A DNA stretch of 58,291 nucleotides. Origin: Gemmatimonadales bacterium. GTDB lineage: Bacteria; Gemmatimonadota; Gemmatimonadetes; Gemmatimonadales; GWC2-71-9. The position numbers and the translations under genes were made by a program. The DNA lies in NCBI GenBank assembly GCA_038321865.1, contig JBBQFH010000018.1:1-58291 (forward strand), in the 5' to 3' direction. The notes under the pieces were generated by a model. The model saw nothing but the letters and a program-made list of their open reading frames with translations. It did not search any database and had not been told where the DNA came from. Below, one piece after another: positions 1 through 58,291 of this stretch (position 1 is the first letter of the stretch; each line of letters begins with the position of its first letter).

Positions 1-552
1 CGGCACGATACGACGATCACCGCGTCGGGGAAGAGTCTGCGGATCTATTCGGTCTACTACCACAATTCGTCGCTGGTCGCCCGGGTTGGCGACCGCGTCA
101 CCGCGGGGCAGCTGATCAGCCACGTCGGGAACACCGGGCGCGCCACGAACGACCATCTCCACCTGGAGATCCACGCCTCGCCGACCGATTCGATCGGCGC
201 GATCGTGGACTCGCTGAACAAGTTCCCGGGCTATACCACCAATCCGGAGCTCTGGATCGAGCCGTTGCCCGAGACGGGAATCGTCGCCGGACAGGTATTC
301 GACTCGGCCGGCAAGGCCGTCCTCCAGGCCCGGATCTACGGGCTCCGGAAGCCGCTGCCGGCGGAAACGCCATTTTCGTATGCCGAGACGTATGGCGACC
401 GGGCCCACTCGCACCCGCTGTACGGCGAGCACTTCGCCGTGAGCGACGTACCGGCCGGGACGTACGTGATCGGCACGCAGATCGGAAAGCGGAAGGTGTA
501 TCGCCGCATTCGCGTCGAGGCCGGCAAGGTGACGTGGGTGGTCTTCCGCTGA
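1..552 (+). CDS. M23 family metallopeptidase (5'-truncated by window edge)
   Basis: Frame 1 is open from base 1: ...YSVYYHNSSLVARVGDRVTAGQLISHVGNTGRATNDHLHLEI..., the classic M23 V..GDrV..GQ.I..VGnTG...HLH pattern with the HxH zinc motif; followed by a carboxypeptidase-regulatory-like beta domain. Confidence 0.8.
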   Translation, partial: RHDTTITASGKSLRIYSVYYHNSSLVARVGDRVTAGQLISHVGNTGRATNDHLHLEIHASPTDSIGAIVDSLNKFPGYTTNPELWIEPLPETGIVAGQVFDSAGKAVLQARIYGLRKPLPAETPFSYAETYGDRAHSHPLYGEHFAVSDVPAGTYVIGTQIGKRKVYRRIRVEAGKVTWVVFR

Positions 553-562
553 AGCAGCGCTG

Positions 563-1192
563 ATGTTCATCGAGCTGGCCGATCACCTGCGCTGTCCGGC
601 CGAGCATCCGGAAGGGATCCTGGTCCTGCTTCCGGACCGGGTCGAGGAACGATCAGTGCGGGAAGGGCAACTCGGCTGCCCCGTGTGTGGCAGCTCCTTC
701 CGGATAAGCGACGGTGAGTTCGACTGCGGCGGGACGTCGCCCGAGCTGACCGAGATCGCCCCAGGCGAATCGGACGTGCTCGATGGCGCCGGAGTGGCGG
801 CGCTGGCCGGCCTGGGCGGACCCGGCGGGTACCTGGTCCTCGTGGGAGAGGTGGGACGCTCGAGCGACGGTGTGCGAGAGGCGCTGCCCGGCGTCGCGCT
901 GGTCACCGTGAACCCGCCGCCCGGTGTGCGCGATGCCGGCCAGTTGAGTGTCTTGCGGGGCGGCCGTCTCGCGCTCAAGTCCAGCTCGATGCGCGGTGTA
1001 GTGCTTGGAAGTGGCTACGCGGGGGACGCCGGGTGGGCGCGCGAGGCGTTGCGGGTCACGCTCGCAGGCCTGCGGGTGGTGGGGCGCGGCCGGCCACCGT
1101 CGCTTCCCGACCTCGAGATCATCGCCAGCGCGGGTGGCTGGTGGGTCGGCTCCAAGGTTCGGAACCGGATGCAGCCCTCACGTCAGGTCTGA
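563..1192 (+). CDS. Hypothetical protein with N-terminal Trm112-like zinc knuckle and possible degenerate SAM-fold C-terminus
   Basis: LRCP...EGQLGCPVCGSSFRISDG resembles the Trm112/YcaR pattern; ATG 10 nt after the upstream stop. Confidence 0.5.
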   Translation: MFIELADHLRCPAEHPEGILVLLPDRVEERSVREGQLGCPVCGSSFRISDGEFDCGGTSPELTEIAPGESDVLDGAGVAALAGLGGPGGYLVLVGEVGRSSDGVREALPGVALVTVNPPPGVRDAGQLSVLRGGRLALKSSSMRGVVLGSGYAGDAGWAREALRVTLAGLRVVGRGRPPSLPDLEIIASAGGWWVGSKVRNRMQPSRQV

Positions 1193-3016
1193 GATCGCAT
1201 ATCCCGCCGTGTCGGTTTCGGCATACAGCTGGTCGATCCGGGCCAGATTGTTGTGCTCGACCACGCGGCGGCGCACCGACAGCTTCGGGGTGAGCTCTCC
1301 GCTCTCGATCGTGAAGTCCTGGGGGATCAGCAGCAGCTTTTTCGGCATCTCGAAGTGCGCCAGCTCCCGCAGCGTATCCTGGACTTCCCGCTCCATCTTC
1401 AGCCGGACCTCGGGCCCCGCCAGCAACGACGCATTGTCGACGTAGGCCAGCCCCTGCTGGCCGGCCCAGGTCCTGAGGTTGTCGAAATTGGGCACGATGA
1501 GCATGATCGGGAACTTGCGCTTGTCTCCGAGCATCACCGCGTTGGACACGAACTTGTTGCTCTTCACGAGATTCTCGATCGGCTGCGGCGCGATGTTCTT
1601 CCCGCCCGCCGTCACGATGATATCCTTTTTCCGGTCGGTGATCTTCAGGAAGCCGTCCGAATCGATCACCCCGATGTCTCCGGTGTGAAACCACCCGTCC
1701 GGATCGATCGCCTCAGCCGTCGCTTCCGGCTTCCGGTAATATCCCTTCATCACGTGCGGGCCGCGCGTCAGAATCTCCCCGTCGGGCGCGATGCGCACTT
1801 CGACGCCCGGTAGGGTCCGGCCCACCGTCCCGAACTTGAGGGCATCGATCGTATTCACCGTGATGACCGGTGACGTCTCGGTGAGCCCGTATCCCTCGAG
1901 GATCGGCAGCCCCGCCGCATAGAAGAACTTGGCGATGTCCGCCGCGAGCGGGGCTCCGCCGGAGCAGAAGAACCGGAGCCGGCCGCCCATGCGCGCATGC
2001 AGCTTTGAGAACACCAGCTTGTGAGCCAGCCGGTATCGCGCGGCGAGTCCGCGAGGCACGGGGCGCTTGGCCAGCCGGTATTCCGCCCAGCGTTCGCCGG
2101 TCCGCTTGGCCCAGAAAAAAATCCGCTTCTTGAGCCCAGATCCGGAAAGCGCGCCGTCGAGCACTCGGGCGTAGATCTTCTCGTACAGCCGCGGGACACT
2201 GAGCACCACGGTAGGCCGGCGATCCACGATATCCGCGGTGACGGTGTCGATGCTGACCGCGTAGTTGATGATCGATCCGGCGGCGAACATCGCGTAGTGT
2301 CCCGCCATGCGTTCGAAGATGTGGGACAGCGGAAGGAACGACAGGCACTCGTCCTGATCGCCGAGGTCCAGCACCTTGAGCCCCGCCGTGACGTTCGAGG
2401 CGATGTTCCCGTGCGTGAGCATCACGCCCTTCGGATCACCGGTCGTGCCGGAGGTGTAGACCAGTGTGGCGAGATCGTCGGGCTGCACCTGAAGGGCCTC
2501 GGCGCGCCAGCCCGGATAGCGGTCCAGGGCGGCGCGGCCGAGCTGCTGCAGGTCGTCGAGCGTGAGCACGCCGTCGCGTGGTTCCGCCTGCTCGAACAGG
2601 ATGACGGTGCGGAGCTCCGGCAGCCGCGCCCGGATCTCCATCACCTTGTCGAGCTGGTTACGCGCTGAGATGAAGACGGCCGCGCTGCCGGAGTCGCGGA
2701 GGATGTACTCGATCTGTTTCGGCGGGAGCGTCGGGTAGATCGGCACGTCGGCGGCGCGGATCGCGAGGCACGCGTAATCGGCGATGGCCCATTCGGGGCG
2801 GTTCTCGCTCAGAATGGCGACCCGGTCTCCGGCGCTGATGCCGAGCTCGCGGAGTCCCGCCGCCGTCGCCTGCACCCGCTCGAGCAGGTCGTGGTAGCTG
2901 ATATCGGTCCAGGTGCCGCCGAGCTTCGTCCGCAGCGCCGCCGGCCGGGCCGCGAATGTGTCCATCGCGCCGAAGAAGAGCTCGTTGAGTGTCGCGGGCG
3001 CGGCCGGATGCTTCAT
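1178..3016 (-). CDS. fadD: Long-chain fatty acid-CoA ligase (AMP-dependent synthetase)
   Basis: AMP-binding motifs YTSGTTGDPKGVMLTH, EGYGLTET, GWFHTGDIG, ITDRKKD; 612 aa. Confidence 0.9.
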   Translation of the reverse strand: MKHPAAPATLNELFFGAMDTFAARPAALRTKLGGTWTDISYHDLLERVQATAAGLRELGISAGDRVAILSENRPEWAIADYACLAIRAADVPIYPTLPPKQIEYILRDSGSAAVFISARNQLDKVMEIRARLPELRTVILFEQAEPRDGVLTLDDLQQLGRAALDRYPGWRAEALQVQPDDLATLVYTSGTTGDPKGVMLTHGNIASNVTAGLKVLDLGDQDECLSFLPLSHIFERMAGHYAMFAAGSIINYAVSIDTVTADIVDRRPTVVLSVPRLYEKIYARVLDGALSGSGLKKRIFFWAKRTGERWAEYRLAKRPVPRGLAARYRLAHKLVFSKLHARMGGRLRFFCSGGAPLAADIAKFFYAAGLPILEGYGLTETSPVITVNTIDALKFGTVGRTLPGVEVRIAPDGEILTRGPHVMKGYYRKPEATAEAIDPDGWFHTGDIGVIDSDGFLKITDRKKDIIVTAGGKNIAPQPIENLVKSNKFVSNAVMLGDKRKFPIMLIVPNFDNLRTWAGQQGLAYVDNASLLAGPEVRLKMEREVQDTLRELAHFEMPKKLLLIPQDFTIESGELTPKLSVRRRVVEHNNLARIDQLYAETDTAGYAISDLT

Positions 3017-3708
3017 TGAAACGTCACCGCAAAGGTCTGACCGGATCCGGCGATGGGCGTTCCGCTCGGATGCAGCGCGCGGACCTCCACCGATGCGGAT
3101 GCCGGGGCGCTGACGCCGGCGACGCGATCGAGCGTGACCGGTGTGACCGGCGTCCCGTCGGCCGCTGTCAGCACCGTGTCAGCCAGTGCGCCGTTGGGGA
3201 ACTGGATCGTTCGGGCGGCCGGGTCGGCAAATGCGGGCGCGGAGATGCTGAAGATGATGCGGTGGCCCGCTAACGAGTCGGGGGCGGGCCCGATGAGCCG
3301 GACCGCCAGCGCCGGTGAGGAAGTGGCTCCAGGAGCTACGGTGACGGCCGCTCCCGAGGGGAGCGCGAGCGAATCGGCGCGGCCGAGCACCGTGAACGTC
3401 AGGAAGTCGGAGACCAGCGTGCCCTCGGCCGCCTGGACCCGTCCGGTGGTTCCGGCGATGCGTCCGGTGATCTGGCCAGTTCCAGCGACCACCCCGATCG
3501 TGGTGTCGGGCGTGAGCCAACTGATGCCGGCGGCAACCGGGGCGCCGCTTCGGTCGAGGGCGACGGCCGACAGCACGACGGTGTCACCGACCTCGACCTG
3601 GAGCCGGCTCGGCAGCTTGACGTCGAGCGCAACGACGCCGTCACCCGAGTCCGTCAGGCTGCTGCACGCGCAGGTGGCCGCTGCGAGCAGCGGCAGCACG
3701 AGCCTCAC
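3013..3708 (-). CDS. Putative lipoprotein with Ig-like (Big) domains
   Basis: GTG start at 3708 overlaps the TPR gene stop (GTGA); signal and lipobox-like LLAAATCAC; beta-rich VGDTVVLSAVALDRSG..ISW pattern typical of bacterial Ig domains. Confidence 0.6.
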   Translation of the reverse strand: MRLVLPLLAAATCACSSLTDSGDGVVALDVKLPSRLQVEVGDTVVLSAVALDRSGAPVAAGISWLTPDTTIGVVAGTGQITGRIAGTTGRVQAAEGTLVSDFLTFTVLGRADSLALPSGAAVTVAPGATSSPALAVRLIGPAPDSLAGHRIIFSISAPAFADPAARTIQFPNGALADTVLTAADGTPVTPVTLDRVAGVSAPASASVEVRALHPSGTPIAGSGQTFAVTFQ

Positions 3709-4148
3709 GAGGTCTCCGGTGCCGGGGCGGTGGCGATCTCCTGCAGCGCGGTTTCGGCATGGCGCACCCACCGGTCGGCATCCGCCCCCTTGGGCGGCCG
3801 GGACAGGAAGGCCCGCAAATGCTCCGCCGCCTGCAGGGTGTCACCCCGCTTCAGCAGCAAAAACGCCACACCGTAGTGCGCGCCCCCGAGCGAGTTGTCG
3901 AGCTCGAGGGCGCGTTTGTAGTGCCGGATCGCCTCGTCCGGCTGGCCGGTCTTGGTGAAGGCGATCGCCATGTTGAGCAGAATGCGCGAGTCGGTTGGAT
4001 TGTCGCGAAACGCGAGCCGGTACGAGGTCAGGGCGGCCTCGTAGTCGCCCTGACGCTCGAGCGCGAGCCCCTCGTTGAGGTAGTCGAGGCGCTTGGGCTG
4101 AAGGCTTTCGGTCGGTGCTTGGCCGAGCAGGCGTCGCCAGATGCTCAT
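3705..4148 (-). CDS. Tetratricopeptide repeat protein
   Basis: Three TPR-like units (GLALERQGDYEAALTSYRLA; AIAFTKTGQPDEAIRHYKRALEL; AFLLLKRGDTLQAAEHL). Confidence 0.85.
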   Translation of the reverse strand: MSIWRRLLGQAPTESLQPKRLDYLNEGLALERQGDYEAALTSYRLAFRDNPTDSRILLNMAIAFTKTGQPDEAIRHYKRALELDNSLGGAHYGVAFLLLKRGDTLQAAEHLRAFLSRPPKGADADRWVRHAETALQEIATAPAPETS

Positions 4149-4334
4149 GAGGACGGAGGGTTCCCCGCGCGGAAGGTCAACGGATTACGTGAGATAGGTC
4201 GGTCGTCATAACATAGTCCGCGCCTCGGCGGGCCGCAACGCAGCCGCATCACTCGGGTGGTCGGTTGCCGGGGGTGGAGGCCATGCGTAGGTTCCGACGT
4301 CGGCCCCCGGGGCCGCACCTGAGGAAGGCGACGA

Positions 4335-4841
4335 ATGCGACGCAGCGCGACCGGCGGACCGCGGGGTGTGATGGAGGTGGACTGGCCGTTCTTCGGCGAG
4401 CTGTGCCGTGCCCTGGCTCTCCGTGTGGCCCATGAGTACGAGCCGGAAGTCGTGCTCGGCGTCGCCAAGGCCGGGGTGATCCCGGGCGTCGTCGTCGCGT
4501 CCATACTCCAGTGTGAGTTCGCCTCGATGGTGGTGACGCGCCGGGAGGCCGATGAAGACCCGGTCCTGGTATCCGGGCCGCCCGCCACGGTCCGCGGTCG
4601 ACGGGTCCTCATCGTCGACGAGACCTGCGATACGGGCAGCACGCTCAGGCTCGCGCTCAGCGAGGTCCGCGCGCTCGCGCCCGCCGAGGTCCGGACGGCG
4701 GTGTCGTTCAAGACGGGGGACTTCACGCCCGACTACCACGCCTTCGCCACTGAGAGCTTCATCATCCTGCCCTGGGATCGCGAAGTCATTCAGGCCGGCG
4801 AACTGGTCGTGCGCCCGGATTACGCTGCCCGTCTCGGATAG
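4335..4841 (+). CDS. Type I phosphoribosyltransferase
   Basis: PRPP-binding loop RVLIVDETCDTGSTL, VLGVAKAG, C-terminal ILPWD; GAGGAAGG RBS. Confidence 0.85.
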   Translation: MRRSATGGPRGVMEVDWPFFGELCRALALRVAHEYEPEVVLGVAKAGVIPGVVVASILQCEFASMVVTRREADEDPVLVSGPPATVRGRRVLIVDETCDTGSTLRLALSEVRALAPAEVRTAVSFKTGDFTPDYHAFATESFIILPWDREVIQAGELVVRPDYAARLG

Positions 4842-4854
4842 GCCGGCCCGCGCC

Positions 4855-4881
4855 TGCAACCTTCCGGCCGCCGGCTCCATC
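4855..4881 (+). promoter_or_regulatory. Candidate ECF sigma promoter (TGCAAC-N17-CATC)
   Basis: AAC-type -35 and CATC -10 at 17-nt spacing, 32 nt before the DUF4097 start; resembles the element at 47827. Confidence 0.35.
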
Positions 4882-4913
4882 CAATGCTTCGACCCCGACC
4901 TCTCGGAGCAATC

Positions 4914-5966
4914 GTGCCGCCACGCTATCGCTGGTCTCTCGCCGCCGCCGTCCTCGCCGTAGTCGTCCTCCGCCCCATCATTTCGCTGGACGCACAATCC
5001 AGCCGGTACACCCTCACCGGCAATGACCCCGCGGTGTACAACCTGGTTGGTCAGATGCGGGTGGAACCGGGCAGCGGATCCGACGTGGTCGTCGAGCTCA
5101 CGCGCCGCGGCGCGGACGGTGCGAAGCTTTCGATCGAAACCGGTCCCCTCAACGGGCGCGCCTCGCTGCGAGTGATCTATCCGGGCGATCGCATCGTCTA
5201 CGCGGCGTTCGGCAGGCGTTCGCAAACCCAGCTCCGCGTGCGGGACGACGGCACGTTCGAGGGTCGGGGCGGCAGGGAAGTGACGGTATCCGGCGACGGA
5301 TCCGGACTGGACGCGGCGGCCGACCTCAGGGTCCTGGTGCCGGCGGGGCACGCCGCATCGGTGAATCTGGCGGTCGGTCGCGTGACCGTGAGCAATGTGG
5401 ACGGGCGGCTCACCGTGGATGCATCCAGCGCCGATGTTGAGGCGAGCGGTACGCGCGGATGGATCTCCGTCGACGTGGGTTCCGGCAACGTCGGTGTCAC
5501 GGACGGCCAGGGTGATATCCACGTCGACACCGGTTCGGGTGACGTGACCCTGTCTGGTCTCCGAGGCAACGAGGTCACGATCGAGACCGGCTCAGGCAAT
5601 GTGACGGCCACGCGCCTGGGCGCCGCCACGCTGAGCGTGGAAACCGGATCGGGTGACGTTCACCTGACCGCGGTGTCGAGCGCGGACGCCAGGATCGAAA
5701 CGGGCAGCGGCAATATCGAGCTCGACGTGGACGGTACACTCCGGACATTTCGCGGCGAGACGGGCTCGGGAGATGTAACGATCCGGGCGCCGGCCTCGCT
5801 GAGCGCGGCCGTGGATATCGAGACGTCGAGTGGCGGGATCAGATCCGACTTCGACGTGGCGATCGCTCGGCGGGAGGAGGATCGGCTGGTGGGACGGATT
5901 GGAGACGGGCGGGGGCGGATCTCTATCGAAACCGGTTCAGGCGACGTGCGGCTGATCCGGAACTGA
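4914..5966 (+). CDS. DUF4097 (Toastrack / putative adhesin) beta-strand repeat protein, secreted
   Basis: About nine (V/I)(D/E)TGSG(D/N)(V/I)-like repeats; signal peptide; GTG at 4914 has a GGAG RBS (the ORF track starts at 4884). Confidence 0.85.
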   Translation: MPPRYRWSLAAAVLAVVVLRPIISLDAQSSRYTLTGNDPAVYNLVGQMRVEPGSGSDVVVELTRRGADGAKLSIETGPLNGRASLRVIYPGDRIVYAAFGRRSQTQLRVRDDGTFEGRGGREVTVSGDGSGLDAAADLRVLVPAGHAASVNLAVGRVTVSNVDGRLTVDASSADVEASGTRGWISVDVGSGNVGVTDGQGDIHVDTGSGDVTLSGLRGNEVTIETGSGNVTATRLGAATLSVETGSGDVHLTAVSSADARIETGSGNIELDVDGTLRTFRGETGSGDVTIRAPASLSAAVDIETSSGGIRSDFDVAIARREEDRLVGRIGDGRGRISIETGSGDVRLIRN

Positions 5967-6521
5967 TTCGAGGCCGAGCGCCTCGCCGTAGGCCATGCCC
6001 TGGGCCATCCGTTCGTAGACCAGCGCAAGGGTCTCGGGGGCGCCCGCCAGGAAGCGGCAGCGCGCGTCGCCACGGGAGCGGCACTCCACTTCCATGACCG
6101 CCACCAGCCCGTCGGACATCCGTCCGAGGAAATCGGCCAGCAACCCGCACGACAGGTGGCACGACGGATAGTCGGACCCGCTCTCCGACGCCTCGGCCCA
6201 CTCGATCGAGTCGAGTGCCAGCACCGACCCGCCGAGCGGGCGCGCGCTCAGCGCGCCCCAGCCGTACTCGGCGAAGAACCGGGACAGCACATCACCCAGA
6301 AACTGCGTGTCGAGCTCACCGGGCCGGGTCACCCCGTAGGTCTCTGCCAGCCAGGCGGCGTAGGCGTAGAACAACTCCTCGCCTCCAGCGAATCCGGCCT
6401 CCTGCAAATAGGCGGCGGCCTGTGCGCCGGTGTCGCGTTCCAGGCTGCTCCGCAGCTGCTGCAGCGCGCGGCGGCCGATGCCGATGCAGTGATGGGAGGC
6501 CAGGGCTGCGGGTGTCGTCAT
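5937..6521 (-). CDS. Stand-alone V4R (4-vinyl reductase) ligand-binding domain protein
   Basis: YGWG, PSCHLSCGLLADFL, EVECRSRGDARCRF motifs of V4R; ATG at 6521. Confidence 0.8.
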   Translation of the reverse strand: MTTPAALASHHCIGIGRRALQQLRSSLERDTGAQAAAYLQEAGFAGGEELFYAYAAWLAETYGVTRPGELDTQFLGDVLSRFFAEYGWGALSARPLGGSVLALDSIEWAEASESGSDYPSCHLSCGLLADFLGRMSDGLVAVMEVECRSRGDARCRFLAGAPETLALVYERMAQGMAYGEALGLESVPDQPHVA

Positions 6522-6549
6522 GTGCCTTGGGGGAAGAGGGTGAAGCAAC

Positions 6550-9353
<2,804 letters not shown>

Positions 9354-9558
9354 CTAGGCATCCGGATGGACAGGGATGCCGGAAGATAAGGCCGGTGGGC
9401 AGGGACGGAAGCGTTTGCAGGGTAACAGCTTCCGGTGTCGTAAACCGTGACGTGTCGAGAAGGTCTACAGCTGGCGAGCCGGCGTGCTTTGACGGTGGCG
9501 ACGCCTGGAGTAGGTTGGGGCAGGGGCAACTGCGCCCCTTACCGGCCCAGGAGGCCCG

Positions 9559-9894
9559 ATGATCGAGGACGAACAGATCGAAACGACGACGGACGATACG
9601 ACACGCGGCGGGAAGTCAGGCTCGGCCTCCGGCGCCGGCGGACTGCTCACCGGCATAGTGGTTGGCGCGCTGCTCGGCGCGACGATCGCGTTGCTGCTCG
9701 CCCCCGACAAGGGCCAGCGCACACGTCGCCGGCTCGGCCGGAAACTGCGCTCCGCCCGCGACGAGGCGATGGAACAGCTGGACGACGCCACCGGGCGCGC
9801 CCGCCGCGACCTGCTGAAGCGCCGCAAGCGACTCCGGAAGCAGCTGGAGCGCGGCTCCGGCCGCATGCGCGACCGGCTGGCCGATCTCCGGTGA
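9559..9894 (+). CDS. YtxH domain protein (general stress / gas-vesicle-like)
   Basis: GIVVGALLGATIALLLAPDKGQRTRRRL signature; CAGGAGG RBS. Confidence 0.85.
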   Translation: MIEDEQIETTTDDTTRGGKSGSASGAGGLLTGIVVGALLGATIALLLAPDKGQRTRRRLGRKLRSARDEAMEQLDDATGRARRDLLKRRKRLRKQLERGSGRMRDRLADLR

Positions 9895-9904
9895 CTGCAG
9901 GCGA

Positions 9905-10693
9905 TCAGGACGCGTTCTTGCGATTCCCGATCTTCTTCAGCATCTCCGCGGCCTCGATCTTGTACGTCGCGTCCATCGGATCGCCCAGTGGAAGCGCGTC
10001 GATCCGCTGCAGCTGCGTGCGGGCGTCGGAGTAGCGGCCGCGGTCCACGTACACTTCGGCCAGGTCGAGCCGGTGGTAGATGCGCCGCGGATTCAGCTCC
10101 ACCGCCTTCTCCATATTGCTCACCGCCCCTTCCCACGACGCCTGGTTGAAGACGTCGCCGCCGAGGAAGTTCTTGGCGAAGAACTTGGTCACGCCGTTAA
10201 GCCGCATGATCTCGGCATTCCAGCGGCCGAGCACGTGGTAGGCCCCGTCCTGACGCGGGTCCAGCTGGATTGCCTTCAGCGCTTCCGTGCGGATCTCGGC
10301 GGCGCGCTGCACGCGCTCCTTCTTGCCCTTGGTCAGCGACGCGCGCCCCACGGCGTTGGCCAGCGCGAAGTGGCCGTCGGCGCCCTGGGGATTCGCGGTG
10401 ACGGCGCGCCGGGCATAGACTTCGGCCAGGGCATACATCGAGTCGCGCGGCGCTGATTTCACGTTATCCGGCGTGGCCTTTCCCAGGTCGATCAGGGCCT
10501 GCGCGCCTTCCCAGTTGGCCCGGTAGCTCATGGAGTCCTGCGCCAGCGCGGCCTGGAAGTGCTTGAGCGCGGTCCCGGGATCGCGCGCCTCCCGGGCGGC
10601 CACCCCCATTGCCACGTGATCCGGGGAGCCCTGCGCAGCGAGCGGGATAGCGGCCATCAGACTGGCCGCGACGAACAGGATTGTAACACGCAT
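9905..10693 (-). CDS. Secreted TPR-like helical protein (RMDN/RMD-1-like)
   Basis: Signal peptide MRVTILFVAASLMAAIPLAAQ; TPR-like units ADGHFALANAVGR, AYHVLGRW, KAVELNP; CAGGAG RBS. Confidence 0.65.
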   Translation of the reverse strand: MRVTILFVAASLMAAIPLAAQGSPDHVAMGVAAREARDPGTALKHFQAALAQDSMSYRANWEGAQALIDLGKATPDNVKSAPRDSMYALAEVYARRAVTANPQGADGHFALANAVGRASLTKGKKERVQRAAEIRTEALKAIQLDPRQDGAYHVLGRWNAEIMRLNGVTKFFAKNFLGGDVFNQASWEGAVSNMEKAVELNPRRIYHRLDLAEVYVDRGRYSDARTQLQRIDALPLGDPMDATYKIEAAEMLKKIGNRKNAS

Positions 10694-10737
10694 GGCGGAC
10701 TCCTGAATCTGGGATAGACGCTCGCGGGGAGCGATGA

Positions 10738-12060
10738 ATGGTTGTTCCAAGACTGATCGAACGCAAGCGAGACGGTGGCAGCCTCAGCGACGCCGAGTGG
10801 CGCGAGCTGATCTTCGCCTACTCAGCAGGAGGCGTGCCGGACTACCAGATCGCCGCCCTGCTGATGGCGATCGTGTGGCGTGGGCTCGCGGCGGGGGAAC
10901 TGAGCGCCCTGACGCTGGCAATGATCGAATCGGGGGAGCGGCTCCGATGGGAGGGCCTGGACCGCCCCCTCGTGGACAAGCACTCGACCGGTGGGGTGGG
11001 AGACAAGACGTCGCTGTTGCTCGCGCCGATGCTCGCGGCGTGCGGCGTGGCCGTCCCGATGATGTCCGGGCGAGGACTGGGCCACACCGGCGGCACGCTC
11101 GACAAGCTCGAGGCGATCCCCGGATTCAGGACCGGGCTGTCGCTGCAGGAGACCACCGACCAGGTTCGCCGCATCGGGTGCGCGATGATCGGCCAGACAC
11201 CCGAAATCGCACCAGCCGACAAGCGGCTGTACGCCCTCCGCGACGTTACGGCCACGGTCGAGTCCATTCCGCTCATCGCCGCGAGCATCATGTCGAAGAA
11301 GCTGGCGGAAGGGCTCAACGGGCTGGTCCTCGACGTCAAGACCGGCAGCGGTGCGTTTCTGCCGACCGAGGAGCAGGCGATCGCGCTCGCCCGCACGATG
11401 ATCGGGCTCGGTGAAGCGCACGGCTGCAGGACCGTTGCACTGCTGACCGCGATGGACCGGCCCCTCGGCCGTGCCTGCGGCAATGCGCTCGAGGTCGAGG
11501 AATCGATCGCGGGACTCTCCGGCGAGGGGCCACCGGACCTGATGGAGGTGACCTACGCGCTGGGTGTGGAGATGCTCTTGACGGCGGGAATCGCGCCCGA
11601 TCCCGCGGATGCCCGCAGCCGGCTCGAGCGCGCGATCACCTCCGGCGCCGCCCGGGAGACATTCGGGCGGCTGATCGAGGCGCAGGGCGGCAATCCGGCA
11701 GTGATCGATGATCCCGGCGCCCTGCCGCAGGCGGACGTCATCGAAATCTTCACGGCACCTCGCGATGGTGTGGTGAGTCAGGTCGAGCCGCGCCGCATCG
11801 GCCGCGCGATCATCGAGCTCGGCGGCGGTCGCCAGGCCGTGGACGACGTCGTGGACCCGGCGGTGGGATTCGTGATCACCGCAAAACCCGGTGATGCGGT
11901 CCGCGCCGGCGAGCCGATCGCCTCCATTTACGCCCGCACGGCGTCCGCGGCCGACGGTGCCCGCGAGGCGCTGCGCCAGGCCATCGTGATCGCCGAGACC
12001 GGGAGTGCGGCACCACTGGTTTCGCATCGCATCACGGCCGAGGGGGTGACGGCGGTATGA
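10738..12060 (+). CDS. pdp: Pyrimidine-nucleoside / thymidine phosphorylase
   Basis: DKHSTGGVGDK, SGRGLGHTGGTLDKLE, APADKRLYALRDVTATV, SIMSKK motifs. Confidence 0.95.
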   Translation: MVVPRLIERKRDGGSLSDAEWRELIFAYSAGGVPDYQIAALLMAIVWRGLAAGELSALTLAMIESGERLRWEGLDRPLVDKHSTGGVGDKTSLLLAPMLAACGVAVPMMSGRGLGHTGGTLDKLEAIPGFRTGLSLQETTDQVRRIGCAMIGQTPEIAPADKRLYALRDVTATVESIPLIAASIMSKKLAEGLNGLVLDVKTGSGAFLPTEEQAIALARTMIGLGEAHGCRTVALLTAMDRPLGRACGNALEVEESIAGLSGEGPPDLMEVTYALGVEMLLTAGIAPDPADARSRLERAITSGAARETFGRLIEAQGGNPAVIDDPGALPQADVIEIFTAPRDGVVSQVEPRRIGRAIIELGGGRQAVDDVVDPAVGFVITAKPGDAVRAGEPIASIYARTASAADGAREALRQAIVIAETGSAAPLVSHRITAEGVTAV

Positions 12061-12287
12061 TCGGACCGCTGATCGGCCTGCTCGCGCTGCTGGCGCTCAC
12101 GGCCTGGCTCCTTCGCCGGCGCCGGGGTCATGCGTCCCACGGCGAAGGCGATGTGGACGAGGCAGAGCTCGAGGCCGCCGAACGCGAAGTACGTGACCTC
12201 GACAGCGCCGCCGATCCCGGTGAGGGCTTCGAGGGCGACGACTGGGGTCCCGGCACGCGCCGTCCCGGGTCGGCACGCCGACCTTGA
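12057..12287 (+). CDS. Small single-pass membrane protein with acidic tail
   Basis: ATGA overlap with pdp; hydrophobic N-terminus, RRRR stop-transfer, acidic C-terminus ending in GDDWGPG. Confidence 0.6.
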   Translation: MIGPLIGLLALLALTAWLLRRRRGHASHGEGDVDEAELEAAEREVRDLDSAADPGEGFEGDDWGPGTRRPGSARRP

Positions 12288-12330
12288 CGGCCTACCCGCC
12301 GCAACAGCGCTCCGGATACCTTTCCTCATC

Positions 12331-15300
12331 GTGACAGCCGCCATTCCGGGGTCCAGACTCGAGCAGGTCCAGGCCGCGCTCGGCGCGGAGTACGACGTCG
12401 TTCGGCTGCTCGGCCAGGGCGGGATGGCGGCGGTGTATCTGGCCCGTGAGCGGGCGCTCAAGCGCCTGGTCGCGATCAAGGTGCTCGATCCCGAGCTTGC
12501 GGCGAGCCCGGTGTTTCGCGCGAGGTTCCAGCGCGAGGCCGAAATGGCGGCCCAGCTGCAGCACCCCAGCATCGTTCCCATCTATCGGGTCGGTGAGGCC
12601 GCCGGCGTCTCATTCTTTACGATGGCGTACATCGAAGGCGAGAGTCTGGCGGAGTTGCTCAAGCGGCAGCGGCAGCTGCCACTCGGCGACGCCCTCCGCA
12701 TCGGTCGCGAAATCGCCGCCGCACTCGGTGCCGCCCATCGCCGCGGCATCGTCCACCGCGACGTCAAGCCACAGAACGTGCTGATCGAGCGCGAGTCCGG
12801 CCGCATTCTCGTGACCGACTTCGGCATTGCGCGGGCCGCGCTCGCTGATAACGACCATGCGGACGCCGAGGCACTGACCGGCGTCGGCATGGTGATGGGC
12901 ACGCCACGCTACATGAGCCCGGAGCAGGCATCCGGCACGCGCGATCTGACGCCGGCGTCGGATTTGTACGCGCTGGGCATCATCCTGTACGAGCTCATCG
13001 CGGGCGCCTATCCGTACAAGGTCGGCCAGCCACCCAATTTTCTCGTGGCGCACCTGACCCGTCAGCCGATTCCGCTCGTTGCACGCGTGGGTGATGTACC
13101 GCGCGAGGTCGAGACGTCGGTGCACCGGCTGCTGGCGAAGGACCCGGCCAAGCGACAGGCGAGCGCCGACGAGGTGATCAGCGAGCTCACCGCGGCGGAA
13201 ACCTCCGGCGAGCGGCCCCGGGCCTTCCCCCGCATTCGCCGCCGGCGCTGGATGTCCGTGGTGCCGCTCCTCGCCGTTGTCGCCGGCATCTGGATGTTCG
13301 CGCGCGCTCAGGGATGGTCCTTCGGGCGGGCCGGTGGGGCGCCCAACGGCGTAGATCCACGGCAGTCGATACTGATCGGATTCTTTCAGAACACTACGCA
13401 GCAGCCCCGCCTGGACTGGCTGCGTCTCGGCGGCGTCGAGCTGCTCGCCCAGTCACTCTCGCGCTGGCAGGATCTTCAGGTAGTGGATGCCGAGCGACTG
13501 CTTGACCTGGCGCGGCGGGCGCGGATCGCCGATGGCGCTCAGCTCTCTCAGGACGACGTGCTCGGCCTGGCCCACGCCGCCGGGGTCTGGACCGCCGTGC
13601 TGGGCTCGATCCTGCCACGTGGCCCGGACTCTCTTTCGCTGACGCTCCGGGTGTACGACGTCGCCAGTGGCCGCCAGCTGTCCACCGCCTCGGCTTCGGC
13701 CGCCGCCACGGGCGATCTGACGGCCGCATTCAATTCGCTGGCCACACAGATCCTGCAGATCGGTGTGGATCGCGGCGATCCGCTGGTGGTGGAGCCGCCG
13801 ACCCGCTCGGTCGAAGCCTACCGTGCCTACATCGAGGGCATCGAAGCCAGGAGCAGCTGGGAAATTCCGCGGGCGGAGGCCGCGTTCGGACGGGCGATCG
13901 TGAGCGACTCGACGTTCGCCCTCGCGTACTATGAGCTGAGCCAGCTCGTCGGCGATCAGGAGTGGCTCACCAATTCGACTCGCTACGTCGATTTGGCGGA
14001 CCGCGCGTACCGCTATTCCGGCAGGCGGCCCCCGCGCGAGCAGATGCTGATCGAAGCCTACTACCACTTCGTGCACGCGCGATTCGGAGAGGCGAAGCAG
14101 AAGTACCGCCAGCTGCTCGCGAGCGACTCCACCATCGCTGACGCGTGGGCCGGGCTCGGGATGGCCGAGCAGCTCGATGTGACGCTGCGCCGGGATGCCC
14201 GCGGCCGCGAGTACCTGCCGGCATCGTATACGACCGCGCTCCGAGGTTTCGAGCGGGCGCTGGCCTATGCCGGCTCCGATCATCGGTACTACGCCAACCT
14301 CAGCGCGCTCCTCGGGATGGTGTCGCTCGATCGGCAAAACCAGGTGTCGGCGTACCGCGACCCGCCGCCGGGCCCGCTCAACACCACCTTTTATCGCCTG
14401 CCCGTGCGGACCTACACGCCCCTGCTCCTGGGGGATTCGATCGCGCTGATCCCGTCGGAGTCATTGTCGCTGCGCTATCCCGCGCGGACGGTGGACTCGC
14501 TGCGGGCCCGCGCTCGGGCCCGCGCGCTCGATGTGACCCAGCGCTGGCTGGACATCGCGCCGAACGAAGGGCTGGCGCACCTCTTCATGGCCGAGCTGCA
14601 GCGTGCCGAGCGCCACTACGACGCGGCGCTGACACGGCTGGACGAAGCCGAGAAGCTCCATGTTTCGTACGCGGTTCCGCTGTCGATGTACCGGCTGAGC
14701 CTGTTGCTCGAGGCCCAGCGCCTCGACGAGGCCGCGGCGTACGCCGATTCGATCATGGCGACGCCGGCGCGCCGGGACTCCATGCTCGGCGCCGTTGCGC
14801 TCGCGGCGGCGCCGCTCGCGAATGCCCTGCTCGTCGCCGGCAGGGTGGGTGACGCTGAGTCCATCGTGCGCCAGCGCGTCGCCGCGGCGAACGCCCGGGA
14901 CCTGCCCGTCAGCACCCGCCGGGTGCAGGCACTCGCGACGACGGCGGCACCGCTGGCCTTTCGCACGGCCGCCGGCCACGCGACGGCCGATCAGCTGGCG
15001 TCCGTCGGCTCGGAGCTCGAGCGCCAGGTCGATGCCGTGCCCGACTCCGAGCGCAAGGTGATCCTCGATTTTGCGGCTGCGTCCATGACATTCGCCGCCG
15101 CGTCGCTCGGAGACACCGCGACGATCGGGCACTGGGCTGCGCGCCGGGGCGTGCCTCCCCGTCCCGGCCTGCTGGCGTGGGCCACGGCGGCGGCCGGAGA
15201 CAGGGTGGCGGCGTCGCGACTGCTCGCGCTTGGCATCGCCGATACCGGCCACACCCCCAAGGCGGTCTGGGCCATGGCCCGCGCCGCCGACCTGCTCGGC

Positions 15301-15579
15301 CGGAGCGCTGACGCGCTGCGTCTGTACAGCGAGATGGATACGCTGCGCTACAGCACGGCGGAGACGATCAATTCGGACTGGATCCTCAGGGTTCGCTCCT
15401 ACGCCGCGCGAGGCGCGTTGTACGAGGCCGCCGGTGATACGGCCAGCGCGCGACGTGCCTACCGGCGTGTCGTCGAGCTCTGGCAGACTCCCGATCCCAT
15501 GCTCCGTGAAGAAGCCGCCGCGGTCGCGCGCGCGCTGGGTGAGCTCGATCGCCGGGATCGCGGAGACGTGAAGCGGTGA
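12331..15579 (+). CDS. Membrane Ser/Thr protein kinase with TolB-N-like and TPR extracytoplasmic regions
   Basis: LGQGGMAAVY, VAIK, HRDVKPQN, DFG, GTPRYMSPEQ, DLYALG; TM helix after RRRR; TPR-rich C-terminus; GTG at 12331 is the likely start. Confidence 0.92.
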   Translation: MTAAIPGSRLEQVQAALGAEYDVVRLLGQGGMAAVYLARERALKRLVAIKVLDPELAASPVFRARFQREAEMAAQLQHPSIVPIYRVGEAAGVSFFTMAYIEGESLAELLKRQRQLPLGDALRIGREIAAALGAAHRRGIVHRDVKPQNVLIERESGRILVTDFGIARAALADNDHADAEALTGVGMVMGTPRYMSPEQASGTRDLTPASDLYALGIILYELIAGAYPYKVGQPPNFLVAHLTRQPIPLVARVGDVPREVETSVHRLLAKDPAKRQASADEVISELTAAETSGERPRAFPRIRRRRWMSVVPLLAVVAGIWMFARAQGWSFGRAGGAPNGVDPRQSILIGFFQNTTQQPRLDWLRLGGVELLAQSLSRWQDLQVVDAERLLDLARRARIADGAQLSQDDVLGLAHAAGVWTAVLGSILPRGPDSLSLTLRVYDVASGRQLSTASASAAATGDLTAAFNSLATQILQIGVDRGDPLVVEPPTRSVEAYRAYIEGIEARSSWEIPRAEAAFGRAIVSDSTFALAYYELSQLVGDQEWLTNSTRYVDLADRAYRYSGRRPPREQMLIEAYYHFVHARFGEAKQKYRQLLASDSTIADAWAGLGMAEQLDVTLRRDARGREYLPASYTTALRGFERALAYAGSDHRYYANLSALLGMVSLDRQNQVSAYRDPPPGPLNTTFYRLPVRTYTPLLLGDSIALIPSESLSLRYPARTVDSLRARARARALDVTQRWLDIAPNEGLAHLFMAELQRAERHYDAALTRLDEAEKLHVSYAVPLSMYRLSLLLEAQRLDEAAAYADSIMATPARRDSMLGAVALAAAPLANALLVAGRVGDAESIVRQRVAAANARDLPVSTRRVQALATTAAPLAFRTAAGHATADQLASVGSELERQVDAVPDSERKVILDFAAASMTFAAASLGDTATIGHWAARRGVPPRPGLLAWATAAAGDRVAASRLLALGIADTGHTPKAVWAMARAADLLGRSADALRLYSEMDTLRYSTAETINSDWILRVRSYAARGALYEAAGDTASARRAYRRVVELWQTPDPMLREEAAAVARALGELDRRDRGDVKR

Positions 15580-18500
15580 GGATCGGGTGGGCGCTGGCGC
15601 TGGCCGCCTGCACACCCGCTCCCTTGCTGGCCCAGCTTCCCGGCTCTGTTCCCATCCGCCGCTGGGCGGTTCTCGCCGCATTTCCTTCCGATACCGCCGC
15701 CGCCGGGCTCGATCACGAAACCATTCCGAACGAGGCGGCTCTCGATCCGGCGGCCGGGCCTCAGCGCGGCGTCGCCTGGCGCATTGCGACTGCCGACGAA
15801 GCCGGCCGGGTCGACCTGCTCCGGCTGCTGGGCCGGCCTGCCATCGACCGGCACGTCGCGTATGCCGTGGCCTATCTGTCGACGCCCGGGGCGCGCACGG
15901 CCGATCTCGGGGTCGAGAGTGACGATGACGTCGCCGTGTGGCTGAACGGGATCCGGATTCATCGGCACGTCGTGACGCGCGCGGTTCGCATGGAGACGGA
16001 TACGGTCACGGTTCGGCTGCGGGCCGGCGTGAATCGGCTGGTGTACAAGATCGTGAACCGCGACGGGGGATTCGGCTTCGGTGGGCGAGTGCTCGGGTCG
16101 AGTCCCGATCCGATCGCCGGGATCATTGTACCCGCGACCAGGGCGGGAGCCTCGGCGCCGGCGCCGGCCGGCGCCGCCGTCACCATCGGGCCGATCGCCA
16201 TGCCCGAGCGCGCAGTGCTCGATGCCGACGGCGAGCTCGTCGCGCCGATCCGGGTGCGGGTGACTCGGTGGGGCGCGGCTGCCGCTGCCTCGGTGTCGGT
16301 CGGAACGGTCCGTCGCGCAGTGCCGGCACGGGCGCAGGGTGACGCGATCGACATCGAGCTGCCGGTGCGGTGGGACGAACTGGCACGCCTGCTTGGCGCC
16401 GGAGCGCTGCATGCCCACGGCGAGGTTCCGGGGGGCGCGCCCGCGGATCGGCTGATCAGCCTGGCCCGGGATCCCCTGCTCGACGCGCTGTCGCGCCCGC
16501 TGACCTCGCGGGGGTGGGTGGTGGATTCGAGTGCCGGACGGCTCGCACTCACCTGGCGCGTGCCGACGACGCTCGGTGGCCTCCCGCTCGCTCTGGAGGC
16601 GGCCGAGTTCTCCGCTGGCGCCGAGATCACCATCAACGGTCGGCGTGCCGCCCCGGGGCCTACCGGCGACGTCGGGCTCTGCGACCCCTGCGCCGCCGGC
16701 GATACCGTGCGCATCGTCATCGCGACGCGGGGGACACGCTGGTGGGACACGCCGGCCATCCGGGTCGCGACACCGGGGTGGAGAGAGATCCGCGAAGGCG
16801 CGCGCTGGGCCGCGCGGTTCGCTCCGGCCATTCGAACCGGCCAGCCGGGCGCCGCCACCGCCGACTCGCTGCTGGCCGCGTCGGCCGACCCGTCCAAGCG
16901 ACTCTATCGCGCCATCGTCGAGGGCTGGATGCGGCGGCTCGCGCCCGCCGCCGCGCACGCGCGCCGCGACACCATCTCGGTCGTCGGCAACTCGCATCTC
17001 GACGTCGTCTGGCTCTGGGATCTGGCTGATGGGATCGAGGTCCTGCGCAACACGTGGCGGACCGCGACCAAGCTCCTCGCGAAATACCCGCGCATGCATT
17101 TCGCCGGCTCCGCGGCGTACTACTACACCATTCTCGAACGGGAGGAGCCCGCGCTCCTCGCCACGATTCAGCGGCTGGTCGCGGAGGGGAGGTGGAATCT
17201 CGTCGGCGGCTGGTGGATCGAGCCCGATGCGAACATGCCCTCCGGCGAATCGCTCGTACGCCAAGGGCTCTACGGGCAGCGCACGCTGCGCCGGCTCTTC
17301 GGGCGCACCGCCCGCGTCGCCTGGACACCGGACACCTTCGGCTATCCCTGGACCCTCCCGCAGATCCTGCTCGGATCCGGGCTCGACGGCTTCGTCACCC
17401 AGAAGCTGCGCTGGAACGACCGGAACGCGTGGCCGGCCGCACTGGACGGGTTCTGGTGGGAAGGGCCGGACGGCTCCCGCGTGCTCTCCTACGTCCCCTA
17501 TGGCTACGATCACGATCTCGACCCCGAGCGGCTGGCCGCCGAGCTCGATTCCACGATCTCGGGCGGGAAGATGCGCGCGATGCTCACCCTGTACGGCGTG
17601 GGCGATCACGGCGGCGGCCCGACGATCGGGATGCTGGAGCGCGCCCGGGATCTCCAGCGTGTGCCGACGTTCCCGGTCCTCGCGGACGCGTCGCCCGACT
17701 CCGCCCTGGACCGGATGCGGCGCGTGGTGCCGGCCCTCCCGACGGTGCGCGACGAGCTCTATCTCGAATATCATCGCGGCGCGTTCACCACCAACGGTGC
17801 CATGAAGTGGTGGAACCGGCACCTGGAGAGCCTGCTCGGTGCCGCGGAGGCGGCCGCCACCCTGGCACCGCTGCCGTATCCACGCGCCCAGCTGACGCGC
17901 GCATGGGAGATGACGCTTTTCAATCAGATGCACGACGTCCTGCCCGGGACCAGCATCCGGGCCGTGCACGTGCAGGCCGAAGCGGATTACATGACCGCGG
18001 ATTCGCTGGCGCGCCGCGTATTCGAGCGGTCAGTGCGGGCGCTCGCGGCCGGCGCGGACACGCGCGCGCCTCGCGCGGGACTGCATCCGTACATCGTGTT
18101 CAATCCGACGGTGGTGCGAAGGGGAGGACGGGTCACTGTTCGCCTCACCGCCGGCGAGGGCGCCGCGTTCGATTCGTCGGGGAGCCCGCTGCCGGCACGC
18201 ATGGTGATGGATTCCGCCGGACGTTTGCTGGAGGTCGTGGTCCCGGAGGTCCCGGGCCTGGGTGCAGCCCTGATCTTTCTGGGCCCCGGCGCCCTCGCCG
18301 CGGTGCGCGATACGGCGGGCAGCACTCTTGAAAATCGCTGGCTCAGAGTCGATGTCGATCCGGCGACCGGCGACATCGCCCGGGTGTACGACAAGCTGCA
18401 TCGCCGGGAGGTCCTGCGAGGCGGAAGTAATACGCTCACGATGCTGGAAGACCGTCCCGGCAGCTGGGACGCGTGGAACATCAATCACCTCCACGGGCGC

Positions 18501-19349
18501 CGGCTGACGTTCGGCCGGGCCCGTGTCGGCGTCGTGCAGGTGGATGCCGCCGGCCGGTCGCTCGTCGTCAGCCGGGAGCGCGACAGCGTGCGAGTCGAGC
18601 AGCGGTACGTGCTCCCCGGCGAGGTTGCCCGCCTCGACATCGAGACGACCGTCGACTGGCACACGCGCCACGAGTTGCTCAAGGTCGCGTTCGTGCTCGC
18701 CACGCCGACCGATTCAGTGGTAGCGGAGATTCCCTATGGCGCGATTGCGCGGCCGAGCGTGGCACGCACGGCCGTGGACAGCGCACGGTTCGAGGTGCCG
18801 ATGCAGCGCTGGGTGGATGCCTCGGCCGGCGGCTATGGCGTCGCGATCGTCAACGATTCGAAGTATGCCTACGACGTGCTCGGCGATACCGTGCGCCTCT
18901 CGCTCCTGCGCGCGCCGATGGTGCCCGACGCGGTCAGCGATCAGCGACGCCATCACTTCACACTCAGTCTCGTTCCCCATGCGGGCGACTGGCGTGACGC
19001 GTCGGTGCGCGCCGCTGCCGCCGAGCTCAACGATCCGCTTCGCGCGGTGAAGGTGGACGAGCACGCGGGTGGGCGGCTGGCGGAAGCGCCGTTTACGCTG
19101 ACCGGAGCCGGGGTCGCGATCGGGGCGGTGAAGCGGAGTGAGGATGGTGATGCGACGGTTCTGCGGATCGTGGAGACGGCGGGTCAGGCGTCGCGGGCCG
19201 TCCTGCGGTTCAGGACCCCAGCGGTCACGCGAGCAGCCAGCATGCTTGAGGACGCCATCGGCCCCGCGACCGCCCCCGCGCTTCAATTGGATCTCCAGCT
19301 CCGCCCGTGGGAAATCCGGACGCTGCTGGTCACCCTGCCTCGCCCCTAG
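15576..19349 (+). CDS. Glycoside hydrolase family 38 alpha-mannosidase with N-terminal accessory beta domains, likely lipoprotein
   Basis: NSHLD zinc motif, EPDANMPSGESLVRQ, WTPDTFGY (nucleophile Asp), GDHGGGP, ELYLEYHRG, QMHDVLPG; lipobox-like LALAAC. Confidence 0.9.
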   Translation: MRIGWALALAACTPAPLLAQLPGSVPIRRWAVLAAFPSDTAAAGLDHETIPNEAALDPAAGPQRGVAWRIATADEAGRVDLLRLLGRPAIDRHVAYAVAYLSTPGARTADLGVESDDDVAVWLNGIRIHRHVVTRAVRMETDTVTVRLRAGVNRLVYKIVNRDGGFGFGGRVLGSSPDPIAGIIVPATRAGASAPAPAGAAVTIGPIAMPERAVLDADGELVAPIRVRVTRWGAAAAASVSVGTVRRAVPARAQGDAIDIELPVRWDELARLLGAGALHAHGEVPGGAPADRLISLARDPLLDALSRPLTSRGWVVDSSAGRLALTWRVPTTLGGLPLALEAAEFSAGAEITINGRRAAPGPTGDVGLCDPCAAGDTVRIVIATRGTRWWDTPAIRVATPGWREIREGARWAARFAPAIRTGQPGAATADSLLAASADPSKRLYRAIVEGWMRRLAPAAAHARRDTISVVGNSHLDVVWLWDLADGIEVLRNTWRTATKLLAKYPRMHFAGSAAYYYTILEREEPALLATIQRLVAEGRWNLVGGWWIEPDANMPSGESLVRQGLYGQRTLRRLFGRTARVAWTPDTFGYPWTLPQILLGSGLDGFVTQKLRWNDRNAWPAALDGFWWEGPDGSRVLSYVPYGYDHDLDPERLAAELDSTISGGKMRAMLTLYGVGDHGGGPTIGMLERARDLQRVPTFPVLADASPDSALDRMRRVVPALPTVRDELYLEYHRGAFTTNGAMKWWNRHLESLLGAAEAAATLAPLPYPRAQLTRAWEMTLFNQMHDVLPGTSIRAVHVQAEADYMTADSLARRVFERSVRALAAGADTRAPRAGLHPYIVFNPTVVRRGGRVTVRLTAGEGAAFDSSGSPLPARMVMDSAGRLLEVVVPEVPGLGAALIFLGPGALAAVRDTAGSTLENRWLRVDVDPATGDIARVYDKLHRREVLRGGSNTLTMLEDRPGSWDAWNINHLHGRRLTFGRARVGVVQVDAAGRSLVVSRERDSVRVEQRYVLPGEVARLDIETTVDWHTRHELLKVAFVLATPTDSVVAEIPYGAIARPSVARTAVDSARFEVPMQRWVDASAGGYGVAIVNDSKYAYDVLGDTVRLSLLRAPMVPDAVSDQRRHHFTLSLVPHAGDWRDASVRAAAAELNDPLRAVKVDEHAGGRLAEAPFTLTGAGVAIGAVKRSEDGDATVLRIVETAGQASRAVLRFRTPAVTRAASMLEDAIGPATAPALQLDLQLRPWEIRTLLVTLPRP

Positions 19350-20632
19350 CGCGCGGGTGCCGGCCCGTCCATCCGCGCCCGCAATCCCAGCCAGAGCCCG
19401 AGGTGGATGGGCAACACGAGCGCGATGATGAATCCATTCACCTGACGCGTGCCCGGGACCAGCTTGAACGCGATGCCGGCGACCCCGATGGTGACGAGCA
19501 GGGCAGCGGCCGTGGCGGCGCGCCGCCGCCAGCGGGCGGCGCCCAACGCGGCAAGCGGCACCAGCACGGCCAGCAGCAGCGCCAGGGGATTCAGCTGGAA
19601 GAGATTCTCATTGGCGTAGGATGCCGTATGATCCGTCAGCGCCCACAGGCTCGCCAGCACCGTCCCGCTCAGACCCGAGACCACACCCCACAGCCCGCCG
19701 AGCACGGCCAGCGTGATCCGGGCGGGGCGATTCCGGGTGGCCCGCCGGCCGAGGCCGAAGAGCAGCGCGCCCACCGCCGCACCGATGGCCAGGTAGGCTG
19801 AGAACCACGAAGGCGGTGTGCTCGGCGGCGCGGCCTGGGTGCTCTGGAAGACGATCCGTTCGGACTTCACCAGCGGGCGCAGCCGGCCATCCGCTCCGGG
19901 GACGTGCACCTCGCGCACATGCTCCCGGAACGCGAGTGGGAGAAACATCTCCTCGTATTTCGAGATCGGCCGGTCGACCGGCTCGCCCAGGCCCAGCATC
20001 AGGCCGGTGTAGACGACCGGCTGGCTCGAAGTGAGCCGGGCAGTATGGAAGCGAAAGGTGGCACGGCCCGGTGCCGCGACGCCGGCTGTAGCGGCCCGGA
20101 TCCGGCCACCGATGACGCGGTCGATCGCATCACGGACGCGGGTCGAGCAGTTGTCGCGGTAGTAGTCGTAGCGGTAGTGGCGATTCTCTTCCCGCGCATT
20201 CCATTCGAGGAAGTCCCGCAGGTCGGCGCGCTGCCCCGGTGTCAGATCGAGTTCCTGTACCCAGATCGACCGGTTGTGCGCGACATAATCTGCCATGGAC
20301 GCGCCCGCGTCGAAGCCACCCATCGAGTACAGCATCCGGCCCTGTACGAAGCGGAGGATGAAATTCTCCTGCTTGAAACTGAACAGTCCGTAGTTGTACT
20401 GCAGATCCTGATGGCGCACGGTATCGTGCACCCAGATCGCGTTATGGCCGAACCGCTCCCACACCTCCTGGCCTGGCCCCATCGTTACCAGCGAGATCGT
20501 GAGCTCTTCGCCGCGCGCGCTGGCCTGTGCGGAGAGCCCGCCGCCCGTGCCGGCGACAAGAGAGGCGACGGCGGCGACGTGGCCTGCGAATCCGGCCAGG
20601 AGAAAGCGGGGGCGGCCAGTCCACGACGGCAT
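19346..20632 (-). CDS. DUF4105 / Lnb-like membrane protein (putative lipoprotein N-acyltransferase)
   Basis: [26 protein letters not shown] (His and Cys conserved), MFLP, then four C-terminal TM helices. Confidence 0.8.
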
Positions 20633-21987
20633 CAGCGGGGCTCGAGCGACATCGGCATGCCGAACCGCGGGCGAAGGGTGATGGAGGGCCTGGCGGCGAC
20701 GCGCGCGCCGGGGGCAAGGCGGAGTCGCCAGCGGCGCGCCAGCGTGGCCAGGACAAGCATGGCCTCCATCCAGGCAAACTGCTCGCCGATGCAGATGCGC
20801 GGGCCGCCGCCGAAGGGGAAATACGAGAATTTGGGCCGCTCGGTCCGGCGTTCCGGCCGCCAGCGCTCAGGGTCGAACGCCTCGGGATCGGGGAACCAGC
20901 GTGGGTCCCGGTGCGTCACATACTGGCTCATGAGCACGATCGACCCGGCCGGTACGTCGTATCCGCCCGCTGAATACGGATCCAGCGCGCGCCGGCCGAT
21001 GACCCACGCCGGCGGGTAGAGCCGCATGGACTCGCTGAGTACCATGAGCATATAGGGCAGGCGGGAGAGTTCGGCGGAGCCTGGTGAATCGGTCCCCAGG
21101 GCGTCGAGCTCGGCATGCACGCGCTGCTCGACTGCCGGATGCTGCGAGAGGAGGTACCAGGTCCACGTCAGGGCATTGGCGGTCGTCTCGTGGCCGGCGA
21201 GAAAGATCGTCATGACCTCGTCCCGCAGCTGCAAGTCGGTCATGCGCGCACCTGCATCCTCCTCGTCCTGCGCAAGGAGGAGCATCGTCAGCAGATCCCC
21301 CTGATCCGACGGCTCAGTCCGCCGAGCCCGGATCATTCCGTAGACCACGGCATCCAGACGCGCTCGGGCGCGGTTGAACCGGCGGGTCGCCGGGAGCGGC
21401 AAGCGCTCCAGCAGGGCGGCGAACGGCAGGGTGCTGAACGACTGAAACAGCGCCATGCTCGTCGCGACCGCCTCGGATACCTCGGCCGCTGCGCCTTCGA
21501 CGTCGCTGCCGAACAACGTGTGGCCCACGATCGCAAGCGCCAGGCGCATCATCTCGTCATGCACGTCGAGTGTCCGGGTGCCTGCGGCGAATGACGCCTC
21601 CCACCGGACCGAAGCGCGAGCGGCACTGTCGGAGATCGTCCGCCCGTACGCCGCGATCCGCTGCTGGTGGAACGCAGGCTGCGCCAGGCGCCGCTGGCGG
21701 AGGTGGAATGTCCCTTCGCTCGTCAGCAGACCGTCGCCGAGCAGGCGTTTGGCCCGCTGCAGCCCCACGCCCTTCATGAAGCTGCGGTTGTGGGTGACGA
21801 GCACATCCCGAATGAGGTCGGGATGGTTCAGGAGGAACACCCGGGAGGTTCCCAGCCGGACGCGGGCCACGTCGCCGTGATCACGTGCCAGTGACTGGAG
21901 CGTGCCGAGCGGGTCGCGCCGGAAGGACATGATGGACGCGCCGGGGACCCAGGATCGGGGTCCCGGCGCGGTGCGCCCGGCGGTCAT
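20632..21987 (-). CDS. Cytochrome P450
   Basis: I-helix AGHETT, ExxR (ESMR), PERW, heme motif [12 protein letters not shown]. Confidence 0.95.
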
Positions 21988-22020
21988 CGGCGATCCTGCC
22001 ACGTGCCGGCCGGCTGCGGC

Positions 22021-24294
<2,274 letters not shown>

Positions 24295-24295
<1 letters not shown>

Positions 24296-25368
24296 CAGCG
24301 CTCGCTCACCTTTCCCGATTCCACGGTCCACACGGGGAGGGACACCGCGGCCGGCAGCTCGTCGGGGCGGGGCGCCGTAAGGAAGACCTGGCGCACCGCA
24401 GGCTGCACCAGCCGGGCGGCCAGGCGCCGCTGCCGTCCACCGTCGAGCTCGGCGAAGACGTCGTCCAGCAGGAGGGCCGGCTGCACTCCCCGGCCGGCCG
24501 TGAGCGTTTCGATCTCGATGAGCTTCAACGCGATCGCCGCGCTGCGCTGCTGGCCGGTGCTGCCGAAGGCGCGGAGCTCCCGCCCGTCCACCTCGAGCAT
24601 CAGATCGTCGCGGTGAGGGCCGACGGTGGTCAGGCACCGGGCCCGGTCGCGCACCCGCGCATCGTCCAGCGCGCTGGTCCACCCGGCGGGGTCGGCGAGT
24701 TCGGGCTTGCCGCGATAGGTGAGCCGGCCAGTCCCCGTCTCGCCCAGGCCCGCCAGCTCGGACGAGAACTGCTCGTCCGCCGGGCCGAGCCATGCCATGC
24801 GGCGCCGGACCAGGACGGCGCCCGCCTGCGCCAGCGGACCATCAAACGCATCCGCCATCTCGCCTCGTCCCTGCCGCAGCGCGCTGTTGCGCTGGGCCAG
24901 CGCGCCCCGGTACCGGCTCAGTGCGGCGAGGTACGACCGGTCGGCCAGCGCCAGCATGCGGTCTAGGTAGTGGCGGCGCTCGCTCGCGGGTCCGCCGGCG
25001 AGCGCGACGTCCGAAGGCAGGAACGCGACGGCAAGCCATCGGCCCAGTGCTTCCAGGCGGAGCAGCTCGGCTCCGTCCAGCGTGATCCGCTTCCGCCGCC
25101 CGCTCACCTGATATACCGAGCCGATGTCGTGCCGGCCCTGATCGCAGATCGATGCCGTGACGTTGAACCCGGGACCGCCGAACCGTGACACGTCGGCATC
25201 GCCCGCGCCGCGCAGCGAGCGGAACAGCACCGGGTAGTACAGCGCCTCGAGCAGATTGGTCTTTCCCTGCCCGTTCCGGCCGAGCATCGCCACCCCTTCC
25301 GGTGGCACGGCCCGCTCGATGTCGTCCAGATTGCGGAAGCCCCGTGCCACAATGCGCTCCAGGCGCAC
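24295..25368 (-). CDS. recF: DNA replication and repair protein RecF
   Basis: GFRNL, Walker A GRNGQGKTNLLEA, GPHRDDL, GSTGQQR, LLLDDVFAELD; GTG start at 25368. Confidence 0.95.
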
Positions 25369-25775
25369 TACTGCGTGACGCGCACGGTCCGAATGGCCGT
25401 GTCCCCGGGGTTGCCCAGCTGATCGGTGCCGTAGACCAGCACGAACATCGTTCGGCCCGCCAGCCCGGACGTGTTGATGGTCACGCCAAAGCGCACGGTG
25501 TCGCGGCGGCTCACAATGGGCTGAAAGTGTTCGTTGCCGTTGAGGACCACGATGAACAGTGAGTCCACCCCGTCGGTGTCGATGGTCTTTCCCGAGAGCG
25601 GCATCCCCGGGCCGGCTCGCACGGTGGTGTCGCCGACCCCTGGCTGATCGATGAAGGTGACCGGGCCCCGGCCGTCGGACTCGACCGGAAAGGTAAGCCG
25701 TTCCCGGTCGGTACATGCCACCAGCCCCAGCAATGCCAGGAGCGCCCCAACCCCTTTTCCGGTCAATCTTTGCAT
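25368..25775 (-). CDS. Hypothetical lipoprotein (single Ig-like domain)
   Basis: Lipobox LVAC after a hydrophobic signal; beta-rich domain; TAG overlaps the recF GTG. Confidence 0.65.
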   Translation of the reverse strand: MQRLTGKGVGALLALLGLVACTDRERLTFPVESDGRGPVTFIDQPGVGDTTVRAGPGMPLSGKTIDTDGVDSLFIVVLNGNEHFQPIVSRRDTVRFGVTINTSGLAGRTMFVLVYGTDQLGNPGDTAIRTVRVTQ

Positions 25776-25839
25776 CCTGTGCCCGACGGCCTCCCGCATG
25801 CTGGTAAAATAGCCGGTCCATGGTCCGAATTGCAGGGTG

Positions 25840-26622
25840 TCATCGGCCTGAAAACACCGGCTTCCGCTTCTCCAGAAACGCAGTCGTCCCTTCGTGCATG
25901 TCGGCGGTGGCGGAGAGCAAGCCGAAATGGTTCGCTTCCAGCAGGAGGCCATCGTCGAGCGCGAGTTCGAGCCCGGCGTCCACCGCCTCGATCACGAACC
26001 GCAGGGCAAGCGGGCCGTTTTCCAGAATTCTCCGCAGCATGGCCTCGGCCTCCGCGAGCAGCCGGTCACCGGGTACCACGCGGTTCACCAGCCCGATCCG
26101 GTACGCCTCGGCGGCGTCGATCATGTCGCCGGTGAGGAGAAGCTCGAGGGCGCGGCCTTTGCCGACCAGGCGGGGCAGCCGCACGGTGCCGCCATAGCCG
26201 GGCCCGATGCCCAGCTTCACCTCCGGCTGGCCGAACCGGGCGGATTCGCTGGCGATGCGGATATGGCACGCCATCGCCAGCTCGCATCCGCCCCCGAGCG
26301 CGAAGCCGTTGACCGCGGCCACCACCGGCTTGCCGCAGCGCTCCAGGCGACGAAAGACACGCTGCCCGGTCTGCGCCCGCGCCTTGCCGTCCACCGGACC
26401 CTGTGACGCGAGCTCCGTGATGTCCGCACCGGCGACGAACGCCTTCGGCCCCGCGCCAGTGAGCAACACGCCGCGCACGGCCGCATCGGTCTCGATGCGG
26501 GTGACGGCGTCATCGAGTTCCTCGATGACCGTCCGGTTGAGGGCATTGAGCTTGTCGGGCCGGTTGATGGTGATCCGCGCGATACCATCGGCAAGCTCGA
26601 AGAGGAGCGTCGAATAGGCCAT
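25840..26622 (-). CDS. Enoyl-CoA hydratase/isomerase (crotonase family)
   Basis: INRPDKLNALN, AFVAGADI, GFALGGGCELAMAC, FGQPEVKLG; ATG at 26622. Confidence 0.93.
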   Translation of the reverse strand: MAYSTLLFELADGIARITINRPDKLNALNRTVIEELDDAVTRIETDAAVRGVLLTGAGPKAFVAGADITELASQGPVDGKARAQTGQRVFRRLERCGKPVVAAVNGFALGGGCELAMACHIRIASESARFGQPEVKLGIGPGYGGTVRLPRLVGKGRALELLLTGDMIDAAEAYRIGLVNRVVPGDRLLAEAEAMLRRILENGPLALRFVIEAVDAGLELALDDGLLLEANHFGLLSATADMHEGTTAFLEKRKPVFSGR

Positions 26623-26699
26623 GACCGGAGAGGTTGGGGTGGACGGTGCCGGCGACGCCGGTTTCGAAAGATAATCAGCGGGCGTACTATCCTTTCCCC

Positions 26700-28178
26700 A
26701 TGGCGTCCATTCTTGCACTCGATCAGGGCACCACTGGCAGCACCGCCCTCGTGGTCCGCGATGACGGCTGCGTCATCGGCTCGGGCTACCGGCCGATCAC
26801 GCAGCACTTTCCCCGGCCCGGATGGGTCGAGCACGATGCCGACGAGATCTTCCGGGTAACGCTCGAGGCCGCGCGGGAGGCACTCGCGGCGGCCGGCGAG
26901 GTGCCGGCCGGGCTCGGCATCACGAACCAGCGGGAAACCGTCGTGGTGTGGGACCGGGCGACGCTGGAGCCGGTCGGGCCGGCGATCGTCTGGCAGGACC
27001 GCCGCACCACCGACCGCTGCCGCGCCCTCCGGGACGGCGGTCTGGAACCGATGATCCGGGAGCGGACCGGACTGGTCGCCGACCCGTACTTCTCCGCCAC
27101 CAAGCTCGAATGGCTCCTGCAGGATCCGCGGACCCGGTGGCGAGCCGAAACCGGCGAGCTCGCCGCGGGCACGATCGACGCGTGGCTGGTTGCGCGCCTG
27201 ACCGGCGGCCGTATCCACGTCACCGACCACACGAACGCGTCGCGCACCATGCTGTACTCGCTGGAGACGCGCGACTGGGATCCGGACCTCCTCGAGCTGT
27301 TCACCGTCCCGCGCATCCTCCTGCCGGTGATCACCGCATCGAGCGGCATCGTGGGTGAGACGGATGCCGCGCACCTCGGGCACACATTCCCCATCGCGGG
27401 GATTGCCGGCGATCAGCAGGCCGCGCTCTTCGGGCAGGGCTGCGTCGAGGCGGCGTCGGCGAAAAACACGTACGGCACCGGCGCCTTTCTCCTGCTGCAC
27501 ACCGGCTCGACCCGCACGACTCCGCCCCGAGGTGTGCTCGCGACGATGGCGTGCGGGCCCCGCGGCGAGCCGGCGTTTGCGCTCGAGGGGAGCGTCTTCA
27601 TCGCCGGTGCGGCGATCCAGTGGCTCCGCGATGGACTCGGCCTGCTTGGACGAGCCGAGGAATCCGAAGCAATGGCGCGCAGCGTCCCCGACACTGGAGG
27701 CGTCCATTTCGTGCCGGCCTTTGCCGGCCTCGGTACGCCGCATTGGGAGCCGGAGGCGCGGGGGACGATCACCGGGCTCACTCGCGGCACCACGCGCGCA
27801 CACCTCGTTCGGGCCGCGCTCGAGGCGATGGCCTTCGGCCCCGCCGATCTGTTGACGGCGATGGAAGGGGTGGGCGAGCATGAGGCGCCGGCGCTGCGGG
27901 TCGATGGCGGCGCCTCCGCGAACGACTGGCTCATGCAGTTTCAGGCCGATGTGCTCGGCCGCGCGGTCGAACGCCCGGACGTCATCGAGACGACGGCGAT
28001 GGGGGCGGCGGCGCTCGCCGGGCTCGCGCTCGGCGTCTGGAGGAGTGTGGACGATTTTACCGCCGGCCGGCGCTTCCGTGTGTTCGAGCCGAGAACGGGA
28101 TCGGCGCAGCGGTCGGAGCTGATGGATGGGTGGCACCGCGCGATCACGGCCGCGCTGGCCTGGGCGCAACGCGGCTAG
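26700..28178 (+). CDS. glpK: Glycerol kinase
   Basis: LDQGTTGS, GITNQRET, IVWQDRRT, DPYFSATK, TNASRT, GDQQAAL, KNTYGTG, VDGGAS. Confidence 0.95.
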   Translation: MASILALDQGTTGSTALVVRDDGCVIGSGYRPITQHFPRPGWVEHDADEIFRVTLEAAREALAAAGEVPAGLGITNQRETVVVWDRATLEPVGPAIVWQDRRTTDRCRALRDGGLEPMIRERTGLVADPYFSATKLEWLLQDPRTRWRAETGELAAGTIDAWLVARLTGGRIHVTDHTNASRTMLYSLETRDWDPDLLELFTVPRILLPVITASSGIVGETDAAHLGHTFPIAGIAGDQQAALFGQGCVEAASAKNTYGTGAFLLLHTGSTRTTPPRGVLATMACGPRGEPAFALEGSVFIAGAAIQWLRDGLGLLGRAEESEAMARSVPDTGGVHFVPAFAGLGTPHWEPEARGTITGLTRGTTRAHLVRAALEAMAFGPADLLTAMEGVGEHEAPALRVDGGASANDWLMQFQADVLGRAVERPDVIETTAMGAAALAGLALGVWRSVDDFTAGRRFRVFEPRTGSAQRSELMDGWHRAITAALAWAQRG

Positions 28179-28666
28179 GCAGCGACCGCGTTGCCGCAGG
28201 CCTCGCAGAACCGGCCATCCGGCGGGATCGCGGCTCCGCACCGGGCGCAATGATCCGCGCTCTCGAGCTGGCGGCCGCAGGTCGAACAGAACAGCGCGTC
28301 CGATTCGGGACGAGGTCCGCACTGCGGGCACGCGGGAGTTCCCTCGGCGATCGCCTTGGCGCGCGCCGCAATGCGGGCCTCGACATCGGCTGCGTCCGCG
28401 TCGACGGCCTCCGCGCGCAGCGCGGCGACGGCCTCCGCGGTGTAGCGCGATTTGAGGAATTCGTAGTCGACATCGGAGAGCTTGCCGGTCGCCCGGTCGA
28501 ACTCGATCTCCCGCAGCGCCGAGAGCGCGATGCCACGCCGCGTCTCCTCGGGATCCGGGGGCACGTAGATCGCCGCCCGCGGGGCGCCCGGCAGGAGGAG
28601 CGGCTGGAGGACGGTCCACAGCAACGCCAGGCCGAGCACGCCCGCGCCGAGGAGCTCCCAGAGCAT
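28175..28666 (-). CDS. CcmI-like N-terminal membrane protein with double zinc ribbon
   Basis: TM helix, LREIEFDRATGKLSDVDY (CcmI cytoplasmic motif), four CxxC pairs (CPQC, CSTC, CARC, CEAC); last gene of the ccm operon. Confidence 0.65.
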   Translation of the reverse strand: MLWELLGAGVLGLALLWTVLQPLLLPGAPRAAIYVPPDPEETRRGIALSALREIEFDRATGKLSDVDYEFLKSRYTAEAVAALRAEAVDADAADVEARIAARAKAIAEGTPACPQCGPRPESDALFCSTCGRQLESADHCARCGAAIPPDGRFCEACGNAVAA

Positions 28667-29265
28667 CAGGAGTCTCCGTCCGCCAGTGCGTCGCGCAGGC
28701 GGGCCAGCTCTTCCGGCGTGGCATCCACGGGGATCGGTGCGCGCTCGGACGCCGGAACCAGCCGGCGGCGCCCCAGGATCCAGAGCATCACGAGCCCTGC
28801 CGTGGTGACGAGCGCCCCGGGGACCAGGTAGCCCGCCAGGTTGAATCCCTGGGGCTTCGGCGCCATGAGGGCCTGTTCGCCGTACTTGGCGACAAAGGCG
28901 TCCACGATCTGCTGGCCGTCCATGCCGCTCTCACGCAGCTGCAGCACTTCCCGGTGCAGCTGTGGCGAAGAGGTGCAGGTGAAGTCGGTGGTTCGGCAGG
29001 TGTAGACGTCGAGCGTGCAGCCACAGGTGCACCGGAGCCGCTTCTCGATCGTCTGGACCGCGGCGTCGTTGTCCCGGTCGGTGGTCGGCGCCTGTGGACG
29101 GCCGGCGGCGGCGGGATCACCGAGCGAGCCGTTGGCGCCCGAGCCCGGCAGGGTTCCCGGCACCTGGGCCGCCGCCGCGGCATACGCGGCCCCCAGCGTG
29201 GCCGCAACCGACAGTCCGGCCGAGCGCAGGAAGGCCCGTCGCCCCGTCGGTGATGGATTGTTCAT
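28666..29265 (-). CDS. ccmH: Cytochrome c biogenesis protein CcmH-like with twin-arginine signal
   Basis: LRCTCGC, IVDAFVAKYG..LMAP and a C-terminal TM as in CcmH; N-terminal TGRRAFL; directly downstream of ccmF. Confidence 0.75.
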   Translation of the reverse strand: MNNPSPTGRRAFLRSAGLSVAATLGAAYAAAAAQVPGTLPGSGANGSLGDPAAAGRPQAPTTDRDNDAAVQTIEKRLRCTCGCTLDVYTCRTTDFTCTSSPQLHREVLQLRESGMDGQQIVDAFVAKYGEQALMAPKPQGFNLAGYLVPGALVTTAGLVMLWILGRRRLVPASERAPIPVDATPEELARLRDALADGDS

Positions 29266-31310
29266 GAGGGCTCGCCTGTGCCGACCAGCGTGACTCCATA
29301 TCCGGCCTGCGCCCGGCGCGCGCGATTCGGCGAGACGCCGCCGTCACCCGGCCACATCGTGATCACGCCGCCGAACGCCAGCACGAACCCGCCGAACCAG
29401 ATCCACCAGACCAGCGGATTGATGGTGAACCGGTAGACCGCCTCCTCCGTGCCGTTCACCGGCCCGGCGAAGACGATGTAAAGGTCTTCCCGCAGGTCGC
29501 TCCGGATGGCCACCTCGGTCGACGGCTCGAACGAGGGCAGCTTCTCCCCGTTCTCGATGGTGAAGTGCTGCCGCTTCTCCGAGGTCATCACGCCTTCGGG
29601 CTTTCCATCACGCGCGATCTGGACCGTGGCCGCGCTGACGACGCGGTTGAGAGCCTGATACTGGGAAATGCCGACGTGGGTGAAGCGATAGACGTGGCCA
29701 TACGGGCTGGCCAGCTCGACCGACTGGCCCGGCTTCAACGTGGCTTCCCGCTCGCGCTTGAACGCCATCCCGGCGAAGCCCACACAGTAGATCAGGATGG
29801 CGACGTGCACGATGTAGCCGCCGTAGCGGCGGCGATTGCGCGCGACCAGCCGGACGAACGCGACGGGGATGGACTCCCCGTGCATCCGGTGGCGCGCCCG
29901 GACGCCGCGGAAGAACTCCTGCACGATCGTCGCGGCCACGAAGCCCGCCAGCGTCAGCGCGAGCAGGGCGTAGAAGTCTCGCATGCCGCTGGCCAGCAGC
30001 GCCGCGGCTGTCACGCCGGCGGCTGCCAGCGGCCCGGTGAATTGGCGGCGCAGATTGGCGGTGGACGCCTTGCGCCAGGCGATGAGCGGCCCGATGCCGG
30101 TGAGCGCCAGGAGCAGCAGGCCCAGCGGCACGTTGACGCGATTGAAGAACGGGGGCCCGACCGTGATCTTGGTGCCGCGCACCAGCTCGGAGATGATGGG
30201 GAACAGCGTGCCCCAGAGCACGGAGAACGCGATGCCCACGAAGAGCAGGTTGTTGAACAGGAACGCAGCCTCGCGGCTCACCATCGACTCCAGGTGCACC
30301 TCCGCCTCCAGCAGGTGCCAGCGCGTGTACAGCAGCGTGAACCCGAAGGCGCCGCTCAGGATGAGGAACGCGAGAAAGAAGTAGCCCACGTTGGACTGGG
30401 TGAAGCTGTGGACGCTCGCGATGACCCCCGAGCGGGTGATGAACGTGCCGAAGATGCTCAGCATGAACGTGCCCACGATCAGCCCGAGGTTCCAGCGCTT
30501 GAGCATACCGCGCTTTTCCTGGATCATGACCGAGTGCAGGAAGGCGGTCATTGTGAGCCACGGCAGCAGGCTGGCGTTCTCCACCGGGTCCCATGCCCAG
30601 TAACCGCCCCAGCCGAGCTCCACGTAGGCCCACCACATGCCGAGCGTGATGCCGATGGCCAGGAAGAGCCACGACACCAGCGTCCACTTGCGGATGGCAT
30701 GGATCCAGCCGGTGTCGAGCTTGCGGGAGAGCAGGGCGGCGACCGCGAAGGCGAACGGGATCGTGATGCTGATGTAGCCGAGGTAGAGCATCGGCGGATG
30801 GATCGTCATGCCGACGTTCTGCAGCTGCGGGTTCAGGCCGCGGCCGTCCAGCGGCGTCACGGCCATCCGGGCGAAGGGGTTGGCCGCGAAGATCATCACG
30901 CTCACGAAGAACGCCACGACGGACGACGTGACCGCCGCCACGTACGGCAGCAGCTCCGAGTAGCGTCGTGAGCTCAGCGCCTGCGCCGCGGCGGCGAAGA
31001 CCGACAGCACGACGGCCCAGAACAGGAGCGAGCCCTTCTGGCCGGCCCAGAAAGCCGAAATGATGTAGTAGGTCGGCAGGTTGCGGGAGGTGTACGCCCA
31101 GACGTATTCAACGTTGAAGTCGTGTGTCGCGAGGGCCTTCCACAGGCAGGCGGCCGCCACGAGCAGCGCGGCACAGATGGCATAGACGGAGCGCACGACG
31201 GAGGCGGTGAGATCAGGGCGACCGCGCCACCGGCCCGAAAACCCCACGATGGCGCACCAGAGTCCGAGTACGAATGCGGTCCACAGGGCGAACTGTCCGA
31301 GCAGTGTCAC
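29262..31310 (-). CDS. ccmF: Cytochrome c heme lyase CcmF
   Basis: WWD domain WAYVELGWGGYWAWDPVENAS, IHPP, AFLHS, SVHSF, many TM helices. Confidence 0.96.
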   Translation of the reverse strand: MTLLGQFALWTAFVLGLWCAIVGFSGRWRGRPDLTASVVRSVYAICAALLVAAACLWKALATHDFNVEYVWAYTSRNLPTYYIISAFWAGQKGSLLFWAVVLSVFAAAAQALSSRRYSELLPYVAAVTSSVVAFFVSVMIFAANPFARMAVTPLDGRGLNPQLQNVGMTIHPPMLYLGYISITIPFAFAVAALLSRKLDTGWIHAIRKWTLVSWLFLAIGITLGMWWAYVELGWGGYWAWDPVENASLLPWLTMTAFLHSVMIQEKRGMLKRWNLGLIVGTFMLSIFGTFITRSGVIASVHSFTQSNVGYFFLAFLILSGAFGFTLLYTRWHLLEAEVHLESMVSREAAFLFNNLLFVGIAFSVLWGTLFPIISELVRGTKITVGPPFFNRVNVPLGLLLLALTGIGPLIAWRKASTANLRRQFTGPLAAAGVTAAALLASGMRDFYALLALTLAGFVAATIVQEFFRGVRARHRMHGESIPVAFVRLVARNRRRYGGYIVHVAILIYCVGFAGMAFKREREATLKPGQSVELASPYGHVYRFTHVGISQYQALNRVVSAATVQIARDGKPEGVMTSEKRQHFTIENGEKLPSFEPSTEVAIRSDLREDLYIVFAGPVNGTEEAVYRFTINPLVWWIWFGGFVLAFGGVITMWPGDGGVSPNRARRAQAGYGVTLVGTGEPS

Positions 31311-31313
31311 CGG

Positions 31314-31733
31314 CTAGGCCTTGATCCCCTTGGCCGACGCTTCGTAGCGCGAGCCGCACTTGGCGAGCACGTCCGTCGCGTGGAACACCCCGTCGTGTCC
31401 CAGCCGTCCCTCGACGACGACTTCGATGTCATTCGCATCGGTGAAGGTGTCGGGCACCAGCCCGCGGTAGCTGACCGGATACTCCCGCTTGCCGTCGGAG
31501 ACACGGAAGCCGATTTCGCGGCTGGCCGGATTGCGGCGGATCGACCCGGGCACCACCTTGGCGCCCATCTTGAGGCCGACGTCATAAAACGTCGGATCCG
31601 CCGCCGTCTTCGTGGCCAGCTCGCTCGGCGTGAGGAAGTAGACGCCGGTCTCCTTCACCCCTTCGGTGATCAGGAATCCGACGCTGCCGATGATGAGTAC
31701 GGCGCCGATCAGAAACTTCGTGCGTGCCTTCAT
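31314..31733 (-). CDS. ccmE: Heme chaperone CcmE, Cys-type (CxxxY) variant
   Basis: N-terminal TM, YFLTPSEL, VSYRGLVPDTF, VVVEG, VLAKCGSRY (Cys replaces the canonical His); ATG at 31733. Confidence 0.9.
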   Translation of the reverse strand: MKARTKFLIGAVLIIGSVGFLITEGVKETGVYFLTPSELATKTAADPTFYDVGLKMGAKVVPGSIRRNPASREIGFRVSDGKREYPVSYRGLVPDTFTDANDIEVVVEGRLGHDGVFHATDVLAKCGSRYEASAKGIKA

Positions 31734-31788
31734 GGGAGCGCTCCGCGATGTGACCAGTCTGAATAATAGCCACCTGCCTTCCGGCCCG

Positions 31789-32547
31789 TTACTGCCGGGC
31801 CGGGACCGGGGCGGGGGCGATGGCACGCTGGTGCATGTCGTCCATGATCATCTTGTGCGCGGCGTACTCCGGCCGCGGGGATCGCATCTCGGCGTCATAG
31901 TGACTGCGAAAACCGGCATACGCCGCGTCGGTGGCGGGCTGGTCGTGCCGCCAGCGGGCAACGGTGGCGGCGATGACGTAGCCCAGGAGGTGCCCCGGCG
32001 CCATGGCGAGAATGCTGTCTCCCAGCGCCGAAGCGCCCGCGATGTCGCCGGTGTGAAGGCGGAGGAGCGCCGCATGATACCGCGCGTCCGCGTCGATCGA
32101 ATCGAGCTGCTGGTACGCGAGGAGGGCCATCGGCGCGAAACGGGCGACGGTCGCCGTGTCTCCCGACTCGGATGCGCGCATGCTGCGATCGTACAGCCGG
32201 TCGAATCGTTCGCGGGGCGACATCTGGCTGATGTCGGGCGGCGTCGCGCCACCGGCCTCGGCGGCGGCCGGTGGCGGGGCGGGTGCGCGCACTTCACCGC
32301 GGGCGAGCAACGCCATGCCGACCAGCAGCGCGAGCACACCGCCGCCCGCGACGAGCCAGGCGCGGTTGGCCGTGCGGGCCGCACCCGCCGCCACCGCGCC
32401 GCAGGCGGGACAGAATTTCGCCTGCGGGGCGAGCGCGCTCCGGCAGTTGGCGCAGTCCTGGGCCGCGTACGGTTGCCCGCACGAGCTGCAGTACCTGCCG
32501 CTTCCTGTCGCCTTGCACGCCGTGCACGTCATGACGGCACCGGTCAT
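31789..32547 (-). CDS. Double zinc ribbon membrane protein with periplasmic TPR-like helices
   Basis: CTAC, CSSC, CANC, CPAC; TM helix; PPDISQMSPRE; helical C-terminus; CAGGAG RBS before ATG 32547. Confidence 0.65.
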   Translation of the reverse strand: MTGAVMTCTACKATGSGRYCSSCGQPYAAQDCANCRSALAPQAKFCPACGAVAAGAARTANRAWLVAGGGVLALLVGMALLARGEVRAPAPPPAAAEAGGATPPDISQMSPRERFDRLYDRSMRASESGDTATVARFAPMALLAYQQLDSIDADARYHAALLRLHTGDIAGASALGDSILAMAPGHLLGYVIAATVARWRHDQPATDAAYAGFRSHYDAEMRSPRPEYAAHKMIMDDMHQRAIAPAPVPARQ

Positions 32548-32782
32548 TCGAATCTCCTGCGGCGCTTCGGAATGGGAATCCCTGACGATGGCAACCGGGG
32601 TTGGGCAGCACGGGAGGAATGTCGAACCTGGCATCCGCACGGGTCAATCTAGGCGGGCGACCCCCTGAAGTATGAAGGGACCGTGAAGATGCGATGAGAC
32701 CTCGCGCGCGCTATTGCGTCCGTCGACGGGGGGGCGTAGCTACCATGGCATGACGTCCACGATTCCCGTGATTGAGGTCTCT

Positions 32783-34330
32783 ATGTCGCCCTCCCGCTCG
32801 ATGTCGTCACGCGGCGCTGGCCTCATCGCCCTGCTCGTGCTGCTCGTCGCCGGCTGCTCCTCCGACAAGATTGTCTATCGCGACCGGGCGCCATTCAATC
32901 CGCCCGCCGACAGCGTCAACGGATTCCTCGGATTGTTCAGCGTCGCGACCAATCAGACCACCTGCGGCAACTGCCACGTCAGCCACCAGCGCGACTGGGC
33001 CACGTCGGCGCACTCCGGCGCGTTCGCGACGCTGGTCGGGTCGGGCCACGCGACGGAGAGCTGCTACGGGTGTCATACCGTCAGCGAGCGCGGCAACATC
33101 GCCGTTGGCCCGGCCGGCTGGAATCGGGTGCAGGACTCGGCCTACCACAATGTCCAGTGCGAAAGCTGCCACGGCCCCGGCCTCAACCACGTGTCGGAAC
33201 CCGACGCGCCAGGCAATGTGCCGCTTGCCCACCTCGCGGTGAGCGATTCGACCGCGAGCTGTGCCAGCTGTCACTCGGGCGCGCACGAGCCGTTCGTCGA
33301 GGAGTGGGCCCAGTCGGGTCACGGGTCGCTGGTCGCAGTGCCCCAGGGCCGGGCGGAATGCGTCGGCTGCCACGAGGGCAAGGCGGTCCTGAAGGCGTGG
33401 AACGCATCCTCGCGCTACGCCGAGGTGAACGATCCGACGGCGCTGCCGATCACCTGCGCCGTCTGCCATGATCCGCACGGGTCGCCGAATTCGGCGCAGC
33501 TTCGCTTTTCGATCACGTCGACCGACCCACAGCAGAATCTCTGCATGAAGTGCCACAACCGGGTCGCCAGCCCGCCGGGCGGCAGCCGCAACGCGCCGCA
33601 CGCGCCCCAGGGCTCCGTGCTCCTGGGCGAAGGTGGCTATCGGCCGGCCGGGTTCGCGTACGACACTTCGCGCATCTACACGTCGCACGCCTCGGAGCGG
33701 AACCCCCGGCTCTGCGCCGGCTGCCATGTGAACCGCTACAACGTGACCGATCAGCTGACCGGCGCCTTCACGTTCAACTCCACCGGACACCTGTTCCGGC
33801 CGATTCCGTGCCTGGATGCCGCGGGCAAGCCCACGGCCGACAATACGTGCGCCTACACGACGGCGGCACGCAGCTTCAAGACGTGCAGCAATTCCGGCTG
33901 CCATGCCAGTGTGGACGTGGCGGCATCGCTGCTCACCAACCTTCGCGCCCGGCTGGCGACGCTGCGCGATCAGATCTGGATCGATGTCAACCACAACCAG
34001 GCGATCGACGCCACGGACGGGGGCTACCTCGGTACCATCAAGGCCACGCTGCCGAACGAGTTCAAGGCGGACACCGTCATTACGGCGGCCGAAGGGGCGG
34101 AGTTCAACGTGAAGATGGTCGGTGAAGGATCGTACGGTAACGGCGATCGTTCGCTCGGCGTTCACAACCCGTTCCTGGCTGAGGCCCTGATGCGGGCCAA
34201 CATCGCCGAGCTGCGCACCAAGTACGCGCTTCCGGCGCCGCCGGCGTCGGTGCAGCGCCTGCTGGACACGCCGATGGGCGGCGCCGGACCGCAGGCGGCA
34301 GGTATTACTCAGATCATCTCGGCGCGCTGA
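32783..34330 (+). CDS. Multiheme c-type cytochrome lipoprotein (8 CxxCH + 1 CxxxxCH)
   Basis: Lipobox LVAGC; CGNCH, CYGCH, CESCH, CASCH, CVGCH, CAVCH, CMKCH, CAGCH, CSNSGCH; GAGGT RBS before ATG 32783. Confidence 0.9.
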   Translation: MSPSRSMSSRGAGLIALLVLLVAGCSSDKIVYRDRAPFNPPADSVNGFLGLFSVATNQTTCGNCHVSHQRDWATSAHSGAFATLVGSGHATESCYGCHTVSERGNIAVGPAGWNRVQDSAYHNVQCESCHGPGLNHVSEPDAPGNVPLAHLAVSDSTASCASCHSGAHEPFVEEWAQSGHGSLVAVPQGRAECVGCHEGKAVLKAWNASSRYAEVNDPTALPITCAVCHDPHGSPNSAQLRFSITSTDPQQNLCMKCHNRVASPPGGSRNAPHAPQGSVLLGEGGYRPAGFAYDTSRIYTSHASERNPRLCAGCHVNRYNVTDQLTGAFTFNSTGHLFRPIPCLDAAGKPTADNTCAYTTAARSFKTCSNSGCHASVDVAASLLTNLRARLATLRDQIWIDVNHNQAIDATDGGYLGTIKATLPNEFKADTVITAAEGAEFNVKMVGEGSYGNGDRSLGVHNPFLAEALMRANIAELRTKYALPAPPASVQRLLDTPMGGAGPQAAGITQIISAR

Positions 34331-34382
34331 ACAGCCAGTGGCGCGCGCCTAGGTGAATACGCCGAACCCCGCCGGAGCAGCG

Positions 34383-36389
34383 ATGTTCAGGGCGCTGCAG
34401 GACTCCGGTCCGCCCGGCACCCATCCGCTGCTCGGCTTCGACTCGACGCTCGCCTCGCCCAAACTGGACGACCCGGTAATCCGGATCGTCCAGTGGGTGT
34501 TTCAGCGCCCGCCCTGGGTCATGTGGGGTGGGGCCATCCTCGCCGCAGTCATCGCAACCGTGCTCCTCTGGACGCTGTGGCGTCGGCGAACTGCGATCGC
34601 GCAGTGGCTGAGCCTCCGAAGCCTGGGGCTCAAATTCCTCATGGCCGCCGGCGCTCTGGCTCTGCTGCTCGCAGTCGCGGGGATGGGCTACCGAACGAAC
34701 AATTTCGTCGAGCGCGACAACCGTTTCTGCAGTGGCTGCCATATTTTCGTCGGCAGCAACGAGGCCCGGGTGCTGCCCGACACCGGCGACTACAGCCTCG
34801 TCAACCGGATGGAGGGCAAGCACGACACGCTGAGCTGTCACGCGTGCCACCAGCTCTACCCGCTGAAGGAAGCGGTCAAGATGCTGTACTGGATGTCCGG
34901 CGTACGGGACAAGGAAATTCCGCCGCACGCGAAGGTGCCGCGGAACGTCTGCGAGCGATGCCACGTCACCGGCGACGCCAAGAAGACGTGGCAGGCCATC
35001 GCCGCGACGGCCGGGCACCGGACCCACCTCGAGTCCGATTCCTCGGCGCTCAAGGGCAAGATCGAGTGCCTCACCTGCCACGCCCAGACCGCCCATCGCT
35101 TCAAGCCGGCCAACACGACGTGCGCGCAGGCGGGATGCCACGCGGCCCCCGCGGTGCAGATCAAGCTCGGCCGCATGTCCAGTCAGACGGCGACGCACTG
35201 TATCGTCTGTCACCAGTTCACCGCCAAAGTCCCGGCGCTGGCGACGCGGGATTCGGCGGAGACGACGCTGATTCCCAAGTCCGAGCAGTGCTTCAGCTGC
35301 CACCAGATGCGCGGCCGCCTGGCCAGCTTCGCGCCCGAGCGCGATCCGCACAAGGCGACGTGCGGCATGTGCCACGATCCGCACAAGCAGGAAACGCCGG
35401 CCGCCGCCGCCGCCACCTGCGCCTCGGCCGGCTGCCACGCGGACTGGAAGAAGAACCCGTTCCACACCGGCGCGGCCCACCGCGGGCTCGCGACCCAGCC
35501 GGGCCGCTGTATTACCTGCCACGTGCCCCACTCGGCCCGGGTCGACGCCAGTGACTGCACCGGTTGCCATACGTCCGTGCGCGAGGGGACGAAGGGGGCA
35601 GGGGCGCTCCGGCCGCCCCTTCCGTTCGACACGACACGTGCGTTACGCCGGGTGTCGCTTGAGCCGGCGCCGCTGGTGCCGCTGGAGCACCAGCCCCGCT
35701 CTCTCGGTGACGGGCCGCCGCCCGACGACCCACCCGGGATCGTCGCGAACGCCGCCGCGGCCGCCCCTCCGGCGGCCGCAAGTTTTTCCCACGCTCCACA
35801 CCGACGCCACCCCTGCCTGACCTGCCACACCAACACCAGCAAGCGCGGGACCCTCACGTTCGAGCGGCCCCGCGGGTGTCAGATCTGTCATCACCAGGCC
35901 GCCGTGACCAGCCGCTGCGAGACCTGTCACGCCGCGGCTGAGCTGTCGCGTCCGATCGCCGCATCGGTCGCCGTCACGGTGGGCACCGCGCCGGTGCACC
36001 AGCGCGCGGCGACCTTCGCGCACAGCGCGCACACGTCCCGCGCCTGCACCGACTGTCACACGATGCCGGTCACGCTCGCGCCGGGGAGCGCCGTTGTTAC
36101 GTGTCAAAGCTGCCACGAGCAGCACCACGCGGACGGGCCCGCGTGCACGGCGTGCCACAACGATCCCGATATCCGTCCCGCTCACGCCCGACCGGTGGCG
36201 GGTCACCGGGCATGCGATGCCTGTCATGGCATCCAGACGGTCGCGCGGCTCGTGCCGAACCGCCAGCTCTGCCTGACCTGTCACGCGCCGCAGACGGCGC
36301 ATTATGCCGAGCGCGAGTGCACGACCTGCCACTTCCAGCAGACGCCGTCGGAGTATCGCGCCCACCTTGTTCGCGGCGCACGCTCGTGA
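34383..36389 (+). CDS. Inner-membrane-anchored multiheme cytochrome c, NapC/NirT-like N-terminus (18 CxxCH + 2 CxxxxCH)
   Basis: Two N-terminal TM helices, then DNRFCSGCH and HDTLSCHACH; 11 heme motifs, a Pro/Ala linker, then 9 more; ATG 34383 has a GGAG RBS (alternative GTG 34353). Confidence 0.88.
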   Translation: MFRALQDSGPPGTHPLLGFDSTLASPKLDDPVIRIVQWVFQRPPWVMWGGAILAAVIATVLLWTLWRRRTAIAQWLSLRSLGLKFLMAAGALALLLAVAGMGYRTNNFVERDNRFCSGCHIFVGSNEARVLPDTGDYSLVNRMEGKHDTLSCHACHQLYPLKEAVKMLYWMSGVRDKEIPPHAKVPRNVCERCHVTGDAKKTWQAIAATAGHRTHLESDSSALKGKIECLTCHAQTAHRFKPANTTCAQAGCHAAPAVQIKLGRMSSQTATHCIVCHQFTAKVPALATRDSAETTLIPKSEQCFSCHQMRGRLASFAPERDPHKATCGMCHDPHKQETPAAAAATCASAGCHADWKKNPFHTGAAHRGLATQPGRCITCHVPHSARVDASDCTGCHTSVREGTKGAGALRPPLPFDTTRALRRVSLEPAPLVPLEHQPRSLGDGPPPDDPPGIVANAAAAAPPAAASFSHAPHRRHPCLTCHTNTSKRGTLTFERPRGCQICHHQAAVTSRCETCHAAAELSRPIAASVAVTVGTAPVHQRAATFAHSAHTSRACTDCHTMPVTLAPGSAVVTCQSCHEQHHADGPACTACHNDPDIRPAHARPVAGHRACDACHGIQTVARLVPNRQLCLTCHAPQTAHYAERECTTCHFQQTPSEYRAHLVRGARS

Positions 36390-37870
36390 CCCGGGTGGTG
36401 GTGCTTGCTGCGACGCTGCTGGTGGTCGGCCAGGGGCTCCCTGCGCAAGGGTATCGGCTGCGACTGGACACCCGGATGCAGACGGCGGCCTATCGCGGCG
36501 TCGAGCCGGACAGCATCCCGACCTCTGCGGCGGTGATCGGACCGAGCGGCGGGACCGAGACGCCGGACGGATTCGCGGTGACCTGCGACTTCAGCGCGTA
36601 CTGCCGGTTTTTTCGGCCCGGCGCATCGCTTCGGTCCGCGCCGCTGACGCAGCAGGCAGACCTTACCGCCTGGGGCTTCGGTGTACCAGGTGTGAGTGTG
36701 CGGATGACCGGCCGTTTGCTGACCGACCTCTCGAGTGCGGACGCCTGGCCTGGCACCGAGCCCGCCGTGCAGCTGCTCGAAGGCTATGCGGAGTATGCGG
36801 GCGCGGCGGTGACCGTCCGCGGTGGGCGGCAGTTACTGAGCTCGCGGCTGGGTCCGGCCGGGTTCGACGGCGGCCGACTGGTCCTGCGGCATCAGCGGAC
36901 GGGGCTCGAGGCGGAGCTGTACGGCGGGTGGTCACTCGCGCGCGCGACAGCGCTCCCGATTACCAGCCCGGTGTTGAATCCGCTGGACGAGTATCGCCCG
37001 GCCGCGCGCGGCCTGCTGCTGGGGGCCGCGGCCGGGTGGAGCGGAGCCCACGGCTCGGTGCGAGCCGATTATCAGCGCGAGCTCGAGCGCGACACGCGCT
37101 ACTTCATATCCGAACGTGCCGCACTTTCGGGGGAGTTCCGCCCGGCCCGGCGCTGGAGCCTGGCGGCCGGCGGGGAGTATGACATCGCCCAGGGCTGGTG
37201 GGGCACGGCCGATGCGCAACTTCGCTATTCGGCGCCGAAGCTGAATTTGAGCGTCGGCGGCCGCCACTACCGGCCCTACTTCGATCTCTGGACGATCTGG
37301 GGCGCGTTCAGTCCTGTACCCTACAATTCGGCCATCGGATCGATCTGGGTGCAGCCCACGGGCCGGCTCGAGCTCCGCGCCAACGGCGAGCGATACCGGT
37401 TCGCAGCCACCGAGACCTCAACGCCGCTGGTCGATGTCGAGCGTGATGGCTGGCGAACCGGCCTGGGTGCGACCTTTACGGTCCGTCCGGGTCTCACGGC
37501 CGATGCCGACCTGAATACCGAATTCGGGCCGGGCGCCTCGTCGCGCCAGCTGGAAGGTGCGGTCACGTATGCGCCGAGCGCGGCGTTTTCGCTGAGCGCG
37601 CGCGTGGCGTCGCTGCGGCGACCGCTGGAGCTGCGCTTCGATGATGCGTCGGTGACGATGGTCGGATTCGACGCCGACTTCGCCCTCGGCGAGCGCCTCC
37701 GCGTGGGTCTCGGTGCCGCGCACTTTGCCGAGACGCGCAATCGGCCCGATGCCGCGACACTCGACTGGAATCAGACGCGCCTGTACGCCCGGGTGACGGC
37801 GCTGTTCGGGACCTCTGCCGATCGAGCACCGCTGCCGCCCGCCCGTCGCAGCCGGCGGAGCGCGCCATGA
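36386..37870 (+). CDS. Putative outer-membrane beta-barrel porin of a porin-cytochrome complex
   Basis: GTG overlaps the upstream TGA; signal peptide; many alternating-polarity aromatic-rich strands (LEGYAEY, TVRGGRQ, VRADYQRE, TRLYARVTALFG); flanked by multiheme cytochromes; 494 aa. Confidence 0.75.
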   Translation: MTRVVVLAATLLVVGQGLPAQGYRLRLDTRMQTAAYRGVEPDSIPTSAAVIGPSGGTETPDGFAVTCDFSAYCRFFRPGASLRSAPLTQQADLTAWGFGVPGVSVRMTGRLLTDLSSADAWPGTEPAVQLLEGYAEYAGAAVTVRGGRQLLSSRLGPAGFDGGRLVLRHQRTGLEAELYGGWSLARATALPITSPVLNPLDEYRPAARGLLLGAAAGWSGAHGSVRADYQRELERDTRYFISERAALSGEFRPARRWSLAAGGEYDIAQGWWGTADAQLRYSAPKLNLSVGGRHYRPYFDLWTIWGAFSPVPYNSAIGSIWVQPTGRLELRANGERYRFAATETSTPLVDVERDGWRTGLGATFTVRPGLTADADLNTEFGPGASSRQLEGAVTYAPSAAFSLSARVASLRRPLELRFDDASVTMVGFDADFALGERLRVGLGAAHFAETRNRPDAATLDWNQTRLYARVTALFGTSADRAPLPPARRSRRSAP

Positions 37871-39318
37871 CGCCGCTGGCGCGCCGCCTCCTGGCGCTGG
37901 CGCTGCTGCTCGTCTGCGCCAGCGGAGCGGTCGCGGCAGCGCGCCTGGCCGCGCGGCGAGATCAGTTCGATCATGCCCGGCACCGGGCGCTGTTCCCCTC
38001 CTGCGAATCGTGCCACGCCGGGGTGGCGACGGCCGGTGCAACCGCGTGGCCGGCCCCCGCCGCATGCGCCACCTGTCACGATGGCACGATCCAGCGGCGC
38101 ACCGACTGGGCAGCGCCAGCCGCCCTCCCGCGAACCAACCTTCGATTCGACCATGTCACCCACCTGGCGGATGTGGCCGCCCACCGGCCCGCCATTGCCG
38201 ATTCGGCCGGCCGCTGCGCCAGCTGCCACATTCAGCAGGGCGGGCAGTGGATGGACGTGCGGCTCGCCATCGTGGGCAGTTGCCTGGCATGCCATGGCGT
38301 GACGGCGGCGCACCTCAGCGCTCCGGACACCGCATGCGCGACGTGCCATGTGCCGCTCGCAGCGGCCGGCCGGCTCACGGCGAGCGACGTTGGCCGCTTC
38401 CCGATTCCGGCCTCACACCGCGACAGCGCATTCCGCATGGGTGGCCACGGTGCGCGTGCCCATCTCGCCGGGGGGCCGGCGGTGGCGTCCTCCTGCGCCA
38501 CCTGCCATGCGCGCGAGTTCTGCGCGACATGCCACGTGAACGCCCCGGAGGTGAAGCCGATCCAGGCCCTCGCATCCGATCCGCGCTCGCTCGCCATCGC
38601 GACGGTGCTTCGCGCGCCTGATTCCCACGGCCGGCCCGATTTCATCTTCAGTCACGGACGCGCCGCGGGCCAGGGCACCTGCGCCAGCTGCCACACCCGC
38701 GAGAGCTGCGCGACGTGTCACGCTGATGCACCGCCCAAGGCGGTCATGGCACTCCACCGGGCCGGCGCCGGGCGCGGGACCGGCGCGATCATCGTCCGGC
38801 GGCGACCGGAGAGCCACGGACCGAGCTTCGCCGATTCGCACGCCGCGATCGCCCGGGCGACACCGCGCTCCTGCGCCGCCTGCCATTCCCGCACCGACTG
38901 TCTCGACTGCCACCGGCCCGACGCGGCGAGCGGGGCCGGCAGCTATCACCCCGCCGGGTTCCTGACGAGGCATCCGGCCGCGGCCTACTCCCGCCAGACC
39001 TCCTGTGCCGGGTGTCACAATCAGGCCACGTTCTGCGCCACCTGTCACGAGCGCGCCGGCCTGGTGTCGAGAGGCACGCTCCGAGCGGGATTTCACGACG
39101 CCAAACCGGGATTCATCCTGGGTCATGGCCAGGCGGCGCGGCAGAGCCTCGAGTCGTGCACGTCGTGCCACGCGGAGCGCGATTGTCTCACCTGCCACGC
39201 GTCAGCTGGCGGGCGGCGGTTCAATCCGCACGGTCCAGGGTTCGACGCGGCACGGCTCCGCCGCCGGAATCCGGCGATGTGCACCGCGTGTCATGGCGAG
39301 GCGATTCCCGGCAGCTAG
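37867..39318 (+). CDS. Exported 16-heme c-type cytochrome with tandem doubled-CxxCH repeats
   Basis: Signal peptide; 16 CxxCH motifs, including five CxxCH-x4/5-CxxCH pairs; FDH..H cytochrome c3/c7-like motifs; ATGA overlap with the porin. Confidence 0.9.
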   Translation: MTPLARRLLALALLLVCASGAVAAARLAARRDQFDHARHRALFPSCESCHAGVATAGATAWPAPAACATCHDGTIQRRTDWAAPAALPRTNLRFDHVTHLADVAAHRPAIADSAGRCASCHIQQGGQWMDVRLAIVGSCLACHGVTAAHLSAPDTACATCHVPLAAAGRLTASDVGRFPIPASHRDSAFRMGGHGARAHLAGGPAVASSCATCHAREFCATCHVNAPEVKPIQALASDPRSLAIATVLRAPDSHGRPDFIFSHGRAAGQGTCASCHTRESCATCHADAPPKAVMALHRAGAGRGTGAIIVRRRPESHGPSFADSHAAIARATPRSCAACHSRTDCLDCHRPDAASGAGSYHPAGFLTRHPAAAYSRQTSCAGCHNQATFCATCHERAGLVSRGTLRAGFHDAKPGFILGHGQAARQSLESCTSCHAERDCLTCHASAGGRRFNPHGPGFDAARLRRRNPAMCTACHGEAIPGS

Positions 39319-39920
39319 AGTCTCAAGAGAAGCCCCACGGACAAGTCGCGCCGCCAGCTTGCCCGCCGCGCGAAGGCGGGCGGCAACTCGTCCGAGTTGA
39401 ACACTGAGCCGGTCACGCCGACCCCGACGCGGACAAGTGCCGTTGCGGCCGTGCCGATGGGTGCCTCCAACCGGAGGGCGGCGGCTGCCCCGAGCCGGGT
39501 GCGCGGCTCTCCCTCGGCCCAGGTCCACCGATCGAGGATCGGTCCCCCCGAGAGATAGAGCCCCGCGCCGCCCTCACGCCCGTGCACCCGCCACCCCAGC
39601 GCCGGCGCAACCTCGAACAGCTTCAGCTCGCTGGCCCGCGAGACCAGCGTTGCCTCGGTACCCTCCAGCGCCGCCTCGGCCGAGCCGTACACGATGCCGA
39701 GTCCGACCCGAACCGGACCGCCGCCACGCTCGAACCGAAGTCCCAGCGTGGACGGTCGGAATGGCCGCAGTGCACCATCTCCGCCAAGCGACGTATCGGC
39801 GCTCGTACCCCCGAACCTGGCTTCCCCGACCTCGAGCGAAACGGCCCAGCGGGTGACCTGAGCGGGCAGCGATGCCACGCTCAGTAGCGTACAGCAGCCG
39901 GCGAAAATCAGTGCGCGCAC
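39315..39920 (-). CDS. Small outer-membrane beta-barrel-like protein
   Basis: Signal peptide ending LPAQ; about eight amphipathic strands; C-terminal strand DLSVGLLLRL. Confidence 0.6.
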   Translation of the reverse strand: MRALIFAGCCTLLSVASLPAQVTRWAVSLEVGEARFGGTSADTSLGGDGALRPFRPSTLGLRFERGGGPVRVGLGIVYGSAEAALEGTEATLVSRASELKLFEVAPALGWRVHGREGGAGLYLSGGPILDRWTWAEGEPRTRLGAAAALRLEAPIGTAATALVRVGVGVTGSVFNSDELPPAFARRASWRRDLSVGLLLRL

Positions 39921-39933
39921 ACATCCTCCGGGT

Positions 39934-41229
39934 TCAGTGCATTTCGAGTTTGAAGGCGCCCGTCGTCGCGAGCGACTTGTCCAGGACCGTCCAGTTCGTC
40001 AGCGGGCTGTAGCGTCCGCGGACCGAATCCGACACAGCGACTCCGATGACGTCGTCGTTCGACTTGAGGAAGCTGTAGAGGCTGGTCAGAAAGGTGCTGC
40101 CGGACCTCGCCGCGCGGAGAATCCGGCCGATGCCGTTGACGCCCGGCACGAGGCTGTCCTTCGCCGCCTTGTAGTTGGCGTACGCCTGGCTCAGCGCTTT
40201 CAACAGGGCGTTTCCGCGATCGCTGTCGGTCCTGATCCCGCACGCCGTGTCGTCATCCTCCACCGCGAAGATGACGAAGGCGCGTCCGGGGTTGGCGGCG
40301 GTGAATGCGTCCATTTGTGCGCTCGAGAACAGGAGCTCCGAGCCGCTCCACGTCTGTTGGTTCATGTCCCAGGTGTAGCCCGCCGGCGCATGTTCCCCGA
40401 CGCACTGGAACGACGCAAGATTCGCCGTATCGCCCGGTGCTGCCGGACCCATGATGTGAATTTCATATTCGGGGTCCCCCTTCAACCAACCTTCAAAATC
40501 TCCGCTGAATTGGGCGTAGGTCAGGTAGAGCCCGGGTGTCGCAGCGGCGCTCGGTGTGATGCCTCCGCCGCTTCCGGCGCCCGGATCTCCGGTGCCTCCG
40601 CACGCTTCCGCCGCCGAGCACGTGGCGCGCGCTGGCGCCGCGGGGAGGCGATCGAAGTCCGTTTCGACGGGTACGAGCGCAAACACGGGTTCGGCGGGTG
40701 GGGTGCGGGGATCCAGGAGCCGGCGGCGTCCAGCGGTGTCGTACGCGATGGGCGCTTCGTGGTCGCTGATCGCGGTCGCGACCAGCACGTCGCCGCCGCC
40801 GGTCCACGCACGGCGGTGCGCGGCCACGGGCAGGTAGAGCTCAGCCTTGACGGCGGCATCGGCCTCGCTGAGGACGGCAGCCGGATTGTCCGCGCCGGCG
40901 CGCGCCAGCGCCTGCAGCGCCCGGCCCGAGTTGTTCCGCAGAAAGCGCTGGAACTGAACTTTGTGCTCCGCAAAGGGGGAGCGGTCGAGCTCGCTCTTCA
41001 CGTAGGCCCGGAAGGACGGCTCGCGCATGGCGCGGGCCACACGCCGTGCCAGCGCCTCCAAACGCTGTTCGTCATCGTGCGCCGACGCCGACGCCGCCGG
41101 TGCCAGGGGCACGGAAACGCTCGAGGCGGCGGCTGCCGACCCCTCGGACTCGGAGGTGGGCATGGTGCGGTCAGAACAGGCGGCAAGTGCGATGGCGAGC
41201 AGTACGGGTGGGACGAAGCGGGTGGTCAT
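39934..41229 (-). CDS. Hypothetical lipoprotein (possibly DUF3103-like)
   Basis: Lipobox LAAC; AAGGAGG RBS; EGWLKGDPEYEIH and EDDDTAC motifs. Confidence 0.65.
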   Translation of the reverse strand: MTTRFVPPVLLAIALAACSDRTMPTSESEGSAAAASSVSVPLAPAASASAHDDEQRLEALARRVARAMREPSFRAYVKSELDRSPFAEHKVQFQRFLRNNSGRALQALARAGADNPAAVLSEADAAVKAELYLPVAAHRRAWTGGGDVLVATAISDHEAPIAYDTAGRRRLLDPRTPPAEPVFALVPVETDFDRLPAAPARATCSAAEACGGTGDPGAGSGGGITPSAAATPGLYLTYAQFSGDFEGWLKGDPEYEIHIMGPAAPGDTANLASFQCVGEHAPAGYTWDMNQQTWSGSELLFSSAQMDAFTAANPGRAFVIFAVEDDDTACGIRTDSDRGNALLKALSQAYANYKAAKDSLVPGVNGIGRILRAARSGSTFLTSLYSFLKSNDDVIGVAVSDSVRGRYSPLTNWTVLDKSLATTGAFKLEMH

Positions 41230-41357
41230 GGAGCCTCCTTGGGTAGCTCGCCGCCGTCGCGAACGGACGGGGCGAGGATGACGGACCCAAGGTGGCCTCG
41301 GCGGGGCTGGGCGCCGGGACCGGCTTTACGCCGATCACGGCAAAAGAATGGAACCGG

Positions 41358-43067
41358 TCAGAACTCGATCATCTCCATCCGGCGCAGCCCCAGGCGCAGC
41401 GACACGACGGCGGTGCCCACTGAGAGCGCGACTACGGCCGCGAGCGCGAGGGCGAGCTCTGCGTTCAGCGAGAAGGCCTCCCCACACTGATGCGCCCGGA
41501 GGTAGGACACGACCGGGACGGCCTCGATCGTGATGAGCAGGCCCAGCAGGCTGATGGCGCTCATCATGAAGGCGAGCCCACCGAAGCTGGTGGGAATCTG
41601 CGCTGCGTTCTCGGTCTCGAACTGGGGATAAAACGTCCCGAACGTGAGCGCGAGCGCGCAGGCGGCGAGCGTGAAGAGCACGATGGTGCCGATGCTGACC
41701 GCCGTCATGAATGCCGACGCGTGCAGCATGACATCGGTGGCGGCCGTGAGCACGACCGCCAGCAGTACCATCGGAGCGGCCGTCATCCAGTACTTGCTCA
41801 GCAGCAGCGATCGCAGGTTCGCGGGTGTTGATTTGAGCAGCCACATCTGGCGGCCCTCAAGCGAGACGGCTGGAAACACGAATCTCGCCGCCACGGCGGA
41901 CAGGACGAATCCCGCGAGCCCGAGGTTCAGGAAGGCCAGCAGCGTCACCAGAAAGAGCGGGGTGCTCTTGCCCGCGAGGACTGGCAGGGAACTGACGTTG
42001 AAAAGGTAGACCGCCACCAGAAACGCCAGGAGGATGAGCTGGCCCCACTGCGTCGGGTCGCGGAAAAACAGCCGGAGATCCTTCAGCAGGAACTCGCGTT
42101 GCACCACCGGGAGCGGTTTCAGGATCCACCGGCTGACGGGCGCCCAGGCGCTCTGGCCGTCATACCGCTCCGTCCCGTCCTGCGCCATGCTGAAGCCGGA
42201 TCGAAAAAGACGGCCGTGCAGCCAGCCGCCCATGATGATGAACGCGGCGGCCGTGGTGTAGAGCAGCACGACCGGCAGCGGGTCCGCTACATGGAGCAGC
42301 CAGTTCATGATCATGTCCGACGCCCAGTGCGTCGGCAGAAAGGGGCTTGCCGGTACATGGAGAGCGGCCAGCGAGGCCGTGATGTGCTGGAGACCGCCCT
42401 GCTGCATCAGGAGCTCGGGGCGGACCATGCGCAGCATGACGAGGAGTCCGCCGCCGACCGCGATCGCGACGATCCCCAGCAGGTCACGCGTCCGCCGTGC
42501 CGGAAACACGTTCATGAGCACGAGCATGATCCCCGCGCCCAGTACCGCGGGAAGGATGAAGAACGGCAGCAGGGCCGCGATCACGATCAACGGAAACAGC
42601 GGACCGCCATGAAAGACCACGCCGTACGCGGTGAACACGGGCAAGGCGATGAGCGCCACCATCCATGAGGCGTGCGCCGTCGTTTCAGCCAGCTTCGACA
42701 GGTAAAGCCGGAACCAGTTGAGCGGCGCGGCGACCAGAATGTCGAGGTCCTTCGCGAGAAAGAAGGTCGACAGCGACGAGATCAGACTGGACAGCAGAAG
42801 GATCGATGCGAACCCGACCAGCATGGCGTCGAGAATTTTCTGTGCGAGAAGGACCCCGATCGGGACGCCGCTGATGTAATGGAGCACGCGATAGGCCAGG
42901 CCGAAGAGCACCGCCCAGAACGCCGCGGCCAGCACCCCGAAGACGACGATCTGCCCGGCAAGGCCGTCCGCCTGGCGTCGCCGCGCGACGATGGTGCGCC
43001 ACTTGGGTTGGACGACCGTCCAGATCCCCGGCTGGCGGATCGCGGCGGGCCCTGCACGCTCAGGCAT
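41358..43067 (-). CDS. Putative ABC exporter permease (about 12 TM)
   Basis: STFFLAKDLDILVAAP, KDLRLFFRD..QWGQ, PAVSLEG..WLLKSTP; coupled to the ABC ATPase. Confidence 0.85.
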   Translation of the reverse strand: MPERAGPAAIRQPGIWTVVQPKWRTIVARRRQADGLAGQIVVFGVLAAAFWAVLFGLAYRVLHYISGVPIGVLLAQKILDAMLVGFASILLLSSLISSLSTFFLAKDLDILVAAPLNWFRLYLSKLAETTAHASWMVALIALPVFTAYGVVFHGGPLFPLIVIAALLPFFILPAVLGAGIMLVLMNVFPARRTRDLLGIVAIAVGGGLLVMLRMVRPELLMQQGGLQHITASLAALHVPASPFLPTHWASDMIMNWLLHVADPLPVVLLYTTAAAFIIMGGWLHGRLFRSGFSMAQDGTERYDGQSAWAPVSRWILKPLPVVQREFLLKDLRLFFRDPTQWGQLILLAFLVAVYLFNVSSLPVLAGKSTPLFLVTLLAFLNLGLAGFVLSAVAARFVFPAVSLEGRQMWLLKSTPANLRSLLLSKYWMTAAPMVLLAVVLTAATDVMLHASAFMTAVSIGTIVLFTLAACALALTFGTFYPQFETENAAQIPTSFGGLAFMMSAISLLGLLITIEAVPVVSYLRAHQCGEAFSLNAELALALAAVVALSVGTAVVSLRLGLRRMEMIEF

Positions 43068-43818
43068 CGAGCACCGCGTCGAGCTCCTGCGCCGCACGCG
43101 CGCCGGTGAGCCGGAGGAAAATGTCCTCCAGGCTCTCGTCACCCGCGACGCTCTGCGCCCGCAGCTCATCCATCGTGCCCGCACCCGCGATGCGTCCGCC
43201 TGCCATGATCGCGATACGGTCGCACATGAGTTCGGCGACTTCGAGCGTATGGGTACTCATCAGGACGGTGCCCCCGCGCCGGACGAACGCCCGAAAGAGG
43301 TCCTTGAGCACCCGCGCCCCGACCGGATCCAGCCCGACCATTGGCTCATCCACCACGATGAGGCGGGGGCGGTGGACGAAGGCGCTGGCGATCACGAGCT
43401 TCTGCCGCATCCCATGGCTGTACGCCCCCGTCAGCTCGTCCCGCCAGGACGTCAGCTCGAACAGCTCGAACAACTCGTCCATTCTCCGCTCCACCGCCGG
43501 TCCCTGCTGGCCGTACAGTGCGGCGACGAATCGGAGAAACTCGGCGCCGGTCAGCTTGTCGTAGACGAAGGGCCGGTCGGGGATGTAGCCGATCATGGCC
43601 TTGATCGCCTGCGGCTGGCGCCAGCTCTCGATGCCGGCGATCCGGATCTCACCGGCCGTGGGGCGCAGAATGCCGGCGATCATCCGCATGGTGGTGGTCT
43701 TGCCGGCGCCGTTGGGTCCCAGGAAGCCGAAGAGGGTCCCCGGCGGCACGTGGAGGTTGAGGCGATCGACCGCCGTGAATCCTCCATACCGCTTCACCAG
43801 CTCGGTCAGCTGAATCAT
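43060..43818 (-). CDS. ABC transporter ATP-binding protein
   Basis: GPNGAGKTT, YSHGMRQK, VDEPMVGLDP, STH; ATG at 43818. Confidence 0.93.
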   Translation of the reverse strand: MIQLTELVKRYGGFTAVDRLNLHVPPGTLFGFLGPNGAGKTTTMRMIAGILRPTAGEIRIAGIESWRQPQAIKAMIGYIPDRPFVYDKLTGAEFLRFVAALYGQQGPAVERRMDELFELFELTSWRDELTGAYSHGMRQKLVIASAFVHRPRLIVVDEPMVGLDPVGARVLKDLFRAFVRRGGTVLMSTHTLEVAELMCDRIAIMAGGRIAGAGTMDELRAQSVAGDESLEDIFLRLTGARAAQELDAVLDA

Positions 43819-43850
43819 CGATTGTCCCGTGGTGAGGTATTGCGGAGGGG

Positions 43851-44021
43851 TCAGCCCCGGCAGCTCGATCTGCACCCCGTGTGCCACGCCGCAGTGGCGG
43901 CTGGGCGTGAGTTTTCGGGGGGTTGCGCGACGTCGGAGTGGCGCTGGCGCCACAATAGCCATCCCAGCGCGGCCAGCCACAGCAGAATGATCACGGCGCC
44001 GATCAGGTGGAGCCGCCTCAC
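43851..44021 (-). CDS. Small single-TM protein (56 aa), possibly a truncated remnant
   Basis: GTG overlaps the macrodomain TGA; MRRLHLIGAVIILLWLAALGWLLWRQR hydrophobic helix, then a short tail. Confidence 0.45.
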   Translation of the reverse strand: MRRLHLIGAVIILLWLAALGWLLWRQRHSDVAQPPENSRPAATAAWHTGCRSSCRG

Positions 44022-44521
44022 GAGAAGGTTCGGAGCACCGCCTCCGCCGTCTCCTGTTCCTGCACCTTCTCGACCACGATGGTGAGTTCTTCGGGGGGGC
44101 CGCCCGCGCGCGACCGGAAGGTCTCGGCCAGCAGGCTGACCGACTCCTCCAGCGGGAGTTGTCCGGGCCCCGCACCGACCGCCGGCGCCGCGATCCGGGC
44201 CAGTTGCCACTCCGATGCCCGCTGCCACGCGGAGAGGAGAGCCCGCCGAATCGTCTCGCGGCTCGCGGGGGTGGCGGAATCCTGCAGGACGAGATGGAGG
44301 ACCAGCGGAGCGGCGAGGTCGCCACCGCCCGTCACCACGGCCGCACCTGCGTCCAGCGGCATCCCGACCCGCCGGAGCAGCGCGAAGCTGGTGCCGCCCT
44401 GTTCATCCAGGCGCCGCATGGCGGGGGTCAGGGCCTGCAGGTCGGCATCGGCGGAGCGGAGGATGGCGTCGGCCTCGACGAACGCGAGATCGTCCACCAC
44501 GACCCGGATCGTGTTTGGCAT
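44018..44521 (-). CDS. Macro domain (ADP-ribose-binding) protein, divergent
   Basis: IRVVVDDLAFVEADAIL, GAAVVTGGGDLAAPLVLHLV, IAAPAVGAG; ATG at 44521. Confidence 0.75.
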   Translation of the reverse strand: MPNTIRVVVDDLAFVEADAILRSADADLQALTPAMRRLDEQGGTSFALLRRVGMPLDAGAAVVTGGGDLAAPLVLHLVLQDSATPASRETIRRALLSAWQRASEWQLARIAAPAVGAGPGQLPLEESVSLLAETFRSRAGGPPEELTIVVEKVQEQETAEAVLRTFS

Positions 44522-44586
44522 GCCGTATGGTAGAGACCGACTCCGCAAACCGGAAGCGCCGCAGTCGGATCCAAAAGAAGGGAGAG

Positions 44587-44615
44587 TTGAACGCGACACC
44601 GCCTTCGGGTACCTT
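44587..44615 (+). promoter_or_regulatory. Sigma70-type promoter of uvrA (TTGAAC-N17-TACCTT), probably leaderless
   Basis: 17-nt spacer; ATG 8 nt after the -10; no Shine-Dalgarno. Confidence 0.5.
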
Positions 44616-44623
44616 TCGGGGCT

Positions 44624-47467
<2,844 letters not shown>

Positions 47468-47554
47468 AGGGCCGGCGCCCGTCGCAAGCCGGCCGGGCGC
47501 TACCCGTTCCTCCGACCAATCCGTACATTGCCTGTTCCCGGGACGGAGGCGCTC

Positions 47555-47770
47555 ATGAACTATGATGAGATCGTGTCGCTGCTGGGGTATGCCGGCGGAC
47601 ACGGGCAGCCAGTGCGGATCACCACGACCGATCGAAGCGAGATCGTCGGTATCCCGACCAGCGTGGACACCCACGTCACCGCCCACGAGGTGTATCTCCG
47701 GCCCGCCGGCGTCTCCGATGTCGAGATCGCCGTGTCGCTGAACGCGATTCGAACCGTCGAGATGGTCTGA
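47555..47770 (+). CDS. Small hypothetical protein, Sm/LSm-like fold suspected
   Basis: GGAGG RBS; 71 aa helix plus five short beta strands (VRITT, EIVGIPTSVD, EVYLR, EIAVSL, IRTVEM). Confidence 0.6.
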   Translation: MNYDEIVSLLGYAGGHGQPVRITTTDRSEIVGIPTSVDTHVTAHEVYLRPAGVSDVEIAVSLNAIRTVEMV

Positions 47771-47826
47771 CCGGAATCGGACTTGGGCAGGGCGGGATGA
47801 ATGATAGGCTGACGTACGTCGCTGGA

Positions 47827-47853
47827 TGAAACATTCGGCGACTGCCTCCCGTA
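47827..47853 (+). promoter_or_regulatory. ECF sigma (SigW-like) promoter TGAAAC-N17-CGTA
   Basis: Both elements match the Bacillus SigW consensus TGAAAC-N16-CGTA, with a spacer 1 nt longer; 32 nt upstream of the first array gene. Confidence 0.55.
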
Positions 47854-47885
47854 CTGGCCGAGGTCGTCACCAACCCGAGGAGACA

Positions 47886-48146
47886 GTGGAAGACATTCTC
47901 GCGATCATCCTCATCTTCGGCGGCGGTACGCTGACCGTGCTGGCGTTCAGTCCGGTCGGCCGTGCGCTCGCCGACCGGATCCGCGGGCACGGGGCCGAGC
48001 CGGCCTATGATCCGGAACTGTCTGCAGAGGTCCAGTCGCTGCGCGCGGACGTGTCCGAGCTGCAGGAGCGGGTGGACTTCACCGAACGGCTCCTGGCGCA
48101 GCGCGGGGAAGCCGCGCAGCTGGCCCCGCGGAGCGAGGCGCAGTAG
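47886..48146 (+). CDS. PspB-like small membrane protein, array copy 1
   Basis: GAGGAG RBS and GTG; TM helix, SPVGRALADRI, coiled coil ELQERVDFTERLLAQ. Confidence 0.75.
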   Translation: MEDILAIILIFGGGTLTVLAFSPVGRALADRIRGHGAEPAYDPELSAEVQSLRADVSELQERVDFTERLLAQRGEAAQLAPRSEAQ

Positions 48147-48148
48147 CC

Positions 48149-48427
48149 ATGCCCTTCGAGGATCTGTTGAAGGGGATCGTGATTCTGACCGCTACCGCCG
48201 GGTTCGTAGCGATCGGATACGTCGCGTTCCGATCTGCCATGGTCTGGCTCCGCAAGTACGAGCGTCGGGGCGAGGGACTGGGGCCGGGCGCGGCCGACGA
48301 GGCCGCCGCGCGCTTCGAGCGGCTGGAGCATGAGCTCGCCGAGCTTCACGAGCGGGTGGACTTCGCCGAACGGCTGCTGGCGCAGACGCGGGAGCCGGGG
48401 CTTCTGGGCCGAGGGGGTGACTTATGA
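48149..48427 (+). CDS. PspB-like small membrane protein, array copy 2
   Basis: TM helix and ELHERVDFAERLLAQ. Confidence 0.75.
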   Translation: MPFEDLLKGIVILTATAGFVAIGYVAFRSAMVWLRKYERRGEGLGPGAADEAAARFERLEHELAELHERVDFAERLLAQTREPGLLGRGGDL

Positions 48428-48717
48428 ATCCCGTAGTCGCCGGGGCGTTCATGATGGCGACCTTGGTGCTGATCACCACGGGCGTCACGCTGATTCTGCG
48501 GGGCCCGCTCGGCCGGGCGATCGGCCGCCGGATCGAGGGCAAGTATGCCGACCCCGGCGACAGCATACGCGTGACCGAACTGGAGCACCGGGTCGCGGAG
48601 CTCGAGGGCGTGCACACTCGGATCGGCGATCTCGAGGAACGGCTCGATTTCGCTGAGCGCCTCCTGGCCCGGGGGCGAGACTCCGAGCGGCTCGACGCCG
48701 GGAGAAAGGCTCCATGA
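48424..48717 (+). CDS. PspB-like small membrane protein, array copy 3
   Basis: ATGA overlap; TM helix, GPLGRAIGRRIEG, DLEERLDFAERLLAR. Confidence 0.75.
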   Translation: MNPVVAGAFMMATLVLITTGVTLILRGPLGRAIGRRIEGKYADPGDSIRVTELEHRVAELEGVHTRIGDLEERLDFAERLLARGRDSERLDAGRKAP

Positions 48718-49061
48718 TGCCGCAGATTCCTGCTCCCCCGGCACCTCCCTCACTGCCGACGGTGTTCGTCGGGACGGCCTCGCATATGGACCCCGCCGCA
48801 ATGGTGATGATCGCCGTCAGCGTGCTGGTCGCGGCGACGCTGGTGCTGCTGCCGCTGGTGCGCGCGCTGGCGCGCCGGCTCGAAGGAAAGACGGCGCCGC
48901 AGCAGGCGGCACTCCAGGCCGAGGTGGATGAGCTGCGTGCGCGTGTGCATGAGCTGGAGGGCGGTCAGGCGCGGATCCTCGAGCTGGAGGAACGGCTCGA
49001 CTTCACCGAACGGATCATCGCCCAGAAGCAGGATGCGCTCCGCCTGCCCAACAGCCCGTGA
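48714..49061 (+). CDS. PspB-like small membrane protein, array copy 4
   Basis: ATGA overlap; Pro-rich N-terminus, TM helix, PLVRALARRLEG, ELEERLDFTERIIAQ. Confidence 0.75.
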   Translation: MMPQIPAPPAPPSLPTVFVGTASHMDPAAMVMIAVSVLVAATLVLLPLVRALARRLEGKTAPQQAALQAEVDELRARVHELEGGQARILELEERLDFTERIIAQKQDALRLPNSP

Positions 49062-49177
49062 GTGGCGAAACCGTCGCCCGGGTAACGGAGCTGGAGGAGC
49101 GAGTTGGCTTCAGTGAGCCACTACTGCTGGCGCATCGCGGTGAAATACTGAGGCTTGAGAGAGGCGGGGTAGCGTGA
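49058..49177 (+). pseudogene. 39-aa TM-less degenerate array copy (micro-ORF or remnant)
   Basis: Hand translation MSGETVARVTELEERVGFSEPLLLAHRGEILRLERGGVA; GTGA overlaps with both neighbours; shorter than any ORF in the supplied track. Confidence 0.55.
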
Positions 49178-49527
49178 AGAAGTGGCTCGGCATCACCGGC
49201 ATGGACTTCGTGATTCAGGCCGTGGTCACAGGCTGCATGATCGGCGCCCTCATCGGGCACGTCGTGCCAGACGAGGTCGTCGTGTTCGGCCTGATTGGCC
49301 TCTCGGTGATCGTGCTTGCCGTGCGGCGCCATTTCGCGCTGAAGCGCCAGGGCGACGTCGAGTCCACTGGTGAGCTGGCCGCGCAGCACGTCGCGGAGCT
49401 CGAGATGCGCCTGAACGACCTGGAACTGGGTCAGGCGCGCGTGGCCGAGCTGGAGGACCGCCTCGATTTTGCCGAGCGGCTCCTGGCGCAGCGACAGGAC
49501 CAGATGCTTCCCGGGCCGTCGGCGTGA
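49174..49527 (+). CDS. PspB-like small membrane protein, last array copy (two TM helices)
   Basis: Two hydrophobic segments and ELEDRLDFAERLLAQ. Confidence 0.75.
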   Translation: MKKWLGITGMDFVIQAVVTGCMIGALIGHVVPDEVVVFGLIGLSVIVLAVRRHFALKRQGDVESTGELAAQHVAELEMRLNDLELGQARVAELEDRLDFAERLLAQRQDQMLPGPSA

Positions 49528-49615
49528 GCGTTGGGCGGCAGGTCGCAGGCGGGTTAGATTCTGCCGCAGGATGCGCCGTCCGCGGCGCGGAAGACCCCGG
49601 ACTTCGGAGCAGCCA

Positions 49616-50011
49616 ATGATCACGAGGGAGGACATTCAGTCATGGCTCGACCGCCTCGACGGGGGCAGCCTGACAGCGCGGGAGGTCGAGCCCAATCTCT
49701 GGATCGCGCATACGCCGGACGGCGCAGAGGTCGTGGTGCACTTCGCCCCGCCGGTCGTGCTGCTGCGGGTGCGGGTGATGGAGCTGCCCGGGACCGGCGG
49801 CCGGCAGGCCGACCTGTTCCGGCAGCTGCTCGAGCTGAACGCGCGGGACCTGGTGCACGGCTCCTACGGGCTCGAGGGCGATCACATCGTCCTGACCGAC
49901 ACGCTGGAGCTGGAGAATCTGGATTACAACGAGTTCGAGGCGAGCTTCGACTCCGTGACGTTGGCGCTGGCGTCGCACATGACCACGCTGGCACCCTACC
50001 GCGAGAGGTGA
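49616..50011 (+). CDS. CesT/YbjN-family (T3SS-chaperone-like) protein
   Basis: LFRQLLELNARDLVHGSYGLEGDHIVLTDTLELENLDYNEF pattern; GGAG RBS; adjacent to pspA. Confidence 0.75.
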   Translation: MITREDIQSWLDRLDGGSLTAREVEPNLWIAHTPDGAEVVVHFAPPVVLLRVRVMELPGTGGRQADLFRQLLELNARDLVHGSYGLEGDHIVLTDTLELENLDYNEFEASFDSVTLALASHMTTLAPYRER

Positions 50012-50017
50012 TTGTCC

Positions 50018-50784
<767 letters not shown>

Positions 50785-50785
<1 letters not shown>

Positions 50786-51918
50786 TGGCGACGTCTGACG
50801 CCGAGCGGCGGCACGGATTTCCCCTGACGGCGGCCCTGGCCGCCGTCTTGCTGATCGCGCTGGTCCTGCGGACGGCCGACGTGCTGCTGGTCATCTTTCT
50901 CGCCGTCATCCTCGGGGTCTACCTGCGCGCGCTGGCCGACGCCCTGGCGCATCGGCTGAGGGTACCGCAGCGGCTCGCCCTTCCCCTGGCCGTCGTGATC
51001 ACGCTCGGCGCGCTGACCGGGATCGTGCTGCTGATAGCCCCGGCGGTCGCGAACCAGGTCCAGGATCTCCTCACCAACATTCCGCGCTTTCTGGCAGACC
51101 TCGACCGGAGCATCACGACACTCACACAGCGGATTCCGGCCCTTCGGCGCCCGGCCCCGGCGCCAGGGCAGCCGGGGATCCTCGCGTCGTCGATCGGCGA
51201 GCTGTTCGGGGCGCTCCGGGGCGCGGTCGTGCCGTACCTGCGATCCGGCCTCGAAGTGGCGATCGAGAGCATCAGCGTGTTCGTCATGGCGCTGTACCTG
51301 GCCCGGCAGCCCGGCACTTACGTTGACGGGCTCGTGGCACTGGTCCCGCCTCCGCGGCGACCGCTGGTCCGGCGCATCCTGCCCGATCTCGCCACCACAC
51401 TTCGCGCGTGGGTGATCGGCCAGATCACCGCGATGCTCATTCTCGGCCTGCTCACGACGCTGGGCCTCTGGATCCTTGGGGTGCCGTACTTCCTCGCCTT
51501 CGGCGTGTTTGCCGGCGTCGCCGCGATCGTGCCGTTTTTCGGTACCCTGCTCTCGACCATCCTGCCGGCGCTTTTCGCGCTGAGTGCGGATGGCGTGCCC
51601 CGGATGCTGGCCGTGGCGGCGCTGGGAATCGTCGTGCACCTGATTGAGGCCAACCTGATCGCCCCGCAAGTGATGGAGCGCCAGGTCAACCTCCCGCCGG
51701 TCCTGACCATCGCGGGTGTGCTGATCATGGGCAAGCTGTTCGGCACGATGGGACTGCTCGTCGCGGTCCCGGTGCTGGCGGTCATCATGGTACTGATCCG
51801 CCACATCCTCCTCGGTGCGGTCTACGGTGACATCCGCGATGAGTCCGCGGCGTCCGGCACCGTTTCCGCCGAGGAACCGCGAACGATCGACCCACCCCCG
51901 AACACCGCGAGACGATGA
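50785..51918 (+). CDS. AI-2E family transporter
   Basis: Multiple TMs; WVIGQ, IVPFFG, EANLIAPQVM..VNLPP, GLLVAVP. Confidence 0.9.
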
Positions 51919-52997
51919 GCGCTCCGCTTTACCTGATCATCGCCGACGGCGACTTCGCGCCGATGACGTCGAAGACCGCCAACTCCGTTATCCGCTATCT
52001 GCCGGGCCGGGTCGTGGCCGTGCTCGACCGCCAGCAAGCCGGCAAGACCGTGCAGGACGTGCTCGGCTTCGGAGGCGCCACGCCGATCGTCGCATCGATG
52101 CGCGAGGGGCTCGGCCGGAAGCCGGATACCGTACTCATCGGGATCGCGCCGCAAGGGGGCCGCCTGCCGGCCGACTGGTACGGGTGGCTGGGCGAGGCGC
52201 TGGACGCCGGCTGCAACATCGTGAGCGGTCTGCACACCTTTCTGGGCGACGATCCGACGCTGGCCGAGAAGGCACGGCAGAATGGGCGCACCATCAGCGA
52301 CCTCCGGAAGCCGCCCGCCGATCTGCCGATCGCGTCCGGTCTGGCCAAGCAGGTGGAGCCGCTGGTGGTGCTGACGGTGGGCACCGACTGCAACGTGGGC
52401 AAGATGACCGCACAGCTGCAGCTGGCGGCGTCGCTGAATGATGCCGGCCTCCGCACGCGTTTCGTCGCCACCGGCCAGACCGGCATCATGATCGAAGGCT
52501 GGGGCATCGCGGTGGACGCGGTGGTCGCGGATTTCATCGCCGGCGCCGCCGAGCGTCTGGTGCTCCAGGGCTCGAAGGATGCGGATATCGTTCTGGTGGA
52601 GGGGCAGGGGAGCATCAACCACCCGGGCTATTCCGGCGTCACGCTCGGCCTGCTGCACGGCTCCTGCCCCGATGCGCTGATTCTGTGCCACCAGTCCACC
52701 CGGCGGTATATCGGCGACTATCGCCAGGCCGCCTGGCTGGAGCTCCCGCCGCTGGCGGAGTACGTGAGGCTGTACGAGACGATCGGCTCCGCGGTGCACC
52801 CGACGAAGGTCATCGGCATCTGCCTCAACACGTACGACATGACGGAGGATGAGGCCCGCGCCGCGTGCGCGGCGGCCGAGCGGGAGACCGGACTTCCGGC
52901 GACCGATCCGGTGCGGTTCGATCCCGCGCCGCTGGTCGCCGCGGTCTCCGGGTTCAATGCGCGATACAAGGAGGGCAGGGCCCGGGTTCGCGCATGA
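51915..52997 (+). CDS. DUF1611 / DgcN-like P-loop protein
   Basis: KTANSVIRY, SGLH, VGTDCNVGKMT, ATGQTG, DFIAGAAE, EGQGS..HPGYSGVT..LLHG. Confidence 0.88.
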   Translation: MSAPLYLIIADGDFAPMTSKTANSVIRYLPGRVVAVLDRQQAGKTVQDVLGFGGATPIVASMREGLGRKPDTVLIGIAPQGGRLPADWYGWLGEALDAGCNIVSGLHTFLGDDPTLAEKARQNGRTISDLRKPPADLPIASGLAKQVEPLVVLTVGTDCNVGKMTAQLQLAASLNDAGLRTRFVATGQTGIMIEGWGIAVDAVVADFIAGAAERLVLQGSKDADIVLVEGQGSINHPGYSGVTLGLLHGSCPDALILCHQSTRRYIGDYRQAAWLELPPLAEYVRLYETIGSAVHPTKVIGICLNTYDMTEDEARAACAAAERETGLPATDPVRFDPAPLVAAVSGFNARYKEGRARVRA

Positions 52998-53935
52998 GCC
53001 CGGCCATTCGGCTCGACCGGCTGGAGAAGGAGTATCGCGGTCCGCCACCCGTGAAGGCCGTCAGGGGGGTGGATCTCGAAGTTCGGCGCGGGGAGGTCTT
53101 CGGCCTGCTGGGCCCCAACGGCGCGGGCAAGAGCACGGTCGTCGGCATGTGCACGACGCAGGTGCTCCCCACTGCCGGCCGCGCCATCGTCGAGGATCTC
53201 GACGTCGTCACCGACCCGGCGCGCGCGCGGCGCTGCATCGGTGTCGTTCCGCAGTACAACACGCTCGACCGTGCGTGCACCGTTCGCGAAAATCTGTACT
53301 ATCACTGCCGCTATTTCGGCCTCGCCCGTGCGGAATCGCAGGCCCGGGCGGATGAGCTGCTCGAACAGTTCCAGCTGGGCGACCGGGCCGGCGCCATGCC
53401 GGCGCAGCTGTCGGGCGGACTGGCCCAGCGGCTCCAGGTCGCGCGGGCCATCGCCCACCGGCCGGCGGTGCTGTTTCTCGACGAGCCGACTGCCGGACTC
53501 GACCCCCAGAGCCGGCTCGCGCTCTGGGCGCTGATCGAGGGGATGCGCGATCGCGGCATCACCGTCCTGCTGACCACGCACTACATGGACGAGGCGGACC
53601 GGCTCAGCGATCGCGTCGCCATCATCGACGGCGGCAAGGTGCTCGTCTGTGACACGCCCGCCGCGCTCAAGCGGGACCTGGGCGCCGGTACCGTGCTGGA
53701 CCTGCAGCTTGACGGCGCCCACGACGGTCTCGATGCCGTCCTGCGGCAGGTGCCCGGCGTTCGCGAGGTGACGGCGGGCGCCGGGGGACTCCAGGTCATG
53801 ACCGATTCGCGCGAAGGGCTCCTGGCCCGCGTGGTCGAGGCGGCCGGGCCCTACCGCCTGCGAGATCTCGCGGTGCGCGAGCCTACCCTGGAGACCGTGT
53901 TCATCAAGCTGACCGGGAAGGCGCTCCGTGACTGA
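52994..53935 (+). CDS. ABC transporter ATP-binding protein (DrrA-like)
   Basis: GPNGAGKST, LSGG, LDEPTAGLDPQSR, TTHYMDEA, EPTLETVF. Confidence 0.93.
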   Translation: MSPAIRLDRLEKEYRGPPPVKAVRGVDLEVRRGEVFGLLGPNGAGKSTVVGMCTTQVLPTAGRAIVEDLDVVTDPARARRCIGVVPQYNTLDRACTVRENLYYHCRYFGLARAESQARADELLEQFQLGDRAGAMPAQLSGGLAQRLQVARAIAHRPAVLFLDEPTAGLDPQSRLALWALIEGMRDRGITVLLTTHYMDEADRLSDRVAIIDGGKVLVCDTPAALKRDLGAGTVLDLQLDGAHDGLDAVLRQVPGVREVTAGAGGLQVMTDSREGLLARVVEAAGPYRLRDLAVREPTLETVFIKLTGKALRD

Positions 53936-54743
53936 GTCGGTACGAGTGCGAGGCTATGGCCGTGCCTTCAGCGGCCTCATTCTTCGCGACCTCCGCGTCC
54001 TGCGCCGCGGGCTCGCGCCGTTCGTGGTCCGCACGATCATGAACCCGCTCCTCTCGGTGTTCGTCTTCGCGTACGTCTTCCCGAAGATCGGCCAGGGGAT
54101 GCGCGGGGCCGGTGCGGCGGGACCCAGTTTCGCCACCATCCTCATCCCCGGACTCGTGGCGATGGCGATGGTGTTCCAGGGGATCTCCGCCGTCGCGCTG
54201 CCGCTCGCGATCGAGCTGGGCGGCACGCGGGAGATCGAGGACCGGATCCTGGCCCCGGTGCCCAACTGGCTGGTCGCGATGGAGAAGATCGTGTTCGGCG
54301 CCGTGCAGGGAGTCCTCGCGGGGCTCGCGGTCTTTCCGGTGGTTTACCTGGTGCCGGCGACTCCGGTGGATATCCACGTGCAAAGCTGGCCACTGCTGCT
54401 CGTCGTGGTGGCCCTGGCGAGTCTCGGGTCCGGTGCGCTCGGCCTCGCGCTCGGCACGCTGGTGCGGCCGCAGCAGGTCGGGCTGATGTTCGCACTGGTG
54501 CTGGTACCGATGACATTTCTTGGCTGCGTCTACTATCCCTGGGCGGCGCTGCATCCGATCCGCTGGCTCCAATTCGGCGTGCTGATCAATCCGCTGGTGT
54601 ACATGAGCGAGGGGCTGCGGGCCGCGCTGACCCCGGAGCTGTCCCACATGCCGGTCCTGCTCGTGCTCAGCGCCCTCGTCACGGCGACGGTGCTCCTCTC
54701 GCTGGCCGGGATCCGCGCTTTCCGTCGCAGGACAATCGCATAG
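53928..54743 (+). CDS. ABC-2 type exporter permease (DrrB-like)
   Basis: Six TMs; EIEDRILAP, FLGCVYYPW, NPLVYMSEGLR. Confidence 0.9.
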   Translation: MTESVRVRGYGRAFSGLILRDLRVLRRGLAPFVVRTIMNPLLSVFVFAYVFPKIGQGMRGAGAAGPSFATILIPGLVAMAMVFQGISAVALPLAIELGGTREIEDRILAPVPNWLVAMEKIVFGAVQGVLAGLAVFPVVYLVPATPVDIHVQSWPLLLVVVALASLGSGALGLALGTLVRPQQVGLMFALVLVPMTFLGCVYYPWAALHPIRWLQFGVLINPLVYMSEGLRAALTPELSHMPVLLVLSALVTATVLLSLAGIRAFRRRTIA

Positions 54744-54817
54744 CGGCAGGTACAAACCGCACCAGCGTGCGGCGGCATGGTACGGACATCGCCCCGCGGC
54801 GGTGAACCTTGGGTGGC

Positions 54818-55213
54818 ATGCCGCCCGCCGCCATTCTCCCGCTCGACCCGGCAATTCCCCTGATCGACGTGCTCCGCGCCGCGCCTCCCGGCGAGCCCTG
54901 CGGCGTCTGGATTACCGCGGGAACGCCCGACCCATCCGGTGGCTGTGTCCGCTGGGGCGGCGGTGGTACGCTCATCGTGAGCTCCGACCTGGGGGCGCTG
55001 CTCCGGATCGTGAATGCCGTCCTGGTCCGCCACGGGGAAGAAGTGATGGCGCTCTCTTCCACCGTCCTGGCGCTGACGCGCATGCTGGAGGTGATGTCGG
55101 GCCCCGCGCCGCCGGCGCGGGTCGCGCTGCACGGGAGTCCTGAGGAGATACTCTCGGCGTGGGCCGCGGAAGGTCGCCGGGTCACGGGGTCACGGGTCCG
55201 CTACGGGCGTTGA
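54818..55213 (+). CDS. Hypothetical protein
   Basis: Fills the gap between the permease and mscS with plausible codon usage; no recognised motif. Confidence 0.5.
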   Translation: MPPAAILPLDPAIPLIDVLRAAPPGEPCGVWITAGTPDPSGGCVRWGGGGTLIVSSDLGALLRIVNAVLVRHGEEVMALSSTVLALTRMLEVMSGPAPPARVALHGSPEEILSAWAAEGRRVTGSRVRYGR

Positions 55214-55239
55214 CGCGTAGCCCGGCGCGCCTCTAGGTT
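55210..55239 (+). promoter_or_regulatory. Candidate sigma70 promoter for mscS-cysS (TTGACG-N18-TAGGTT)
   Basis: Near-consensus -35 and TAnnnT -10 upstream of mscS. Confidence 0.4.
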
Positions 55240-55277
55240 AGGGCTCCGATCCGACCCTCGCCCGCTCCGGAGTCCCC

Positions 55278-56177
55278 TTGCTTCTCGTCCGTACCGTGGC
55301 CGGCCTGATCCAGCGGCTGGAAGCGATCTTCCGGGTGGACGGCACCGCGGTGCTGCGCGGCGGGTCGCAGCTGCTGGCGATCTGGCTGCTCGCCTGGGGG
55401 GCGCTCCGCCTGGTCAAGCTGGCGGCGCGGCGGATCGAACTCGCGGTGGACGATCATGACGCGGTCGTGTCCATGCGGGAGAAGCGCGGCAAGACGATCT
55501 CGCAGCTGCTCCGGAGCGCGGGCCGCGTCGCCGTCCTCAGCCTCGCGATTCTCCTCACGCTCAATGTCTTCATCGACATCGGCCCGCTGCTCGGCGGGGC
55601 GGCCGTCATCGGGCTCGCCATCTCGTTTGGCGCGCAGAGCCTGGTCAAGGACGTCATCGCGGGGTTCTTCATGCTGGTCGAGGACCAGTTTGCCCTTGGC
55701 GACGTGGTGGAGGCCGCCGGCAAGAGCGGCGTCGTCGAGAAGATCACGCTGCGGGTAGTCGTGCTGCGGGATCTGGACGGCACGCTGCACACGATTCCGA
55801 ACGGCGAGATCAAGTCGGTGAGTAACAAGACGCGCGGCTGGTCCCGCGCCGTGGTGGACGTCGCGGTCGCCTATGGAGAGGACGTGGACCGCGCGATCGA
55901 GGTGATCCGGGACGAGGCGGAGCGGATGACGCACGACGAGGAGTGGGCCGCGCTGCTCGACGGCATTCCCGAGGTGTGGGGAGTGGAGTCGCTCAGCGAC
56001 AGCGCGACGGTGCTCAGGATGGTGGCCAAGACGCAGCCCGGCTCGCACTGGGGGGTCCAGCGCGAATTCCGCCGCCGGATCAAGAACCGGCTCGACGCCG
56101 AGGGGATCAGGACGCCGCTGCCGAAGGGGCAGGTGAAGGTGCAGGTCGGTGCCGGCGCGGCCGGAGGTGAGGAGTGA
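55278..56177 (+). CDS. Small-conductance mechanosensitive channel (MscS/YbiO-like)
   Basis: GLAISFGAQSLVKDVIAGFF, GDVV, GVVEKITLR, DGTLHTIPNGEI. Confidence 0.92.
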   Translation: MLLVRTVAGLIQRLEAIFRVDGTAVLRGGSQLLAIWLLAWGALRLVKLAARRIELAVDDHDAVVSMREKRGKTISQLLRSAGRVAVLSLAILLTLNVFIDIGPLLGGAAVIGLAISFGAQSLVKDVIAGFFMLVEDQFALGDVVEAAGKSGVVEKITLRVVVLRDLDGTLHTIPNGEIKSVSNKTRGWSRAVVDVAVAYGEDVDRAIEVIRDEAERMTHDEEWAALLDGIPEVWGVESLSDSATVLRMVAKTQPGSHWGVQREFRRRIKNRLDAEGIRTPLPKGQVKVQVGAGAAGGEE

Positions 56178-57703
56178 GCCTTCGCCTGTTCAACACGATG
56201 TCGCGGGCGGTGGAACCTTTCGCGCCCGAGGCGCCGCCCCGGGTGTCGCTCTACACCTGCGGCCCGACGGTCTACAACTACGCGCACATCGGAAATTTCC
56301 GGACATTCCTGTTCGAGGACCTGCTGCGGCGCTGGCTCGAGGCGAGCGGGTTCGACGTCTTCCACGTGATGAACCTGACCGACGTCGACGACAAGACCAT
56401 CAAGGGCGCGACCGCGGCCGGCCGCTCGCTCCGCGATCACGCCGAGCAGTTCATTGCGGCCTTTCATCACGATCGGGCGTATCTGCGCATCCGGGACGCG
56501 GCGGCCTATCCGCGCGCCACCGACTTCATCCCGGCGATGATCCGCCTGGTGCAGCGCCTGCTTGACGCGGGGATCGCCTACACCGGTGACGACGGGTCGG
56601 TCTACTTCGCGATCGCGCGCTTTCCCGGGTACGGGCGCCTCTCCCGACTCGACACCCGCGAACTCAGGGCCGGCGCAAGTGAGCGGGTGAGCGCCGACGA
56701 GTACGCCAAGGAGGACGCCCGCGATTTTGCCCTCTGGAAGGCCGCGAAACCCGAGGACGAAGCGGTGGGCGCGGCGTGGGATACGCCGTTCGGCCGCGGC
56801 CGGCCCGGGTGGCATCTCGAGTGCTCGGCGATGGCGCTCGACCTGCTCCAGGAGAAATGGGGTACCGACGTGCTCGACATTCACGCCGGGGGCGTGGATC
56901 TCATCTTCCCGCATCACGAGGACGAGATCGCACAGAGCTGCGCGTATACCGGAAAGCCGGAGTTCGCGCGGGTGTGGATGCATGGCGAGTTTCTGACGCT
57001 GTCGGGCACCAAGATGTCCAAGCGCTTCGGCAACATCCTCACCGCGCGCGATCTCCAGGTCGAGGGCGTGGACGCGGGCGCGGTGCGCCTCCTGCTGTTC
57101 GGCACCCATTACCGGCAGAAGCTCGACTGGACCGACGACGCGCTCGAGGCCGCGCGCGAAGGTTCCCGCCGGCTCGGCGATTTCCGCGACCGGCTGGTGC
57201 CGATGGCCGGGCATGGACAGGACGACGACCCCGCGATCGCCGCCAGCGCGGCGACCTTCCAGTCCGATTTCGCGGCGGCGCTCGACGACGACCTGAACGC
57301 CCCGCGGGCCCTGGCGGCGCTGTTCGGCTTTGTGCGAGAGGTGAACCGTCTGCTGGATGAAGGGGCGCGTCCGGGCCCGGCGGCGCTCGCGGCCCTGGCC
57401 AGGGCTGAGGCGGTCCTTGACGTCATGCCCGCCCGGAGCAGCCGGGTAAACGTCCCGGCCGCCGGAATTGTGGCTGAGGGTGAGGTCGGCACTGTGACGG
57501 TTCGGAGCGACAGTTACACCTCTGAAACGCCTCCCGCAGACGCCGCGGAGGCCGACCGCTGGGCCGTGACCTGGGCCGCGAGGCGGCGGGAGGCCAAGAC
57601 GGCTCGCAACTACCCCGAAGCCGATCGGATCCGGGCGCTGTTGCGGGCAGGCGGCTATGACGTCCGGGATGGCCGGGACGGCGCGGCAATCGTGCGGCTC
57701 TGA
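56174..57703 (+). CDS. cysS: Cysteine-tRNA ligase
   Basis: YTCGPTVY..HIGN, DFALWK, GRPGWHLECS, DLIFPHHE, KMSKR, ADRIR. Confidence 0.97.
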   Translation: MSLRLFNTMSRAVEPFAPEAPPRVSLYTCGPTVYNYAHIGNFRTFLFEDLLRRWLEASGFDVFHVMNLTDVDDKTIKGATAAGRSLRDHAEQFIAAFHHDRAYLRIRDAAAYPRATDFIPAMIRLVQRLLDAGIAYTGDDGSVYFAIARFPGYGRLSRLDTRELRAGASERVSADEYAKEDARDFALWKAAKPEDEAVGAAWDTPFGRGRPGWHLECSAMALDLLQEKWGTDVLDIHAGGVDLIFPHHEDEIAQSCAYTGKPEFARVWMHGEFLTLSGTKMSKRFGNILTARDLQVEGVDAGAVRLLLFGTHYRQKLDWTDDALEAAREGSRRLGDFRDRLVPMAGHGQDDDPAIAASAATFQSDFAAALDDDLNAPRALAALFGFVREVNRLLDEGARPGPAALAALARAEAVLDVMPARSSRVNVPAAGIVAEGEVGTVTVRSDSYTSETPPADAAEADRWAVTWAARRREAKTARNYPEADRIRALLRAGGYDVRDGRDGAAIVRL

Positions 57704-57789
57704 CCCCGATTGTCCCCTTGAAACGGAGGCCCTCCGGCACTACTTTCCTGACAGGTCGAAGCCCTTCCGCAATTCGCAGACCCCGCCAG

Positions 57790-57818
57790 TTGACTCATCG
57801 CAAGTCGCCATTTATCAT
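57790..57818 (+). promoter_or_regulatory. Sigma70 promoter of the tRNA operon (TTGACT-N17-TATCAT)
   Basis: Near-consensus -35 and -10 with a 17-nt spacer, 29 nt before the first tRNA. Confidence 0.75.
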
Positions 57819-57847
57819 ACGAGTCTGTCTTTTTCGGCCTATTTCTG

Positions 57848-57920
57848 GCTGACGTAGCTCAATTGGCAGAGCAGCTGATTTGTAATCAGCAGGTTAGGGG
57901 TTCGATTCCCCTCGTCAGCT
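57848..57920 (+). tRNA. tRNA-Thr(TGT)
   Basis: Acceptor GCTGACG/CGTCAGC; anticodon stem GCTGA-TT TGT AA-TCAGC; TTCGA loop; no encoded CCA. Confidence 0.97.
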
Positions 57921-58013
57921 CGGTGAAGCCGACACCCGCGTCGGAGTTCGCGCAGAGCGGGGAGGATCGGAGTGTGGTAGAGGCAGCGTGCGTCGGGCGT
58001 GGCAGGCAGGTGC

Positions 58014-58097
58014 GGTGGGGTGACCGAGTGGCTAATGGTAGCAGACTGTAAATCTGCCGGGCTCTGCCCTACGTAGGTTCGAATCCTACCCCCACCA
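58014..58097 (+). tRNA. tRNA-Tyr(GTA)
   Basis: Acceptor GGTGGGG/CCCCACC; GCAGA-CT GTA AA-TCTGC; long variable arm. Confidence 0.97.
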
Positions 58098-58119
58098 TGG
58101 ATGCTGGGAGAGGGACATC

Positions 58120-58192
58120 GCGGGTGTAGCTCAGTTGGTAGAGCATCAGCCTTCCAAGCTGAGGGTCGCGGGTTCGAGCCCCGTCGCCCGCT
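58120..58192 (+). tRNA. tRNA-Gly(TCC)
   Basis: Acceptor GCGGGTG/CGCCCGC; TCAGC-CT TCC AA-GCTGA. Confidence 0.97.
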
Positions 58193-58208
58193 TAGGGAAC
58201 AGAAGGGC

Positions 58209-58281
<73 letters not shown>

Positions 58282-58291
58282 TGGATCACGA

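Follow-up and report, generated by a model that had tools for sequence, protein, structure and literature searches.

The 58,291-nucleotide stretch of Gemmatimonadales DNA analysed here (the window) carries a tandem array of five small membrane-anchored paralogues, which ends shortly before pspA, the gene for the bacterial ESCRT-III protein PspA/IM30. Related Gemmatimonadales have the same layout before pspA, with 1 to 13 copies. The array proteins are likely to hold PspA at the stressed membrane as a substitute for PspBC, a role for which we infer a direct binding of PspA.

All genes of the array lie on the forward strand. Paralogue 1 (subtype A, which is the best conserved of the subtypes; 47886..48146; 86 aa, GTG start) has one transmembrane (TM) helix, an amphipathic helix and a coiled coil; paralogue 2 (subtype H; 48149..48427; 92 aa) has one TM helix, and its membrane part is the most variable; paralogue 3 (subtype B; 48424..48717; 97 aa) has one TM helix, an amphipathic helix and a longer coiled coil; paralogue 4 (subtype C; 48714..49061; 115 aa) has a Pro-rich N-terminus, one TM helix and an amphipathic helix; and paralogue 5 (subtype E; 49174..49527; 117 aa) has two TM helices. 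The headless remnant of a sixth paralogue (49058..49177), with a decayed motif and no TM helix, precedes the last gene. Including the remnant, the junctions are four 4-nt overlaps and one 2-nt gap. The five intact copies (86-117 aa) share the layout of a TM helix, a linker and a coiled coil with a terminal ERxDFxERLL motif, and the amphipathic P(L/V)xRA(L/I)xxR(I/L)xG helix is found in genes 1, 3 and 4. A preliminary description of the locus had listed these genes, lengths, junctions and TM counts, the sixth fragment and the helix in three genes, and all of them were recovered, with the motifs exactly as it quoted them.

The AlphaFold2 model of paralogue 1 (mean pLDDT 90) consists of a TM helix, a short helix, a hinge and a 36-residue helix (helices at residues 2-21, 23-36 and 43-78). 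A Foldseek search of the PDB with this model returned no match at E<=0.001, and a sequence search of the PDB returned generic TM plus coiled-coil matches only (best E 0.056). A six-frame scan of the 3.4-Mb genome for the motif gave eight matches, five of them in the array, and 140/140 family members keep the F, E and R of the motif unchanged; the motif of the array is therefore not a product of chance.

Downstream, and also on the forward strand, a gene with a CesT/Tir-like (YbjN-like) chaperone fold (49616..50011; CesT_Tir_1, PF22550, E 5e-27) is followed by pspA (50018..50785; PF04012, E 9e-49), which is present in a single copy in the genome. A gene for an AI-2E family transporter (50785..51918, forward strand) overlaps the pspA stop codon and is found there often, not always, in relatives, and a DUF1611/DgcN-like gene (51915..52997, forward strand) is the usual neighbour further downstream. 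The 5′ side of the array is occupied, on the same strand, by uvrA and a 71-aa ORF, and no divergent pspF is present. This small ORF (window 47555-47770, forward strand), without a match in Pfam or NCBIfam, lies between uvrA and the promoter-like site described below in most loci of f1, the family of the window's genome. At the contig end is a cluster of tRNA-Thr, -Tyr, -Gly and -Thr genes (57848-58281).

The absence of pspC noted in the preliminary description was borne out, as there is no PF04024 match in this genome (89.9% complete). A bare PspC domain occurs in 5 of 41 genomes, always on another contig or far from pspA. The gene cesT stands directly 5′ of pspA here and in 66 of 68 linked loci; a CesT_Tir_1 match is absent genome-wide in nine genomes whose array directly abuts pspA, and six genomes of f2 have cesT-pspA without an array (f2 and f3 are other families sampled among the relatives). 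Because these nine array-bearing genomes have no CesT_Tir_1 match, the constant partner of the array is PspA and not CesT. The gene cesT is a dispensable, optional part of the module, and a necessary role for it is unsupported. PspA of the window and of relatives has a conserved C-terminal tail, QLGxG ... DAExVE, past the Pfam domain (encoded at 50700-50782 in the window), and an L-P/G-x-G tail resembling it ends many array members (61/140, by a loose pattern).

A profile search with the five proteins matched 7,749 clusters among 7,993 candidates scored, and the record titles (78 of 80) and protein labels of the relatives assign the family to Gemmatimonadales / Gemmatimonadota. A 140-member profile matches 178 of 201 genomes of the phylum (tallies that include the unpublished genome G173); every f1 genome matches (97/97, with 2-20 matches each), and outside the class one of 15 does. 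Six of 141 locus matches, which had no motif, had no TM helix or were truncated, were left out of alignment A2. A search for longer fused forms, with lengths of 151-217 aa outside its range, gave four matches, which appear to be frameshifted arrays or genes with a misplaced start.

Among the best 80 genome matches, a set biased by its selection for likeness to subtype A, 12 loci are cut by a contig end and none is unlinked, and pspA lies within 1 kb 3′ of the last copy in all 68 informative loci. The arrays of these 68 loci have 2-13 copies. In a sample of 40 relatives, array and pspA share a contig in 20 of the 23 f1 genomes with pspA, the other three being cut by contig ends, and in all six f3 genomes with pspA; f1 and f3 arrays in this sample have 1-9 copies. 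No f2 genome has the array before pspA (0/8). Within the class, the family is present in 176 of 180 genomes with pspA versus one of six without it, counts that are weakened by the inclusion of small genomes and kin. The survey proposed in the preliminary description does find the linkage to pspA in other genomes, yet outside f1 and f3 the family is mostly unlinked: two of 40 matches adjoin pspA (10 genomes), one of the 40 (L199) resembling an unrelated long coiled coil.

Other settings of the family were also observed. A divergent single member is conserved in several orders between bshC and a murJ-like gene that follows it (C44:10802-11083, forward strand; L171, L177, L179, L183). In f2, a variant of the motif occurs in 1-3 tandem copies just 5′ of a response-regulator gene, away from pspA, in all five genomes examined (L185, L186, L188, L190, L191), and the one case scanned in full has the order histidine kinase, motif-variant copies, sigma-54 response regulator.

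The array is headed by an ECF (SigW-type) promoter-like site, TGAAAC-N17-CGTA (47827..47853, forward strand), identified by sequence and conservation and missed in the preliminary description. TGAAAC/CGTA is reported as the SigW consensus of Bacillus subtilis (PMC5758882), in which SigW is described as driving pspA-ydjGHI and PspA as needing membrane partners (PMC8581546). The pattern is present in 23 of 35 full-length upstream regions versus a mean of 0.2 in shuffles, and before 65 of 66 further array loci. Scored with a matrix built from other genomes, 47827-47853 is the top site of the genome, and 14 genomic sites score 18 or more with the promoter matrix versus 4-7 in shuffled genomes. The site also stands before the array-less cesT-pspA of f2 and, in other families, before seven places with family copies, six of which are away from pspA. 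Several f1 loci without cesT showed no such site 5′ of the array, the four dispersed family copies of this genome show no consensus site, and the 260 nt 5′ of the array hold no sigma-54 pattern.

One of the 20 sigma genes in the genome has the promoter-like site at its own locus. SigW is the best NCBIfam match of this sigma, below the cut-off of that family, and an anti-sigma-like gene follows. The stop codon of the SigW-like sigma gene (C9:61576-62178, reverse strand) overlaps the TGAAAC-N17-CGTA site that heads the anti-sigma gene. The sigma is present in 40 of 41 genomes, and in 29 of 30 loci (L201-L230) the site lies where the sigma and anti-sigma genes meet, while none of the 30 has it 5′ of the sigma gene; the junction site is likely a negative feedback promoter. 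Taken from sequence and conservation, the array and pspA are likely co-transcribed from the predicted promoter, which would be read by the SigW-like sigma. Further high-scoring sites (C9:72594, C9:66990, C7:71844, C2:20288 and C34:9403, all on the reverse strand) precede genes for an HtpX-like M48 protease, a 70-aa small membrane protein and other envelope genes, which form a candidate regulon.

A shared promoter may be all that joins the array to pspA. The array proteins would then be effectors within the SigW-like regulon that guard the membrane on their own, as PspBC can, or dock on another conserved partner, as might be suggested by the dispersed copies of other orders, which keep the site without pspA at six places (one a 3-gene tandem), by the f2 pspA operons without an array, and by the protection of Yersinia by PspBC without PspA, as reported in PMC9239133. 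We consider this unlikely, since pspA adjoins the array in 68/68 informative loci while cesT and the downstream genes vary, and the family tends to be lost together with pspA. Much less probable is a role in adjusting the stress response, with the motif binding a histidine kinase, a sigma-54 activator or an anti-sigma/protease and not PspA. The five f2 genomes with 1-3 copies before a response regulator, with the arrangement of kinase, copies and sigma-54 activator confirmed in one, would fit such signalling adaptors, and PspF belongs to the same activator class (as stated in PMC11237479), but the f2 context has a different motif variant and the f1 and f3 arrays have no linked regulator.

At least ten subtypes recur among the N-terminal parts of the family. 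Of 31 loci, 24 have subtype A, the order A-H-B-C-E of the window recurs in congeners, and 135 of 140 members have their nearest neighbour in the locus of another genome. Among the five paralogues the motif has a pN of 0.13 versus a pS of 0.49. In comparison with congeners, pN/pS is 0.30 for the motif and 0.59 (uncorrected) for the membrane part, with subtype-B pairs that are possibly not true orthologues; identical residues amount to 25-27 of 31 in subtype A and 6-11 in subtype H. Gene conversion as the source of the motif constancy was ruled out, as synonymous sites differ. These comparisons indicate that the copies are old, conserved paralogue subtypes under purifying selection, with gains and losses.

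It had been proposed that each paralogue uses its membrane part to detect an insult of its own and brings in PspA independently of the others. The combination of at least ten N-terminal subtypes with one constant motif, the copy number of 1-13 and the TM2 fusion described below could be read in this way. However, one predicted promoter serves all copies and no PspF-type relay is linked to them, and the anti-sigma is therefore the likely place of sensing for gene control; hardly any part of the proteins faces outward; and the comparison of TM part and motif that had been suggested revealed neither fast-evolving sensors nor a sign of positive selection, the nearest neighbours being in other genomes. 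The idea of a different insult for each copy is thus unsupported, and we regard a multi-sensor array as improbable. A link to phages had also been raised. An anti-phage array diversified by an arms race would account for the variable copy number and the decayed copy, but the array has no PADLOC match, no relative was found in viral contigs, and its fixed core position after uvrA and its old orthologous subtypes under purifying selection make this reading highly improbable.

Elsewhere in the same genome, a TM2-domain protein is fused to an ERxDFxERLL coiled coil (C47:1062-1415, reverse strand). The fusion carries the motif in 19 of 20 loci (L312-L330) and is full-length in 19 of 25 f1 genomes; the sole f2 TM2 match is without the motif. 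Because the motif is fused to a TM2 domain away from the array, it behaves as a portable module, which supports a constant docking part, and the earlier notion of variable membrane parts that carry one unchanging module at the C-terminus holds, including this conserved fusion. The layout of the fusion is PspC-like and its sequence is not detectably so; the TM2 domain was tried as a PspC homologue, which was unsupported (E 0.07).

The PspB-like identity given in the preliminary description stands as a distant likeness in profile comparisons and fails as formal membership of the PspB family, whose cut-offs and signatures are not reached. In size and layout the proteins correspond to PspB, being small, with an N-terminal TM helix and a coiled coil. 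Paralogues 1 and 2 match TIGR02976 at E 8.5e-4 and 3.5e-4 (19.6 and 20.8 bits versus a cut-off of 51.7), and no family member comes near the cut-off where scores are shown. TIGR02976 is the family matched by most members (37/140 at E<=0.05; best E 8.3e-5); GspM is also matched by 23/140, and PF06667 by 3/140 at E<=0.05. The PspB signature PxWLxLHY and the C-terminal PxWR are absent from the family consensus. The closest ESM Atlas clusters are unnamed Gemmatimonadota proteins, and one PspB-named cluster at 0.80 is a lead only.

An hhalign comparison of the array with a diverse 110-sequence PspB profile gave 85.5% (E 5.7e-6, 29 columns), a score reached by five of 100 heptad-preserving shuffles, with a register that slips one heptad. 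Scores of at least 15 bits against the PspB profile were obtained by 30 of 140 real members versus 1-3 heptad-shuffled ones. For 200 small accessory proteins encoded 3′ of pspC in sphingomonad-type operons, picked independently of the array profile, the alignment to PspB reached 96.5% and that to the array 81% (hhalign, E 1e-5, 62 columns; two of 100 shuffles reach the latter score). With PspB and accessory-protein profiles both built without array sequences, family members rank 1-4 of the 52,989 ORFs of the genome, the best E with the latter being 0.003. The plasmid search for PspB gave matches on 454 records, mostly enterobacterial, of which one Sphingomonas record was used. A PspC profile did not match the array family (E 0.1), and a five-sequence array profile reached 4.6% with one E. 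coli sequence of PspB and 2.2% with one of PspC, a comparison that was set aside. As judged from these profiles, the array family is likely a distant relative of PspB, a kinship best seen through the sphingomonad accessory proteins.

The design is not without precedent. The supplement of Ravi et al. 2024 (PMC11237479) lists a pspA operon of Erythrobacter litoralis (AOL22920.1) that contains five additional genes for PspB domains; an arrangement of divergent PspB copies in tandem next to pspA is therefore published and the array design, called undescribed in the preliminary description, is not new. PspB duplicates, PspC-PspB fusions and the CesT-PspA dyad are likewise described in that work. 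The psp operons of Sphingomonadales resemble the array in their tandem of small TM plus coiled-coil proteins beside pspA (2-5 of them 3′ of pspC in the 39 sphingomonad-type loci that have room), with variable N-termini and a C-terminal LEER(I/L)xxxER in register with the array. However, their accessory genes follow pspA-pspB-pspC opposite pspF, whereas the array precedes (cesT)-pspA, has no pspC or canonical pspB, has an ECF-type promoter site and carries a motif with invariant D-F and R.

Enterobacterial pspF-pspABC (PF06667, TIGR02976; PF04024) is alike in the size of PspB, in the layout of one TM helix, linker and coiled coil with R-h-x-x-h-E, and in the operon with pspA; the array differs in falling below the PspB cut-offs and lacking the PspB signatures, and in having no PspC domain, divergent pspF or sigma-54 site. 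Ravi et al. 2024 describe the CesT/Tir-PspA dyad, with cesT directly before pspA as here, in the company of band-7/flotillin, AAA+ or polyamine genes, whereas its partner in our loci is a PspB-like array and cesT is often lost. The B. subtilis pspA-ydjGHI and LiaI-LiaH systems share the SigW-type promoter and a PspA localisation that needs membrane proteins (as reported in PMC8581546), but their anchors (YdjG/H/I, LiaI) are single copies unrelated to the array proteins. The term 'gemmatimon' is absent from the text and supplement of Ravi et al. 2024 (PMC11237479; web tables aside) and from the main text of Popp et al. 2022 (PMC9239133; external data aside), and a literature search on Gemmatimonad PspA, PspB or ESCRT-III found nothing apparently related. 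The PspC-free, likely ECF-driven and highly expanded Gemmatimonadales version appears to be undescribed.

The coiled coil itself suggests how the proteins might work. Column frequencies give a heptad with L/V at positions -13, -10, -6, -3 and +1, A/T at +4 and L at +8 (R = 0), and R0 and E+5 fit the pattern R-h-x-x-h-E, which is linked to trimer formation. Residues E-1, D+2, F+3 and R+6 are 89-100% conserved and would lie outside the core, as a binding patch should, but they could instead be packed in a four-helix bundle. On balance we find it somewhat more probable than not that SigW-like induction, coiled-coil bundling of the membrane-anchored paralogues and recruitment of PspA through a shared patch act together. 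Envelope stress would release the SigW-like sigma from its anti-sigma and induce the operon; the paralogues would associate along the a/d face of their coiled coils, probably in mixed oligomers that combine the conserved subtypes; the near-invariant E-1, D+2, F+3 and R+6, off the a/d face, would form one common docking patch; PspA would be the ligand of this patch and polymerise there; and the differing N-terminal parts would set the membrane site or client where PspA acts, with CesT as an optional helper. A complex prediction of two paralogue-1 cytoplasmic parts (22-80) with PspA 1-228 gave a score of 0.18 versus a mark of 0.32 and speaks neither for nor against such a complex. In enterobacteria the C-terminus of PspC is reported to recruit PspA, with V105 needed for PspA signalling (PMC6003685); V105 may correspond to L+8 of the array with the motifs aligned by eye, which is a lead only.

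A bolder and rather doubtful extension is a combinatorial ESCRT-III adaptor code, in which the portable docking motif and mixed bundles would steer the single PspA to differing sites or damaged clients. If true, up to about 20 motif carriers per genome (array subtypes, TM2 fusion and dispersed copies) would take part, and the code would be a bacterial counterpart of the eukaryotic ESCRT-III adaptors.

Few anchors of PspA/ESCRT-III at damaged membranes are known (PspBC, LiaI, YdjGHI). The family offers a natural series of many membrane domains with one near-invariant 10-residue motif and one PspA per genome, which opens the docking question to tests with point mutants and short peptides. A candidate sigma and promoter can now be named for the response to envelope stress in a phylum that is large and has been little studied. 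Tempered by the sphingomonad precedent and by a PspA binding that is so far predicted, these results provide a hypothesis of function for over 7,700 unannotated protein clusters.
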